Both the position numbers and the translations under genes were made by a program. The notes beneath the pieces were generated by a model that did no database searches, was not told where the DNA came from, and saw nothing but the letters and a program-made list of their open reading frames with translations. Positions 1 to 37,609 of a stretch of 37,609 nt of DNA are shown here, piece after piece (position 1 is the stretch's first letter; each line of letters starts with the position of its first letter). This DNA comes from a virus. Taxonomy: Duplodnaviria > Caudoviricetes. The stretch lies in IMG/VR virus record IMGVR_UViG_3300048850_000019, positions 1 to 37,609 of that record; one strand, written 5' to 3'.

Positions 1-746
1 GCCACAGCTTCGCCCTCGGCCGCGCGATAGAACACGCCTGCCTCAAGGTCCACGTAGGGCCGACCGGGTTCGGGCTGGAACGATGCTTGCCACACACGAG
101 CCGATCGGCTTCCTGTGTAGGTTGCGACCAAGATGAACCGCGCAACGTGCAAGGTGGCCTTCTTCTTAGTCGGCGCTCCCCGCTGGATCTCGCGCTTGCG
201 ATATGCCGCCCACAAGAGTTGCGCCAGCAGCTTCCGATCAAGGTATTTGACGCGTCCTTGCGACTTCGCGGGCAGGGTTATAATCACTGCCTGCCTGGTC
301 ACATTGTCCGCGATTGCCATGCGGCACGCTGCACGCAAATCCTCAAGCTCCCGCCGCGCTAGAGAAATCGACTTCCGGCTTTCGGCATATGCTCGGCACG
401 TTGCGGTGGTGATGTCGTCCAGTGTCTTGTCGCCCCAGTAGGCGAGCAAGGCATCGACGCGAGCAGCCAGTTCCTTCGGCCGCTTTGATCCTTCGCCTTT
501 CTGCAGGACATAGTGCGTCAGGACCTCGGCGACCTTTACCTCGCTTGCGCGACGGTCCTTGGCTTTCGGAGTGTCGATGAACTGGGCTGCGATGTGGTCA
601 GAGAGCGCTCTCTGAGCCTCCTCAACGCTAGTCTCGCCGCATCCAGTTCGATACTGCTTCCCGCCGTCGAGGATGATCCAGACCGCTTCTCGATCGGGGC
701 CGGCTGGCCTGAGCCATAGCCTTGCCGGTTTTCGGGCGCGCGGCAT
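1..746 (-). CDS. int: Tyrosine recombinase/phage integrase, N-terminal part (runs off window)
   Basis: Own translation (not in ORF track): MPRARKPARLWLRPAGPDREAVWIILDGGKQYRTGCG...LARRELEDLRAA...ARFILVATYTGSRSARVW; YTGxR catalytic Arg box; GAGGAG upstream of ATG 746. Confidence 0.9.
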   Translation of the reverse strand, partial: MPRARKPARLWLRPAGPDREAVWIILDGGKQYRTGCGETSVEEAQRALSDHIAAQFIDTPKAKDRRASEVKVAEVLTHYVLQKGEGSKRPKELAARVDALLAYWGDKTLDDITTATCRAYAESRKSISLARRELEDLRAACRMAIADNVTRQAVIITLPAKSQGRVKYLDRKLLAQLLWAAYRKREIQRGAPTKKKATLHVARFILVATYTGSRSARVWQASFQPEPGRPYVDLEAGVFYRAAEGEAV

Positions 747-940
747 TTCTCTTTCATCTCCTCAATCGCGCGCTTCGTCACGAAGTCCTTTCGCGCAATC
801 TGCATGATCTGCAGGTTGCCCTTGGCGGCTTCTGTCCGCAAGGATGATGGTGACAGGCGGTTGCCGAAAAACAGCCGACAGGCTTCAGCCAAGGTGACCG
901 GCTCGTCGTCTTCAACTGGGCGGGTAGCGGCTTGCGTCAT
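536..940 (-). CDS. xis: Excisionase-like winged-helix protein overlapping int 5' end
   Basis: VTLAEACRLFFGNRLSPSSLRTEAAKGNL...KDFVTKRAIEEM, HTH_17/Xis-like; immediately upstream of int. Confidence 0.7.
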   Translation of the reverse strand: MTQAATRPVEDDEPVTLAEACRLFFGNRLSPSSLRTEAAKGNLQIMQIARKDFVTKRAIEEMKEKCRAPENRQGYGSGQPAPIEKRSGSSSTAGSSIELDAARLALRRLRERSLTTSQPSSSTLRKPRTVAQAR

Positions 941-1248
941 CCCCTCCCTCCGTCAGACAAAGGGGAAGCGGCCAGAGTGCCCCGAGCTTTGGCGTATTGC
1001 ATGAAGTTCTCAACCTTCATTTGCTTCGGCGCAAATGCAGTGCTTGGCGAAGGCAGCAACCCTTCATGGCGAAGCATGTCATAGACTGCCAGAAGGTCGT
1101 TGAACTCCTGCGCGATACGCTGAGCGTTAGTTAGGTCTTGGCCGGACTTCTTGTCGTCCAAGCCAAACCGGAGAGCTTTGGCAACTTCTTGCGCGATCTC
1201 GCTGCATTCCTCTGCGAGGCATGTAAGCAGATGTTCCGAGCAGTTCAT
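937..1248 (-). CDS. MazG-like all-alpha NTP pyrophosphohydrolase
   Basis: LAEECSEIAQEVAKALRFG...QEFNDLLAV matches EExxE...ExxD pattern. Confidence 0.7.
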   Translation of the reverse strand: MNCSEHLLTCLAEECSEIAQEVAKALRFGLDDKKSGQDLTNAQRIAQEFNDLLAVYDMLRHEGLLPSPSTAFAPKQMKVENFMQYAKARGTLAASPLSDGGRG

Positions 1249-2297
1249 CGTGGATCACCTTCGCGCTTCGGACGGATAGCTTCGGCGGCTTCCCGCATCT
1301 GCTCTTCCCCCACCGCCACGCTCGACGCTTCCCGCTGTTCGGCGGGGGCGTATACCAGCGGGCGTGCCGTCACCAACTCTTTGTCAGCATCAGCCACGGC
1401 ATCGGTGTATTGCAGCCAGCGATTAGGCCAAAGCTTGGTCGGATGCGAATTGGCGATGATCTCGTAAGCTACCACACTTTCCCCCACCGCCGCGCTTGGC
1501 GCTTCCCGCTGTTCGGCGCGGGCGCGGAGCAACGACGCCGCTTTGCGCATGATGGGCGCAAGATAGGCGAGCGGGACCATGCCAGAGCTTGCTGCAACAA
1601 AGGGCGCAGCACTGTCGAGACGTTGGGCAATATCCAGCGCATCCTCCCCCACCTCTACGTCTTGGGAAGGCACCGCTGCGGTTGGCGCTTGCTTGATTTC
1701 ACCCGCTCGCTCAGCATCTTCGTCTAGGCAAGTGTTGCACAGTCCGCTCGCGGTTCGTGGAACCGCGCTACAACGTACACAGCCTCCATCGTCGGGAGCG
1801 GTTGGCGCTTGCTTGGAGCGGAGGGCAGACGCGATTGTTTCGGCTACCTTGCCGCAATCAGCGCCGCTGGAACTGCATCGCGGGCAGTAAACGTCGCTGT
1901 CATCGCCAAAACTGTCGGTGCCGCATAGTTCCGACGAACCAACCCACCCGCAATGATCGCATGAGGCGAGGTAGTAAGGTTCGCGCACCTCGAATGACAC
2001 AATAGGCCCGGCATACGTCGCCATCTGCTTGAGGTCTTCAAGCCGGACTTCCTCGGGGGTCATCCCCCCGTCATCCTCCCCCACCGGGGCGGGCTGGGCG
2101 GCGAGGTGTGGCGACCGTGTAAGCTGATTAGCCCAAAACCAGTAATGGTCCTCGCGATCCATGACCTCGTTGCGATATCGAACACGCGCCTCCCAAGGTC
2201 GGGTCTCTGTCACGACACCTTCTGTCTTGCCGTCGATGTATACCGTTTCGCCTATGCTGAATGGCGCGAACTGAGGCTTGTTGCTGCTCTCGCTCAT
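1245..2297 (-). CDS. Mosaic multi-module early protein with Cys-rich Zn-binding modules
   Basis: Start reassigned to ATG 2297 (ATGA overlap with upstream stop); CDHC..CPRC and CVRC..CNTC motifs; repeated linkers. Confidence 0.75.
   Translation of the reverse strand: MSESSNKPQFAPFSIGETVYIDGKTEGVVTETRPWEARVRYRNEVMDREDHYWFWANQLTRSPHLAAQPAPVGEDDGGMTPEEVRLEDLKQMATYAGPIVSFEVREPYYLASCDHCGWVGSSELCGTDSFGDDSDVYCPRCSSSGADCGKVAETIASALRSKQAPTAPDDGGCVRCSAVPRTASGLCNTCLDEDAERAGEIKQAPTAAVPSQDVEVGEDALDIAQRLDSAAPFVAASSGMVPLAYLAPIMRKAASLLRARAEQREAPSAAVGESVVAYEIIANSHPTKLWPNRWLQYTDAVADADKELVTARPLVYAPAEQREASSVAVGEEQMREAAEAIRPKREGDPR
1305..1518. repeat. 40-bp direct repeat pair (1305-1344, 1479-1518; 37/40 identical)
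   Basis: ttcccccaccgcc(a/g)cgct(c/t)g(a/g)cgcttcccgctgttcggcg, encoding AEQREAxSxAVGE. Confidence 0.9.
1678..1815. repeat. 18-bp perfect direct repeat pair (1678-1695, 1798-1815)
   Basis: gcggttggcgcttgcttg (KQAPTA) flanking the CVRC..CNTC module. Confidence 0.9.
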
Positions 2298-2752
2298 GGC
2301 TTGCTGGCTCCTGGGTTGAGGGCGGCGCGGATTGCTTCTGCGTCTTCGGGGCAACCAGCCGCGTGACCGACCTTCCACCCGCCACCGCAGCAGCAGGACA
2401 AGCCTTCCCACTCGGCTTCGTTTCGGATTGCTTTTGCGATCTCTTCACTACCGGCCCGCTCGGCAAGGCGAGCAGATTTTGCATAAGCGCCGTCGATACG
2501 TTCGGCCAAATATTGAGCAAATCGCTCTGCTTCCTTCACCCGCGCCTCAAGCTGCTCGCGTTCGGCTTGGGCGGTGGTGAGGGCGCGAGCGGCATCCCGA
2601 ATGCTTTGCTTGGCCAGAGGCGCTATAACATCGTCGTAGGCGTCAACAATTCGGAGAAGAATGGTGGGCAGATCGGCCCGCGCTTCCTGCGTGACGCCGC
2701 CATTGATCTGATCGCGGACACGCGGGCAATCTGGGTCGGTGAGGGTGTTCAT
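2294..2752 (-). CDS. Hypothetical early protein (coiled coil + Cys/His cluster)
   Basis: ATGA-coupled ORF; CCCGGGWKVGHAAGC. Confidence 0.7.
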   Translation of the reverse strand: MNTLTDPDCPRVRDQINGGVTQEARADLPTILLRIVDAYDDVIAPLAKQSIRDAARALTTAQAEREQLEARVKEAERFAQYLAERIDGAYAKSARLAERAGSEEIAKAIRNEAEWEGLSCCCGGGWKVGHAAGCPEDAEAIRAALNPGASKP

Positions 2753-3144
2753 GAGCGTGCCTCGCGATAGAAGGATTTGCGGGTCGTGAAGTCGAGCTTG
2801 GGCTCAGCCTTCGGCGGCTTGGGCCGGGAGGGGATCGCTGCCTTGGCGCGCGTCTTCATTCCCATGAGTTGCTGCCGAACGGTCTTCGCGGCGGTGGGCG
2901 TGTCGCGGTTTGCAGTCTTCCATCCGTGGCACTTCGGGCAGACGGCGCGGCAGTTCTCCAGGCTGTTATCGTGGGAATTGGCATCGAGGATGAGGTGATC
3001 GTACTCGACGCCAAGCCCTAGGCTGGTGGCGCAGCGCTGGCCGGCGGGCAGGCCATACCAATCACCCACGGCTTCGCAGATAAGACCAGACCGGCGGAGG
3101 GCTTCCTTGCGGGTTTTGGCTGTGAACTCGCGACGGTCGGCCAT
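2749..3144 (-). CDS. HNH endonuclease-like protein
   Basis: RREFTAKTRKEALRRSGLICE...VEYDH...NSLENCRAVCPKCHGWKT. Confidence 0.8.
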   Translation of the reverse strand: MADRREFTAKTRKEALRRSGLICEAVGDWYGLPAGQRCATSLGLGVEYDHLILDANSHDNSLENCRAVCPKCHGWKTANRDTPTAAKTVRQQLMGMKTRAKAAIPSRPKPPKAEPKLDFTTRKSFYREARS

Positions 3145-3347
3145 CAGCGTGCCTCCTGGCGCATTGCAGCCGTTGCCGCTGCGAAGTCGTTGGCAAACCG
3201 CTCATGTCCGCGTGCCGCCACCTCCTCACGAAGCTTCATGTGGAACGCGTCATGGATCGACGGGCGCGCCTTCTGCGTCTTGGTGAAGGTGGTGACGTTG
3301 ACTGTTGTGCGGGCCGGCTTGCGGCGGAACAGGGATAGAAACTTCAT
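3144..3347 (-). CDS. Hypothetical protein
   Basis: Coupled ORF in operon. Confidence 0.65.
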   Translation of the reverse strand: MKFLSLFRRKPARTTVNVTTFTKTQKARPSIHDAFHMKLREEVAARGHERFANDFAAATAAMRQEAR

Positions 3348-3787
3348 GCTGCCCTCGCTTCGGTTTCGGGCTCGTAGAAGCCGCCCTTGATCGTTTCGTT
3401 AAGCTGGACGCCGTGCGTGTCGCAGAATGCGAGGGCGTATGTGATGAGGCTGGCAGCGCGCGCTACGGACATGCGCGAGGTGCTTTCGCGGACGTTGACG
3501 AACTCGCCCTCCAATCCTGGAACGAAGTCGATCTCGCCCTTGGTGGCGGCGGTATGTCCTGAAACCAGCAGCACCTTCCATTCGTCGGCGTCACGGCGCT
3601 TGCCGGCCCATTTCATGTCGGACTTGCCAAGGTCGGTGCAGATGGCGTGAAACTTGGCGTTCTGGTCCTTGCTGCGGGATGCCGGGCCAAGCGACACGGC
3701 GCTGCCCTTGTCAGCTGAGATGATGGCGCGGATCGCGTTGTGGCGAACCTCGTCATTGATGAGAACGAAGCGTCTGTTACCAGCCAT
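3344..3787 (-). CDS. ninB: NinB/Orf-family recombination mediator
   Basis: RSKDQNAKFHAICTDL...EWKVLLVSG...VPGLEGEFVNVRESTSRMSV. Confidence 0.85.
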   Translation of the reverse strand: MAGNRRFVLINDEVRHNAIRAIISADKGSAVSLGPASRSKDQNAKFHAICTDLGKSDMKWAGKRRDADEWKVLLVSGHTAATKGEIDFVPGLEGEFVNVRESTSRMSVARAASLITYALAFCDTHGVQLNETIKGGFYEPETEARAA

Positions 3788-3791
3788 CTCG

Positions 3792-4595
3792 TCACCCCGC
3801 GTTCAATGGATGGTTGCGAAGCTCGGACTGCACCGAAGGTGGGAGATCACCGGGGAACACGTCGGCTTCCTGCAGGATCTTCCGTCGCGCCTCGAACTTC
3901 TTGGCGGCTTCCGTGATGTAATCCTTCGACCATCCGTCGCGCTGGGCTATGTGCTTCCATCCACCGGCACACTTGTTCACGGCCGCGATGGTCTCGCAGT
4001 CGAGCATGTCATTTTCGATGTCGATCAATGCCCGTTTTTGCTGAGCGGCAGATGCGGGCTTGTTGGTTTCGCCCTCGGAAACACCGGTCTGCGAGCGCGG
4101 GTCGATGGGGGAGGCTGGTTTCTGCTTGTCCTGTTTATCAGCCCTGAACTCGGCACCAACCTCGTTGACGTACTTGCTGTCGTCAAACATGCCCATGTGC
4201 ACGTCGGCGCCGACGCCGATCATCTTCAAGGCGTTGGTGATCGCATCCGTAAAAGCCTTCTTGAAAGCCTCGTCGTCGCTCTTCGTGCCGCTGGAGAACT
4301 TGGCAATAACCTTGTCTCCGCCGACGCCCCACGAACGCTGTTCAGGCTTCTCGTACCAGATAGACACGGTGCAATAGACGAGCGTTTCACCGTCTGTTCC
4401 AGGGACGACTTGGAAGCTTGGTTCGTAAATGCCCCACCCTTGACCGATCGGGCCGAACTCTTCCGTCATGCGCCGGTAGGACCACATCGGCTTGATGGCG
4501 GTTCCCTTGAACCCGCCGCCGCGCGTGAAGGCTTTGGTGTGGGCTGGGTCGGTGCGGCCTAGGCGATCCCAAAGTGCTGTTTTCTCAGACATCAC
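3792..4595 (-). CDS. Rad52/Sak-like single-strand annealing protein
   Basis: GGFKGTAIKPMW..RMTEEFGPIGQGWG...DDEAFKKAFTDAITNALKMIGVGADVHMG; next to exonuclease and ninB. Confidence 0.75.
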   Translation of the reverse strand: MMSEKTALWDRLGRTDPAHTKAFTRGGGFKGTAIKPMWSYRRMTEEFGPIGQGWGIYEPSFQVVPGTDGETLVYCTVSIWYEKPEQRSWGVGGDKVIAKFSSGTKSDDEAFKKAFTDAITNALKMIGVGADVHMGMFDDSKYVNEVGAEFRADKQDKQKPASPIDPRSQTGVSEGETNKPASAAQQKRALIDIENDMLDCETIAAVNKCAGGWKHIAQRDGWSKDYITEAAKKFEARRKILQEADVFPGDLPPSVQSELRNHPLNAG

Positions 4596-5266
4596 GCGGC
4601 CTCACCAAACGCGACTTGCATGCGGCGATGGATCTGGCGGGTGCGCTCCACATCGGCGGCGCAGTAGGCGGTGATCGTCTCGAACTTTTTGGCTGCCCAC
4701 AGATCCGCGATCATTGATCCGTCGATCTCGCCCTTGCCGTCGAAGCCCATGGCGCCGCAAAGCCGGTCCATGCCGATCATGCCGCGCGCGCCGGCAAAGG
4801 CCGTCATTGTGTCGAACACCTCTCCAGCCCACGGCTTCGGATCGCGCGGGAACCATGCGGGCATCGGAACACCCAGGATGATGGCACGCTGCCAGATGAA
4901 GCGGATATCGAAGCCGATGACGTTGTGGCCGATGATGGTGGGATGCTGGTACTGCGGCACCAACGCTTCAAGCGAAGCAAGGAAGCCGCTCAGGATGGGC
5001 TTCTCGTCGCGAACGTCTTCCATCCAGATCGTCTGCGCCGGCTCGTCGTCAATCGCCCAGCCGATGCAGCAGATGTGGCCGTAGGCGCCGTCGAAGCTCG
5101 TCTTCGCCACGGCTTCCTTCACCAGCGCTGGCTTCTTGTCAGCCACCCATGCCGCGATCGTCTCGGCCTTGCTGATGTTGCCGGGAACGGTGATCGTCTC
5201 GGCGATGGCGTCGTGAACGGCCGGCGACTGAGATGGGATCGTTTCGATGTCGAGATAGATGTTCAT
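4592..5266 (-). CDS. DEDD 3'-5' exonuclease (PolB-exo-like)
   Basis: ExoI YLDIET, ExoII GHNVIGFD, ExoIII YCAADV. Confidence 0.85.
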   Translation of the reverse strand: MNIYLDIETIPSQSPAVHDAIAETITVPGNISKAETIAAWVADKKPALVKEAVAKTSFDGAYGHICCIGWAIDDEPAQTIWMEDVRDEKPILSGFLASLEALVPQYQHPTIIGHNVIGFDIRFIWQRAIILGVPMPAWFPRDPKPWAGEVFDTMTAFAGARGMIGMDRLCGAMGFDGKGEIDGSMIADLWAAKKFETITAYCAADVERTRQIHRRMQVAFGEAA

Positions 5267-5269
5267 GGC

Positions 5270-5872
5270 TCAATCCACATACTGGAGATCAAGGGAAGCC
5301 ATCGCGGCCGGCGATGAAGCTGTGTCGCGCATCAACTGCGCCATGCAGCCGGCGCAAGCGGTGAAGCCTTGCTGCGAATATTTCAGCAGGCGCCGCAGGG
5401 TTGCGACGGGATAGGTGACCTTGTGGATCGCCAGCTTGCGCCGTCCGAGATCCCACAGCGCCGTCGGCGTCGTGACCAGATCGTCACCATCAAGGCAGAA
5501 CTGCGTGATGGTGTAATCGAAGCTGTCGATCACCTCCTCGGCAGTCCCGTAGAAGCGGAACCTAATCGCCTGAACGTCGATCGGTAGGCTCGACCCTTCG
5601 ATGGTCCCCCGATAGTGCTTATGGTGCTCAGTCTCGCGGATCAGGTTCATGGTGGCTGGAAGCTTCCGCTCCCAATCCTCCAACTGCGCCTCGTCACGGA
5701 AGAAGAAATCGAAGTCGCTATCCAGAGCGTGCTTGATCAGGGTTCGCCGAACGGCACCGCCTGCAATCCAAGCGCCGTTCTGCACCTTAGAAAGAACTGC
5801 ATCCAAAGCAGTCTTGTTGCAGTCGGAGCGCTCGCAGAACTCAGCGAAGTTCAATCGGATCGTGTTCATCAT
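5270..5872 (-). CDS. Minimal class-II (CCA-adding/poly(A) polymerase-like) nucleotidyltransferase
   Basis: WIAGGAVRR..DSDFDFFF (GG..DxD), IDVQ, IDSFDYTITQ, TLRRLLKY. Confidence 0.75.
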   Translation of the reverse strand: MMNTIRLNFAEFCERSDCNKTALDAVLSKVQNGAWIAGGAVRRTLIKHALDSDFDFFFRDEAQLEDWERKLPATMNLIRETEHHKHYRGTIEGSSLPIDVQAIRFRFYGTAEEVIDSFDYTITQFCLDGDDLVTTPTALWDLGRRKLAIHKVTYPVATLRRLLKYSQQGFTACAGCMAQLMRDTASSPAAMASLDLQYVD

Positions 5873-6081
5873 GCAGCCTTTCGGGCGCGGCGTCGGCCGT
5901 CTGCCAGTTCCATGAGGTTTTCTGCGGAGCGCTGGCGGGTGGCGTCGAAGCCAAAGCGGGCTTCGTAATCAGCCATCGCCATCCAGAGATCGTGATCGAG
6001 GTGCGCGTCCGACGTGTCGGGTTGCTCAGCGTCGTATATGCCCGGCGCAGGCCAAGGCTTTGGCTGGGAGAGGGAGGTCAT
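5869..6081 (-). CDS. Hypothetical protein
   Basis: Start MTSLSQ at 6081 via ATGA overlap. Confidence 0.6.
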   Translation of the reverse strand: MTSLSQPKPWPAPGIYDAEQPDTSDAHLDHDLWMAMADYEARFGFDATRQRSAENLMELADGRRRARKAA

Positions 6082-6488
6082 TGGCTCTCTCCACGGACCT
6101 GCGGCTCCTGCATAAGCTCTTCGCAAATCCACAGCATAGCTGCGAGAACACTGCGGAACTTCATGTTTTCGCGTGGGAATGGACGGTGCGGATCCCAACG
6201 TTCGTCACGTACACGCACATCACCCGGTTCGCCCCGGATGCAGAACGCGCGCTCTTGTTGGCCATCCTTCGCGGAGGTAAACCCGCCAGGGTTCGCGTGA
6301 TTGAAGGCGGAGACTTTGCCGGGGCACTGGCGAGCGTAAATGTCCCAATGACCGGGGTTCCGCTGCCCGATTGAAAAGCCGAACGGGAAATGCGGCTGGT
6401 TCAAATCGAAGAAGTGCTTCTCAGCTTCTTTCTCGCGAGCTCGCGACTGAGCGTAGGAAACCTTCTCTTCCAAGGTGAGGTCGCTCAT
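6078..6488 (-). CDS. Hypothetical protein
   Basis: Coupled ORF, 136 aa. Confidence 0.7.
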   Translation of the reverse strand: MSDLTLEEKVSYAQSRAREKEAEKHFFDLNQPHFPFGFSIGQRNPGHWDIYARQCPGKVSAFNHANPGGFTSAKDGQQERAFCIRGEPGDVRVRDERWDPHRPFPRENMKFRSVLAAMLWICEELMQEPQVRGESQ

Positions 6489-6583
6489 AAGCCGGGTGCT
6501 CCTTGCCAGTAGGCGCCGAACAGCATCATCGACGTAATGAGGAGGGCGATGTTGCGGGGATTGCCGAAGAGGTGGTTGGCCAT
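6485..6583 (-). CDS. Small hydrophobic peptide
   Basis: MANHLFGNPRNIALLITSMMLFGAYWQGAPGL with GAGGTGG RBS. Confidence 0.5.
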   Translation of the reverse strand: MANHLFGNPRNIALLITSMMLFGAYWQGAPGL

Positions 6584-6593
6584 GTCTGCCACC

Positions 6594-6839
6594 TCAGAAC
6601 GGGATTTCGGCGTCAAGGTCGCGTACATTGCGAGCCTTGCCATCCAGCCGAAAATCGGTGAACTGCACATCGACACGCTCAGCGGCGGCGACGGCTTCGA
6701 GGATGAAGAAGCGGACGCCGGGGGCCTGACGAGCGAGGCGGTTTGCCTCTGTCTTGGCGCTGGCGAAGGTCTTGTGCATCATGACGGGGGCGCGCTGGCC
6801 TTCGCCATAGATCATCCAGAATTGCTCAGGTGCGCTCAC
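6594..6839 (-). CDS. Hypothetical phage protein with SSB-like acidic EIPF tail
   Basis: GTG start 6839; FWMIYGEGQRAP..H.TFASAKTEANRLA; ends DAEIPF. Confidence 0.65.
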   Translation of the reverse strand: MSAPEQFWMIYGEGQRAPVMMHKTFASAKTEANRLARQAPGVRFFILEAVAAAERVDVQFTDFRLDGKARNVRDLDAEIPF

Positions 6840-7027
6840 GCTGCTTCCTCCATGGTCTCGACGGTTTCGGTGATCGTGAGCGGCGGGAACCCACGGCTCT
6901 CGACCTCGGCGGAGCAGTTGCGCCAAATGGCCTTCTCGGCCTCGATCTCGTGGCGTAGATGCTCAGGGCGGGTGAAGCGGAACTGAGGGCCGTGCTCGTT
7001 GAATAGGGTGATGATGACCCGGGCCAT
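6836..7027 (-). CDS. Hypothetical protein
   Basis: Start MARVIITL at 7027 with GAGG upstream. Confidence 0.6.
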   Translation of the reverse strand: MARVIITLFNEHGPQFRFTRPEHLRHEIEAEKAIWRNCSAEVESRGFPPLTITETVETMEEAA

Positions 7028-7028
7028 G

Positions 7029-7271
7029 TCAGCGAACCTCGTCAGTTGAGCGCGGCTGCATCTGGATCGTGACCCGCCTTGGGCCATAACCGCGATCTGA
7101 CCAGCGCTGGACGATGATCGGGAAATCAATGCGCGACCGCTCAGAGCCGATGTGTCGTCGCCACGCTTCGCCTGCTGTCGTCCCGAAGGAACGGCATCCC
7201 ATTTCAAGCGAGATTTGATCGCTCCACCCGTTATTCGCGATCACGAAGCCAGTTAGGGTTGCGGCCGTCAT
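7029..7271 (-). CDS. Hypothetical protein
   Basis: Coupled ORF. Confidence 0.6.
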   Translation of the reverse strand: MTAATLTGFVIANNGWSDQISLEMGCRSFGTTAGEAWRRHIGSERSRIDFPIIVQRWSDRGYGPRRVTIQMQPRSTDEVR

Positions 7272-7534
7272 GACGCCGCCCCGAGCGAAGCGCCCTTGCA
7301 GTCAGCAAACATCGCGGCAATGACCGGATCCGAAGTGCCTTGCTCGTCGTGCCAAGCCTCAACGGCGTCGATGCACTCGAATAAGGTCTGGCAATCACCA
7401 GTGATGGGGAACGTCAGCCGGTCATAATCCTGGTGCGTCCACTCCCAGCCTTCGATCGTTTCCTGGATCACGAAGTCGCGGTAGAGAAGCCACTGCTGTG
7501 TGGTGTTGATGCGGGCGAATGCTGTCGTTCCCAT
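7268..7534 (-). CDS. Hypothetical protein
   Basis: Coupled ORF. Confidence 0.65.
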   Translation of the reverse strand: MGTTAFARINTTQQWLLYRDFVIQETIEGWEWTHQDYDRLTFPITGDCQTLFECIDAVEAWHDEQGTSDPVIAAMFADCKGASLGAAS

Positions 7535-8016
7535 TATGCTGCCTCCGCAAGGCCGCGTTCGAAGGCGTCGAAGGCCATCGTCGCGTCGGTTAGCCTCTGT
7601 TCTGCGAGCTTGATGTCGTCGGGTCGGGGGACGTGCCTCTGGCGCTCGATCTCAAGATTGATCGCCGCTGCATCCAGTTCGATGCGAAGCGTCCGTAGGG
7701 GCTCAGGAAGGGCAAGCACTTCGCTCTTCCTTGCAGCCCATGCGGCATCATCGGCGCGGGCTTGCAGGATCGCGGCTTCCATTTCCGCAAGCGCCTCGGC
7801 CTGAGTTAAGGCAAAGCCGTCCTTGCTTGGTGTCCGGTATTCCCAGCCGGTGCCGATCATGCGGATTGAACCGACGATCTGGCCGCTGTTCTCGTCGCGG
7901 ACTTTCTTCCAACGGCCGGTCTGGCTCATCGCCTGAAATGCGGCCTCAAGGTTCCCGTGCGTTCCCGCAATGGCCTTGGTGTGTTCTGCTGGTGACAGAT
8001 GGTGACGGGAGGTCAT
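7534..8016 (-). CDS. Hypothetical protein
   Basis: Start MTSRHH at 8016 (ATGA overlap). Confidence 0.65.
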   Translation of the reverse strand: MTSRHHLSPAEHTKAIAGTHGNLEAAFQAMSQTGRWKKVRDENSGQIVGSIRMIGTGWEYRTPSKDGFALTQAEALAEMEAAILQARADDAAWAARKSEVLALPEPLRTLRIELDAAAINLEIERQRHVPRPDDIKLAEQRLTDATMAFDAFERGLAEAA

Positions 8017-8297
8017 AGCGACACCCACATGCGACCCGTGTCTTTGCAGAGGATGCAGCCGTATTCGGACCCGCCGCTATGATTGTTCAGCTTCAGCATT
8101 TCGACATCGGAAACGCGTTCGTCAGCAATGCAATCAGGGCAGCAGATAAAGCCGGCCACGCCGTCTACGCTTACAACCCGCGCCTCCCAGGCATATTCCT
8201 CGGCTGATTTCGGCGAGTAATCCTTCACGCAACCGTTTGGGATGACGATCTGCATTTGGACCAGCGTGTGTTCTGCTGTTGCGACAGGAGGGGTCAT
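8013..8297 (-). CDS. Hypothetical Zn-finger protein
   Basis: CPDC...CILCKDTG. Confidence 0.65.
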   Translation of the reverse strand: MTPPVATAEHTLVQMQIVIPNGCVKDYSPKSAEEYAWEARVVSVDGVAGFICCPDCIADERVSDVEMLKLNNHSGGSEYGCILCKDTGRMWVSL

Positions 8298-8524
8298 CAG
8301 ACCAGATACTCCGACACAACCGCACCCTTCGCAGTGAGGCGAATACGCGATGCCTCATCATCAGCCTCGAAAAGCTCCGGGGCGTCATCGGCGTGCTTCT
8401 TGGCAATGCCCCAAAGAACGTTGCTCACGGTGCGCCAGCCCTCGCCTTGGTCGGGCGAGCGGTTGAGAAGAGCGATGAAGCCCTTCTGTCGGTCGGTGAG
8501 CTTGGTCTGTGCTTCCTGCGTCAT
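8297..8524 (-). CDS. First gene of leftward early operon, small winged-helix-like protein
   Basis: KLTDRQKGFIALL...IRLTAKGAVV; AAGGGA RBS. Confidence 0.65.
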   Translation of the reverse strand: MTQEAQTKLTDRQKGFIALLNRSPDQGEGWRTVSNVLWGIAKKHADDAPELFEADDEASRIRLTAKGAVVSEYLV

Positions 8525-8627
8525 CTGCTCATCCCTTAGTGCTGGCCAGAAGCGGAGGGCGCTGACTGGCGGGGCGGTGTGTGGGGCGCTGGATCAGCCG
8601 GGGCTTCTTCGCAGCGGGTATGAGCAT

Positions 8628-8656
8628 TTCGTACGCTTTGTACGATCTAAGGTCAA
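8628..8656 (-). promoter_or_regulatory. Putative PL promoter
   Basis: TTGACC (8656-8651) - 17 nt - TACGAA, overlapped by operators. Confidence 0.55.
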
Positions 8657-8699
8657 GTACGTTTTGTACGATTTTTGTTGCGGCGGTCATTTTGTACGA
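8629..8699. promoter_or_regulatory. Left operators OL1-3
   Basis: TCGTAC-GCTTT-GTACGA (8629-8645), AAGTAC-GTTTT-GTACGA (8655-8671), GCGGTC-ATTTT-GTACGA (8683-8699). Confidence 0.85.
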
Positions 8700-8712
8700 C
8701 TACAACGCGTCA

Positions 8713-8930
8713 TCGAAGCGGCGACCCGGTGCAACTCCGGTGCAGGTGCAGCCGCAGGCGCGGGAAGCGAAAGTCCTACCGTGCTGCCTGAAAGTGAGGA
8801 CGGATTGCCGAGAGGCGTTCTGCCAATGTGACCGACCGACCGACGGTTCTTGTCGCAGGCATGGTTTCCCCGGCCTCATGGTGAAAGCCATGGGGTAGGG
8901 GGAAGCTTTGCCTAGCTCCCTCCCTCACTC
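8713..8930 (+). ncRNA. Putative structured ncRNA of unknown family in the immunity region
   Basis: At least six helices, three GNRA tetraloops and a T-loop-like hairpin, all read on the + strand; candidate promoter TTGCGG-N17-TACAAC at 8678-8706. Confidence 0.65.
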
Positions 8931-8968
8931 AAGTTCTTGGACGGTGTTCTACCGTAGAAGAAGGGTCT

Positions 8969-9586
8969 CTACACGTCGATCAAAATTCGACGGACCCTGC
9001 CGAACACGTACAGGTCCCCATCGACCGGTATCGAAAGATGATCGGGGTTCGTTGAGTAAGGCTGGATGCTTTCGACCGGCTTCCGCTTGTAACGCTTGAA
9101 CGTGGCTTGGCCTTCCTCAAGCGAAAATATGTAGAACCGGCCATCCACAAGCTTATCGTCGGCGCGATTGACCAGAAGCGTAGCGCCGTCGGGAGCAATT
9201 CTGTTCATCGAGTCGCCTTCGACACCAAGTGCGATCCAATCGCCCGCTGGCATATCAGCCACTTCTATCCAACGCTCGATGTCAGCAGCGGTCACACCAG
9301 GCTGTTCCCGTAGCCCGCTTGCGCTGACCATGGAAACCATGGGCACTCTGATGACGCCAGTGAACTCCATGTCCTTCCGCTCGCCAAAGAGTATCCAGCC
9401 CGGTTCGACGCCAAATGCTTTGCCATATCTCTCGGCTGCACCCTTCGAGATTTTCCGGTTGCCGTTCTCGTGGCTGATAAGCGTGTTTTGGTTGATCTCG
9501 CGGAACGCGCGAGCTGCATCGCTCGGGCTCTCAAAGCCAGCGTTGGCGCGCGCTTCCTGAAGGCGGTGCTTGGGCTCAATCTGCAT
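8969..9586 (-). CDS. cI: CI-type repressor (Xre HTH + S24 peptidase)
   Basis: RLQEARANAGF..SDAARAF..NTLISHENG; VSASG cleavage region; VEGDSM (Ser) and ATFKRY (Lys) dyad. Confidence 0.93.
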   Translation of the reverse strand: MQIEPKHRLQEARANAGFESPSDAARAFREINQNTLISHENGNRKISKGAAERYGKAFGVEPGWILFGERKDMEFTGVIRVPMVSMVSASGLREQPGVTAADIERWIEVADMPAGDWIALGVEGDSMNRIAPDGATLLVNRADDKLVDGRFYIFSLEEGQATFKRYKRKPVESIQPYSTNPDHLSIPVDGDLYVFGRVRRILIDV

Positions 9587-9587
9587 G

Positions 9588-9665
9588 TCGTACAGACTGC
9601 CTCAAACCAATCGTCCAAGGTGTACGATTTTTCGCTTGTAGTTGCGTCGTACGTATTGTACGACG
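9588..9665. promoter_or_regulatory. Right operators OR1-3 with PR/PRM
   Basis: CG-TCGTAC-GTATT-GTACGA-CG (9645-9665), TCGTCC-AAGGT-GTACGA (9611-9627), half site TCGTAC (9588); PR candidate TTGTAG(9636)-N17-TACGAC. Confidence 0.85.
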
Positions 9666-9672
9666 TGCAGCC

Positions 9673-9909
9673 ATGGAACAGACACCGACCACGATTTCCG
9701 ACCTTATCGCTAAGTGGGACACCATCGGCGACTTCGCTGTTGATGTCGGCTGTGGGTACGAGGCTGCCCGGCAAATGCGCCGACGCGAGAGCATCGCTCC
9801 CGAGCATTGGGGCAGGGTTGTTGATGCCAGCAAGAAGCGTGGCGTCTCCGGCGTGTCTTTCGAATGGCTCGCCAAACGTCGAGCATCCCAGCCGGAGCGA
9901 GCCGCATGA
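9673..9909 (+). CDS. cro: Cro-like repressor
   Basis: Divergent from cI; TISDLIAKW..IGDFAVDVG..YEAARQMRRRESIAPEHW. Confidence 0.8.
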   Translation: MEQTPTTISDLIAKWDTIGDFAVDVGCGYEAARQMRRRESIAPEHWGRVVDASKKRGVSGVSFEWLAKRRASQPERAA

Positions 9910-10568
9910 ACATGATCGCCCCAATCAGCGCGGCTTCGGCGCGTCTCCCGCAGACCTACGAGAACGCAAAGAACGCTCTCGCCTCCTGTGCACAACTGGA
10001 TGAATGCCAGTCGTGGGCCGACAAGGCCGCTGCTCTCGCGTCCTATGCCAAGCAGGCAAACGATGATGAGATGATGAAGATGGCGACCCGCATTCGGGAC
10101 CGCGCCATCCGCCGCGCTGGGGAACTGCTCAAGCAGATCGAGCCAGCAAAGCCGGGACCGAAGCCCGAGATAGGTATGGGCGACCATACTCAATTGGGTA
10201 GGCAAGCGGCGGGCGAACAGGCTGGGCTTTCGAAGCACCAGCAAGTTCAGGCGATCCGCGTTGCCAACGTTCCCGACCAAGATTTCGAGCGCCAAGTTGA
10301 AAGCCAGAACCCGCCAACGGTCACGGCCCTTGCGGATCAAGGCAAGAAGGCCGCCCCGCGCCCCGTCATCGACTTGCAGGGCCGCGACCCCAACGAGTTC
10401 AACCGCTCTCTGCATTTCGTGGCTGAGTTCGAGGACTATGCGCGCGCCGTCGAGCGCTTTGACTTGGACCGCATTCTCCCCGGCTTGTGCAAGATCGAAG
10501 CCGTCCGCGTCCGCAATGCCATCGGCAAGATCGACGCCATCCACGACCGCATCATCACGAGGATTTAG
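9906..10568 (+). CDS. Conserved-looking phage helical DNA-binding protein
   Basis: ATG 9906 overlaps cro stop; YENAKNALA..LDECQSWADKAAALASYAKQAND..RAIRRAGELL; AGLSKHQ HTH-like segment. Confidence 0.75.
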   Translation: MNMIAPISAASARLPQTYENAKNALASCAQLDECQSWADKAAALASYAKQANDDEMMKMATRIRDRAIRRAGELLKQIEPAKPGPKPEIGMGDHTQLGRQAAGEQAGLSKHQQVQAIRVANVPDQDFERQVESQNPPTVTALADQGKKAAPRPVIDLQGRDPNEFNRSLHFVAEFEDYARAVERFDLDRILPGLCKIEAVRVRNAIGKIDAIHDRIITRI

Positions 10569-10571
10569 AGC

Positions 10572-11009
10572 ATGGACGACACCAGCATCACGTCGGAAAT
10601 TCATCGCCTGATTGATGACAAGATCGCGTCGGGCGTTCTGGTCCAGACACACTGGATTGCGCACGAAGTCCTTGGGCAGCACGACGACATCGAAGGCGAC
10701 GACGCCGACTGGTATCGCGTCTGCACCTTCAAGGAAGTGTGCCGGATCGCAAAGTCGGCCATCGGCAAGTACCGTTCCGATGAGGTCACCAACGATCAGC
10801 TTATCCTCCCGGGCTTTACGCATCTATGCAAAGCGTACCCGCTTTCGCGTGACGCCGAGCTCGTTCTGGTCCCTGTCGATCAGTGCACCGACGACGAGCT
10901 TCTGACCCGCGCCGCCGAACTGGACAAGATGGCGAAGGGCTGCGTTGCCCATGCTCGCGAGCTTCGCGAGTACGTCAACGCGCGCTGCCAGATGAGCATG
11001 GTGGCCTGA
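10572..11009 (+). CDS. Hypothetical protein
   Basis: 145-aa ORF in operon. Confidence 0.75.
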   Translation: MDDTSITSEIHRLIDDKIASGVLVQTHWIAHEVLGQHDDIEGDDADWYRVCTFKEVCRIAKSAIGKYRSDEVTNDQLILPGFTHLCKAYPLSRDAELVLVPVDQCTDDELLTRAAELDKMAKGCVAHARELREYVNARCQMSMVA

Positions 11010-11010
11010 C

Positions 11011-11256
11011 ATGCTGCCGATAGTCGCCATTCCTCTTGCCAAGCGTCGGGGCGTCTTTGCGCCTTGCCGGTGGTGCGAAGGTGCCGTTGGCCGCATCGAA
11101 GATTGCCCCGCTGCGGGGCCGGTCAATGCTATCGGCCGGATGATCTGTGAAGCCTGCGGACGCCAGACCGGATGGGCCAACCATCGCGCCGTCCGTCGCG
11201 CTGAGCGTGTCTCGCTGTATCGCGCTCCCGCCTCCCAGCCTGAGGTCGCATCATGA
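11011..11256 (+). CDS. Hypothetical Zn-finger protein
   Basis: CRWC...CEAC. Confidence 0.6.
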   Translation: MLPIVAIPLAKRRGVFAPCRWCEGAVGRIEDCPAAGPVNAIGRMICEACGRQTGWANHRAVRRAERVSLYRAPASQPEVAS

Positions 11257-11591
11257 GCGACTTCTTCAACCGTCGCGATCTCGTCGCGCGCAAGCCGCAT
11301 CGTTGCGACCAGTGCCGCAAGATGATCCCTGTGGGAGAGCGCCACACCTATTCTGCGGGTCGCTTCGATGGTGATTTTCAGACCTCGCGCGAACACATCG
11401 AATGCCGTGAAGCCTGGATTGAACTGGCCCGGGTTCGCGAAGTCGATTGGTGGGATCCGCGACCGTTCCTGTTCGATGACGAACTTGAGCGCGAAGACCG
11501 CGAGTGGCTGAAATCGGCTCATCCGAGCGTTGCCTCGCGCCTTTTTGCCGCCCCGCCCGCCACCACCACCCAACCACAAGCGGTGTCATAG
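11253..11591 (+). CDS. Hypothetical Zn-finger protein
   Basis: ARKPHRCDQC..IPVGE...HIEC. Confidence 0.7.
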   Translation: MSDFFNRRDLVARKPHRCDQCRKMIPVGERHTYSAGRFDGDFQTSREHIECREAWIELARVREVDWWDPRPFLFDDELEREDREWLKSAHPSVASRLFAAPPATTTQPQAVS

Positions 11592-11593
11592 CC

Positions 11594-12037
11594 ATGAGCG
11601 AGAAGAATATCCCCTCCGACATCCGCGAAGTAGCTGATCAGCTTGCCATCCGTCTGCGCTTTGATCTCGCGGGCATCAGCCGAGCGGCCGCAACCGTCTG
11701 GGCGACCGATGGTGCGATTGCCCGCGTCAACGACGCCTTCGCTGAAGCCATCCTCGCAGAACGCCAGAAGCATGAGCGCCCCGCATCTCCCGACCTCCAG
11801 GCAGAAGCCGAGCGCGTGTTCGCTGACGTGCAGCGCGAGGTGCTGCTTGAGGACGCCAAGGCGGTGATCGCCAAGGCTTTGCAGGCGGCAGAGCAGCGCG
11901 GCAAGGACACCGCCGGCGCGAAGTACCTCAACGTGATCACCGAGATTGACTGGCTGGAGGGCTACACCGGCGAACGCGCCTTCCACGCTAGCGCCATCAA
12001 AGCCGCGATCATCAAGCGCCTTTTGGCGGGGGCCTAA
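11594..12037 (+). CDS. Hypothetical protein
   Basis: Start MSEKNIP at 11594. Confidence 0.65.
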   Translation: MSEKNIPSDIREVADQLAIRLRFDLAGISRAAATVWATDGAIARVNDAFAEAILAERQKHERPASPDLQAEAERVFADVQREVLLEDAKAVIAKALQAAEQRGKDTAGAKYLNVITEIDWLEGYTGERAFHASAIKAAIIKRLLAGA

Positions 12038-12040
12038 CCC

Positions 12041-12619
12041 ATGTCCGAAGCCACGCAAACCGTAGCCGCCAGCCAGCTTCAGCATATCCCAAACCTGGCC
12101 CGTCTTGGCCGGGAGAGATTTGATTACGATCCATCGACGGGCCTTTTGACCTGGCGAGATCCGGGCCCGGCTGCATTCCAAACCCTCAAGGGCTATCGCA
12201 TCTTCAAGCGTAAGTTCGCGGGGAGACCTGCGGGTGCCATCAAGAAGTCCTCTGGGTATGTTCTGGTTTGCGTGCTTGGCCGGTCTATCCTCGCCCATCG
12301 GATTATCTGGGCGATGGTCCACGGCTACGACCCGATCGACTGCATTGATCATCGCGATCTGTGCAAATCCAACAACCGCATTGAAAACCTGCGGGAGGCT
12401 ACCCGCAGTCAGAACAGCATGAACATCGCGTTGCGGGCTGACAATAGCTCCGGCGTCAAGGGAGTGCACTGGCATAAAGCCACGGGGAAATGGGCTGCTG
12501 CCATCCGCACAGGTGGTAAATCGAGCCACCTCGGCATTTTCCCGACGGTCGAAGAAGCTGCCGCTGCCCGGCAATATGCTGCGCGTCAGCTTCACGGCGA
12601 ATTTGCGAGGGTTGCATAG
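12041..12619 (+). CDS. HNH endonuclease with C-terminal AP2 domain (homing-endonuclease-like)
   Basis: LAHRIIW..IDHRD..KSNNRIENLREATRSQN; SSGVKGVHWHKATGKWAA..HLGIF.TVEEAAAA..LHGEFA. Confidence 0.9.
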   Translation: MSEATQTVAASQLQHIPNLARLGRERFDYDPSTGLLTWRDPGPAAFQTLKGYRIFKRKFAGRPAGAIKKSSGYVLVCVLGRSILAHRIIWAMVHGYDPIDCIDHRDLCKSNNRIENLREATRSQNSMNIALRADNSSGVKGVHWHKATGKWAAAIRTGGKSSHLGIFPTVEEAAAARQYAARQLHGEFARVA

Positions 12620-13072
12620 ATGCTCTCCTCCAAAGCCCTCAAAGACCTGTTCGCCGAAGCCCGCCCGATCATCGAGCGCCAGCTTGACGACGCCGAACTG
12701 ATCGCTGGCCTGCGCGAAGTCGTCACTGCTCAAGGCGGTGATTGGTCCTCGCTCAAGGCTTTGCTCAAAGCGCAGATCCAGGACGAGCGCGACGAGGCAG
12801 GCGAAGGCAAGCGCGTCCGCAAGATCCTCGACAAGGCCGACTACTCCGCAGCCTACGCTGATCTGCTCGGGTTCAATATGAACGAGAATAATAATTCTGC
12901 CGACGAGTTCGACATCGAAACCGGCGAGTTCACCCATTCCGAACAGGCGCGTGCATCCTCCCGCGCGTCTCAGGCCGATCCAGTTCAATCCCTTGGTAAC
13001 CGGGCTGGATCGGCCGACCAATTCAACGACACAGGTCCGCATGTCTTCTCCGATAGCGAGGTGACGCAATGA
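12620..13072 (+). CDS. Hypothetical protein, possibly distant GapR/DUF2312-like nucleoid protein
   Basis: Helical ARPIIER..GGDWSSLKALLK..QDERDE..AYADLLG pattern plus acidic tail; resemblance is weak. Confidence 0.4.
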   Translation: MLSSKALKDLFAEARPIIERQLDDAELIAGLREVVTAQGGDWSSLKALLKAQIQDERDEAGEGKRVRKILDKADYSAAYADLLGFNMNENNNSADEFDIETGEFTHSEQARASSRASQADPVQSLGNRAGSADQFNDTGPHVFSDSEVTQ

Positions 13073-13260
13073 CCGGGCTGGTGTCATTCGCTGGTTCTGA
13101 TCGTTCTGAGCGCCAGCTCGCGGCCAAGCCAACAGTGCTATCTCGTATGCAGGTGATGTTCCGCGCCGGCGCCGACACGGCGGATATCGCCGAGGCGTTC
13201 AACCTGACGGAAGCCAACGTTTACAACCGTCTGGCTCGGGCGAGGGAACGCGCATGCTGA
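13069..13260 (+). CDS. Small HTH protein
   Basis: FRAGADTADIAEAFNLTEANVYNRL. Confidence 0.7.
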   Translation: MTGLVSFAGSDRSERQLAAKPTVLSRMQVMFRAGADTADIAEAFNLTEANVYNRLARARERAC

Positions 13261-13400
13261 TCGCGCTCGCCATCCTCATAGCCTTCTTCACCGGCCTCTA
13301 TCTCGGCCGCATGGGAGAGCAGCGCACGCAGAACCGCTTCCGCCCGGTGCCGACAAGCATCCGCTGTCACGTCCGGTACATCGAAGGAACGCGGGCATGA
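13254..13400 (+). CDS. Small membrane-anchored protein
   Basis: Own translation MLIALAILIAFFTGLYLGRMGEQ...; fills gap, coupled. Confidence 0.55.
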   Translation: MLIALAILIAFFTGLYLGRMGEQRTQNRFRPVPTSIRCHVRYIEGTRA

Positions 13401-13600
13401 TGTTCCTGGCTGCATACCTGTACCTCGCCGGCGCACTCGCTGTGTATCTCTACATTGATGAGGCAGTCGGCGGCATCGAACGGTCCGTGCCGCTCTTCTC
13501 GCTGGTGATTATCATTTGGCCGGCCTTCCTGCCGATCATCGTTATCGCGGCTGTGATCCATGAGATCATCAAGCTGTGGCAACGGCGGGCTGTTCGATGA
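13397..13600 (+). CDS. Small two-TM membrane protein
   Basis: Two hydrophobic stretches, IIWPAFL. Confidence 0.65.
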   Translation: MMFLAAYLYLAGALAVYLYIDEAVGGIERSVPLFSLVIIIWPAFLPIIVIAAVIHEIIKLWQRRAVR

Positions 13601-13929
13601 CCGCCTCAATCGTGTTGCCACGGCCAGCGGTGTATTCTCTCAAGCGGGAAGCGCAGCACTACGCACTCAGCGCGCTCCCCGCTCTTGACGGCTTGATTGC
13701 CGCCATTCCTCTGCGCCTTCGCGCGAAATTCCGCCGGTTTTACGCCGGCACGCTTAGCCATTCGCCGCTGCACATCTTCCACAACGCCTGCGGTGATCTG
13801 GCCAATTTCCTGCACGTCTCTGTCTCCTTCGTCGCTCGCTTCCATGAGGTGAAACTTACGGAAGGAAACCGAGCATGTCCGACAAACGGAATGTCGCCCG
13901 CGACAATTCAAGTGGCACCAGAAACATGA
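13597..13929 (+). CDS. Hypothetical protein (competing antisense ORF 13606..13911)
   Basis: ATGA coupling favours + strand; ambiguous. Confidence 0.35.
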   Translation: MTASIVLPRPAVYSLKREAQHYALSALPALDGLIAAIPLRLRAKFRRFYAGTLSHSPLHIFHNACGDLANFLHVSVSFVARFHEVKLTEGNRACPTNGMSPATIQVAPET

Positions 13930-14261
13930 CTACCGCAGTGCATAGAGCCGGTTTTTACCTCAACGAGCTGACGAAGCTTCAGCATCGTGGTCGGGGCGAT
14001 ACCTGGAGCGCGGCCCGCGATCGGGCAGCGAAGAAGGCCGGCATTCCACAATCATACGCCAAGCGCATCTGGGACCGCATCGACACCATGACCGATGTGT
14101 CCGGGGAAGCCCTCTACCGGCTTTACCTCGAATACCAAGCCAGCTGCGAACACCACGAAAACAAGGCAGCGGAATACCGCGCCGAACGGGAGGCAATCCG
14201 CAATGCGATGGCTGAAAGCGGGGCTCGTCCGAGCCTTCGAGAGAGTGCTGCTCGCGATTGA
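13875..14261 (+). CDS. Putative HTH regulator
   Basis: GGAAGGA RBS; GRGDTWSAARDRAAKKAGIPQSYAKRIW. Confidence 0.65.
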   Translation: MSDKRNVARDNSSGTRNMTTAVHRAGFYLNELTKLQHRGRGDTWSAARDRAAKKAGIPQSYAKRIWDRIDTMTDVSGEALYRLYLEYQASCEHHENKAAEYRAEREAIRNAMAESGARPSLRESAARD

Positions 14262-14289
14262 GCGGTGGAAGTGGAGGAGAAGGCGATGA
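14203..14289 (+). CDS. Small basic peptide
   Basis: MRWLKAGLVRAFERVLLAIERWKWRRRR, GGGAGG RBS, coupled to MTase start. Confidence 0.4.
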   Translation: MRWLKAGLVRAFERVLLAIERWKWRRRR

Positions 14290-14960
14290 CGGCATCAGCA
14301 AAAGGTCTTTTTCGCGCGACCGGCAAGACATCCAAGCCGGTCCCTGTGTTGATGCTTGACGGCAGCTATTCCAAGGCCGATTCCTTGGAGCGGGAAAAGA
14401 ACGACTTCTACCCAACGCCGCCTGAGCCGACCCGCGCTTTTCTGCACGCCGAGATTGATCGCCTGCGCGACTTCGATGCGATCTGGGAGCCGGCGGCCGG
14501 TGACGGCGCCATGGCGCGCGAAATGGAATCGCTCGGGATGACCGTCCGCTGTTCGGACTTGGTTGACCGTGGATGCGAAGCCGACATCCGGTCGTTCTAT
14601 GACTTTCCGATTCCCGCAGCGCCGGCGATCGTCACGAATCCACCGTTTGATCAGTGCGGCTGGGGCAATGGCAAGGCGCGTTGGCTGAAGCACGCGCTCG
14701 ACACCCTCGACGTTGAATACATGGCGCTGCTGCTCAACTGGTCGTGGCCGGGCGCCGGAGGACTCGCCCCGTTCTGGGCTGAGCATCCTGCCTCGCGCGT
14801 TTACCTCATGCGCTGGAAGATCGACTTCACCGGGCAGGGCGCACCTCCCATGCTCAACGGCTGGTTTGTCTGGGACAAAGAGCACCGCGGCGAAACGATT
14901 CTGCGCATGCTTGATCGCAAGGACGCGCGTCAATCCGAACTGTTCGGAGCCGCCGCATGA
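14286..14960 (+). CDS. Orphan DNA amino-methyltransferase (probably N6-adenine)
   Basis: DFYPTP, WEPAAGDG (SAM-binding), IVTNPPF (catalytic). Confidence 0.88.
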   Translation: MTASAKGLFRATGKTSKPVPVLMLDGSYSKADSLEREKNDFYPTPPEPTRAFLHAEIDRLRDFDAIWEPAAGDGAMAREMESLGMTVRCSDLVDRGCEADIRSFYDFPIPAAPAIVTNPPFDQCGWGNGKARWLKHALDTLDVEYMALLLNWSWPGAGGLAPFWAEHPASRVYLMRWKIDFTGQGAPPMLNGWFVWDKEHRGETILRMLDRKDARQSELFGAAA

Positions 14961-15070
14961 CCCGTCACCCCCTCCATAGCGCTTCATGGACGCTCATCAT
15001 CGGCTTGGCTCTTACAGGCTTTGTGTCCTGGCTGTTCGGCTGGGTGTGCCTCCAAGGAGGTGCGCAGTGA
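14957..15070 (+). CDS. Small membrane peptide
   Basis: MTRHPLHSASWTLIIGLALTGFVSWLFGWVCLQGGAQ, coupled both ends. Confidence 0.5.
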   Translation: MTRHPLHSASWTLIIGLALTGFVSWLFGWVCLQGGAQ

Positions 15071-15291
15071 CCGACCGTCTCGCACACTCCCGCATGGTTG
15101 ATGGCCTGAGCAAAGCGATTTGGTCAAAGGAGACGTGGATCAAGACGTTCTCGGTCGCTGATCGCGGACGGCCGGCACGCCCTGCGCACGAGATCGAGGA
15201 CGCTCAAGAGCTTCTGGCCGTGTTTCGCCAAGCGTTCGCTGACTATTCCATCGCCGCCCGCCGTGAGGCTGAGAGGCAGGAGGCGGCATGA
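15067..15291 (+). CDS. Hypothetical protein
   Basis: GTG start after AAGGAGGT RBS. Confidence 0.65.
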   Translation: MTDRLAHSRMVDGLSKAIWSKETWIKTFSVADRGRPARPAHEIEDAQELLAVFRQAFADYSIAARREAERQEAA

Positions 15292-15668
15292 AGAACAAAG
15301 CCTCATTCTGGGAAGAGAGCAATGTACAGTGCGCGATTGTCTCGCACCTGCGCCGCTTCTTGCCATCAACGTATCGCGTTATCTCGATCCCTAATGGCCG
15401 GTTCAAGGCCGAGCCGCGCACCATCGAGCGTTTGAAGCGGGAAGGGCTCACGCCCGGCGCGCCAGATCTTCTGCTGCTGCGAAATGACGGATGGTTTGCG
15501 GCGATCGAGGTGAAGGCGAGCAAAGGCCGTTTGTCCCCTGAGCAGGTCGAGTGGAGCGAGTGGCTGACCGCTGGCGCTGCAGAGATGGCCGTTGTTCGCT
15601 CAGTGGATGAGGCTCTGGAGATTGTCGCCGGCTGGGGCGTGCCCCTGAAGGGGAGGATCGCCGCGTGA
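15288..15668 (+). CDS. VRR-NUC PD-(D/E)XK nuclease (resolvase-like)
   Basis: SIPNG..LKREGLTPGAPDL..IEVKASKGRLSPEQ..VVRSVDEA. Confidence 0.9.
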   Translation: MKNKASFWEESNVQCAIVSHLRRFLPSTYRVISIPNGRFKAEPRTIERLKREGLTPGAPDLLLLRNDGWFAAIEVKASKGRLSPEQVEWSEWLTAGAAEMAVVRSVDEALEIVAGWGVPLKGRIAA

Positions 15669-16369
15669 AGCCTGACACTCTTCGTAAGCTGTCTGCACTT
15701 GGCCTATCCGTCGAACAGATCGCCGGCGTTCTCGAAATCATGGAAGCCGAGGCTGAGCAGGGCAAGGAAAAGGCCCGCGCTCGCTGGCGGAAATGGAAGG
15801 AAGGGCAGGAGCCTAACGTTAGCAAACGTTTGCAAACGACTGCCAATGTTAGCAAACAACTCGTACGCGCAGAAGGTAGTTCTTCTAAGACAGAGATAAC
15901 TGGACAGGTTGAAAAAGAAGATGCGGGCAAGCCGCGTCGGTTGTCGAAAAAAGAGCAGGACGTTGCAGAGTTCAGGGCCGAGTTCGAGCCTCACCTATCC
16001 GCCAAGCTCCTAGACGAACTGGTCAAGCAGCGCACCGCCCGCAATGCCACCTTGACGGGTTACGCCGGCCAGCTTCTCCTCAAAGCCTTTTCCCGGTGCG
16101 GGCTATCCCCGGCCGAAGGCGCTGACATGTGCGTCGAGCGCAACTGGACCACCATCAAACCAGACTGGATCGCCCAAAGCGGATCGACGCGCAGAGCGCC
16201 ATCCGAACCCGATCTTTCTCACCCCGGCGCTTTCGCCGCCCACAAGCTGAAACTCAACGGAGAGAACCATGCTCCCGACTTTGCAACAGGACGTTTGGAC
16301 CAAAGCGACCGCAGCCGAGATCGACCAGACCCTTATCTCGATGCGCTCCTTATCGGCAAGGCACACTGA
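15665..16369 (+). CDS. Replication initiator (lambda O position)
   Basis: KARARWRKWK, internal iterons, C-terminal ERNWTTIKPDW. Confidence 0.7.
   Translation: MKPDTLRKLSALGLSVEQIAGVLEIMEAEAEQGKEKARARWRKWKEGQEPNVSKRLQTTANVSKQLVRAEGSSSKTEITGQVEKEDAGKPRRLSKKEQDVAEFRAEFEPHLSAKLLDELVKQRTARNATLTGYAGQLLLKAFSRCGLSPAEGADMCVERNWTTIKPDWIAQSGSTRRAPSEPDLSHPGAFAAHKLKLNGENHAPDFATGRLDQSDRSRDRPDPYLDALLIGKAH
15813..15860. repeat. Replication origin iterons (10-bp period)
   Basis: AACGTTAGCA AACGTTTGCA AACGACTGCC AATGTTAGCA within initiator, followed by A-rich tract. Confidence 0.75.
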
Positions 16370-16802
16370 CGTACCGGCTTTGAGCAACGCGGCCTATCAC
16401 GTCGGACTGTCAGGCGTGACGCGCTATGCCCTCTCGGAATGCGTCAAGGGCGTGTTCCAGAACAAGCTCGGACATCGGTACTTTCCAGATCCGCAAGAGA
16501 TGCGCCGCCTTTGTGACCAAGCCATGCAGCCGCACGAACAACAGCGGGAGCGGGAACACCGTCAGCGCCGGCTGGAGCAGGAAGCGGCCCAACATCGGCC
16601 CAAGGCAACTGTGACGCCAGAAGCGCGGGCCCGGTCGCTCAAGCGCTACCAAGAATACTGCGCCACCTACGAAGCGGCCAAGAAGAAGGGCGACGATGCG
16701 GCCGAACGAGCCCGCATCCGCGCCGAGTACGGGCTGACTGATGACGCGCTTTCGCGGGTGCCGAATGCACCAAACTCATTTCGCCAGATCGGGAGCAACT
16801 GA
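16269..16802 (+). CDS. Replication accessory protein (lambda P/helicase-loader position)
   Basis: GGAGA RBS; YFPDPQEMRRLC resembles the FPxPAE motif of phage loader-like proteins. Confidence 0.55.
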   Translation: MLPTLQQDVWTKATAAEIDQTLISMRSLSARHTDVPALSNAAYHVGLSGVTRYALSECVKGVFQNKLGHRYFPDPQEMRRLCDQAMQPHEQQREREHRQRRLEQEAAQHRPKATVTPEARARSLKRYQEYCATYEAAKKKGDDAAERARIRAEYGLTDDALSRVPNAPNSFRQIGSN

Positions 16803-16803
16803 C

Positions 16804-17217
16804 ATGGGATCGCCTCACTGGACGCCCGAAGAAACTGCGCTGATCGTCACGATGGCTGACGACGGGCTTAGCCGCGGTCAGATTGCGCGCAAGCTTGGTC
16901 GAAGCCGCAACTCTATCATCGGTCGGCTGCATCGTGCCCGTGCTAAGGAGAATTGTGACGAGTGGGGCGGCCCCTTGCCGGAAGCTCATGCGCGCCAAAT
17001 GCGCGTTGCCGAGTCCGTCGCCCGCACGGTGCAGAAGGCGAAGTGGTCGGCGTCGTTTCATCGGACCATTGCCGAGCGGAATGCAGCCGATCCCGAGGTT
17101 CTGCCGCCGCTGCGTTTAGACAACGGGCGCGTGATCGATCGCGCCGGCATCTCCATGCCCTTCGTCTCGATCCAATGGCCAGGCTACGAGATTATCCCTC
17201 AAGGCGAGGTGGCATGA
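16804..17217 (+). CDS. GcrA-like cell-cycle regulator (N-terminal HTH)
   Basis: HWTPEETALIVTMADDGLSRGQIARKLGRSRNSIIGRLHR. Confidence 0.8.
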   Translation: MGSPHWTPEETALIVTMADDGLSRGQIARKLGRSRNSIIGRLHRARAKENCDEWGGPLPEAHARQMRVAESVARTVQKAKWSASFHRTIAERNAADPEVLPPLRLDNGRVIDRAGISMPFVSIQWPGYEIIPQGEVA

Positions 17218-17696
17218 TCACCTCTCGCGATATTGCCGAACGCCTGGCGCTGATCCGCCTTGCCATCGCCACCATTTACCACGGCATGGTGCAGAATGAC
17301 CGCGAGCGTATCGCCGTTCTCGCCATGCTGGAAGAAGCGCAGGATCACGAGCTCCACAAGCTGCCCCGCGAGAACCGGGAGACGGCTCGCCGGTATGCGC
17401 ACAAGACGGCAGAGGTAATCCTGGCACCCTGCATTGACCAAGGCATGTCGTGCGCCAAGTTTGGCCTCGCCTTGTTCTACGCCATCGGGGAGCTGATCGA
17501 CGCCGGCCTGTACGACATCGAGAGCAACCCCGCTTTCGACAAGGCCATGTCGGCGATCATCAGCGAGGACGGCACGGTCACTGAGTTCGCCAACATTCCG
17601 CGCCTGGACAAGTCAGCGCAGAAGCACGCGCGTCGGATCGTCATCGCGCTCAACAGCCTTGGGTATTTCGTGAAGCGGAGGGAGCAGGCAGCGTGA
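17214..17696 (+). CDS. Hypothetical protein
   Basis: Start MITSRDI at 17214 (ATGA overlap). Confidence 0.7.
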   Translation: MITSRDIAERLALIRLAIATIYHGMVQNDRERIAVLAMLEEAQDHELHKLPRENRETARRYAHKTAEVILAPCIDQGMSCAKFGLALFYAIGELIDAGLYDIESNPAFDKAMSAIISEDGTVTEFANIPRLDKSAQKHARRIVIALNSLGYFVKRREQAA

Positions 17697-17851
17697 GCTA
17701 TCCCTACGTCTACTTCTGGAACCGCCTAGGCCGAAAAGGCCAGCGCTGCGCTCTCACTGCGAGAGGGAAGATGAACAGCATCCGCGTCGAGTTCGAGGAT
17801 GGTTTTGTCATGATCACGAGCGGCAATTCCATCCGGAAGGCGAAGCCATGA
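17693..17851 (+). CDS. Small hypothetical phage protein
   Basis: Own translation MSYPYVYFWNRLGRKGQRC...NSIRVEFEDGF..TSGNSIRK; coupled both ends. Confidence 0.65.
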   Translation: MSYPYVYFWNRLGRKGQRCALTARGKMNSIRVEFEDGFVMITSGNSIRKAKP

Positions 17852-18060
17852 ACGGCACCTCACGCCCCGCCTTCGCTGTGCCTGATCTGGCGGGGTGGAA
17901 GGAGCACGGCGGCGATAGCTGGCCGGATTGCCTGCCCGCCGATCTTATCGAGGTCGAGCGCCGCAACGGCTACGGCCATACGGACCACGCCTGCGGCTTC
18001 CAGTGGCTCAGCAGCGGCAGCCCCTACGACATCATCCGCTACAGAAAGGTGGCATCATGA
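17848..18060 (+). CDS. Hypothetical protein
   Basis: GWKEHGG..P..IEVERRNG..W..DIIRYR. Confidence 0.65.
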   Translation: MNGTSRPAFAVPDLAGWKEHGGDSWPDCLPADLIEVERRNGYGHTDHACGFQWLSSGSPYDIIRYRKVAS

Positions 18061-18230
18061 CCAGCCAAGAGCCATCCGAAGATATGGTGCGGCACGTCTC
18101 CAAGGCCGTGCAATCCGAGTGCAGCCGGTGGCCAGATCACCTTCCTCAGCAGCTCAACCCTGTTCTAGTTGAGGAAATCGCAAAGCGCTGCATTACGGCA
18201 GTTCGGTTCTACGAGGGGAGCAAGCGATGA
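18057..18230 (+). CDS. Hypothetical protein
   Basis: MTSQEPSEDMV, coupled both ends. Confidence 0.55.
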   Translation: MTSQEPSEDMVRHVSKAVQSECSRWPDHLPQQLNPVLVEEIAKRCITAVRFYEGSKR

Positions 18231-18796
18231 AGCCTTACCTCAGTGCCGACAAGTTCTGGTACGTGATCCGCACCAACATCAAGGGCGAAGACAAGGCCAT
18301 GCGCAACCTCAGCATGGCTGGGTACGAGGTCTATTACCCGCGCAAGCGCATCGAGATCAAACACAAGCGCACCAACGTTTACAGCGTCAAGGAACAGCCG
18401 CTGATGATGCGCTACCTGTTCGTAGCCCAACCTGAGCGAAACGCAGACTGGTATACTTTGCGCGCCTGTGAGGGTGTGGAAGGCGTGCTTGGCATCGACG
18501 GGCCGATGCGCGTGCCGTTTCGGGTCGTGAGCCAAATCTACGATGCCGAGTTCGATATGCAGTTCGATGATACCCGAGCCGCTCGCATCCACCGCAAGGA
18601 AGAGGCCAAGACCAAGAAGGAAACAACGGCGATGAAATTCCAGCCCGGCCTGCTTGTCCACGCCGGCCAAGGCCCCTTCGATCATTACGGACATGTGCAG
18701 GGCGTGACGAATAAGGGAACCGTCCAGGTCCTTTTCACCATGTTCGGTTCGATGATGACTGTGGAATTCCAGCCCGAGTATCTTGCGGTAGCCTGA
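18227..18796 (+). CDS. NusG-family transcription antitermination factor (lambda Q position)
   Basis: NGN: WYVIRT..EDKA..L..GYEVYYP..PLMMRYLFV..GVEGVLG; KOW: FQPGLLV..GPF..VQVLFTMFG. Confidence 0.9.
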   Translation: MKPYLSADKFWYVIRTNIKGEDKAMRNLSMAGYEVYYPRKRIEIKHKRTNVYSVKEQPLMMRYLFVAQPERNADWYTLRACEGVEGVLGIDGPMRVPFRVVSQIYDAEFDMQFDDTRAARIHRKEEAKTKKETTAMKFQPGLLVHAGQGPFDHYGHVQGVTNKGTVQVLFTMFGSMMTVEFQPEYLAVA

Positions 18797-18802
18797 TACC
18801 TC

Positions 18803-18831
18803 TTGAACTTTGCGGCTGGATGGGCCATTAT
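18803..18831 (+). promoter_or_regulatory. Putative late promoter (PR'-like)
   Basis: TTGAAC-N17-CATTAT just after NusG-like stop. Confidence 0.55.
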
Positions 18832-18988
18832 CCATCTCGGATGATTTGGTGTTCAGATGCGGACCTACATCTGTAGGGAATACTCGCCGGCCAAACCCAG
18901 CTTCCGCACCCTGCGTTGAGGCTCATGGATGTTTATCGCCATTTTCGCCAGCGCTGATAGCGCGGCAACAAGAATGCGAGGTCTCCAA

Positions 18989-19075
18989 GTGGGCGAGGTT
19001 CTGGGAGAGATCATTCTGGCTGCTATCGTTGTTGCGGTAGTATCAGATTGGGTCTTCATGGCGTTCGGGTACTAA
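18989..19075 (+). CDS. Small hydrophobic peptide (alternative in-frame ATG 18929)
   Basis: GEVLGEIILAAIVVAVVSDWVFMAFGY; GAGGT upstream of GTG. Confidence 0.4.
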   Translation: MGEVLGEIILAAIVVAVVSDWVFMAFGY

Positions 19076-19116
19076 CAATCCCGTGGAGCGTGTACGTATT
19101 GTATTCTGGTAAGATA

Positions 19117-19207
19117 ATGCGAGACCGAGTGTGCGGTGCTGCCCTGGGATAGCAGCGGCGTTCTCAACCGCACACGTTCAAGTGGCCCAGCAGGGTCTCG
19201 CATACCA
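19117..19207 (+). ncRNA. Putative structured RNA 1, closed by 10-bp stem followed by ACCA
   Basis: ATGCGAGACC/GGTCTCGCAT, GTGTGCGGT/ACCGCACAC, GCTGC/GCAGC, loop CTGGG complementary to CCCAG. Confidence 0.6.
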
Positions 19208-19208
19208 A

Positions 19209-19304
19209 TCAGGACGGCGGCGTTGCCGAGCGGACGAACCTCGATTGATCTGAGGACCCCGCGTCGAAAGCTGGTGGTTGCGTCCCAGCCCGTTCCTGAG
19301 CCCA
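19209..19304 (+). ncRNA. Putative cloverleaf-like RNA 2 ending GCCCA
   Basis: TCAGGACGG/CCG(T)TCCTGA closing stem with three internal arms. Confidence 0.5.
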
Positions 19305-19320
19305 TTTCGGAGCTTCCCCC

Positions 19321-19746
19321 ATGCACCTCACCATAGACCAAGAGCGCATGTCGGACTTCTTTCTGAAGCACCACATCCGCGGCCTGCCTCGTGATGTCGT
19401 GGTCCACGAGCTGGGCGCCGATCATGGCGACCCGCACGACCATCCCTTCGCGTTCAATAGCTTCGTGGCAGTTGGCGGCTACACGGAAGAAGTGTTCGAC
19501 ATCGCGACCGGCGAAAGCCGTTTCGTTCGCCACGACACCTTCGACAGCTTCCGCATTGAGGCGGGTCACGTTCACCGCGTGGTGCAGGTCGATCCCGAGA
19601 CGGTTACCTTCATCATGCCGCACGGTCACGAGCGCAAGTCCGGGTTCTACACCTGGCGCGACGGCCAAGCTTACCATCGCTTCCACGATCAGCCCGACTT
19701 CACGCCCATCAAGGCTGCAGGGCAGGACGAGAACAGGGCGGCATGA
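19321..19746 (+). CDS. Cupin-fold (His-ligated metal) protein
   Basis: PHDHPF..S..GGYTEE...HVHRV. Confidence 0.75.
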   Translation: MHLTIDQERMSDFFLKHHIRGLPRDVVVHELGADHGDPHDHPFAFNSFVAVGGYTEEVFDIATGESRFVRHDTFDSFRIEAGHVHRVVQVDPETVTFIMPHGHERKSGFYTWRDGQAYHRFHDQPDFTPIKAAGQDENRAA

Positions 19747-20114
19747 GCGGCCACCTGATCGTCATCGCAGGACCAGCAAACACCGGCAAGATGCCGTTGG
19801 CTCGCGACCTTATGGAGCGTAACCCCCAACTGGTCTGCGTCCACCGCGATACGATCAGAGACAGCTTGGTCGCCAAGGTAGACGAAGGGGTAATCACCCG
19901 CATCATGGGCGACACGGCCCGCCAGCTTATCCGCGCGGGCTACCCCGTCGTTGCCGTTGCATGGAACATGGAACAAGGCGATCGCCTCATGTGGGAGTGG
20001 ATCGCCGCCGATGCTGGTGTTCCTGTGCTCTGGCTGGATGTGCGGCATCCGAACGTGGAAGCAATGATCCCGCCGATGCCAGATGCAAACCACCAGTTGC
20101 ATAAAGCCGCATAA
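19743..20114 (+). CDS. P-loop kinase, polynucleotide-kinase (AAA_33)-like
   Basis: LIVIAGPANTGKM (Walker A variant), HRDTIRDSL (RDxxR). Confidence 0.7.
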   Translation: MSGHLIVIAGPANTGKMPLARDLMERNPQLVCVHRDTIRDSLVAKVDEGVITRIMGDTARQLIRAGYPVVAVAWNMEQGDRLMWEWIAADAGVPVLWLDVRHPNVEAMIPPMPDANHQLHKAA

Positions 20115-20156
20115 GGGTGACCTCATCCACGGGGTTTATACAACCGTGAGGCGAGA

Positions 20157-20489
20157 ATGCCGGTAAGACCACCGCTTCACCGCCCCTCAGGACAGCGCAC
20201 CAAGCGGGAAGCTAACCGCGATTACGACAAGAAGCGCACAACCGAACAGGCATGGCGCCGTTGGTATTGGACATCTGCGTGGCGCAAGATCGCAAAGGCG
20301 CAGCTTACTCAGCACCCACTATGTGCCGAATGCGAGAAGAAGGGCCGGGTAGTCGCAGCAACCCTTTGCGACCACGTAGAGCCGCATCGTGGTGATCCCG
20401 GTCTCTTCTGGCATGGCGAGCGACAAAGCCTCTGTGTGACCTGCCATTCCAGCGCCAAGCAGCGTGAGGAGGCCGTGGGGGTGGGGTGA
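20157..20489 (+). CDS. Terminase-associated HNH endonuclease
   Basis: HPLCAEC..ATLCDHVEPHRGD..QSLCVTCHS; directly before terS. Confidence 0.9.
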   Translation: MPVRPPLHRPSGQRTKREANRDYDKKRTTEQAWRRWYWTSAWRKIAKAQLTQHPLCAECEKKGRVVAATLCDHVEPHRGDPGLFWHGERQSLCVTCHSSAKQREEAVGVG

Positions 20490-20545
20490 AAACTCTGGAG
20501 CTCTCTCCATGAGCACCGGTGGCCAAATGAAAAACTTATGCGTGC
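20477..20545. other. Probable cos region
   Basis: Gap between HNH and terS with G-run, GAGCTC and CACCGGTG palindromes; position typical of HK97-like cos phages; exact cut unknown. Confidence 0.5.
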
Positions 20546-20561
20546 ATAATTGGAGGGTAAA

Positions 20562-21026
20562 ATGCCCGCTGGTCGCCCTCGCAAACCTACGCACCTGAAA
20601 GTGGTCTCTGGCACGGCGCAGAAATGCCGCCTCAACCCAGATGAACCGAACGCCACGAAGGGCACCCCGCAGGCTCCAAACTGGTTGAGCAAGCGCGCCA
20701 CGGAGCTGTTTTACGAGACATGCGCCTCGATGGAAGCGATGGGAACGCTGAGCCTGGAGTGGGGCAACGTCATCGCTGACTACGCCTCGTGCGTCGAGGA
20801 AGTCGAGATCACCACCGGCATCATCGAAGACATCGGCAGGACCTACACCACAACCACAGCGACAGGCGACACGATGTTCCGCCCGCGTCCCGAGGTCGCC
20901 ATGCGGTCGGACGCGATGAAGCGGGCACAGTCCTTGCGTGCTGAACTTGGACTCGGACCGGCGGCGAAATCACGGGTCGGTGCCTCCAAAAAGATCGAGG
21001 CAAACCCGTTCGCGGCCCTTGGCTGA
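20562..21026 (+). CDS. terS: Terminase small subunit (P27 family)
   Basis: MPAGRPRKPTHLKVVSGT..APNWLS..ELGLGPAAKSRV; GGAGGG RBS. Confidence 0.92.
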   Translation: MPAGRPRKPTHLKVVSGTAQKCRLNPDEPNATKGTPQAPNWLSKRATELFYETCASMEAMGTLSLEWGNVIADYASCVEEVEITTGIIEDIGRTYTTTTATGDTMFRPRPEVAMRSDAMKRAQSLRAELGLGPAAKSRVGASKKIEANPFAALG

Positions 21027-21045
21027 GAGCCGCACGGAATGATCC

Positions 21046-22725
21046 ATGAAGCATCCGCACGTCGAGAAGGCGAACCGCTACGCGCGTGACGTGGTTGCCG
21101 GCAAGATCATCGCTTGCAAATGGGTGCGTCTGGCGTGCCAGCGCCACCTAGACGAATTGGCAAAGCAGAAGGACAAGAGCTTCCCCTATCGGTTCGACCC
21201 GGCCAAGGCTGAGAAGGTCTGCCAGTTCATCGAGCTTCTGCCTCACTCGAAAGGCGAATGGGCGCGCAAAGCCGAGACGATCAAGCTGGAGCCGTGGCAG
21301 TGCTTCAAGACGGCTGCGATCTTCGGCTGGGTGCGCAAGCGTGACGGGCTGCGTCGCTTCCGGCGCGTGCTGATCCTGGAGCCGCGCAAGAACGCGAAGT
21401 CCACATGGGCGGCCGGCGTCGGGCTCTACATGCTCACGGCAGACGGGGAACACGGCGCAGAGGTTTATTCCGGGGCCACCACGGAACGACAAGCATGGGA
21501 GGTGTTCGGTCCGGCCCGCTTGATGGCGCAGCGAACGCCCGCTCTGCAGTCTGCCTTCGGCCTGTCGGTCAATGCGCAGAACCTGCACATTCTCGGCAAC
21601 GGGTCGAAGTTCGAGCCGGTGATCGGCAAGCCTGGTGACGGTTCGTCGCCGACATGCGCGATCATTGACGAATACCACGAGCACGACACTGACGTGCAGG
21701 TGGACACGATGGAAACGGGCATGGGCGCCCGCGAGCAGCCCTTGCTTTTGATCATCACCACGGCCGGCGACAATCTGGCAGGGCCGTGTTTCGCGGCCAT
21801 GGAAGACGCGCAGAAGGTTCTTGAAGGGCTGGTCGAGAACGACGAGCTGTTTGCTCTGATCTATACCGTCGATCCCGAGGACGATTGGACCTCTGAAGCG
21901 GCATTGCAAAAGGCCAATCCGAACCTGGACGTGTCGGTGAAGGGCGAGTTCCTTCGGGCGCGCCAGCGGGACGCGATCAACAACCCACGCAAGGTCGGCA
22001 TCTTCAAGACCAAGCACCTCAATCTGTGGGTTCAGGCGAGGGATGCTTACTTCAACATCCAGCGCTGGAACGAGAGCGCGGATCCGAGCCTGAAGATCGA
22101 AGACTTTGTCGGGCAACCGTGCCGCATCGGCGTGGACTTGGCATCCACCATCGACATCGCGGCGGTTGAGATCACGTTCAGACACGGCGATGGTTTCGCT
22201 CGCTTCGGTCGCTACTATCTGCCGGAAGCGACAATCGAGCAGGGCGAGAACGAACACTATCGGGGCTGGCAGAAAGCCGGGTGGATCACCCAGACCGATG
22301 GCGACATGATCGACTATGTGACGATCCGCGATGATCTGCTGAAGGTCGTGGCTGATTACCAAGTCGAGGAAGTCGCCTTCGACCCCCACCAGGCGATGAT
22401 GATGATGTCGGAGCTTTCGCAAGAAGGTGTGCCGACGATTGAGGTTCGTCCGCTGGTGCTGAACTTCTCGCCGGCAATGAAGCAGATGGACGGGCTGATC
22501 CGGTCGCGGAAGATCGCGCACAACGGCGATCCCGTTTTCACATGGATGCTGTCCAACGTGGTCGCGAAAGCCGACGCGAAAGACAACGTCTACCCCCGCA
22601 AGAACCGGCCTGAAAACAAGATTGACGGCCCGGTTGCGCACATGATGGCGCAGGCGCGGTGGTTGGCGGCTGAGGAGGTCGGAATGAACTGGTCTGACAT
22701 CTTCGCAAACGTCGTGAGCGCTTAA
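21046..22725 (+). CDS. terL: Terminase large subunit
   Basis: LEPWQ, PRKNAKS, IIDEYH, GVDLA, KIDGPVA. Confidence 0.97.
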   Translation: MKHPHVEKANRYARDVVAGKIIACKWVRLACQRHLDELAKQKDKSFPYRFDPAKAEKVCQFIELLPHSKGEWARKAETIKLEPWQCFKTAAIFGWVRKRDGLRRFRRVLILEPRKNAKSTWAAGVGLYMLTADGEHGAEVYSGATTERQAWEVFGPARLMAQRTPALQSAFGLSVNAQNLHILGNGSKFEPVIGKPGDGSSPTCAIIDEYHEHDTDVQVDTMETGMGAREQPLLLIITTAGDNLAGPCFAAMEDAQKVLEGLVENDELFALIYTVDPEDDWTSEAALQKANPNLDVSVKGEFLRARQRDAINNPRKVGIFKTKHLNLWVQARDAYFNIQRWNESADPSLKIEDFVGQPCRIGVDLASTIDIAAVEITFRHGDGFARFGRYYLPEATIEQGENEHYRGWQKAGWITQTDGDMIDYVTIRDDLLKVVADYQVEEVAFDPHQAMMMMSELSQEGVPTIEVRPLVLNFSPAMKQMDGLIRSRKIAHNGDPVFTWMLSNVVAKADAKDNVYPRKNRPENKIDGPVAHMMAQARWLAAEEVGMNWSDIFANVVSA

Positions 22726-23945
22726 TGGGGATTTGGGACCTGGGGCGCCGTCTTATGGGCAAGCGGCTCACGGCGCGCGATAGCCAGCTATACGAATACC
22801 TTGGCGGTGGCGAGACGTGGGCGGGCGAGCCTGTCACCACGCGCGGCGCGCTGAACCTGTCGGCGTTCTGGGCCGGCACGCGCATCACCGCTGAGACCGT
22901 TGCAAGCTTGTCGCTGGACGTGCTTGAGAAACGCTCGGACGGCGTGAAGGTGCGCGTCAGCGGTCACGAGCTCGAAGGCCTGCTTGATGAAAGCCCGAAT
23001 GCGGATCAGACCGCGATAGAGTTCTGGGAAGAGCGCGTCCTTGGGCTTTGCACTACGGGCAACGCCTTCGCTGAGAAGGCCTATGTCGGCAAGAAGCTCG
23101 TCGCCTTGAACTCGATGCCTGCTGACACTGCGGTTGTCCGCAACAACAGCGGCAATCTGGAATATCGCTTCCAGGATCGCGGTAAGGAAACCACCCTGCC
23201 AGCCGACAAGGTGTTTCACCTCAAGGCATTCGGTGAGGGCGATGTTGGCTTTTCTCCGGTGGAATATGCCCGGCAGACGCTCAGCTTGACGATCGCCACT
23301 GAGAAGATGGCAGGCCAGGCCTTCTCGAAGGGCCTTCGGTCCAAGGGCTTTTTCTCGATGCCGGCCGGTCAAAAACTTACACCAGAACAACGCGAGGATG
23401 CACGCAAGCGGTTCGTTGAGGCCAACAGCGGCGCAAATGCTCCGTGGGCGATGGTGCTGGAAGGTGGCATGGACTTCAAGGCGATCAGCCTTTCGATGCG
23501 TGACGCCGAAATGATCCTCAACCGCCGGTTCAACGTCGAGGACGTTTGCCGCTGGCTTGGCATCCCGCCCATCCTCGTCGGCCACGCGGCCGAAGGTCAA
23601 ACCATGTGGGGAACCGGCGTTTCTGCGATCATGCAGAACTGGCTCAACCTCAGCTTGCGCAACCGTCTGAAGCGGATTGAGCAGGCCATCGCCAAGCGGA
23701 TTATGACCCCCGAGGAGCGTCGTCGTTTCTCGGTGAAGTTCAACTACGAGGACCTGCTGCGCACCGACACCGAGGGCCGATACAAAGCCTATGAAGTCGC
23801 GATCCGCGCGGGCTTCAAGACCATCAACCAGGTGCGCCGCCTTGAGGGCGATGAGCCCGTTTCCGGCGGTGATGAAATCCGCACGCAGATGCAGAACGTG
23901 CCGATCGATCAGGCCGATGCGGCGGCACAGGAGAAACAGCCATGA
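22725..23945 (+). CDS. HK97-family portal protein
   Basis: PNADQT..FWE, GFSPV, VEDVCRWLGIPP, TINQVRRLEG. Confidence 0.95.
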   Translation: MGIWDLGRRLMGKRLTARDSQLYEYLGGGETWAGEPVTTRGALNLSAFWAGTRITAETVASLSLDVLEKRSDGVKVRVSGHELEGLLDESPNADQTAIEFWEERVLGLCTTGNAFAEKAYVGKKLVALNSMPADTAVVRNNSGNLEYRFQDRGKETTLPADKVFHLKAFGEGDVGFSPVEYARQTLSLTIATEKMAGQAFSKGLRSKGFFSMPAGQKLTPEQREDARKRFVEANSGANAPWAMVLEGGMDFKAISLSMRDAEMILNRRFNVEDVCRWLGIPPILVGHAAEGQTMWGTGVSAIMQNWLNLSLRNRLKRIEQAIAKRIMTPEERRRFSVKFNYEDLLRTDTEGRYKAYEVAIRAGFKTINQVRRLEGDEPVSGGDEIRTQMQNVPIDQADAAAQEKQP

Positions 23946-24805
23946 GCCTTCGCCCGCTTCCAGACCTTCGTGCGCCGGAGGCCGTTCGGTGTTCAACCGT
24001 GCTTTCCGATCGTGCTGTCAAGGCATGGTCTCCGATTGAACCTCCGAAGGCCTTTGCCGCCGATGGCTCTGACGTGATCAGCATTCTTGATCCCATCGGC
24101 TACGACTTCTGGACCGATGAAGGCGTGACAGCCAAGCGCATCGGCGCCGCGCTGCGCAACATCGGTGCCAAACCAGTCACGGTTCAGATCAACAGCCCAG
24201 GCGGCGACTTCTTTGAGGGCGTCACCATCTACAATCAGCTGCGCCAGCATCCCGCGAAGGTTACGGTTCAGATCCTTGGCATCGCCGCGTCGGCCGCTTC
24301 CGTCATTGCAATGGCCGGCGACGAGATCCAGATCGCGAAGCTCGGCTTCATGATGATCCACAACACGCAGTGGGTGGCATCAGGCGATCGTCACGCCATG
24401 AAAGAAACCCACGACATCATGGCCGTCTTTGACCAGGCGGCTGCCGAGCTTTACGCCGAGCGCGCCGAGGAAGATGTCGCCGCGATCGCCGCGATGCTGG
24501 ATGCCGAAACATGGCTTGCGGGCACCGCTGCGGTTGAGCGCGGCTTCGCAGATGCCGTGATCGATTTTGAAGCGACCGAGGCCGGCGCGCGCAATGAAGC
24601 GCCCGCCCTCTACCGACTTGAAGCTGCGTTGACTGCCGGCCGGCCTCTGCCGCGTTCCGAGCGCCGCAAGCTGATGAAAGAACTCTCCGAGGGCAAGCCG
24701 GGCGCTGCTTTCGGAACTGCCATGCCGGGCGCTGGCGAAGCCGCTGTCGAGGACAGCACTCCCCTGACACTCGCACTGGCGCGATTGAAACTCGCGCGGG
24801 CGTAA
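23942..24805 (+). CDS. ClpP-like head maturation protease
   Basis: INSPGGD, IAASAASVIAMAGD, MMIHN, AETWL..AVERGFAD. Confidence 0.95.
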   Translation: MSLRPLPDLRAPEAVRCSTVLSDRAVKAWSPIEPPKAFAADGSDVISILDPIGYDFWTDEGVTAKRIGAALRNIGAKPVTVQINSPGGDFFEGVTIYNQLRQHPAKVTVQILGIAASAASVIAMAGDEIQIAKLGFMMIHNTQWVASGDRHAMKETHDIMAVFDQAAAELYAERAEEDVAAIAAMLDAETWLAGTAAVERGFADAVIDFEATEAGARNEAPALYRLEAALTAGRPLPRSERRKLMKELSEGKPGAAFGTAMPGAGEAAVEDSTPLTLALARLKLARA

Positions 24806-24821
24806 GCACGGAAACATCATC

Positions 24822-26033
24822 ATGTCTAAGACGACCCAGGAGCTCCTTTCGGAGGTCTCCAACGAACTCGTGCGCGTTTCTTCGGACTTCTCGAAGAAGG
24901 CGGAAGATTGCCTTGCCGAGGTGAAGAACGCCGGCAAGCTGTCGGAGAACACCAAGGCCGAAGTCGATAAGCTGGCCACGACGCACAACGCGTTGGCGGG
25001 AAGCGTGGAAGCCCTGACGGCCCGCCTTGGCGAAGTCGAGCAGAACAGCGCGCGCCGTCGCGGCGAAGGTGCTGACCGTCCGAAGTCCTTCGGGCAGCAG
25101 GTGGTCGAAGGCGAAGCGCTCAAGGGCGTCACGTCGAGCATCGGTCGCGGCAAGAGCATCAGCGTCCCGGTGAAGAACGTCACCACGTCGGTGGATATCG
25201 CCGAGGGTGTGGTTGAACCCCAGCGGCTGCCGGGCATCGACGTTGCACCCAAGCAGCGCCTGTTCATCCGCGATCTGATTGCTCCGGGCCGTACCACGTC
25301 CCCCGCCATCTTCTGGGTGCAGCAGACCGGGTTCACGAACGCTGCTGCCGTGATCGCCACGGAAGGCACGGCCAAGCCATACTCCGACATCGAGTTCGCC
25401 ACCAAGATCACGCCGGTCGCCACGCTCGCGCATATGTTCAAGGCGTCGAAGCAGATCCTCGATGACTTCGCGCAGCTCCAGTCGATGATCGACGCGGAAA
25501 TGCGCTACGGTCTGAAGTACGTCGAAGAGCAGGAAATCCTCTTCGGCACCGGTGTGGGCGGCCATCTGGAGGGCATCGTCCCCCAGGCGACCGCGTATGA
25601 TCCGGCGTTCACCGTCGATGCGCAGACGCCGATCGATGACCTCCGCCTTGCGATGTTGCAGTCGCAGTTGGCTCGCCTGCCGGCGACTGGCTTCGTCCTG
25701 CACTTCATCGATTGGGCGAAGATCGAACTGACCAAGGATACCCTTGGCCGGTACATCATCGGCAATCCGCAGTCTCTCGCCGGCCCGACCCTCTGGGGCT
25801 TGCCTGTCGTGGCAACGGAAGCACCCGAGTTCGAGGGCGAGTTCCTGACCGGCGCCTTCCAGACTGCGGCTCAGATCTTCGACCGTGAAGACGCGAACGT
25901 GGTGGTTTCGACCGAAAACGTCGATGACTTCGAGAAGAACTTGGTCAGCATCCGCTGCGAGGAGCGCCTGGCGCTCGCCGTCAAGCGGCCAGAAGCGTTC
26001 GTCACCGGCCCCTTCACCGTTCCCACCCCCTAA
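24822..26033 (+). CDS. HK97-fold major capsid protein
   Basis: Delta-domain coiled coil; IRDLI, EGTAKP, SKQILDD, LWGLPVV, EERLALAV. Confidence 0.96.
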   Translation: MSKTTQELLSEVSNELVRVSSDFSKKAEDCLAEVKNAGKLSENTKAEVDKLATTHNALAGSVEALTARLGEVEQNSARRRGEGADRPKSFGQQVVEGEALKGVTSSIGRGKSISVPVKNVTTSVDIAEGVVEPQRLPGIDVAPKQRLFIRDLIAPGRTTSPAIFWVQQTGFTNAAAVIATEGTAKPYSDIEFATKITPVATLAHMFKASKQILDDFAQLQSMIDAEMRYGLKYVEEQEILFGTGVGGHLEGIVPQATAYDPAFTVDAQTPIDDLRLAMLQSQLARLPATGFVLHFIDWAKIELTKDTLGRYIIGNPQSLAGPTLWGLPVVATEAPEFEGEFLTGAFQTAAQIFDREDANVVVSTENVDDFEKNLVSIRCEERLALAVKRPEAFVTGPFTVPTP

Positions 26034-26040
26034 CAGCATC

Positions 26041-26072
26041 GGCCGCCCTGGGCATCTGGGGCGGCCTTTCTC
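26041..26072 (+). terminator. Intrinsic terminator-like hairpin after capsid gene
   Basis: GGCCGCCCT-GGGCATCT-GGGGCGGCC then TTTCTCT. Confidence 0.65.
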
Positions 26073-26090
26073 TCAATTGAGGAGACGGCA

Positions 26091-26267
26091 ATGGACCTGA
26101 AAGCATTGCGAACCTTCCGGTTCGGCAACACCAATATTCGTCGCGGTGGCAAGGTCGAGATGACTGACGCCCGCGCCAAGGAACATATCACGCGCGGCTT
26201 GGTCGAAGAGATCAAGGCACCGGCTCCCAAGCCGAAGCCGAAGGCTGACGATAAGCCGAAGGACTGA
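26091..26267 (+). CDS. Small head-associated protein
   Basis: Own translation MDLKALRTFRFG..ARAKEHITRGLVE..PKPKPK; GAGGAG RBS. Confidence 0.75.
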   Translation: MDLKALRTFRFGNTNIRRGGKVEMTDARAKEHITRGLVEEIKAPAPKPKPKADDKPKD

Positions 26268-26269
26268 TC

Positions 26270-26788
26270 ATGCGCGTCGTCGTCATCACGCCTCCTGATC
26301 CTATCGTCTCATGGGAAGAGGCCAAGGCGCATCTGCGTCTCGATACGGATGACGAGCAAGCCTATGTCGTCGCGCTGATCGCGGCGGCTCAGCAATGGAT
26401 CGACGGGCCGGGCGGATGGCTTGGCCGGTGTGTCGGCGTGCAGACGCTGGAACTTCGAGCGCAAACAAACTCGTTCAACTGCATCCAGCTTCCTTACCCG
26501 CCTGTGGTCGAGGTTGAGGAAGCCACGATCGACGGCGAACCCTTGGTGGTCGCAGAGCGCGTTGACGGCCTGTTCTCTATCGTCAGCTCGTCGGCCGCTA
26601 TGTTTGGCCCGCTTATCGTGCGCTACCGCGCCGGCTACGAGACAATCCCAGCGCCGATCAAGCAGGCGATCCTATTGCTCGTCGGCCAGTGGTATTCCTT
26701 CCGCTCCAATGTGGCAGAAGACGGCGCACCCGCTGAAATCCCAATGGCGGTCGAGGCGCTGCTTTCAACTTATCGCGTGTGGCTATGA
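26270..26788 (+). CDS. Head-tail connector (HK97 gp6-like)
   Basis: VSWEEAKAHLRLD..IKQAILLLVGQWY..VEALLSTYR. Confidence 0.9.
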   Translation: MRVVVITPPDPIVSWEEAKAHLRLDTDDEQAYVVALIAAAQQWIDGPGGWLGRCVGVQTLELRAQTNSFNCIQLPYPPVVEVEEATIDGEPLVVAERVDGLFSIVSSSAAMFGPLIVRYRAGYETIPAPIKQAILLLVGQWYSFRSNVAEDGAPAEIPMAVEALLSTYRVWL

Positions 26789-27132
26789 AGCCGCTCAACA
26801 TCGGCCGCATGGACCGGCGTATCACCCTGCAGATGGATGGCGTGCAAATCGGCACCGATCCATTCAACGATCCAATCTTGGGCGAACCCCTGAACTTAAC
26901 CGTCTGGGCCTCGAAAGAGGACATCAAGGACGGCGAGCGTTATGCGGCGCAGGAGGTTGGTGCCGAGGTGACGACACGCTTCCGTATTCGATGGTCGGAT
27001 GCCGTCAAGAACTTCGACCCTCGCGGCCGGGTGCTGTTCGATGGTCGGACTTACTCGATTTCTGCCGTGAAGGAGCTTGGCCGCCGAGAAGGCCTCGAAA
27101 TCACCGCTGCGGCGCGCGCGGAGCGCGTCTGA
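26785..27132 (+). CDS. Head closure protein (SPP1 gp16-like)
   Basis: GRMDRRITLQ..VWA..RFRIRW..RVLFDGRTYSI. Confidence 0.88.
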   Translation: MKPLNIGRMDRRITLQMDGVQIGTDPFNDPILGEPLNLTVWASKEDIKDGERYAAQEVGAEVTTRFRIRWSDAVKNFDPRGRVLFDGRTYSISAVKELGRREGLEITAAARAERV

Positions 27133-27593
27133 TGGCGAAGACCACAGTCAGCGTTGACGGTCTCAAGGAATTGGATATCGCGCTCGGCGAACTTCCGAAG
27201 GCGACCGCAAAAGGCGTTTTGCGGCGCGTTCTGCGCATGGCAGCGCAGCCGGTAGCAAACGATTACGCCTCGTCTGTGCGCGTTGATCAGGGCGAGCTTC
27301 GCGACAGTGCTGGTGTCGGAACCAAGCTGACCCGCAGGCAGCAGTCAGCCCACCGCAAGATGTTCAGGAACGACAAGGCCAGCGTTGAGATGTTCGTCGG
27401 TGCCGGCGGTCTTGCCCAGGCGATCACCGAAGAGTTCGGCACCATCGACCAATCTCCGCACCCGGCTTTGCGCCCCGCGTGGGACAGCAACAAGGACGCG
27501 GTGCTCAACACCATCAAGACCGAGCTTGGCGCCGAGATCACCAAGGCTGCCGCGCGTCTGGCACGCAAGCAGGCGCGATTGCTGAAAGGTTGA
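27132..27593 (+). CDS. HK97 gp10-like tail completion protein
   Basis: VDGLKEL..GELRDS..EFGT..PHPALRPAWD. Confidence 0.88.
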   Translation: MAKTTVSVDGLKELDIALGELPKATAKGVLRRVLRMAAQPVANDYASSVRVDQGELRDSAGVGTKLTRRQQSAHRKMFRNDKASVEMFVGAGGLAQAITEEFGTIDQSPHPALRPAWDSNKDAVLNTIKTELGAEITKAAARLARKQARLLKG

Positions 27594-27596
27594 GCC

Positions 27597-28004
27597 GTGG
27601 AAGAAAGCCTTGTCGCGCTTCTCCTGGCTGATGCCGGGCTGGAAGCGCTTGTCACCAACCGCATCAACTGGAACGTGAAGCCGCAGGCCTCGGGCTTGCC
27701 GGCGATCATCCTTACGGAAGCCAGCGGCACGCCGGACTATCATGCTCAAGGGCCGTCGGGGCTCGTTGAAAGCCGGGTTCAGGTTGATGTCTGGGGCAAA
27801 ACCTACGGGCAGATGAAAACCGTTGCCCGCGCGGTTGAGGCACGCCTTTCGGGTATGCGCGAAATTTCAGGCGGCACACAGTTTCAGGGGGCGTTCCTGC
27901 AAAGCAGTCGAGCGTCCTTCGAGGAAGGTTCGGGCGGTGTGCAGATGCACCGAAGCTCGATGGATTTCATGGTTCATCATCGAAAGGTTCAAGGCAATGG
28001 CTGA
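27597..28004 (+). CDS. Tail terminator (DUF3168-like)
   Basis: ALLLADAGLEALV..RVQVDVWG. Confidence 0.8.
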   Translation: MEESLVALLLADAGLEALVTNRINWNVKPQASGLPAIILTEASGTPDYHAQGPSGLVESRVQVDVWGKTYGQMKTVARAVEARLSGMREISGGTQFQGAFLQSSRASFEEGSGGVQMHRSSMDFMVHHRKVQGNG

Positions 28005-28440
28005 GCACGAATCCCAGGCAATGATCGGCTACGGCATGATCTTCGCCTGTTCCGCTGATGGCGGAACAACATACGTTGACGTGGCGGAGGTCTATGACAT
28101 CACGCCGCCGAGCGAGGCGACCGAAACGGTGGATGTCACCCACTCGCAGTCGCCCGGTCGCTACCGCGAATTCATCGAGGCGCTGATCGACGGCGGCGAA
28201 TGCACGTTTTCGATGAACTTCGTTCCAGGCTCTGCTTCGGACAAGCTCATTCGCGCGCAACGCGGTCAAGGGCGTATCCCTTGCCGGATTACGTTCCCGA
28301 ACGGTGTTGAATGGCGCTTCAAGGGCGTGCGCACCGGCTATCAGCCGGCGGCCCCGCTCGATGACAAGATGACTGCAGATGTGACCTACAAGATCAGCGG
28401 CCCGACGTTGGTTGACGACGAGGAGCCCGCGAATGGCTAA
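27997..28440 (+). CDS. Major tail tube protein
   Basis: VAEVYDITPP..VDVTH..REFIEALIDGGE..MNFVPG..YKISG. Confidence 0.88.
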   Translation: MAEHESQAMIGYGMIFACSADGGTTYVDVAEVYDITPPSEATETVDVTHSQSPGRYREFIEALIDGGECTFSMNFVPGSASDKLIRAQRGQGRIPCRITFPNGVEWRFKGVRTGYQPAAPLDDKMTADVTYKISGPTLVDDEEPANG

Positions 28441-28777
28441 CCCGATCAAGGGAGAAGTCGCCTTCACCGCCAATGGCGCCGAATACACGCTCCTCTTCGA
28501 CTTCAACGCGCTTTGCGAGATCGAGGAGGAGTTCGGTGTCAGCGTCACCGCGATTGGCGACCTTCTTGCCGGCGACAACGTGAAGGTGACCGACATCCGC
28601 CGCATGTTCCGCATCGGCCTCCTTCGCCACCACGAAGGTGCAACGCTTGAAGAAACTGGCGATATCATCACCGAAGTTGGGCCTGCCAAGGCCGGCGCGC
28701 TAATCCAAGAAGCGTTCACCAAGGCGTTTCCTGCGGAGGTTGCCGACAAGGGCACCAGCCGCCCCCGGAAGCGGTAG
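28433..28777 (+). CDS. Tail assembly chaperone G (GTA gp10-like)
   Basis: MANPIKGEV..LFDFNALCEIEE. Confidence 0.85.
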   Translation: MANPIKGEVAFTANGAEYTLLFDFNALCEIEEEFGVSVTAIGDLLAGDNVKVTDIRRMFRIGLLRHHEGATLEETGDIITEVGPAKAGALIQEAFTKAFPAEVADKGTSRPRKR

Positions 28778-29097
28778 AGCCCTGGAACTTTCTCGGGCTC
28801 TACGGAACATGGTGCGGTGAGTTCGGCATGCCGCCGGACGACTTCTGGAAGCAGACACCGCGCCTTATCCTGGCGATCACGGAAGCGAAGATCAGAGACC
28901 GCAAGCGCGCTCAAACTGACAACGCCGTCCTCGCCTATCAGACCGCCCGCCTCGGGCGCATCGACAAATTCCCACAGTTCAAGACGGTGCTGAAAGACTT
29001 CCTTCCCTCGGATGCGAAGTCCTCGCGAACGGAACCCCTGCCTTGGCAGAAGGGTCTCGAAATCGCGCGGCAATGGATGGCGGCACTCGCGAGGTAA
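28762..29097 (+). CDS. Tail assembly chaperone T segment (likely expressed as G-T by -1 frameshift)
   Basis: -1 frame reads PEAVEPWNFLGLYGTWCGEFGMPPDDFWKQTPR; located between G and tape measure. Confidence 0.7.
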   Translation, partial: PPEAVEPWNFLGLYGTWCGEFGMPPDDFWKQTPRLILAITEAKIRDRKRAQTDNAVLAYQTARLGRIDKFPQFKTVLKDFLPSDAKSSRTEPLPWQKGLEIARQWMAALAR

Positions 29098-29100
29098 AGC

Positions 29101-31383
29101 ATGGCTGGTAATGCCGTCATCGGGGCGCTTCGCGTTAACCTCGGGATTGACACAGCGCAGTTCTCCGAAGGGCTGCAAAAGGCGCAGTCGTCGCTGTCCA
29201 AGGTCGGCGCGATGATGAAGACGGCCTTCGTCGCGGCAGCTGCTGCCGCTGCCGCTGCAATCGCCGGCATTGGCTTGGCCTTGAAGGGCATGATCAACGA
29301 TGCCGACGATATGTCGAAGGCAGCATCCAAGATCGGCATCCCTATCGAGGAGCTTTCGAAGCTGCGCTACGCTGCGGATATGTCCGGCGTCTCAATGGAG
29401 GGGCTGCAGACGGGCGTCCGTAAACTGTCTCAGGGCATGCTTGCTTTCGTGCAGAAAGGCACGGGCCCGGCTGCGGATGCCTTCAAGCGGCTGGGTATCG
29501 AGGTCAAGAACTCGGATGGCTCGCTCCGTTCGTCAACGGACGTAATGGGCCAGATCGCCGATCGCTTCGCGGCGATGCCGGACGGTGTGCAAAAAACCGC
29601 GCTTGCGGTGCAACTGTTCGGCAAGGCAGGCACCGACATGATCCCGATGCTGAACGGCGGTTCGGCGGCGCTCAAGCAGATGACCGACGAAGCCGAGCAG
29701 TTCGGCCTGGTCATCAGCGAGGAAACAGGCAAGCGAGCGGAAGCTTTCAACGACAACCTGTCGCGTCTCAGTTACGCAGGGCAGGGTCTCACAACCATGC
29801 TCATGGCGGCGTTGTTGCCGGCATTGGTTACGATCACGGATGGCATTGTTGCCGCCGTAAAAGGCCTCGGCAGCATGCTCGAATATCTGCCGGTGGTCGC
29901 GGAATATGCTGCGGTGGCGGGTAGCGCTCTGGGCCTGATGATGAGCCCGATGATCATCAGCGGCATCTTGGCCGGCGCGCAGGCGATCGGCGTTGTGCTT
30001 GTTGGGGCGATCCACACAGTAACCGCTGCGATGGCAGCGAACCCCCTCGGCGCGCTTGTTGTCGGCATCACCCTCGCAATTACGGCGGCCTACCATTTCC
30101 GCGACGAAATTAGCCAAGCCATCGGCGTCGATGTTGTCCAGGTCACGAAGGACGCGGCGAACGCAACCATCGGCGCCTTCGTTGGTGCCTATGAAGGCAT
30201 CAAGGCAGCTTGGTCAGGCTTGCCATCAGCTCTCGGCGCGATCGTCATTGGCACGGCAAACACCGTGATCAAGGGCATGGAAAGCATGGTCAACCGTGCT
30301 GTCGAGAAGATCAACGGCTTCATCCAGACGGTGAACACCCTTGTTGCCTCGCTGCCATTCGGCGCGGGAGAGGGCATCCAGATCGGCGCGGTTGGAGCCG
30401 TGGACTTCGGCGAGATCACGAACGTCTATGCGGCGAAGGCCAAGGAAGCAGCGGACGCCTTCAACGGCGCGTTTGCTGCGGCCCAGAAGGATTACTTTGC
30501 GGGCTCTGGTGGCGAGGCAATCGCCACGGGGCTACGCAGCGCAACCGACGCAGCTGACGACCTTTCAAACGCACTGGCTGGTGGAAGCGGCGGTGGCGGA
30601 GGAAAGAAGGGCAAGGGCAAAAAGGCCGGCGTTTCGGATGCTGCCAAAGCGGCAAAGAAGTCGCTTGAGGATATGAACGCCGAAGGCAAGCGCATCTTCG
30701 AGCAGACGCGAACACCGGCCGAACAGCTTCAAGCGCGTCTGGATCGTCTCAGCGAGTTGCTGAAGTCCGGCGCGATCGATTGGGAAACCTACAGCCGCGC
30801 CGTGAAGATGGCGCAGGAAGACATGGCCGGTGCCGGCAAAGGCATGACCACCCTGGGCGACATCGGCGAGACGATAGGGCAATCAATCAGCGGTGCCTTC
30901 CAAGGTCTTGTGGACGGCTCAAAGAAAATCAAAGACGTGCTGCTCGATCTGACAGGCCAGCTTTCATCCATGCTTTTGAACAACGGCTTCAAGTCGCTGT
31001 TCAGCGGGTTGGGCGGCGGCGGTGGGTTTCTCGGGAGCCTGTTCGGCGGAGGCTTCAAGTCAACGCCGGGCGGCTTTGGTGCAATGCTCGGCCTGCCCGG
31101 CTTCGCCAACGGCGGTTCGTTCAACGTCGGAGGCTCAGGCGGCATCGACAGCCAGCTAGTCGCCTTCCGTGCCAGCCCGAGCGAGAACGTCAGCATCACC
31201 AAGCCGGGGCAGGAACGCTCAGGCGGGGCAATGGCGGTTCATGTCGTGCCGTCACCCTACTTTGACGTGCATGTTGAGCGGATCGCCGACAACACTGCGC
31301 AAACCCGCGTTGCACAGGGCCAGCAGCAGGCACAGCGCACGTTCCCCGGCATGCAGGCCGATCGTACCCGGAGGTATGGCTGA
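29101..31383 (+). CDS. Tape measure protein
   Basis: IGALRVNLGIDTAQFSEGL; Ala/Gly-rich; C-terminal GFANGG. Confidence 0.95.
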   Translation: MAGNAVIGALRVNLGIDTAQFSEGLQKAQSSLSKVGAMMKTAFVAAAAAAAAAIAGIGLALKGMINDADDMSKAASKIGIPIEELSKLRYAADMSGVSMEGLQTGVRKLSQGMLAFVQKGTGPAADAFKRLGIEVKNSDGSLRSSTDVMGQIADRFAAMPDGVQKTALAVQLFGKAGTDMIPMLNGGSAALKQMTDEAEQFGLVISEETGKRAEAFNDNLSRLSYAGQGLTTMLMAALLPALVTITDGIVAAVKGLGSMLEYLPVVAEYAAVAGSALGLMMSPMIISGILAGAQAIGVVLVGAIHTVTAAMAANPLGALVVGITLAITAAYHFRDEISQAIGVDVVQVTKDAANATIGAFVGAYEGIKAAWSGLPSALGAIVIGTANTVIKGMESMVNRAVEKINGFIQTVNTLVASLPFGAGEGIQIGAVGAVDFGEITNVYAAKAKEAADAFNGAFAAAQKDYFAGSGGEAIATGLRSATDAADDLSNALAGGSGGGGGKKGKGKKAGVSDAAKAAKKSLEDMNAEGKRIFEQTRTPAEQLQARLDRLSELLKSGAIDWETYSRAVKMAQEDMAGAGKGMTTLGDIGETIGQSISGAFQGLVDGSKKIKDVLLDLTGQLSSMLLNNGFKSLFSGLGGGGGFLGSLFGGGFKSTPGGFGAMLGLPGFANGGSFNVGGSGGIDSQLVAFRASPSENVSITKPGQERSGGAMAVHVVPSPYFDVHVERIADNTAQTRVAQGQQQAQRTFPGMQADRTRRYG

Positions 31384-32063
31384 TGGCGCTGGGATGGCCC
31401 GAATGGCTCGTGCCGCGTCACATGAGCTGGCACATCGAGAATGCAAGCCGGTCGGGTGGTGTCGCTACCAACGGTCAGGAACAGGTCATCGGCTCGATGT
31501 CGGGCCGATGGGTTGTCAGTTTGTTGGAATGCCCGGTTCGCACAGATGACGAGGTGCTTGGCTTCCGCGCGCTGATGACCTCCTTGCGCGGGCGCAGCGG
31601 CACGATCGTGGTTCCGGCTTTTGACCGCCAGCCCCGGCAGAACTGGCCGGTTGATCCTTATGATCGCGTGTTGTCGCCTGAGAACGTGCGCCGGACACGG
31701 TTGGACGGCACGATCTATCAAGATCCCCGCATTCCCGCGCAAAGCCAGATCACGGCAACCTTCACGGCAGCGGCGGCCCGGCGCGCGACAACGGTCTCGC
31801 TGGCGGTCACGGCCGGCGCGCCCATCAAGGTCGGGCAATACTTCTCGCCGCGTTTGGGCAAGATGCACATGATCACCGAAGCCCTTGGCGGCAATCAGTA
31901 CCGCATCGAGCCGCCATTGCGATTGCCTGAGGCATCAGGTGCGCCGATCGACCTTGTGAACCCATCCTGCGAGATGCGCCTTGCGGACGATGATGCGGGG
32001 CGGATTGAGCTTCAGTATGGCCGATATGGCTTTGTGACGCTTAACCTGGTTGAGGCGTTCTGA
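31383..32063 (+). CDS. Distal tail-like protein
   Basis: Position after tape measure gene. Confidence 0.65.
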   Translation: MALGWPEWLVPRHMSWHIENASRSGGVATNGQEQVIGSMSGRWVVSLLECPVRTDDEVLGFRALMTSLRGRSGTIVVPAFDRQPRQNWPVDPYDRVLSPENVRRTRLDGTIYQDPRIPAQSQITATFTAAAARRATTVSLAVTAGAPIKVGQYFSPRLGKMHMITEALGGNQYRIEPPLRLPEASGAPIDLVNPSCEMRLADDDAGRIELQYGRYGFVTLNLVEAF

Positions 32064-32632
32064 TGGCCAACTTCACCCTTGTTCAGCAAGCAGCGGCGGC
32101 AGGGCGCGAGCTCGCCCTTGAAGCCTTGGTGGAGTTCTACTTTTCGTCGGGCACGATGCGGCTTTGGTCGGGTTCGGGCTTTCTTGACTTCGATGGTGTT
32201 GAGTGGACCGGCTCGGGCGTGCTTGGCTCGATCTCCGCTCTGCCGTTCGGGGAGAACGACTCGGCCGACAAAGTTACCTTCCAGCTGTCCGGTGTGAACC
32301 CGCAGCTGGTGCAACAGGTCAGCCAAGGCGAGCCTGTTCAAGATCGTGACGTGGCGATCTACGGGCTGTTCTTCGATCTTGCGACTTCGCAGCCGCTCGG
32401 CGGCAAGTTCTTCATCCGCACCATGATCATGGACAAGCCTAGCTACTCGGCAAAGGGGCCCTCCGAGCGCGCCATCCAGCTTTCATCAGAAACGATCTGG
32501 ACAGCCCGCAACCTGGCATCCTTCGCCGTCTGGTCTGACCGCGACCAGCAAACGCGCTACCCGGGCGATCGTGGATGCCAGTTCATCCCAAGCCTGAAGT
32601 CCAAAGAAATCCCGTGGCCGATCTTCTCCTAG
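32063..32632 (+). CDS. Tail tip/baseplate hub protein
   Basis: MRLWSGSG..WTGSG; WSDRDQQTRYPGDRGCQF. Confidence 0.7.
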   Translation: MANFTLVQQAAAAGRELALEALVEFYFSSGTMRLWSGSGFLDFDGVEWTGSGVLGSISALPFGENDSADKVTFQLSGVNPQLVQQVSQGEPVQDRDVAIYGLFFDLATSQPLGGKFFIRTMIMDKPSYSAKGPSERAIQLSSETIWTARNLASFAVWSDRDQQTRYPGDRGCQFIPSLKSKEIPWPIFS

Positions 32633-33015
32633 AGGATGATCTGTCGCGTTTCATTCGCGCGGCAACGGAACGCTCAATCTGCTGGGGCGAATGGGATTGC
32701 CTGATGTTCGTGGCCTCTTGGGTGCGCGAGCGGCGCGGCGATGATCCGGCGCAGCCTTGGCGCGGGCGCTACCGCAGCGAGTTCGGCGCGGCCCGCATGA
32801 TGCTGGAACAAGGTGGCATGGTCCCGCTCATGGCTCTCGGCCTCGGCGCAATAGGCATGCAGCGAACCAACGATCCGAAGCGCGGCGACGTGGCCGTGGT
32901 GAATGGTGCCGAAGGCGAGACGGGAGCGATCATCTTGGGCGTCAATTCCGCTTCCATTGGCCATCGTGGCCTGTTCGTGCGCCGTGCGCCCATCGTGGCA
33001 GCCTGGAGCGTCTGA
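32614..33015 (+). CDS. NlpC/P60-like tail-associated protein
   Basis: WGEWDCLMFVASWV..PKRGDVAV; start uncertain (GTG 32614). Confidence 0.75.
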   Translation: MADLLLEDDLSRFIRAATERSICWGEWDCLMFVASWVRERRGDDPAQPWRGRYRSEFGAARMMLEQGGMVPLMALGLGAIGMQRTNDPKRGDVAVVNGAEGETGAIILGVNSASIGHRGLFVRRAPIVAAWSV

Positions 33016-35048
33016 TGCCTCCAGTAGGTGCTTTCCTTGCCGCAGCCGCAACATCGATCGGCGCGGCCGCAACGGCTGCCGGCACGTTCCTGGCATCAAC
33101 AGCAATCGGGCAAGCGGTCGGGTCGATCGCTCTGTCGCTTGGCTTGTCCTATGTGCAGTCGATCCTCAACCGGCCAAAGCAGCAGAAGCCTAGCGACGGG
33201 CAGCAGGAATATCGGCAGGCCATCCCGAACCGCACATGGGTCTATGGCCGGATGAAGGTCTCCGGTGCGTATGCGTTCTGGGAGAGCCGAAACAGTTCCG
33301 CCTATAAGGTTGTGCTTTTGTCATCGCGCGGCATCGACGCCGTGGAGCGCATCTACCTCGATGACATGCCGGTGGACCGCCGTGCAGATGGCGGTGTGAC
33401 CTCAAAGCCTACCTTCGACGCAGACGGTAAAAGCCAAGGCCCGAATGTCTGGGTTGATGTCTTCCTCGGGCAAGAGGATCAGGCCGCATCACAGCGCTTG
33501 ATGGATGCTTTCCCTGGCGAGTGGACGGCAGATCATCGTTTGCGCGGTGCCGCCTATCTCGTGCAGCAATCGCGATCCGTGGACCCCGAAGCTTTCAACA
33601 AGTATTTCCCGAACGGGGAGCCAAAAATCTCGGCGCTCATTCGCGGCGTGGGCATGTTCGATCCGCGCGATGGTGTCTCTCGCTGGTCCGACAACGCCGC
33701 CCTTGCGGTGCTGGATTATCTGCTGGCATCGGACGGCTACGATCACGCCCCCGAGCGCATCGAATTCGGCTCGTTCCGCACCTATGCAGACCTTTGCGAC
33801 CAGATCGTCAATGGCCAGAAGCGCTATCGCATCGCTACGATTGTAGACCTCACCGAACCGCGCAAGCAGGTGTTGCAGCGGTTGCTAGAAGCTTGCGATG
33901 CGCAGCTTTTCACCACGACAGACGGCAAGATCGCGATCCGTGGCGGGCAGTGGGAAGAACCCACGGTGTTCATCGACTATGACGAAGGGCATATCATCGA
34001 AGCCTCCTGGGGCTCGCCTGACGCGATGGACCGCTACAACGAGCTCGCGATCCAGTATCTTGATCCCGATCTCGATTTCGTGGAGAACGAGGCCGCGTCT
34101 TGGCAAGACCCGATCAGCGTGGCGACGGGCAAGCTGGTCACCCAGCCGCTCGAACTGTTTCAGGTGCCGAGCCAGAGCCAAGCGCGCCGCCTCGCGAAGA
34201 TACGCATGGCTCGCGACAATTCACGATGGACTGGTGAGCTTGTCACCAACCTTGCCGGCCTGAATTGCATCGGGGAGCGGATCGTTCGCATCCGGTTCCC
34301 AGAGCTGTCGATCGATGCGCCATTCTGGATCGAGAGCTTGGAGCTTTCTCCAGACCTCACAACCGTGAACCTCAAGGTGCGCTCGGCCAGCCAGGCGTCC
34401 TATGATTGGTCGCCGGCGGAAGAGGGCACATCAACCGTCATCCCGCCGGACACGACACCGGTGCTTGATCTCTCCCCACCTGTCCTGACGTTAGCGGAAG
34501 CCAGCGGCCCAAGGGTGGTGGCGACATGGACGCCGAGCCAAGCGCTCAACCGGGAATATGCCGTCCGCATCCGTCCGGCATCCCAGCCCAATGCTTGGTC
34601 GATGATGACAGTTGCCAGCACGCGGGATCAGGCGACCTCTGACGTTCTCGCCGGCGGCCAAGCCTATGTCGTGCAGATCAAGGTTTCCGCAGGTCCGCAG
34701 GCGCAAGGCAACTGGTCGGCAGACTACAACATCACCGTCACTGGCACGGTCACCATGCCAGCACCCGAGGCATTCGACAGCCTGCTTGACGGCTCCAATG
34801 TGCTGTTGTCCTGGCGCAACCCGAACACGCCGACCTTCCGCGCTGCACACATCTACCGCGCAGCCGGTGCTGGCGCAGCGTTCTCGTCATCGGCGGACCT
34901 CCTTGGCCCGATCTATGGCAGCCCGAACCAAGTCATGACGATCACGGATGCACCTGGAACGGGCACCTGGCGCTATTGGGTGACGGCCGAACGCACCGAG
35001 AGCCTGATGTCCGCGCCGGTCGGCCCTGAAACGGTGGTGGTGCCATGA
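33015..35048 (+). CDS. Tail tip/host-specificity protein (gpJ-like, FN3-like C-terminal domains)
   Basis: WVYGRMKVSG, HRLRGAAY, WSDNAALAVLDYL, SQARRLAKI; ATG 33015 overlaps upstream stop. Confidence 0.85.
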   Translation: MPPVGAFLAAAATSIGAAATAAGTFLASTAIGQAVGSIALSLGLSYVQSILNRPKQQKPSDGQQEYRQAIPNRTWVYGRMKVSGAYAFWESRNSSAYKVVLLSSRGIDAVERIYLDDMPVDRRADGGVTSKPTFDADGKSQGPNVWVDVFLGQEDQAASQRLMDAFPGEWTADHRLRGAAYLVQQSRSVDPEAFNKYFPNGEPKISALIRGVGMFDPRDGVSRWSDNAALAVLDYLLASDGYDHAPERIEFGSFRTYADLCDQIVNGQKRYRIATIVDLTEPRKQVLQRLLEACDAQLFTTTDGKIAIRGGQWEEPTVFIDYDEGHIIEASWGSPDAMDRYNELAIQYLDPDLDFVENEAASWQDPISVATGKLVTQPLELFQVPSQSQARRLAKIRMARDNSRWTGELVTNLAGLNCIGERIVRIRFPELSIDAPFWIESLELSPDLTTVNLKVRSASQASYDWSPAEEGTSTVIPPDTTPVLDLSPPVLTLAEASGPRVVATWTPSQALNREYAVRIRPASQPNAWSMMTVASTRDQATSDVLAGGQAYVVQIKVSAGPQAQGNWSADYNITVTGTVTMPAPEAFDSLLDGSNVLLSWRNPNTPTFRAAHIYRAAGAGAAFSSSADLLGPIYGSPNQVMTITDAPGTGTWRYWVTAERTESLMSAPVGPETVVVP

Positions 35049-35521
35049 CCGCAAGCCGCGGCGACTTCCGCAATTACAACCGTATGGAGCGGAACTTCTC
35101 TGCCCAGATCGAGCAGCAGGTTTCCGCGCTCAAGGCTACGCTGCAGGCTGAGCTTGCCGCGAGTGAACAGCGGGCGAAGATCATTGATGCGCAGCTTGCG
35201 GCCACGATCGCCAAGCTGGAAGCCGCAACGGCAGCGCTCGAAAAGCGCCCTCAGGCCACAGACCTCGGCGTGCTGGCGATTGTGGTTGGCTCAACGCTTT
35301 CCGTCACACGCGCAGGCACATCGCGCATGGTTGTCCCGTTCGCCGGCGTTCGACCCACTGACATATTGTGGGCGCGTCCCGACGAGTATCTGCCGCTCGA
35401 CTATGGCCTGCCACAGGTGATGTGCCGCAACGCCGGACAGATGGAAGTCCGCATTGCCGTGCCTGCCATCGCCCTCGGCACCACCAAGACCATCAATCTC
35501 GCAATCACCGCACTGAGGTAG
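35045..35521 (+). CDS. Hypothetical tail-region protein
   Basis: Coupled ORF, coiled coil then beta-rich domain. Confidence 0.7.
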   Translation: MTASRGDFRNYNRMERNFSAQIEQQVSALKATLQAELAASEQRAKIIDAQLAATIAKLEAATAALEKRPQATDLGVLAIVVGSTLSVTRAGTSRMVVPFAGVRPTDILWARPDEYLPLDYGLPQVMCRNAGQMEVRIAVPAIALGTTKTINLAITALR

Positions 35522-35523
35522 GC

Positions 35524-35904
35524 ATGGCCGAATACATTGCAAATGCCCCGTTCACGCGGGTGCAGATCGATATCGCGCATGATGAAGACTGGCACGACGA
35601 AATCCCGCAGTTGCTGGAAGAAGACGGCACGGCGGTTGATCTGCGGAATGCCACCCTCACTCTGACGGTGCGGCCTGTGCTGGATCACAGTGTCAAGATC
35701 GTTGAGCTTACAAGCCCTTCCGGCGGCATCACGCTTCCAGATGCTCGGTTTGGCCGAGCCGTCTTCTCCCTGCCTCGCGCACAGGTGACCGCCATTCCGA
35801 TCGGGCGATGGGACCAGTTCCTTGTGCTCGACCAGCCCGACCGCACGCCTCGCTATCGCGAAGTTTGGCGCGGCCCGCTTCTCGTCCATCCCGCCCGCGT
35901 TTAA
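35524..35904 (+). CDS. Baseplate/fibre adaptor-like protein
   Basis: Start MAEYIAN; EDGTAVDLRNATLTLTVR resembles BppU N-terminal-like adaptors. Confidence 0.6.
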   Translation: MAEYIANAPFTRVQIDIAHDEDWHDEIPQLLEEDGTAVDLRNATLTLTVRPVLDHSVKIVELTSPSGGITLPDARFGRAVFSLPRAQVTAIPIGRWDQFLVLDQPDRTPRYREVWRGPLLVHPARV

Positions 35905-35921
35905 TCCCCGGAGAACAGCTT

Positions 35922-37609
35922 ATGCCTCTCACTATCCTGTCTCAGGGCGATACCGTTCGTCTGGCCACCATCGAAGGCGCAAGCTCCGCTGTCTTTGCAG
36001 CCGCCGCACGCGCCGAAGAAGCGGCGCAGGACGTTGGGGGCGTCGGCATCGTTGTCGAGAACTTGCCCGCGATCTTGGATGCGCCGAACCAGGCTGCTTC
36101 GGCAGCAGGATCGGCTGCGGCAGGAGCCGCCACACTTGCTCAGACGCAGGCGGTTCGCGATGCAGCATTCACCAAAGCCAAAACCGGCACCGATCTAGCT
36201 GCTACGCGTGCGCTGGTGGCGGATGGCGAGCCATTTGGTGTGGTGAGCGCAGATGGGCAGGAGACTGCCCTATACATCCGTGCGAGCGCAACCACCCAAA
36301 CCTTCGTCACGTCATACCCGACAGCCGAACGCGTTCGAAGAACCGAGGTGCGCCAACGGCTGCTTCGCCGATCTGAGCTTGATCGTGCCGCCGGTCGGCC
36401 ATGGTCCCTTGCGGCTTGGTTGCTGGAAGACATGAGCCGTTGCGACTGGTTCGCTTGGATCGACGCCAGCGACCGCACTATGCAATTTCAAGACGTGGAT
36501 GGCACCATTCCCGTCACTGCAGATGACCAGCCTGTCCGATTGATCAAGTCGATGAACGGCAATCCCGCCCACGATCTGCTGATCCTGAACACGACCTATC
36601 CGGCCTTGTCCAAAACCCGCTCCGGTATTCATTATGTGACGCATCCTGTGGGTGTAGCGGGCTCCGCTTTCCGCAATCGTACAGACTTTACATTCAAGCT
36701 ACCGGCCTTCATGGCTCTCGCTCATATGCGAACAGCGGTTGGGACCTTCTCACAAGCCTTCGCCGGGACGAACTCAGGAAACTATTTCGCGATCAGAAAC
36801 GATGTCGGCGGCCAGAACAGAGCTGACGTTCGATCAGCGTCTTCGACGCTCGGTTATGGCCTTATCTCATCTGAGAGCCTTGCTCGGGGAACACCGCTAA
36901 ACGCGCCTCTGGTTGTCGATGCCAAGCTGAGTGCAGGGTTTCAGGATCAATATACAGACGGGAAGGCCTACTTCACCAAAGCCAACGCTTGGCAGGCCGG
37001 GGCTACACTTGCTGCTGCCCGCTTTGGCACGAACCTAAATGGCACCCTTACTGCCTTCAACAATCGCAATGATTGGTATCAGCTAGTCTTTGCGATGGAA
37101 GCGATCCCCGACGACATCCGCGCCAAGATTGCCGCTTACCTGAAAAGCTGCATTGTGCGACCGACACGTTCGACCGACTTCAACATCGCCATCGTCTCGG
37201 ACAGCACCGGGGATGACACCAACGAAACAGCGGGCGTTCAGGTCTTGGGGGGTGAGTGGCCCTTCCGGTTTGCCAATTACCTGGCAGGCCAGAACCCGAA
37301 CAAGTTCGTTGGCCTTCGCGGGTACGAAGACACCAACGAAAGGGCAATGGGCTACCGTTCTGAAATCGTTATTCAAGATGGTGAAGCGCCTGGAGCAATC
37401 CGTATCTACAATGGCGCAATAGCTGGATCGCAGCCACAGCAGGCGCTCGGGATCAACTACCCGAAAATGATCCGGGACATTCCCAAGCCGAATGTCATCA
37501 TCATCAATCACGGGTTCAATCCCGTGGCATCGGGTAGCCCCGAGGTCAGCTACCCAGGCCATATTCTCAATCTGATCGAGACACTGAAAACCCGGTGGCC
37601 GGGCGTTCC
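35922..37609 (+). CDS. Tail fibre/spike with lectin-like domain and SGNH/GDSL esterase (runs off window)
   Basis: Own translation MPLTILSQGDTV..; WFAWIDASD..; SGNH blocks IAIVSDSTG, NGAIAGS, IIINHGFN; GGAGA RBS. Confidence 0.8.
   Translation, partial: MPLTILSQGDTVRLATIEGASSAVFAAAARAEEAAQDVGGVGIVVENLPAILDAPNQAASAAGSAAAGAATLAQTQAVRDAAFTKAKTGTDLAATRALVADGEPFGVVSADGQETALYIRASATTQTFVTSYPTAERVRRTEVRQRLLRRSELDRAAGRPWSLAAWLLEDMSRCDWFAWIDASDRTMQFQDVDGTIPVTADDQPVRLIKSMNGNPAHDLLILNTTYPALSKTRSGIHYVTHPVGVAGSAFRNRTDFTFKLPAFMALAHMRTAVGTFSQAFAGTNSGNYFAIRNDVGGQNRADVRSASSTLGYGLISSESLARGTPLNAPLVVDAKLSAGFQDQYTDGKAYFTKANAWQAGATLAAARFGTNLNGTLTAFNNRNDWYQLVFAMEAIPDDIRAKIAAYLKSCIVRPTRSTDFNIAIVSDSTGDDTNETAGVQVLGGEWPFRFANYLAGQNPNKFVGLRGYEDTNERAMGYRSEIVIQDGEAPGAIRIYNGAIAGSQPQQALGINYPKMIRDIPKPNVIIINHGFNPVASGSPEVSYPGHILNLIETLKTRWPGV

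Follow-up and report, generated by a model that had tools for sequence, protein, structure and literature searches.

A conserved RNA of a new, covarying structure family was recognized in the immunity region of a lambdoid phage genome, where it lies between the leftward operators and the repressor gene. The genome is a 37.6-kb virus record, which was analysed in full and is referred to here as the window; it displays the lambdoid layout of a leftward early arm, a cI-like repressor and a rightward arm, and its head and tail genes are HK97-type (47 window ORFs scanned). As judged from sequence comparison, the element is probably an RNA-primed, R-loop replication origin that is exchangeable with protein-initiated origins. 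The RNA likely re-pairs with its own template DNA, and the resulting R-loop would prime or open phage replication; transcription, hybrid formation, priming and repressor control are steps that we infer. An R-loop-forming RNA was among the options offered in a preliminary description of this DNA, and it is the one favoured by the evidence, because short direct repeats within the RNA change together and the slot that it occupies is exchanged with initiator-plus-repeat modules, and not on account of its G-tract alone. For the other two options, rexAB-like exclusion and lysis-lysogeny control, no support was found.

The element is situated between three operator-like sites (8629-8699) and the cI stop, and the coordinates of its parts and surroundings are collected in Table 1. 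The half-site TGTACGA of the first operator recurs upstream of cI, and a further operator half-site (8693-8699) is held in the spacer of the predicted RNA promoter; this third operator is, by eye, present in some homologues and absent in others, and repressor control of the RNA is accordingly put forward as presumptive. The promoter TTGCGG-N17-TACAAC, which had been proposed earlier, is corroborated by position, since the pattern TTG[AC]-N16-18-TA begins 36-50 nt 5' of helix P1 in 40 of the 76 homologues, the window included, against a background of 16 scattered matches over -112 to -61 in the same set. In relatives devoid of the RNA, a short ATG-started ORF follows closely behind a matching promoter. 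The O-like gene of the window, together with its three 13-nt repeats, may represent a second, conventional origin of the protein type. In the minus-strand early left arm, a nucleotidyltransferase-like gene (5270-5872) and a PolB-type 3'-5' exonuclease gene (4592-5266) adjoin each other.

Table 1. Positions of the RNA, its segments and neighbouring features in the window, and of putative initiator genes in relatives that lack the RNA
Feature	Position	Strand	Remarks
Predicted PL	8628..8656	-	-35 TTGACC (8656-8651), 17 nt, -10 TACGAA (8633-8628); putative
OL1 operator	8629..8645		17-nt imperfect palindrome covering PL -10 and spacer; from sequence, putative function
OL2 operator	8655..8671		From sequence; putative
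Predicted RNA promoter	8678..8706	+	TTGCGG, 17 nt, TACAAC; predicted +1 at A8712
Conserved non-coding RNA	8712..8940	+	~225 nt; presumed ends, from conservation limits
Domain 1	8718..8755	+	P1 (8718-22/8751-55) around P2 (8726-40) and PK1 5' strand (8743-47)
Domain 2	8758..8801	+	P3 (8758-61/8781-84), PK1 3' strand (8786-90), PK2
Segment X (GGGAAGC)	8762..8768	+	Direct copy of Z; predicted template-strand guide
Linker	8769..8772	+	Mostly GNRA
PK2 pairing	8773-77 with 8797-8801, 8779-8796, 8780-8794	+	A8778 and T8795 bulged
P5 hairpin, GAGA loop	8802..8820	+	From paired counts
Segment a (TGCC)	8821..8824	+	Copy of a2 (8909-12); also able to pair with a' (8858-61)
Segment R2	8845..8852	+	Inside hairpin P6 (8827-8857); copied as R2' (8932-39)
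Long hairpin	8857..8913	+	a' 8858-61, Y 8864-70, G-tract 8892-8902, Z 8900-06, a2 8909-12
C-rich linker W (8914-29) and R2' (8932-39)	8914..8939	+	Conservation ends here; putative RNA-DNA hybrid/primer-end role
cI-like repressor	8969..9586	-	Convergent with the RNA; phrog_4, E 3.8e-28
O-like/primosomal protein	15665..16369	+	Three 13-nt repeats at 15815-15857, inside gene
Mini O-like proteins, ~100-125 aa, HTH_36 only	L394:4990-5319, L397:1551-1871, L401:3517-3879, L402:5050-5358		
Mini O-like proteins, continued	L403:7573-7869, L405:9244-9606, L408:9450-9830		

Pattern and genome searches provided 76 distinct full-length homologues from rhizobial phages and prophages, which were aligned to a covariance model; a copy with an internal deletion (L148), two partial copies (L209 and L211), duplicates, and L271, L286 and L390-L393 were excluded, and all counts over 76 are counts of sequences rather than of independent events. 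Sequence similarity among the homologues starts near 8717 and stops near 8940. The preliminary description could not assign the RNA to a family, and Rfam likewise gave no match, whether the window was scanned at gathering scores or the interval 8500-9000 at E 10, while a literature search of titles and abstract openings found no description of the RNA, which supplements or subscription papers might list. In a pattern search of GTDB, 14 of the 21 matches were family members, and these were distributed over Shinella, Rhizobium, Pseudorhizobium, Pararhizobium, Ensifer, Mesorhizobium, Aquamicrobium and Pseudochrobactrum. Within one bacterial family, BLAST matches were obtained in 26 of 400 genomes, several of them being merely short pieces; an order-wide covariance-model search matched 3 of 151 genomes, and a class-wide pattern with two mismatches yielded noise at the control level, none of 30 loci fitting the profile. 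BLAST also matched the 5' half in Pseudochrobactrum prophages and in two phages deposited as Synechococcus phages. L002 / L305 (OM868082.1), deposited with a Synechococcus host, bears a rhizobial-type RNA and gene set, and its true host may be an alphaproteobacterium. Relatives matching ~8715-8925 are contained in four sequencing-run contig sets, three of which are probably DNA and the fourth of uncertain type; they show that relatives exist and do not bear on expression.

The genes beside the RNA vary (DUF5131, DUF3800, macro domain, RelA/SpoT, methylase, or cI directly). Defence-like cargo, comprising DUF3800, macro domain, RelA/SpoT, a methylase with NotI-like nuclease and DUF5131, was noticed between the RNA and cI in L059, L129, L148, L151, L091, L159, L085 and L095. 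A link to the DUF3800 motifs named in the available part of PMC5737381 was considered and dropped, as DUF3800 occurs in 4 of the 82 downstream ORFs, which is too few. Two damaged copies of the RNA were also encountered, one without P6 and Y (L148, 2983-3174) and one with both ends missing in an AT-rich genome (L209), and a CRISPR array in L212 (~1500-1533, minus strand) carries one spacer that matches the PK2/PK1 part of the RNA.

A structured RNA on the + strand behind an operator-flanked promoter had been proposed from the window alone, and it is borne out by covariation as well as by the position of the promoter; all sequences quoted in that proposal were recovered in their places. The region 8700-8935 alone folds at -104.3 kcal/mol (z -2.75), which was equalled by 1 of 200 shuffles. 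In the alignment, P1, P2, PK1, P3, PK2 and the outer stem of P5 are 96.7-100% paired, versus 38-45% with slid partners (n = 76), and six helices, two pseudoknots among them, show compensatory changes. P1 (GCGGC/GCCGC) is paired in 375 of 379 cells (98.9%), the T-loop hairpin P2 in 301 of 304 (99.0%) and the outer stem of the GAGA hairpin (8802-05/8817-20) in 98%, all three as first drawn, and the TGTGAC/GTCGCA helix occurs, by eye, in two exchangeable sequence types. The proposed CAGGC/GCCTG stem did not survive, its pair 8756-8789 being formed in just 24 of 76 sequences; the partner of GCCTG (8786-90) is CAGGT (8743-47), which gives rise to the pseudoknot PK1 with 99.3% of cells paired (73-76 of 76 per pair; UA 46, AU 25 and CG 4 at 8744-8789). 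The long-range helix AGTGAGG/CCTCACT was upheld in part, with its four inner pairs formed in 64-76 of 75-76 sequences and its three outer pairs in 21-38 of 74-76. Its rival is the second pseudoknot, PK2 (GTCCT-C-C 8773-80 / G-GAGGAC 8794-8801), which is paired in 524 of 532 cells and includes the best-covarying pair of the whole alignment, 8780-8794. In the long hairpin, the Y/Z part (572 of 605) and the first four pairs of the top stem (74-76 of 76) hold, while the GAAA drawn at its tip is not conserved. The ORF 8700-8891, which had been named as the coding alternative to an RNA, has no PHROG match, and the homologues of the RNA contain indels of all sizes.

Short segments in the 5' part of the RNA are direct copies of its 3' tail and vary with the tail, namely X with Z, a with a2 and R2 with R2'. 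When Y and Z were located without the use of X, X was identical to Z in 109 of 112 cells where Y tolerates either base, the three misses looking like register slips, and also in 8 of 8 cells where Z mismatches Y. This identity is stricter than Y requires, and thus pairing with Y does not account for it; the X/Y helix itself has 6-7 of its 7 pairs formed in 75 of 76 sequences. As for R2, GTTCTTG at 8846-52 is identical to 8933-39 in the window; among the homologues, in which the internal copy was placed by best match, the core exhibits 11 variants with both copies identical in 74 of 76, the spacing between R2 and R2' ranges over 84-96, and no complement of R2 occurs at a common place within 1.5 kb of the flanks. 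Where R2 and R2' differ at offsets -2 to 0, G in the internal copy stands against A in the tail in 17 instances and the opposite arrangement in 0; a G-T wobble on the template would allow such an asymmetry, although the P6 stem, which also holds the internal Gs, confounds it. The gap between Z and a2 in the tail is 2 nt and that between a' and Y is 2-3 nt (by eye). The co-changing repeats suggest pairing between the core and the complement of the RNA's tail, which would be either template DNA or antisense RNA, and it counts against the origin reading that an antisense RNA would yield the same repeat pattern. The 60 nt located 3' of the RNA are rich in purine (0.63 versus 0.50; richer than the locus in 71 of 75) and in AT (0.59 versus 0.43; 74 of 75), although AT richness after the RNA is usual for intergenic DNA.

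It is mainly in ColE1-type plasmids of Gammaproteobacteria that conserved primer RNAs are known. Like RNA II of ColE1/pMB1, as described in the available parts of two accounts (PMC4412123, PMC5043065), the phage RNA is structured and free of ORFs, lies behind a promoter, in its case a predicted one, and terminates with a long hairpin bearing a G-tract, and one of its inner segments matches the template strand close to the 3' end. Such a template-pairing segment, the mark of a ColE1-type origin, was found in the phage RNA at the level of sequence, in the co-change of X with Z and R2 with R2'. According to the first of these accounts, a run of rG in the RNA has to pair with a run of dC in the template for the persistent hybrid of ColE1 (PMC4412123); the second describes how RNase H trims the RNA, Pol I extends it and a helicase is loaded onto the displaced strand, and calls the trigger of the persistent hybrid speculative (PMC5043065). 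By eye, GGAGC-GAAC-GACCT-AC of ColE1 aligns with GGGAAGC-GAAA-GTCCT-AC of the phage RNA (X-GNRA-PK2), and counterparts of the PK2 partner and of the final hairpin can be lined up too. GACCT/GGGTC is replaced by TGCCT/AGGCA in 3 of 5 enterobacterial origins, so that both sides change as they do in PK2. In contrast, the phage RNA measures ~225 nt versus ~550 for RNA II, has three sequence-variable copied segments and is located in the immunity region of temperate alphaproteobacterial phages; ColE1 replicons come from five orders of Gammaproteobacteria, according to the available part of PMC8683028. Neither an RNA I region nor Rop was seen, with no RNAI match in the window, and an A-tract hairpin resembling the RNA I terminator precedes P1 in 2 of 76 homologues by script and in a few more by eye, the window not being one of them.

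The likeness to RNA II is not carried by the statistics as homology. A covariance-model search over the RNA II region gave a best E of 1.4, and nhmmer found no match between the phage RNA and ColE1 in either direction. In a test of the aligned block, 21 of 1000 shuffles and 20 of 1430 background windows scored as high (p ~0.02, for ColE1 only), and none of seven other ColE1-family origins rose above the 10.7 of ColE1, five of them scoring 4.0 or less; in the Aeromonas origins X differs from Z, unlike in the phage RNA. The ColE1/phage consensus pattern retrieved 4 ColE1 copies, 4 family members and 23 unrelated sequences, with no intermediate form. The phage RNA at most works like RNA II and is not counted as a member of that family. 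Other systems share single traits. MRB replicons of Vibrionaceae (pB1067) are, by the description in the available part of PMC3035462, dependent on a Rep-less, ORF-free RNA origin, which differs from the phage RNA in its plasmid location, its ~490-bp length and its 68-nt RNA I. T4 oriF and oriG combine a phage promoter and a downstream unwinding element with a persistent R-loop used by the phage helicase, and no conserved folded RNA or internal guide is described for them in the available part of PMC4412123; T4 is lytic and has its own replisome genes, unlike the phages bearing the RNA. The Polynucleobacter-1 motif (RF01718) gave no cmscan match and differs in its hosts, Burkholderiales, and the Rhizobiales-1 and -2 motifs are 60-104 nt, unlike the phage RNA, according to the available part of PMC2864571.

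The replication genes of the phages were surveyed among rightward-arm ORFs, with 59 of 72 cluster representatives and 59 of 92 singletons of at least 150 aa being covered. Temperate lambdoid phages are textbook users of protein initiators. DnaB_C was present in 24 of the 30 IMG/VR records bearing the RNA, and these 24 contained one full initiator (G953) and one primase (G972), the remaining 22 having neither among the rightward-arm ORFs scanned. A whole-record search found HTH_36 over the cut-off in none of 31 RNA-bearing records and phrog_678 in 4, all four without DnaB. O-like genes are carried by the window and five other records; from the O-like pieces in 5 of 7 DnaB-less records and the full initiator in G953, it follows that the RNA coexists with protein initiators. 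In G950 and G971 neither DnaB nor an initiator was seen. The phage of the window speaks against the R-loop origin in this respect, as it has no DnaB among its 47 ORFs scanned, yet possesses an O-like gene with three iteron-like repeats. In two annotated examples, methylase and RuvC genes precede DnaB. A phrog_26995 protein (L317:7907-8470 and relatives) was observed in 19 of the 24 DnaB-bearing arms and in no DnaB-less one; it was considered as an initiator and rejected, the protein that travels with DnaB looking GapR-like. A phage RNase H gene (L082:606-1127) was noticed in a leftward arm near the RNA, as 1 of 89 upstream ORFs scanned.

When phages were collected by the helicase alone, just 4 of 41 new records carried the RNA, and hence the helicase does not depend on it; the notion that an orphan DnaB implies this RNA was given up, since the helicase clade does not predict the RNA, and was superseded by the reading of slot exchange. 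The OL-cI interval was examined in 20 phages without the RNA, in none of which did the RNA profile find a trace. This slot was occupied by an ORF of 98-204 aa in nine phages and by another conserved non-coding element in six, five being unclassified. The slot ORF stands directly behind a rightward OL promoter in the seven cases checked (L394, L397, L402, L405, L406, L408 and L413), and the ORFs of L401 and L403 were placed in the slot because they resemble those of L405 and L397. Seven of the nine match HTH_36, six over the cut-off, and the N-terminal part of O-like initiator profiles, whereas the ORF of L406 has no profile match and that of L413 a weak HTH match. Repeats of 17-23 nt were found after eight of the nine ORFs by script and after the ninth by eye, comprising 20-23 nt repeats at 24 or 36 nt spacing after six ORFs and 17-nt near-repeats after two. 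The motif CTCTGAGGG follows the seven mini-initiators and, among the 76 homologues, follows the RNA in L152 alone, a scarcity that weighs against the origin reading. The location of mini O-like proteins inside the immunity region, like their size, is unusual for a phage initiator; a different slot ORF, in L406:2817-3431 and L413:9278-9766, has G-tract hairpins behind it as well as 21-23 nt repeats with a spacing of 36 nt. Two further points weigh against the origin reading here: the profile matches by which the slot ORFs are named are weak (best E 6e-10), and the ORFs form about five related groups that could be repressors of another type.

The second non-coding element of the slot (L395, L396, L404, L407, L409 and L410, two of them identical) is several hundred bases long and lies some 400-1700 nt ahead of the cI end; its copies are 75-89% identical over 250-530 nt, and the five records scanned gave no Rfam match. 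It opens with the same A-tract hairpin that precedes the RNA in L128 and L142, and is probably another family of origin RNA. Behind the OL promoter of L400, which is related to L399, there is yet another non-coding slot sequence, the third, containing hairpins and G-rich stretches. The slot survey is most simply read as showing an origin cassette whose protein and RNA alleles can be exchanged. On this basis, we tentatively propose that rhizobial lambda-like phages could possess an exchangeable OL origin cassette, a model that we hold to be credible, if not quite probable, and whose alleles would be an initiator-free, RNA-guided origin, a mini O-like protein with iterons, and a longer second RNA. 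In the RNA allele, three short, freely mutable guides on a pseudoknotted scaffold would seek their template-strand copies, open the DNA and pass it to the phage DnaB without an initiator protein; the guides would set the specificity of the origin and could be reprogrammed.

For the R-loop origin, the following course of events can be envisaged. Once repression is lifted, the rightward OL promoter would make the RNA from ~8712, and the 5' core would fold during transcription and display X, a and R2, while the long hairpin would hide the RNA's own Z and a2. X and a, as two arms with a fixed 2-nt gap, would pair with the template under Z-a2, and R2 with that under R2', thereby anchoring a persistent hybrid, the 3' end of which, trimmed by RNase H or left by RNA polymerase, would prime Pol I. 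The displaced purine-rich, AT-rich downstream strand would take up the phage DnaB-like helicase or the host primosome, and the fork would move rightward, as PR transcription does. CI acting at OL, perhaps together with antisense RNA from read-through of cI, would control copy number in place of an RNA I/Rop system.

Structured RNAs of phage immunity regions whose repeats flank a complementary segment are known in c4 and CI, the repeat order of c4 being b1-b'-b2, and an antisense or attenuation regulator like P1 c4 or P4 CI is a conceivable, if unlikely, identity for the phage RNA. Its exposed segments would then pair with a convergent transcript from the cI side, or X with Y in the nascent sense transcript, and the RNA would terminate read-through into OL or control the cargo genes and superinfection immunity. 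In keeping with this, the RNA is convergent with cI (all 16 S24-repressor matches among the 82 downstream ORFs scanned lie on the opposite strand), an antisense transcript would be complementary to X, a and R2 exactly as the template is, the order X-Y-Z resembles b1-b'-b2, and A-tract hairpins able to end minus-strand transcription precede P1 in 2 of 76 homologues by script. However, no match to C4 or another Rfam family was obtained at E 10, convergent cargo pairs such as DUF5131/TcmP separate cI from the RNA in many loci, and neither the initiator-plus-repeat modules in the slot nor the carriers of a helicase without initiator would be explained. Compared with P1/P7 c4 and P4 CI (RF01695), the phage RNA is more than twice as long and has two pseudoknots, and the loops complementary to repeats of the same transcript that distinguish c4/CI are found for X-Y-Z and a-a'-a2 but not for R2, which lacks a sense-strand complement.

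About as unlikely, in our estimation, is an origin component that is not a primer: the R-loop would merely open the duplex, as with T4 origin transcripts or with ColE1 in the absence of RNase H, or the phage helicase would be loaded by a folded form of the displaced DNA strand, or the RNA would be an auxiliary origin beside an O-type origin. The slot exchange serves this possibility equally, the RNA does coexist with O-like proteins in the window and five other records, and both routes are described for ColE1 and T4 in the available part of PMC4412123. Against it, the G-U pairs, GNRA loops, T-loops and pseudoknots point to RNA rather than to folded DNA, and a primase was seen in just 1 of the 24 helicase-bearing phages, which would make a ready-made primer an advantage. 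A catalytic or templating RNA, be it a ribozyme holding its substrate with two arms, a decoy or template for a host reverse transcriptase, or a tRNA-binding, T-box-like sensor in which two codon-like triplets change together, is very improbable. The compact double pseudoknot with bulged nucleotides and a T-loop would suit it, most R2 variants can be read as NNC-A, and the repeats flank a unit of 84-96 nt in the manner of template-jump repeats, which flank a unit in DRT2. Against this, no reverse transcriptase was found among the 47 window ORFs, 82 downstream and 89 upstream neighbours, and Rfam gave no ribozyme or T-box match, with 0 matches to self-cleaving ribozymes, RNase P or group I/II introns over 8500-9000 at E up to 10. 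Likenesses to RNase P, group I/II, FMN and cobalamin elements were dropped, and the codon or T-box reading of R2 was rejected because L254 has TAG in both copies; nor is there a shared downstream gene.

If the reading of an RNA-primed, R-loop origin is correct, it would explain how replication starts in many rhizobial prophages that carry a helicase and no recognisable initiator, and RNA and protein initiators would be interchangeable alleles of one locus. Meanwhile, a 225-nt RNA with 76 natural variants and guide partners predicted base by base makes the question of what triggers a ColE1-like hybrid testable, and the RNA could yield a small, repressor-controlled replicon for rhizobia.

Follow-up and report, generated by a model that had tools for sequence, protein, structure and literature searches.

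Two predicted structured RNAs of different kinds in the late leader of a lambda-like soil phage

Introduction

What kind of RNA is encoded between the NusG-paralogue gene and the late operon of a lambda-like soil phage? The question is raised by a 37.6-kb virus record, the whole of which (37,609 nt) we refer to as the window, in which a 524-nt gap separates the NusG-paralogue gene (18227-18796) from the late operon. A sequence-only reading had placed in this gap two tandem, CCA-ended, tRNA-like RNAs, here called RNA1 and RNA2, and had suggested that they are processed and then act as decoys for tRNA-targeting defences or as regulators of late expression. RNase P cuts substrates in which a stem is followed by NCCA, and C4 and CI RNAs are cut by this enzyme. 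We find that RNA1 and RNA2 are two different kinds of RNA.

Results

The late leader and its genes

Relatives of the NusG paralogue come from the Rhizobiales, those named being from Phyllobacterium, Ochrobactrum/Brucella, Mesorhizobium and Rhizobium. The leader and the start of the late operon contain the following features.

18227..18796, + strand: NusG-paralogue gene, probable late antiterminator (Pfam NusG, E=1e-13; PHROG transcription antiterminator)
18803..18831, + strand: predicted late promoter, TTGAAC-17-CATTAT (found with a loose pattern; absent from a stricter promoter scan)
18842..18890, + strand: conserved promoter-proximal motif, TGATTTG..GCGGACC..GGGAATACTCGCCGG (121 IMG/VR stretches; alignment of 31)
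18989..19075, + strand: 28-codon hydrophobic ORF (from translation), an inserted cassette between two AATGCGAG repeats (18973-18980 and 19116-19123)
19117..19207, + strand: RNA1, with homologues in L556, L557 and L558; tail ACCA
19209..19304, + strand: RNA2, a probable divergent member of the frame family described below (weak score plus bridging homologues); tail GCCCA
19321..19746, + strand: cupin-like (cysteine dioxygenase-like) gene directly 3′ of RNA2 (PHROG 4786, E=2.7e-11), counted with the late operon
19743..21026, + strand: AAA_33 kinase-like gene, HNH gene and terminase small subunit, the start of the late operon

The late-leader setting proposed for the two RNAs was borne out, and the slot is one in which relatives hold real tRNAs. 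ARAGORN found a tRNA in 37 of 118 unique related leaders (tRNA-Met in 35 of those 37), and one leader (L160) contains a skipping-rope RNA, so the slot can be regarded as a hotspot for non-coding RNAs; an intact tRNA-shaped frame is present in just 4 of the 118. With the loose pattern, 97 of 117 related leaders proved to have a promoter-like site 5′ of their copy of the conserved motif. For the motif itself, RNAalifold supported no consensus structure in the 31-sequence alignment, and neither an Rfam match nor a direct description in a literature search was found; it is a candidate loading or pause site for the phage NusG antiterminator. The 28-codon ORF is missing from a relative (L006) at the matching junction. 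The sole RNA run found for the locus (run X2) yielded a 155-nt soil RNA contig corresponding to 18922-19076, which covers this ORF, ends upstream of both RNAs and says nothing either way about them.

The cupin-like gene was not found adjoining homologues of RNA1 or RNA2. At L006 1669-1749 the cupin gene has lost its core, with GACTTC direct repeats bounding the deletion, and in the same relative another gene replaces nusG behind common upstream sequence. Elsewhere in the window, a nucleotidyltransferase gene (5270-5872, − strand) shows weak likeness to the head domain of poly(A) polymerase/CCA enzymes; none of 5 phage records that carry the frame was found to have it.

RNA1 is a conserved pseudoknotted motif

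RNA1 has the following parts, all on the + strand.

19117-19126/19194-19203: closing stem P1, its 5′ strand (19117..19126) being an exchangeable frame
19129-19136/19168-19175: stem P2
19138-19141/19153-19156: hairpin P3
19144-19148/19186-19190: pseudoknot
19178-19185: conserved TCAAGYGG, just 5′ of the pseudoknot strand

Every stem, loop and coordinate given by the sequence-only reading for RNA1 and RNA2 is present in the sequence, and ViennaRNA folds both as it claimed. Greater stability than shuffled sequence was found for RNA1 (z=−2.66; 4 of 200 shuffles equally stable) and not for RNA2 (z=−0.31). When 2502 windows of 91 nt were sampled, 1.5% were as stable as RNA1. Perfect 10-bp stems with a span of 40-130 nt are not rare (3 in the window versus a mean of 6.5 in Markov controls); such a stem followed by NCCA is expected 0.12 times in these controls.

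A search of 401 genomes with the RNA1 interior gave two matches, both real, and through these a further homologue was reached in Rhizobium phage RHph_Y1_10 (L558, E=2e-7). P2 and P3 are present in all four copies, as are the pairing of a loop with a strand 3′ of P2 and the letters TCAAGYGG ahead of this strand, and two sets of unpaired letters, GGG.TAGCAGC and TCAAGYGG, are invariant across the four phages. Over the 17 pairs of P2, P3 and the pseudoknot (n=4), 98.5% of cells are paired and three pairs have changed on both sides, one of them a pseudoknot pair: the CTGGG/CCCAG pairing has become CCGGG/CCCGG in L557, a compensatory change. P1 is out of register in the alignment; read by eye, it consists of four different sequences, each of them paired. 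When the alignment was compared with 500 shuffles, 7 reached the observed covariation score and 32 the pair count; across five measures, 7 to 32 shuffles reached the observed value in four and 91 in the fifth. Thus, compensatory changes among homologues, which the sequence-only reading made a test of its claims, were found for RNA1, with its pseudoknot among the covarying elements, as they were for RNA2, and the covariation support for RNA1 appears real but thin because only four sequences are available.

RNA1 was considered as a tRNA mimic, and this assignment was rejected for lack of both a cloverleaf and a T-stem. The GTTCAAGT that had been described as T-loop-like is closed by no T-stem, and the conserved part of this region is TCAAGYGG. 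That neither element is a canonical tRNA was confirmed: ARAGORN and Rfam gave no match, and neither RNA1 nor RNA2 contains an anticodon arm with a 7-nt loop or a TTCRANY loop in a 5-bp T-stem. In Rfam 15 nothing was found even at E≤10 between 18790 and 19400.

A candidate fifth copy of RNA1 lies just 3′ of a tRNA-shaped frame in L440 (E=0.004); this candidate aside, the RNA1 model found no clear further copy in 279 loci and none in 241 genomes, and BLASTN of RNA1 or the RNA1-RNA2 pair against cultured phages and plasmids gave no useful match. Our literature search found no published description of the RNA1 motif or of the frame family; the supplement of PMC5737381, which lay outside the search, may treat related motifs. 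The idea that the inner GG/CC stem of RNA1 is a nested module of the frame family was dropped because coding controls contain more stems of this type (61 vs 18). We conclude from the comparative evidence that RNA1 is predicted to be an uncatalogued, conserved pseudoknotted motif and not a cloverleaf.

A family of tRNA-shaped phage RNAs

The frame family was collected by using the 3′ arm of the frame as an exact pattern, which gave about 330 IMG/VR stretches, of which 120 were fetched. After removal of duplicates, 97 were parsed with a D-like arm and 18 did not fit the expression (several with longer or variant loops); the counted set comprises the 87 elements with a closing stem of at least 6 bp. 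Each member has an acceptor-like stem, which covaries across the family, a D-like arm, a T-like arm, and an insert of 27-177 nt that differs in nearly every phage (the inserts of the 87 elements fall into 82 clusters). For acceptor pairs 3-8 the paired fraction is 94%, compared with 50% (maximum 55%) in 1000 partner shuffles, and changes on both sides were seen in 11 of 18 pairs, including all five D-stem pairs, in the 38 short-insert elements on which this count was taken (0 of 500 shuffles). The invariance of the T arm is built in by the search pattern, and frame variants with other T-like loops exist. Unlike the fixed acceptor of tRNAs, the acceptor stems range from 6 to 20 bp.

Several signals indicate that the family lies on the transcribed strand. 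G-U pairs outnumber A-C juxtapositions (20 vs 8), a promoter-like site is present just 5′ of the frame in 8 of 87 members compared with 0-2 in four controls, and neighboring or nested tRNAs are on the strand of the frame in 11 of 12 cases. The inserts are overall no more stable than shuffles (median z −0.4) and are enriched in GNRA tetraloops (22 vs 5); the enrichment of AGCCA and AATCC does not exceed the family-wise maximum. Some inserts hold pieces of tRNAs, and that of L421 is a whole tRNA-like gene. Nested in the frame of L143/L421 and of Pan3 (L497 2360-2537) are tRNA-like genes, complete or partial, whose anticodon arms are broken, and L411, L449 and L451 carry a 35-50 nt insertion in the D-like loop besides that at the anticodon position.

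The exact T-arm word was found in 0 of 401 cellular genomes of the order, and the frame family was not found there. No constant gene neighbor was identified among 97 flanking ORFs scanned; the flanking genes vary. Cultured phages with the frame are Caulobacter phage DMCA, Komagataeibacter phages phiKX1/2, and Pan3. In DMCA (L495 967-2536) the frame is ∼100 nt 3′ of an annotated transposase gene and adjoins an integrase, outside a late leader.

RNA2 is a probable divergent variant of the frame

RNA2 has the following parts, all on the + strand.

19209-19217/19290-19299: acceptor-like stem
19218-19228: shortened D-like hairpin, CGGC-GTT-GCCG
19229-19268: insert
19270-19274/19285-19289: T-like arm, GCTGG/CCAGC with a 10-nt loop

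A family model built without RNA2 returned RNA2 as its top match in the window with the correct ends, at a weak score (10.1 bits, E=0.65), and membership in the family draws on this score together with bridging homologues. One of these, L545, is an RNA2 orthologue located 3′ of a nusG gene that scores 18.5 bits (E=9e-4) with the family model; it contains the RNA2 interior at 89% identity within a wholly different closing stem, and combines the T-like stem of the family itself with the GCCCA tail of RNA2. Conversely, the RNA2 closing stem occurs with full arms in three related leaders with the constant frame (L454, L316 and L321).

RNA2 agrees with the family in that its closing stem contains inner GG/CC and stacks on a T-like stem of 5 bp with an A before it (GCTGG/CCAGC versus GCCGG/CCGGC in the family). 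A pattern for this feature, designed after seeing RNA2, matched a single site in the window and another single site among 478,550 control bases. RNA2 lacks the 5-bp D-like stem with a GAWGGA loop and the TATCAAGC T-like loop, and its shortened D-like arm recurs in L260 (where the T arm is intact), L536 and L545, so it is a variant and not a core member. We conclude that RNA2 is a predicted conserved, divergent variant of the phage tRNA-shaped frame family. The description of both elements as tRNA-like therefore stands only for RNA2, which is tRNA-shaped by descent. Because it is without an anticodon arm, RNA2 cannot decode, and since it has lost the D-loop and T-loop letters of the family, any binding would rest on the stem stack and the insert.

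The CCA ends, which had been taken as a defining mark, are exact in RNA1 (ACCA) and kept only in part elsewhere. The tails of RNA1 and its three homologues are ACCA (2), AAACCA (1) and without CCA (1). In the frame family, exact NCCA follows 3 of 87 members, and CCA within 12 nt is found in 16 of 87 compared with 7-16 in controls. Among 31 hand-picked leader modules, 4 have exact NCCA and 13 have CCA within 0-2 nt.

Exchange of stems, interiors and cassettes

Exchange is evident at three levels: inserts, whole frames, and closing stems versus interiors. L390 and L432 have 60-nt flanks that are 97-98% identical, and their inserts are at background identity (0.51 vs a median of 0.47). L386 and L476 have the frame alone in common, in unrelated contexts. 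The RNA1 closing stem encloses unrelated interiors in L536, L006 and L500, and the RNA1 interior sits in three other closing stems in its homologues. In L536, both window stems are present in the same order around unrelated interiors, with a CAAA linker and a compensatory replacement of one A-T pair by G-C within the RNA1 closing stem; in L006, both surround another RNA and a 39-codon ORF. The simplest cause of these arrangements, and a likely one, is recombination across short constant ends (15-35 nt).

The search with the single NusG sequence found no locus. The IMG/VR junction patterns matched almost entirely by chance, with both flanking words in 1 of 119 stretches and 2 real matches in 75, these being one phage twice. 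A metagenome pattern gave seven stretches: two repeats of L139, one reverse-strand relative of the L006 stem module and four chance matches.

Other modules were also seen in these leaders. L006 (1420-1512) and L500 (reverse strand) have a common interior of the ATGCGAG stem, GCAGAGG..GAACCTGCCGCCCCCTAAGTCTG, which forms a separate small RNA family. A third module type with a TTTGC..GCAAA closing stem, a GCCCA tail and related interiors occurs in L135, L141, L151, L155 and L157, and another common module, AGATTCTCGGAG..GCAGAGTAG..AATACC, in L148, L150, L386 and L536.

Comparison with known RNAs

The nearest described RNA to the frame family is RNA2 of phage T5 (NC_005859 32959-33083, T5s06), which lies among tRNAs and is annotated as a ‘tRNA-like stable RNA with unknown functions’; T5 RNA1 and T4 rnaC are also among the closest known. 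Like the family, T5 RNA2 has a closing stem of ∼8 bp, a CG linker, a 5-bp D-like stem with a GATGG-type loop, a long insert in place of the anticodon arm and, after an A, a T-like arm of 5 bp that stacks on the closing stem, and it has no encoded CCA. The T-loops differ, being a canonical TTCGAAT in T5 RNA2 and the 8-nt TATCAAGC in the family, and RNA2 of the window differs from T5 RNA2 in its 10-nt T-like loop and truncated D-like arm. The likeness is one of layout, as T5 RNA2 scores a non-significant 8.4 bits (E=1.4) with the family model.

The letters of the two family arms resemble those of the D-arm and T-arm of class II tRNA-Leu (Phyllobacterium L505-L509), although the first arm is about equally like the reverse complement of a tRNA T-arm. 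Unlike class II tRNA-Leu, the family has no anticodon arm, a variable acceptor length, usually no CCA, and A at position 73 in just 34 of 87 members. The skipping-rope RNA (RF02924) has a layout similar to that of the frame, with a closing stem, a 2-nt linker, a 5-bp arm, a variable middle and a stacked 5-bp arm, but its conserved loops differ, and neither RNA2 nor any of 20 family loci matched it. In its published description, this RNA is tied to terminators and nearby protein genes (Weinberg 2017, PMC5737381).

P1 C4 and P4 CI resemble RNA1 in having a long closing stem and inner hairpins, and the inner domain of RNA1 resembles part of the P1 C4 layout, a hairpin followed by a YTSTCAA-like linker. 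In contrast to C4/CI, RNA1 contains a pseudoknot, and RNA1 and RNA2 have no Rfam match and no target pair and are located in a late leader instead of an immunity region.

Discussion

We conclude that the two elements are, as far as comparison of sequences can tell, real, conserved, modular RNAs of a known but unexplained kind, with an uncatalogued pseudoknot motif in addition. Their folds are conserved, their position and strand are established, and stems, interiors and cassettes occur in mix-and-match combinations. Our best reading, a tentative one given somewhat less than even confidence, is that the locus is an array of exchangeable stem-closed RNA cassettes on the late transcript, which are likely released by the tRNA-processing enzymes of the host and likely serve as protein decoys. 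Transcription of RNA1 and RNA2 together would start at the 18803 promoter and be controlled by the NusG paralogue, which we consider very likely. RNase P would then cut on the 5′ side of the RNA1 stem plus NCCA and of the RNA2 tRNA-like stack, with 3′ trimming to follow; release as discrete RNAs in this way is reasonably probable. The released RNAs, stable and without a decoding role, may bind host proteins, probably components of defence; a decoy or anti-defence function, suggested by analogy, is possible and falls a little short of an even chance. Stems, interiors and cassettes would be exchanged by recombination; the window phage encodes an exonuclease and NinB/Orf.

The analogy is with phage tRNAs, which are shown to be counter-defences in two reports (PMC11555353, PMC10802454). 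In one of them, changes to the anticodon or stem-loop of a phage tRNA-Tyr abolished protection (PMC11555353), so this case needs a working tRNA, not a passive decoy, and therefore weighs against a passive-decoy reading. Other points against our best reading are the inconstant CCA, the 6-20 bp stems, the lack of a constant neighbor gene and inserts no stabler than shuffles. A broader proposal, speculative and rather unlikely as it stands, is that temperate phages of alphaproteobacteria keep a combinatorial late-leader library of small RNAs in which stems, tRNA-like arms and cargo are shuffled independently of one another, each released RNA sequestering or misleading a different host RNA-sensing or RNA-cutting defence, with RNA1 as a new pseudoknotted class.

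Action in cis is an alternative that we consider unlikely. Here the elements would be processing or punctuation signals, 5′ stabilizers or translation controls, and the released pieces would have no job. RNA2 ends 16 nt before the start of the cupin-like gene, the RNA1 homologues of L556 and L558 lie ∼20-30 nt 5′ of a start codon, and the frame lies between terS and terL in L383 and L428, all of which fit such a role. However, the downstream gene is different every time, the 8 of 87 members with a promoter-like site are directly behind their own promoter, some members are in tandem with other RNA modules, and a cis signal needs no different insert in each phage.

It is quite unlikely that RNA1 acts as a small ribozyme, such as one that cuts itself and so liberates the neighboring modules, or as an RNA that binds a ligand. 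Its compact nested pseudoknot, the unpaired letters invariant in four phages and the candidate copy just after the L440 frame are consistent with this idea, but neither RNA1 nor its homologues match an Rfam ribozyme or riboswitch, and the CCA at or near the 3′ end in three of four copies suits host processing.

We also regard as decidedly unlikely that the elements are neutral or selfish hitch-hikers, retained in a leader that tolerates insertions, with paired ends that slow decay and recombination that shuffles them. The strong compensatory change in the frame family, the compensatory RNA1 pseudoknot pair and the 89% identity of the RNA2 interior across different stems argue against this explanation, even though the slot also holds a 39-codon ORF in L006, few leaders (4 of 118) contain an intact frame and RNA2 is without the family loop letters.

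It is improbable that the frames carry antisense guides, similar to C4/CI, against phage or host mRNAs. The inserts are hypervariable and largely unstructured, the inner domain of RNA1 is partly C4-like in layout, and RNA2 has a 14-nt complement in terL (22441-22454). This complement is unremarkable over nine tests because words of at least 14 nt occur in 9 of 300 random windows, and the longest own-genome words of seven family inserts (10-11 nt) are no longer than those in foreign genomes, so that targeting of the phage's own genome by inserts is not above chance. The C4-like linker is the least conserved part of RNA1, and the C4/CI-type role suggested for the two RNAs found neither an Rfam C4 match nor a convincing a/b target pair in the phage's own genome.

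The proposed two-state switch, in which the RNA1 loop pairs with either its own 3′ strand or a 7-nt complement in RNA2 to control late expression, is very improbable, as the joint ensemble gives the RNA1-RNA2 cross-pairing a probability of 0.0, RNA2 uses its CCCAG as the 3′ strand of the T-like stem, the orthologue L545 has GAACCGG in place of GTCCCAG and no RNA1 in the preceding 700 nt, and no RNA2 comes directly after any of the three RNA1 homologues.

The annotations of T5 and T4 still offer no explanation for their stable ‘tRNA-like RNAs of unknown function’, whose layout is matched here in temperate alphaproteobacterial phages; RNA1 adds an uncatalogued pseudoknot motif. The locus and its relatives provide natural swap pairs with near-identical flanks and cultured carriers (DMCA, phiKX1/2 and RHph_Y1_10), so that the function of frame versus cargo, and the target, become testable. 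An engineered tRNA scaffold stabilizes recombinant RNA, and a natural carrier of small RNAs would parallel it.

A last comparison is with the Y RNAs YrlA and YrlB (RF02553), which, according to PMC4201824, are tandem, phage-borne non-coding RNAs with a tRNA-like domain, as here. Unlike in YrlA/YrlB, it is the two ends of the RNA that make up the acceptor stem here; moreover, the GNCGAAN0-1G motif of YrlA is found in neither 5′ stem, RNA1 and RNA2 have no Rfam match to it, and no member of the Ro60 family is encoded among 46 window ORFs scanned. Directly 5′ of the RNA1 homologue in RHph_Y1_10 there is a Y-RNA-like stem with a site resembling that of Ro60; it scores 34.8 bits against a gathering score of 69, thus falling short of it, and could possibly be a Ro60 decoy. 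This stem (L558 1425-1487; RHph_Y1_10 about 24473-24535) is a miniature that has the letters of the Ro60 site and no tRNA-like domain.
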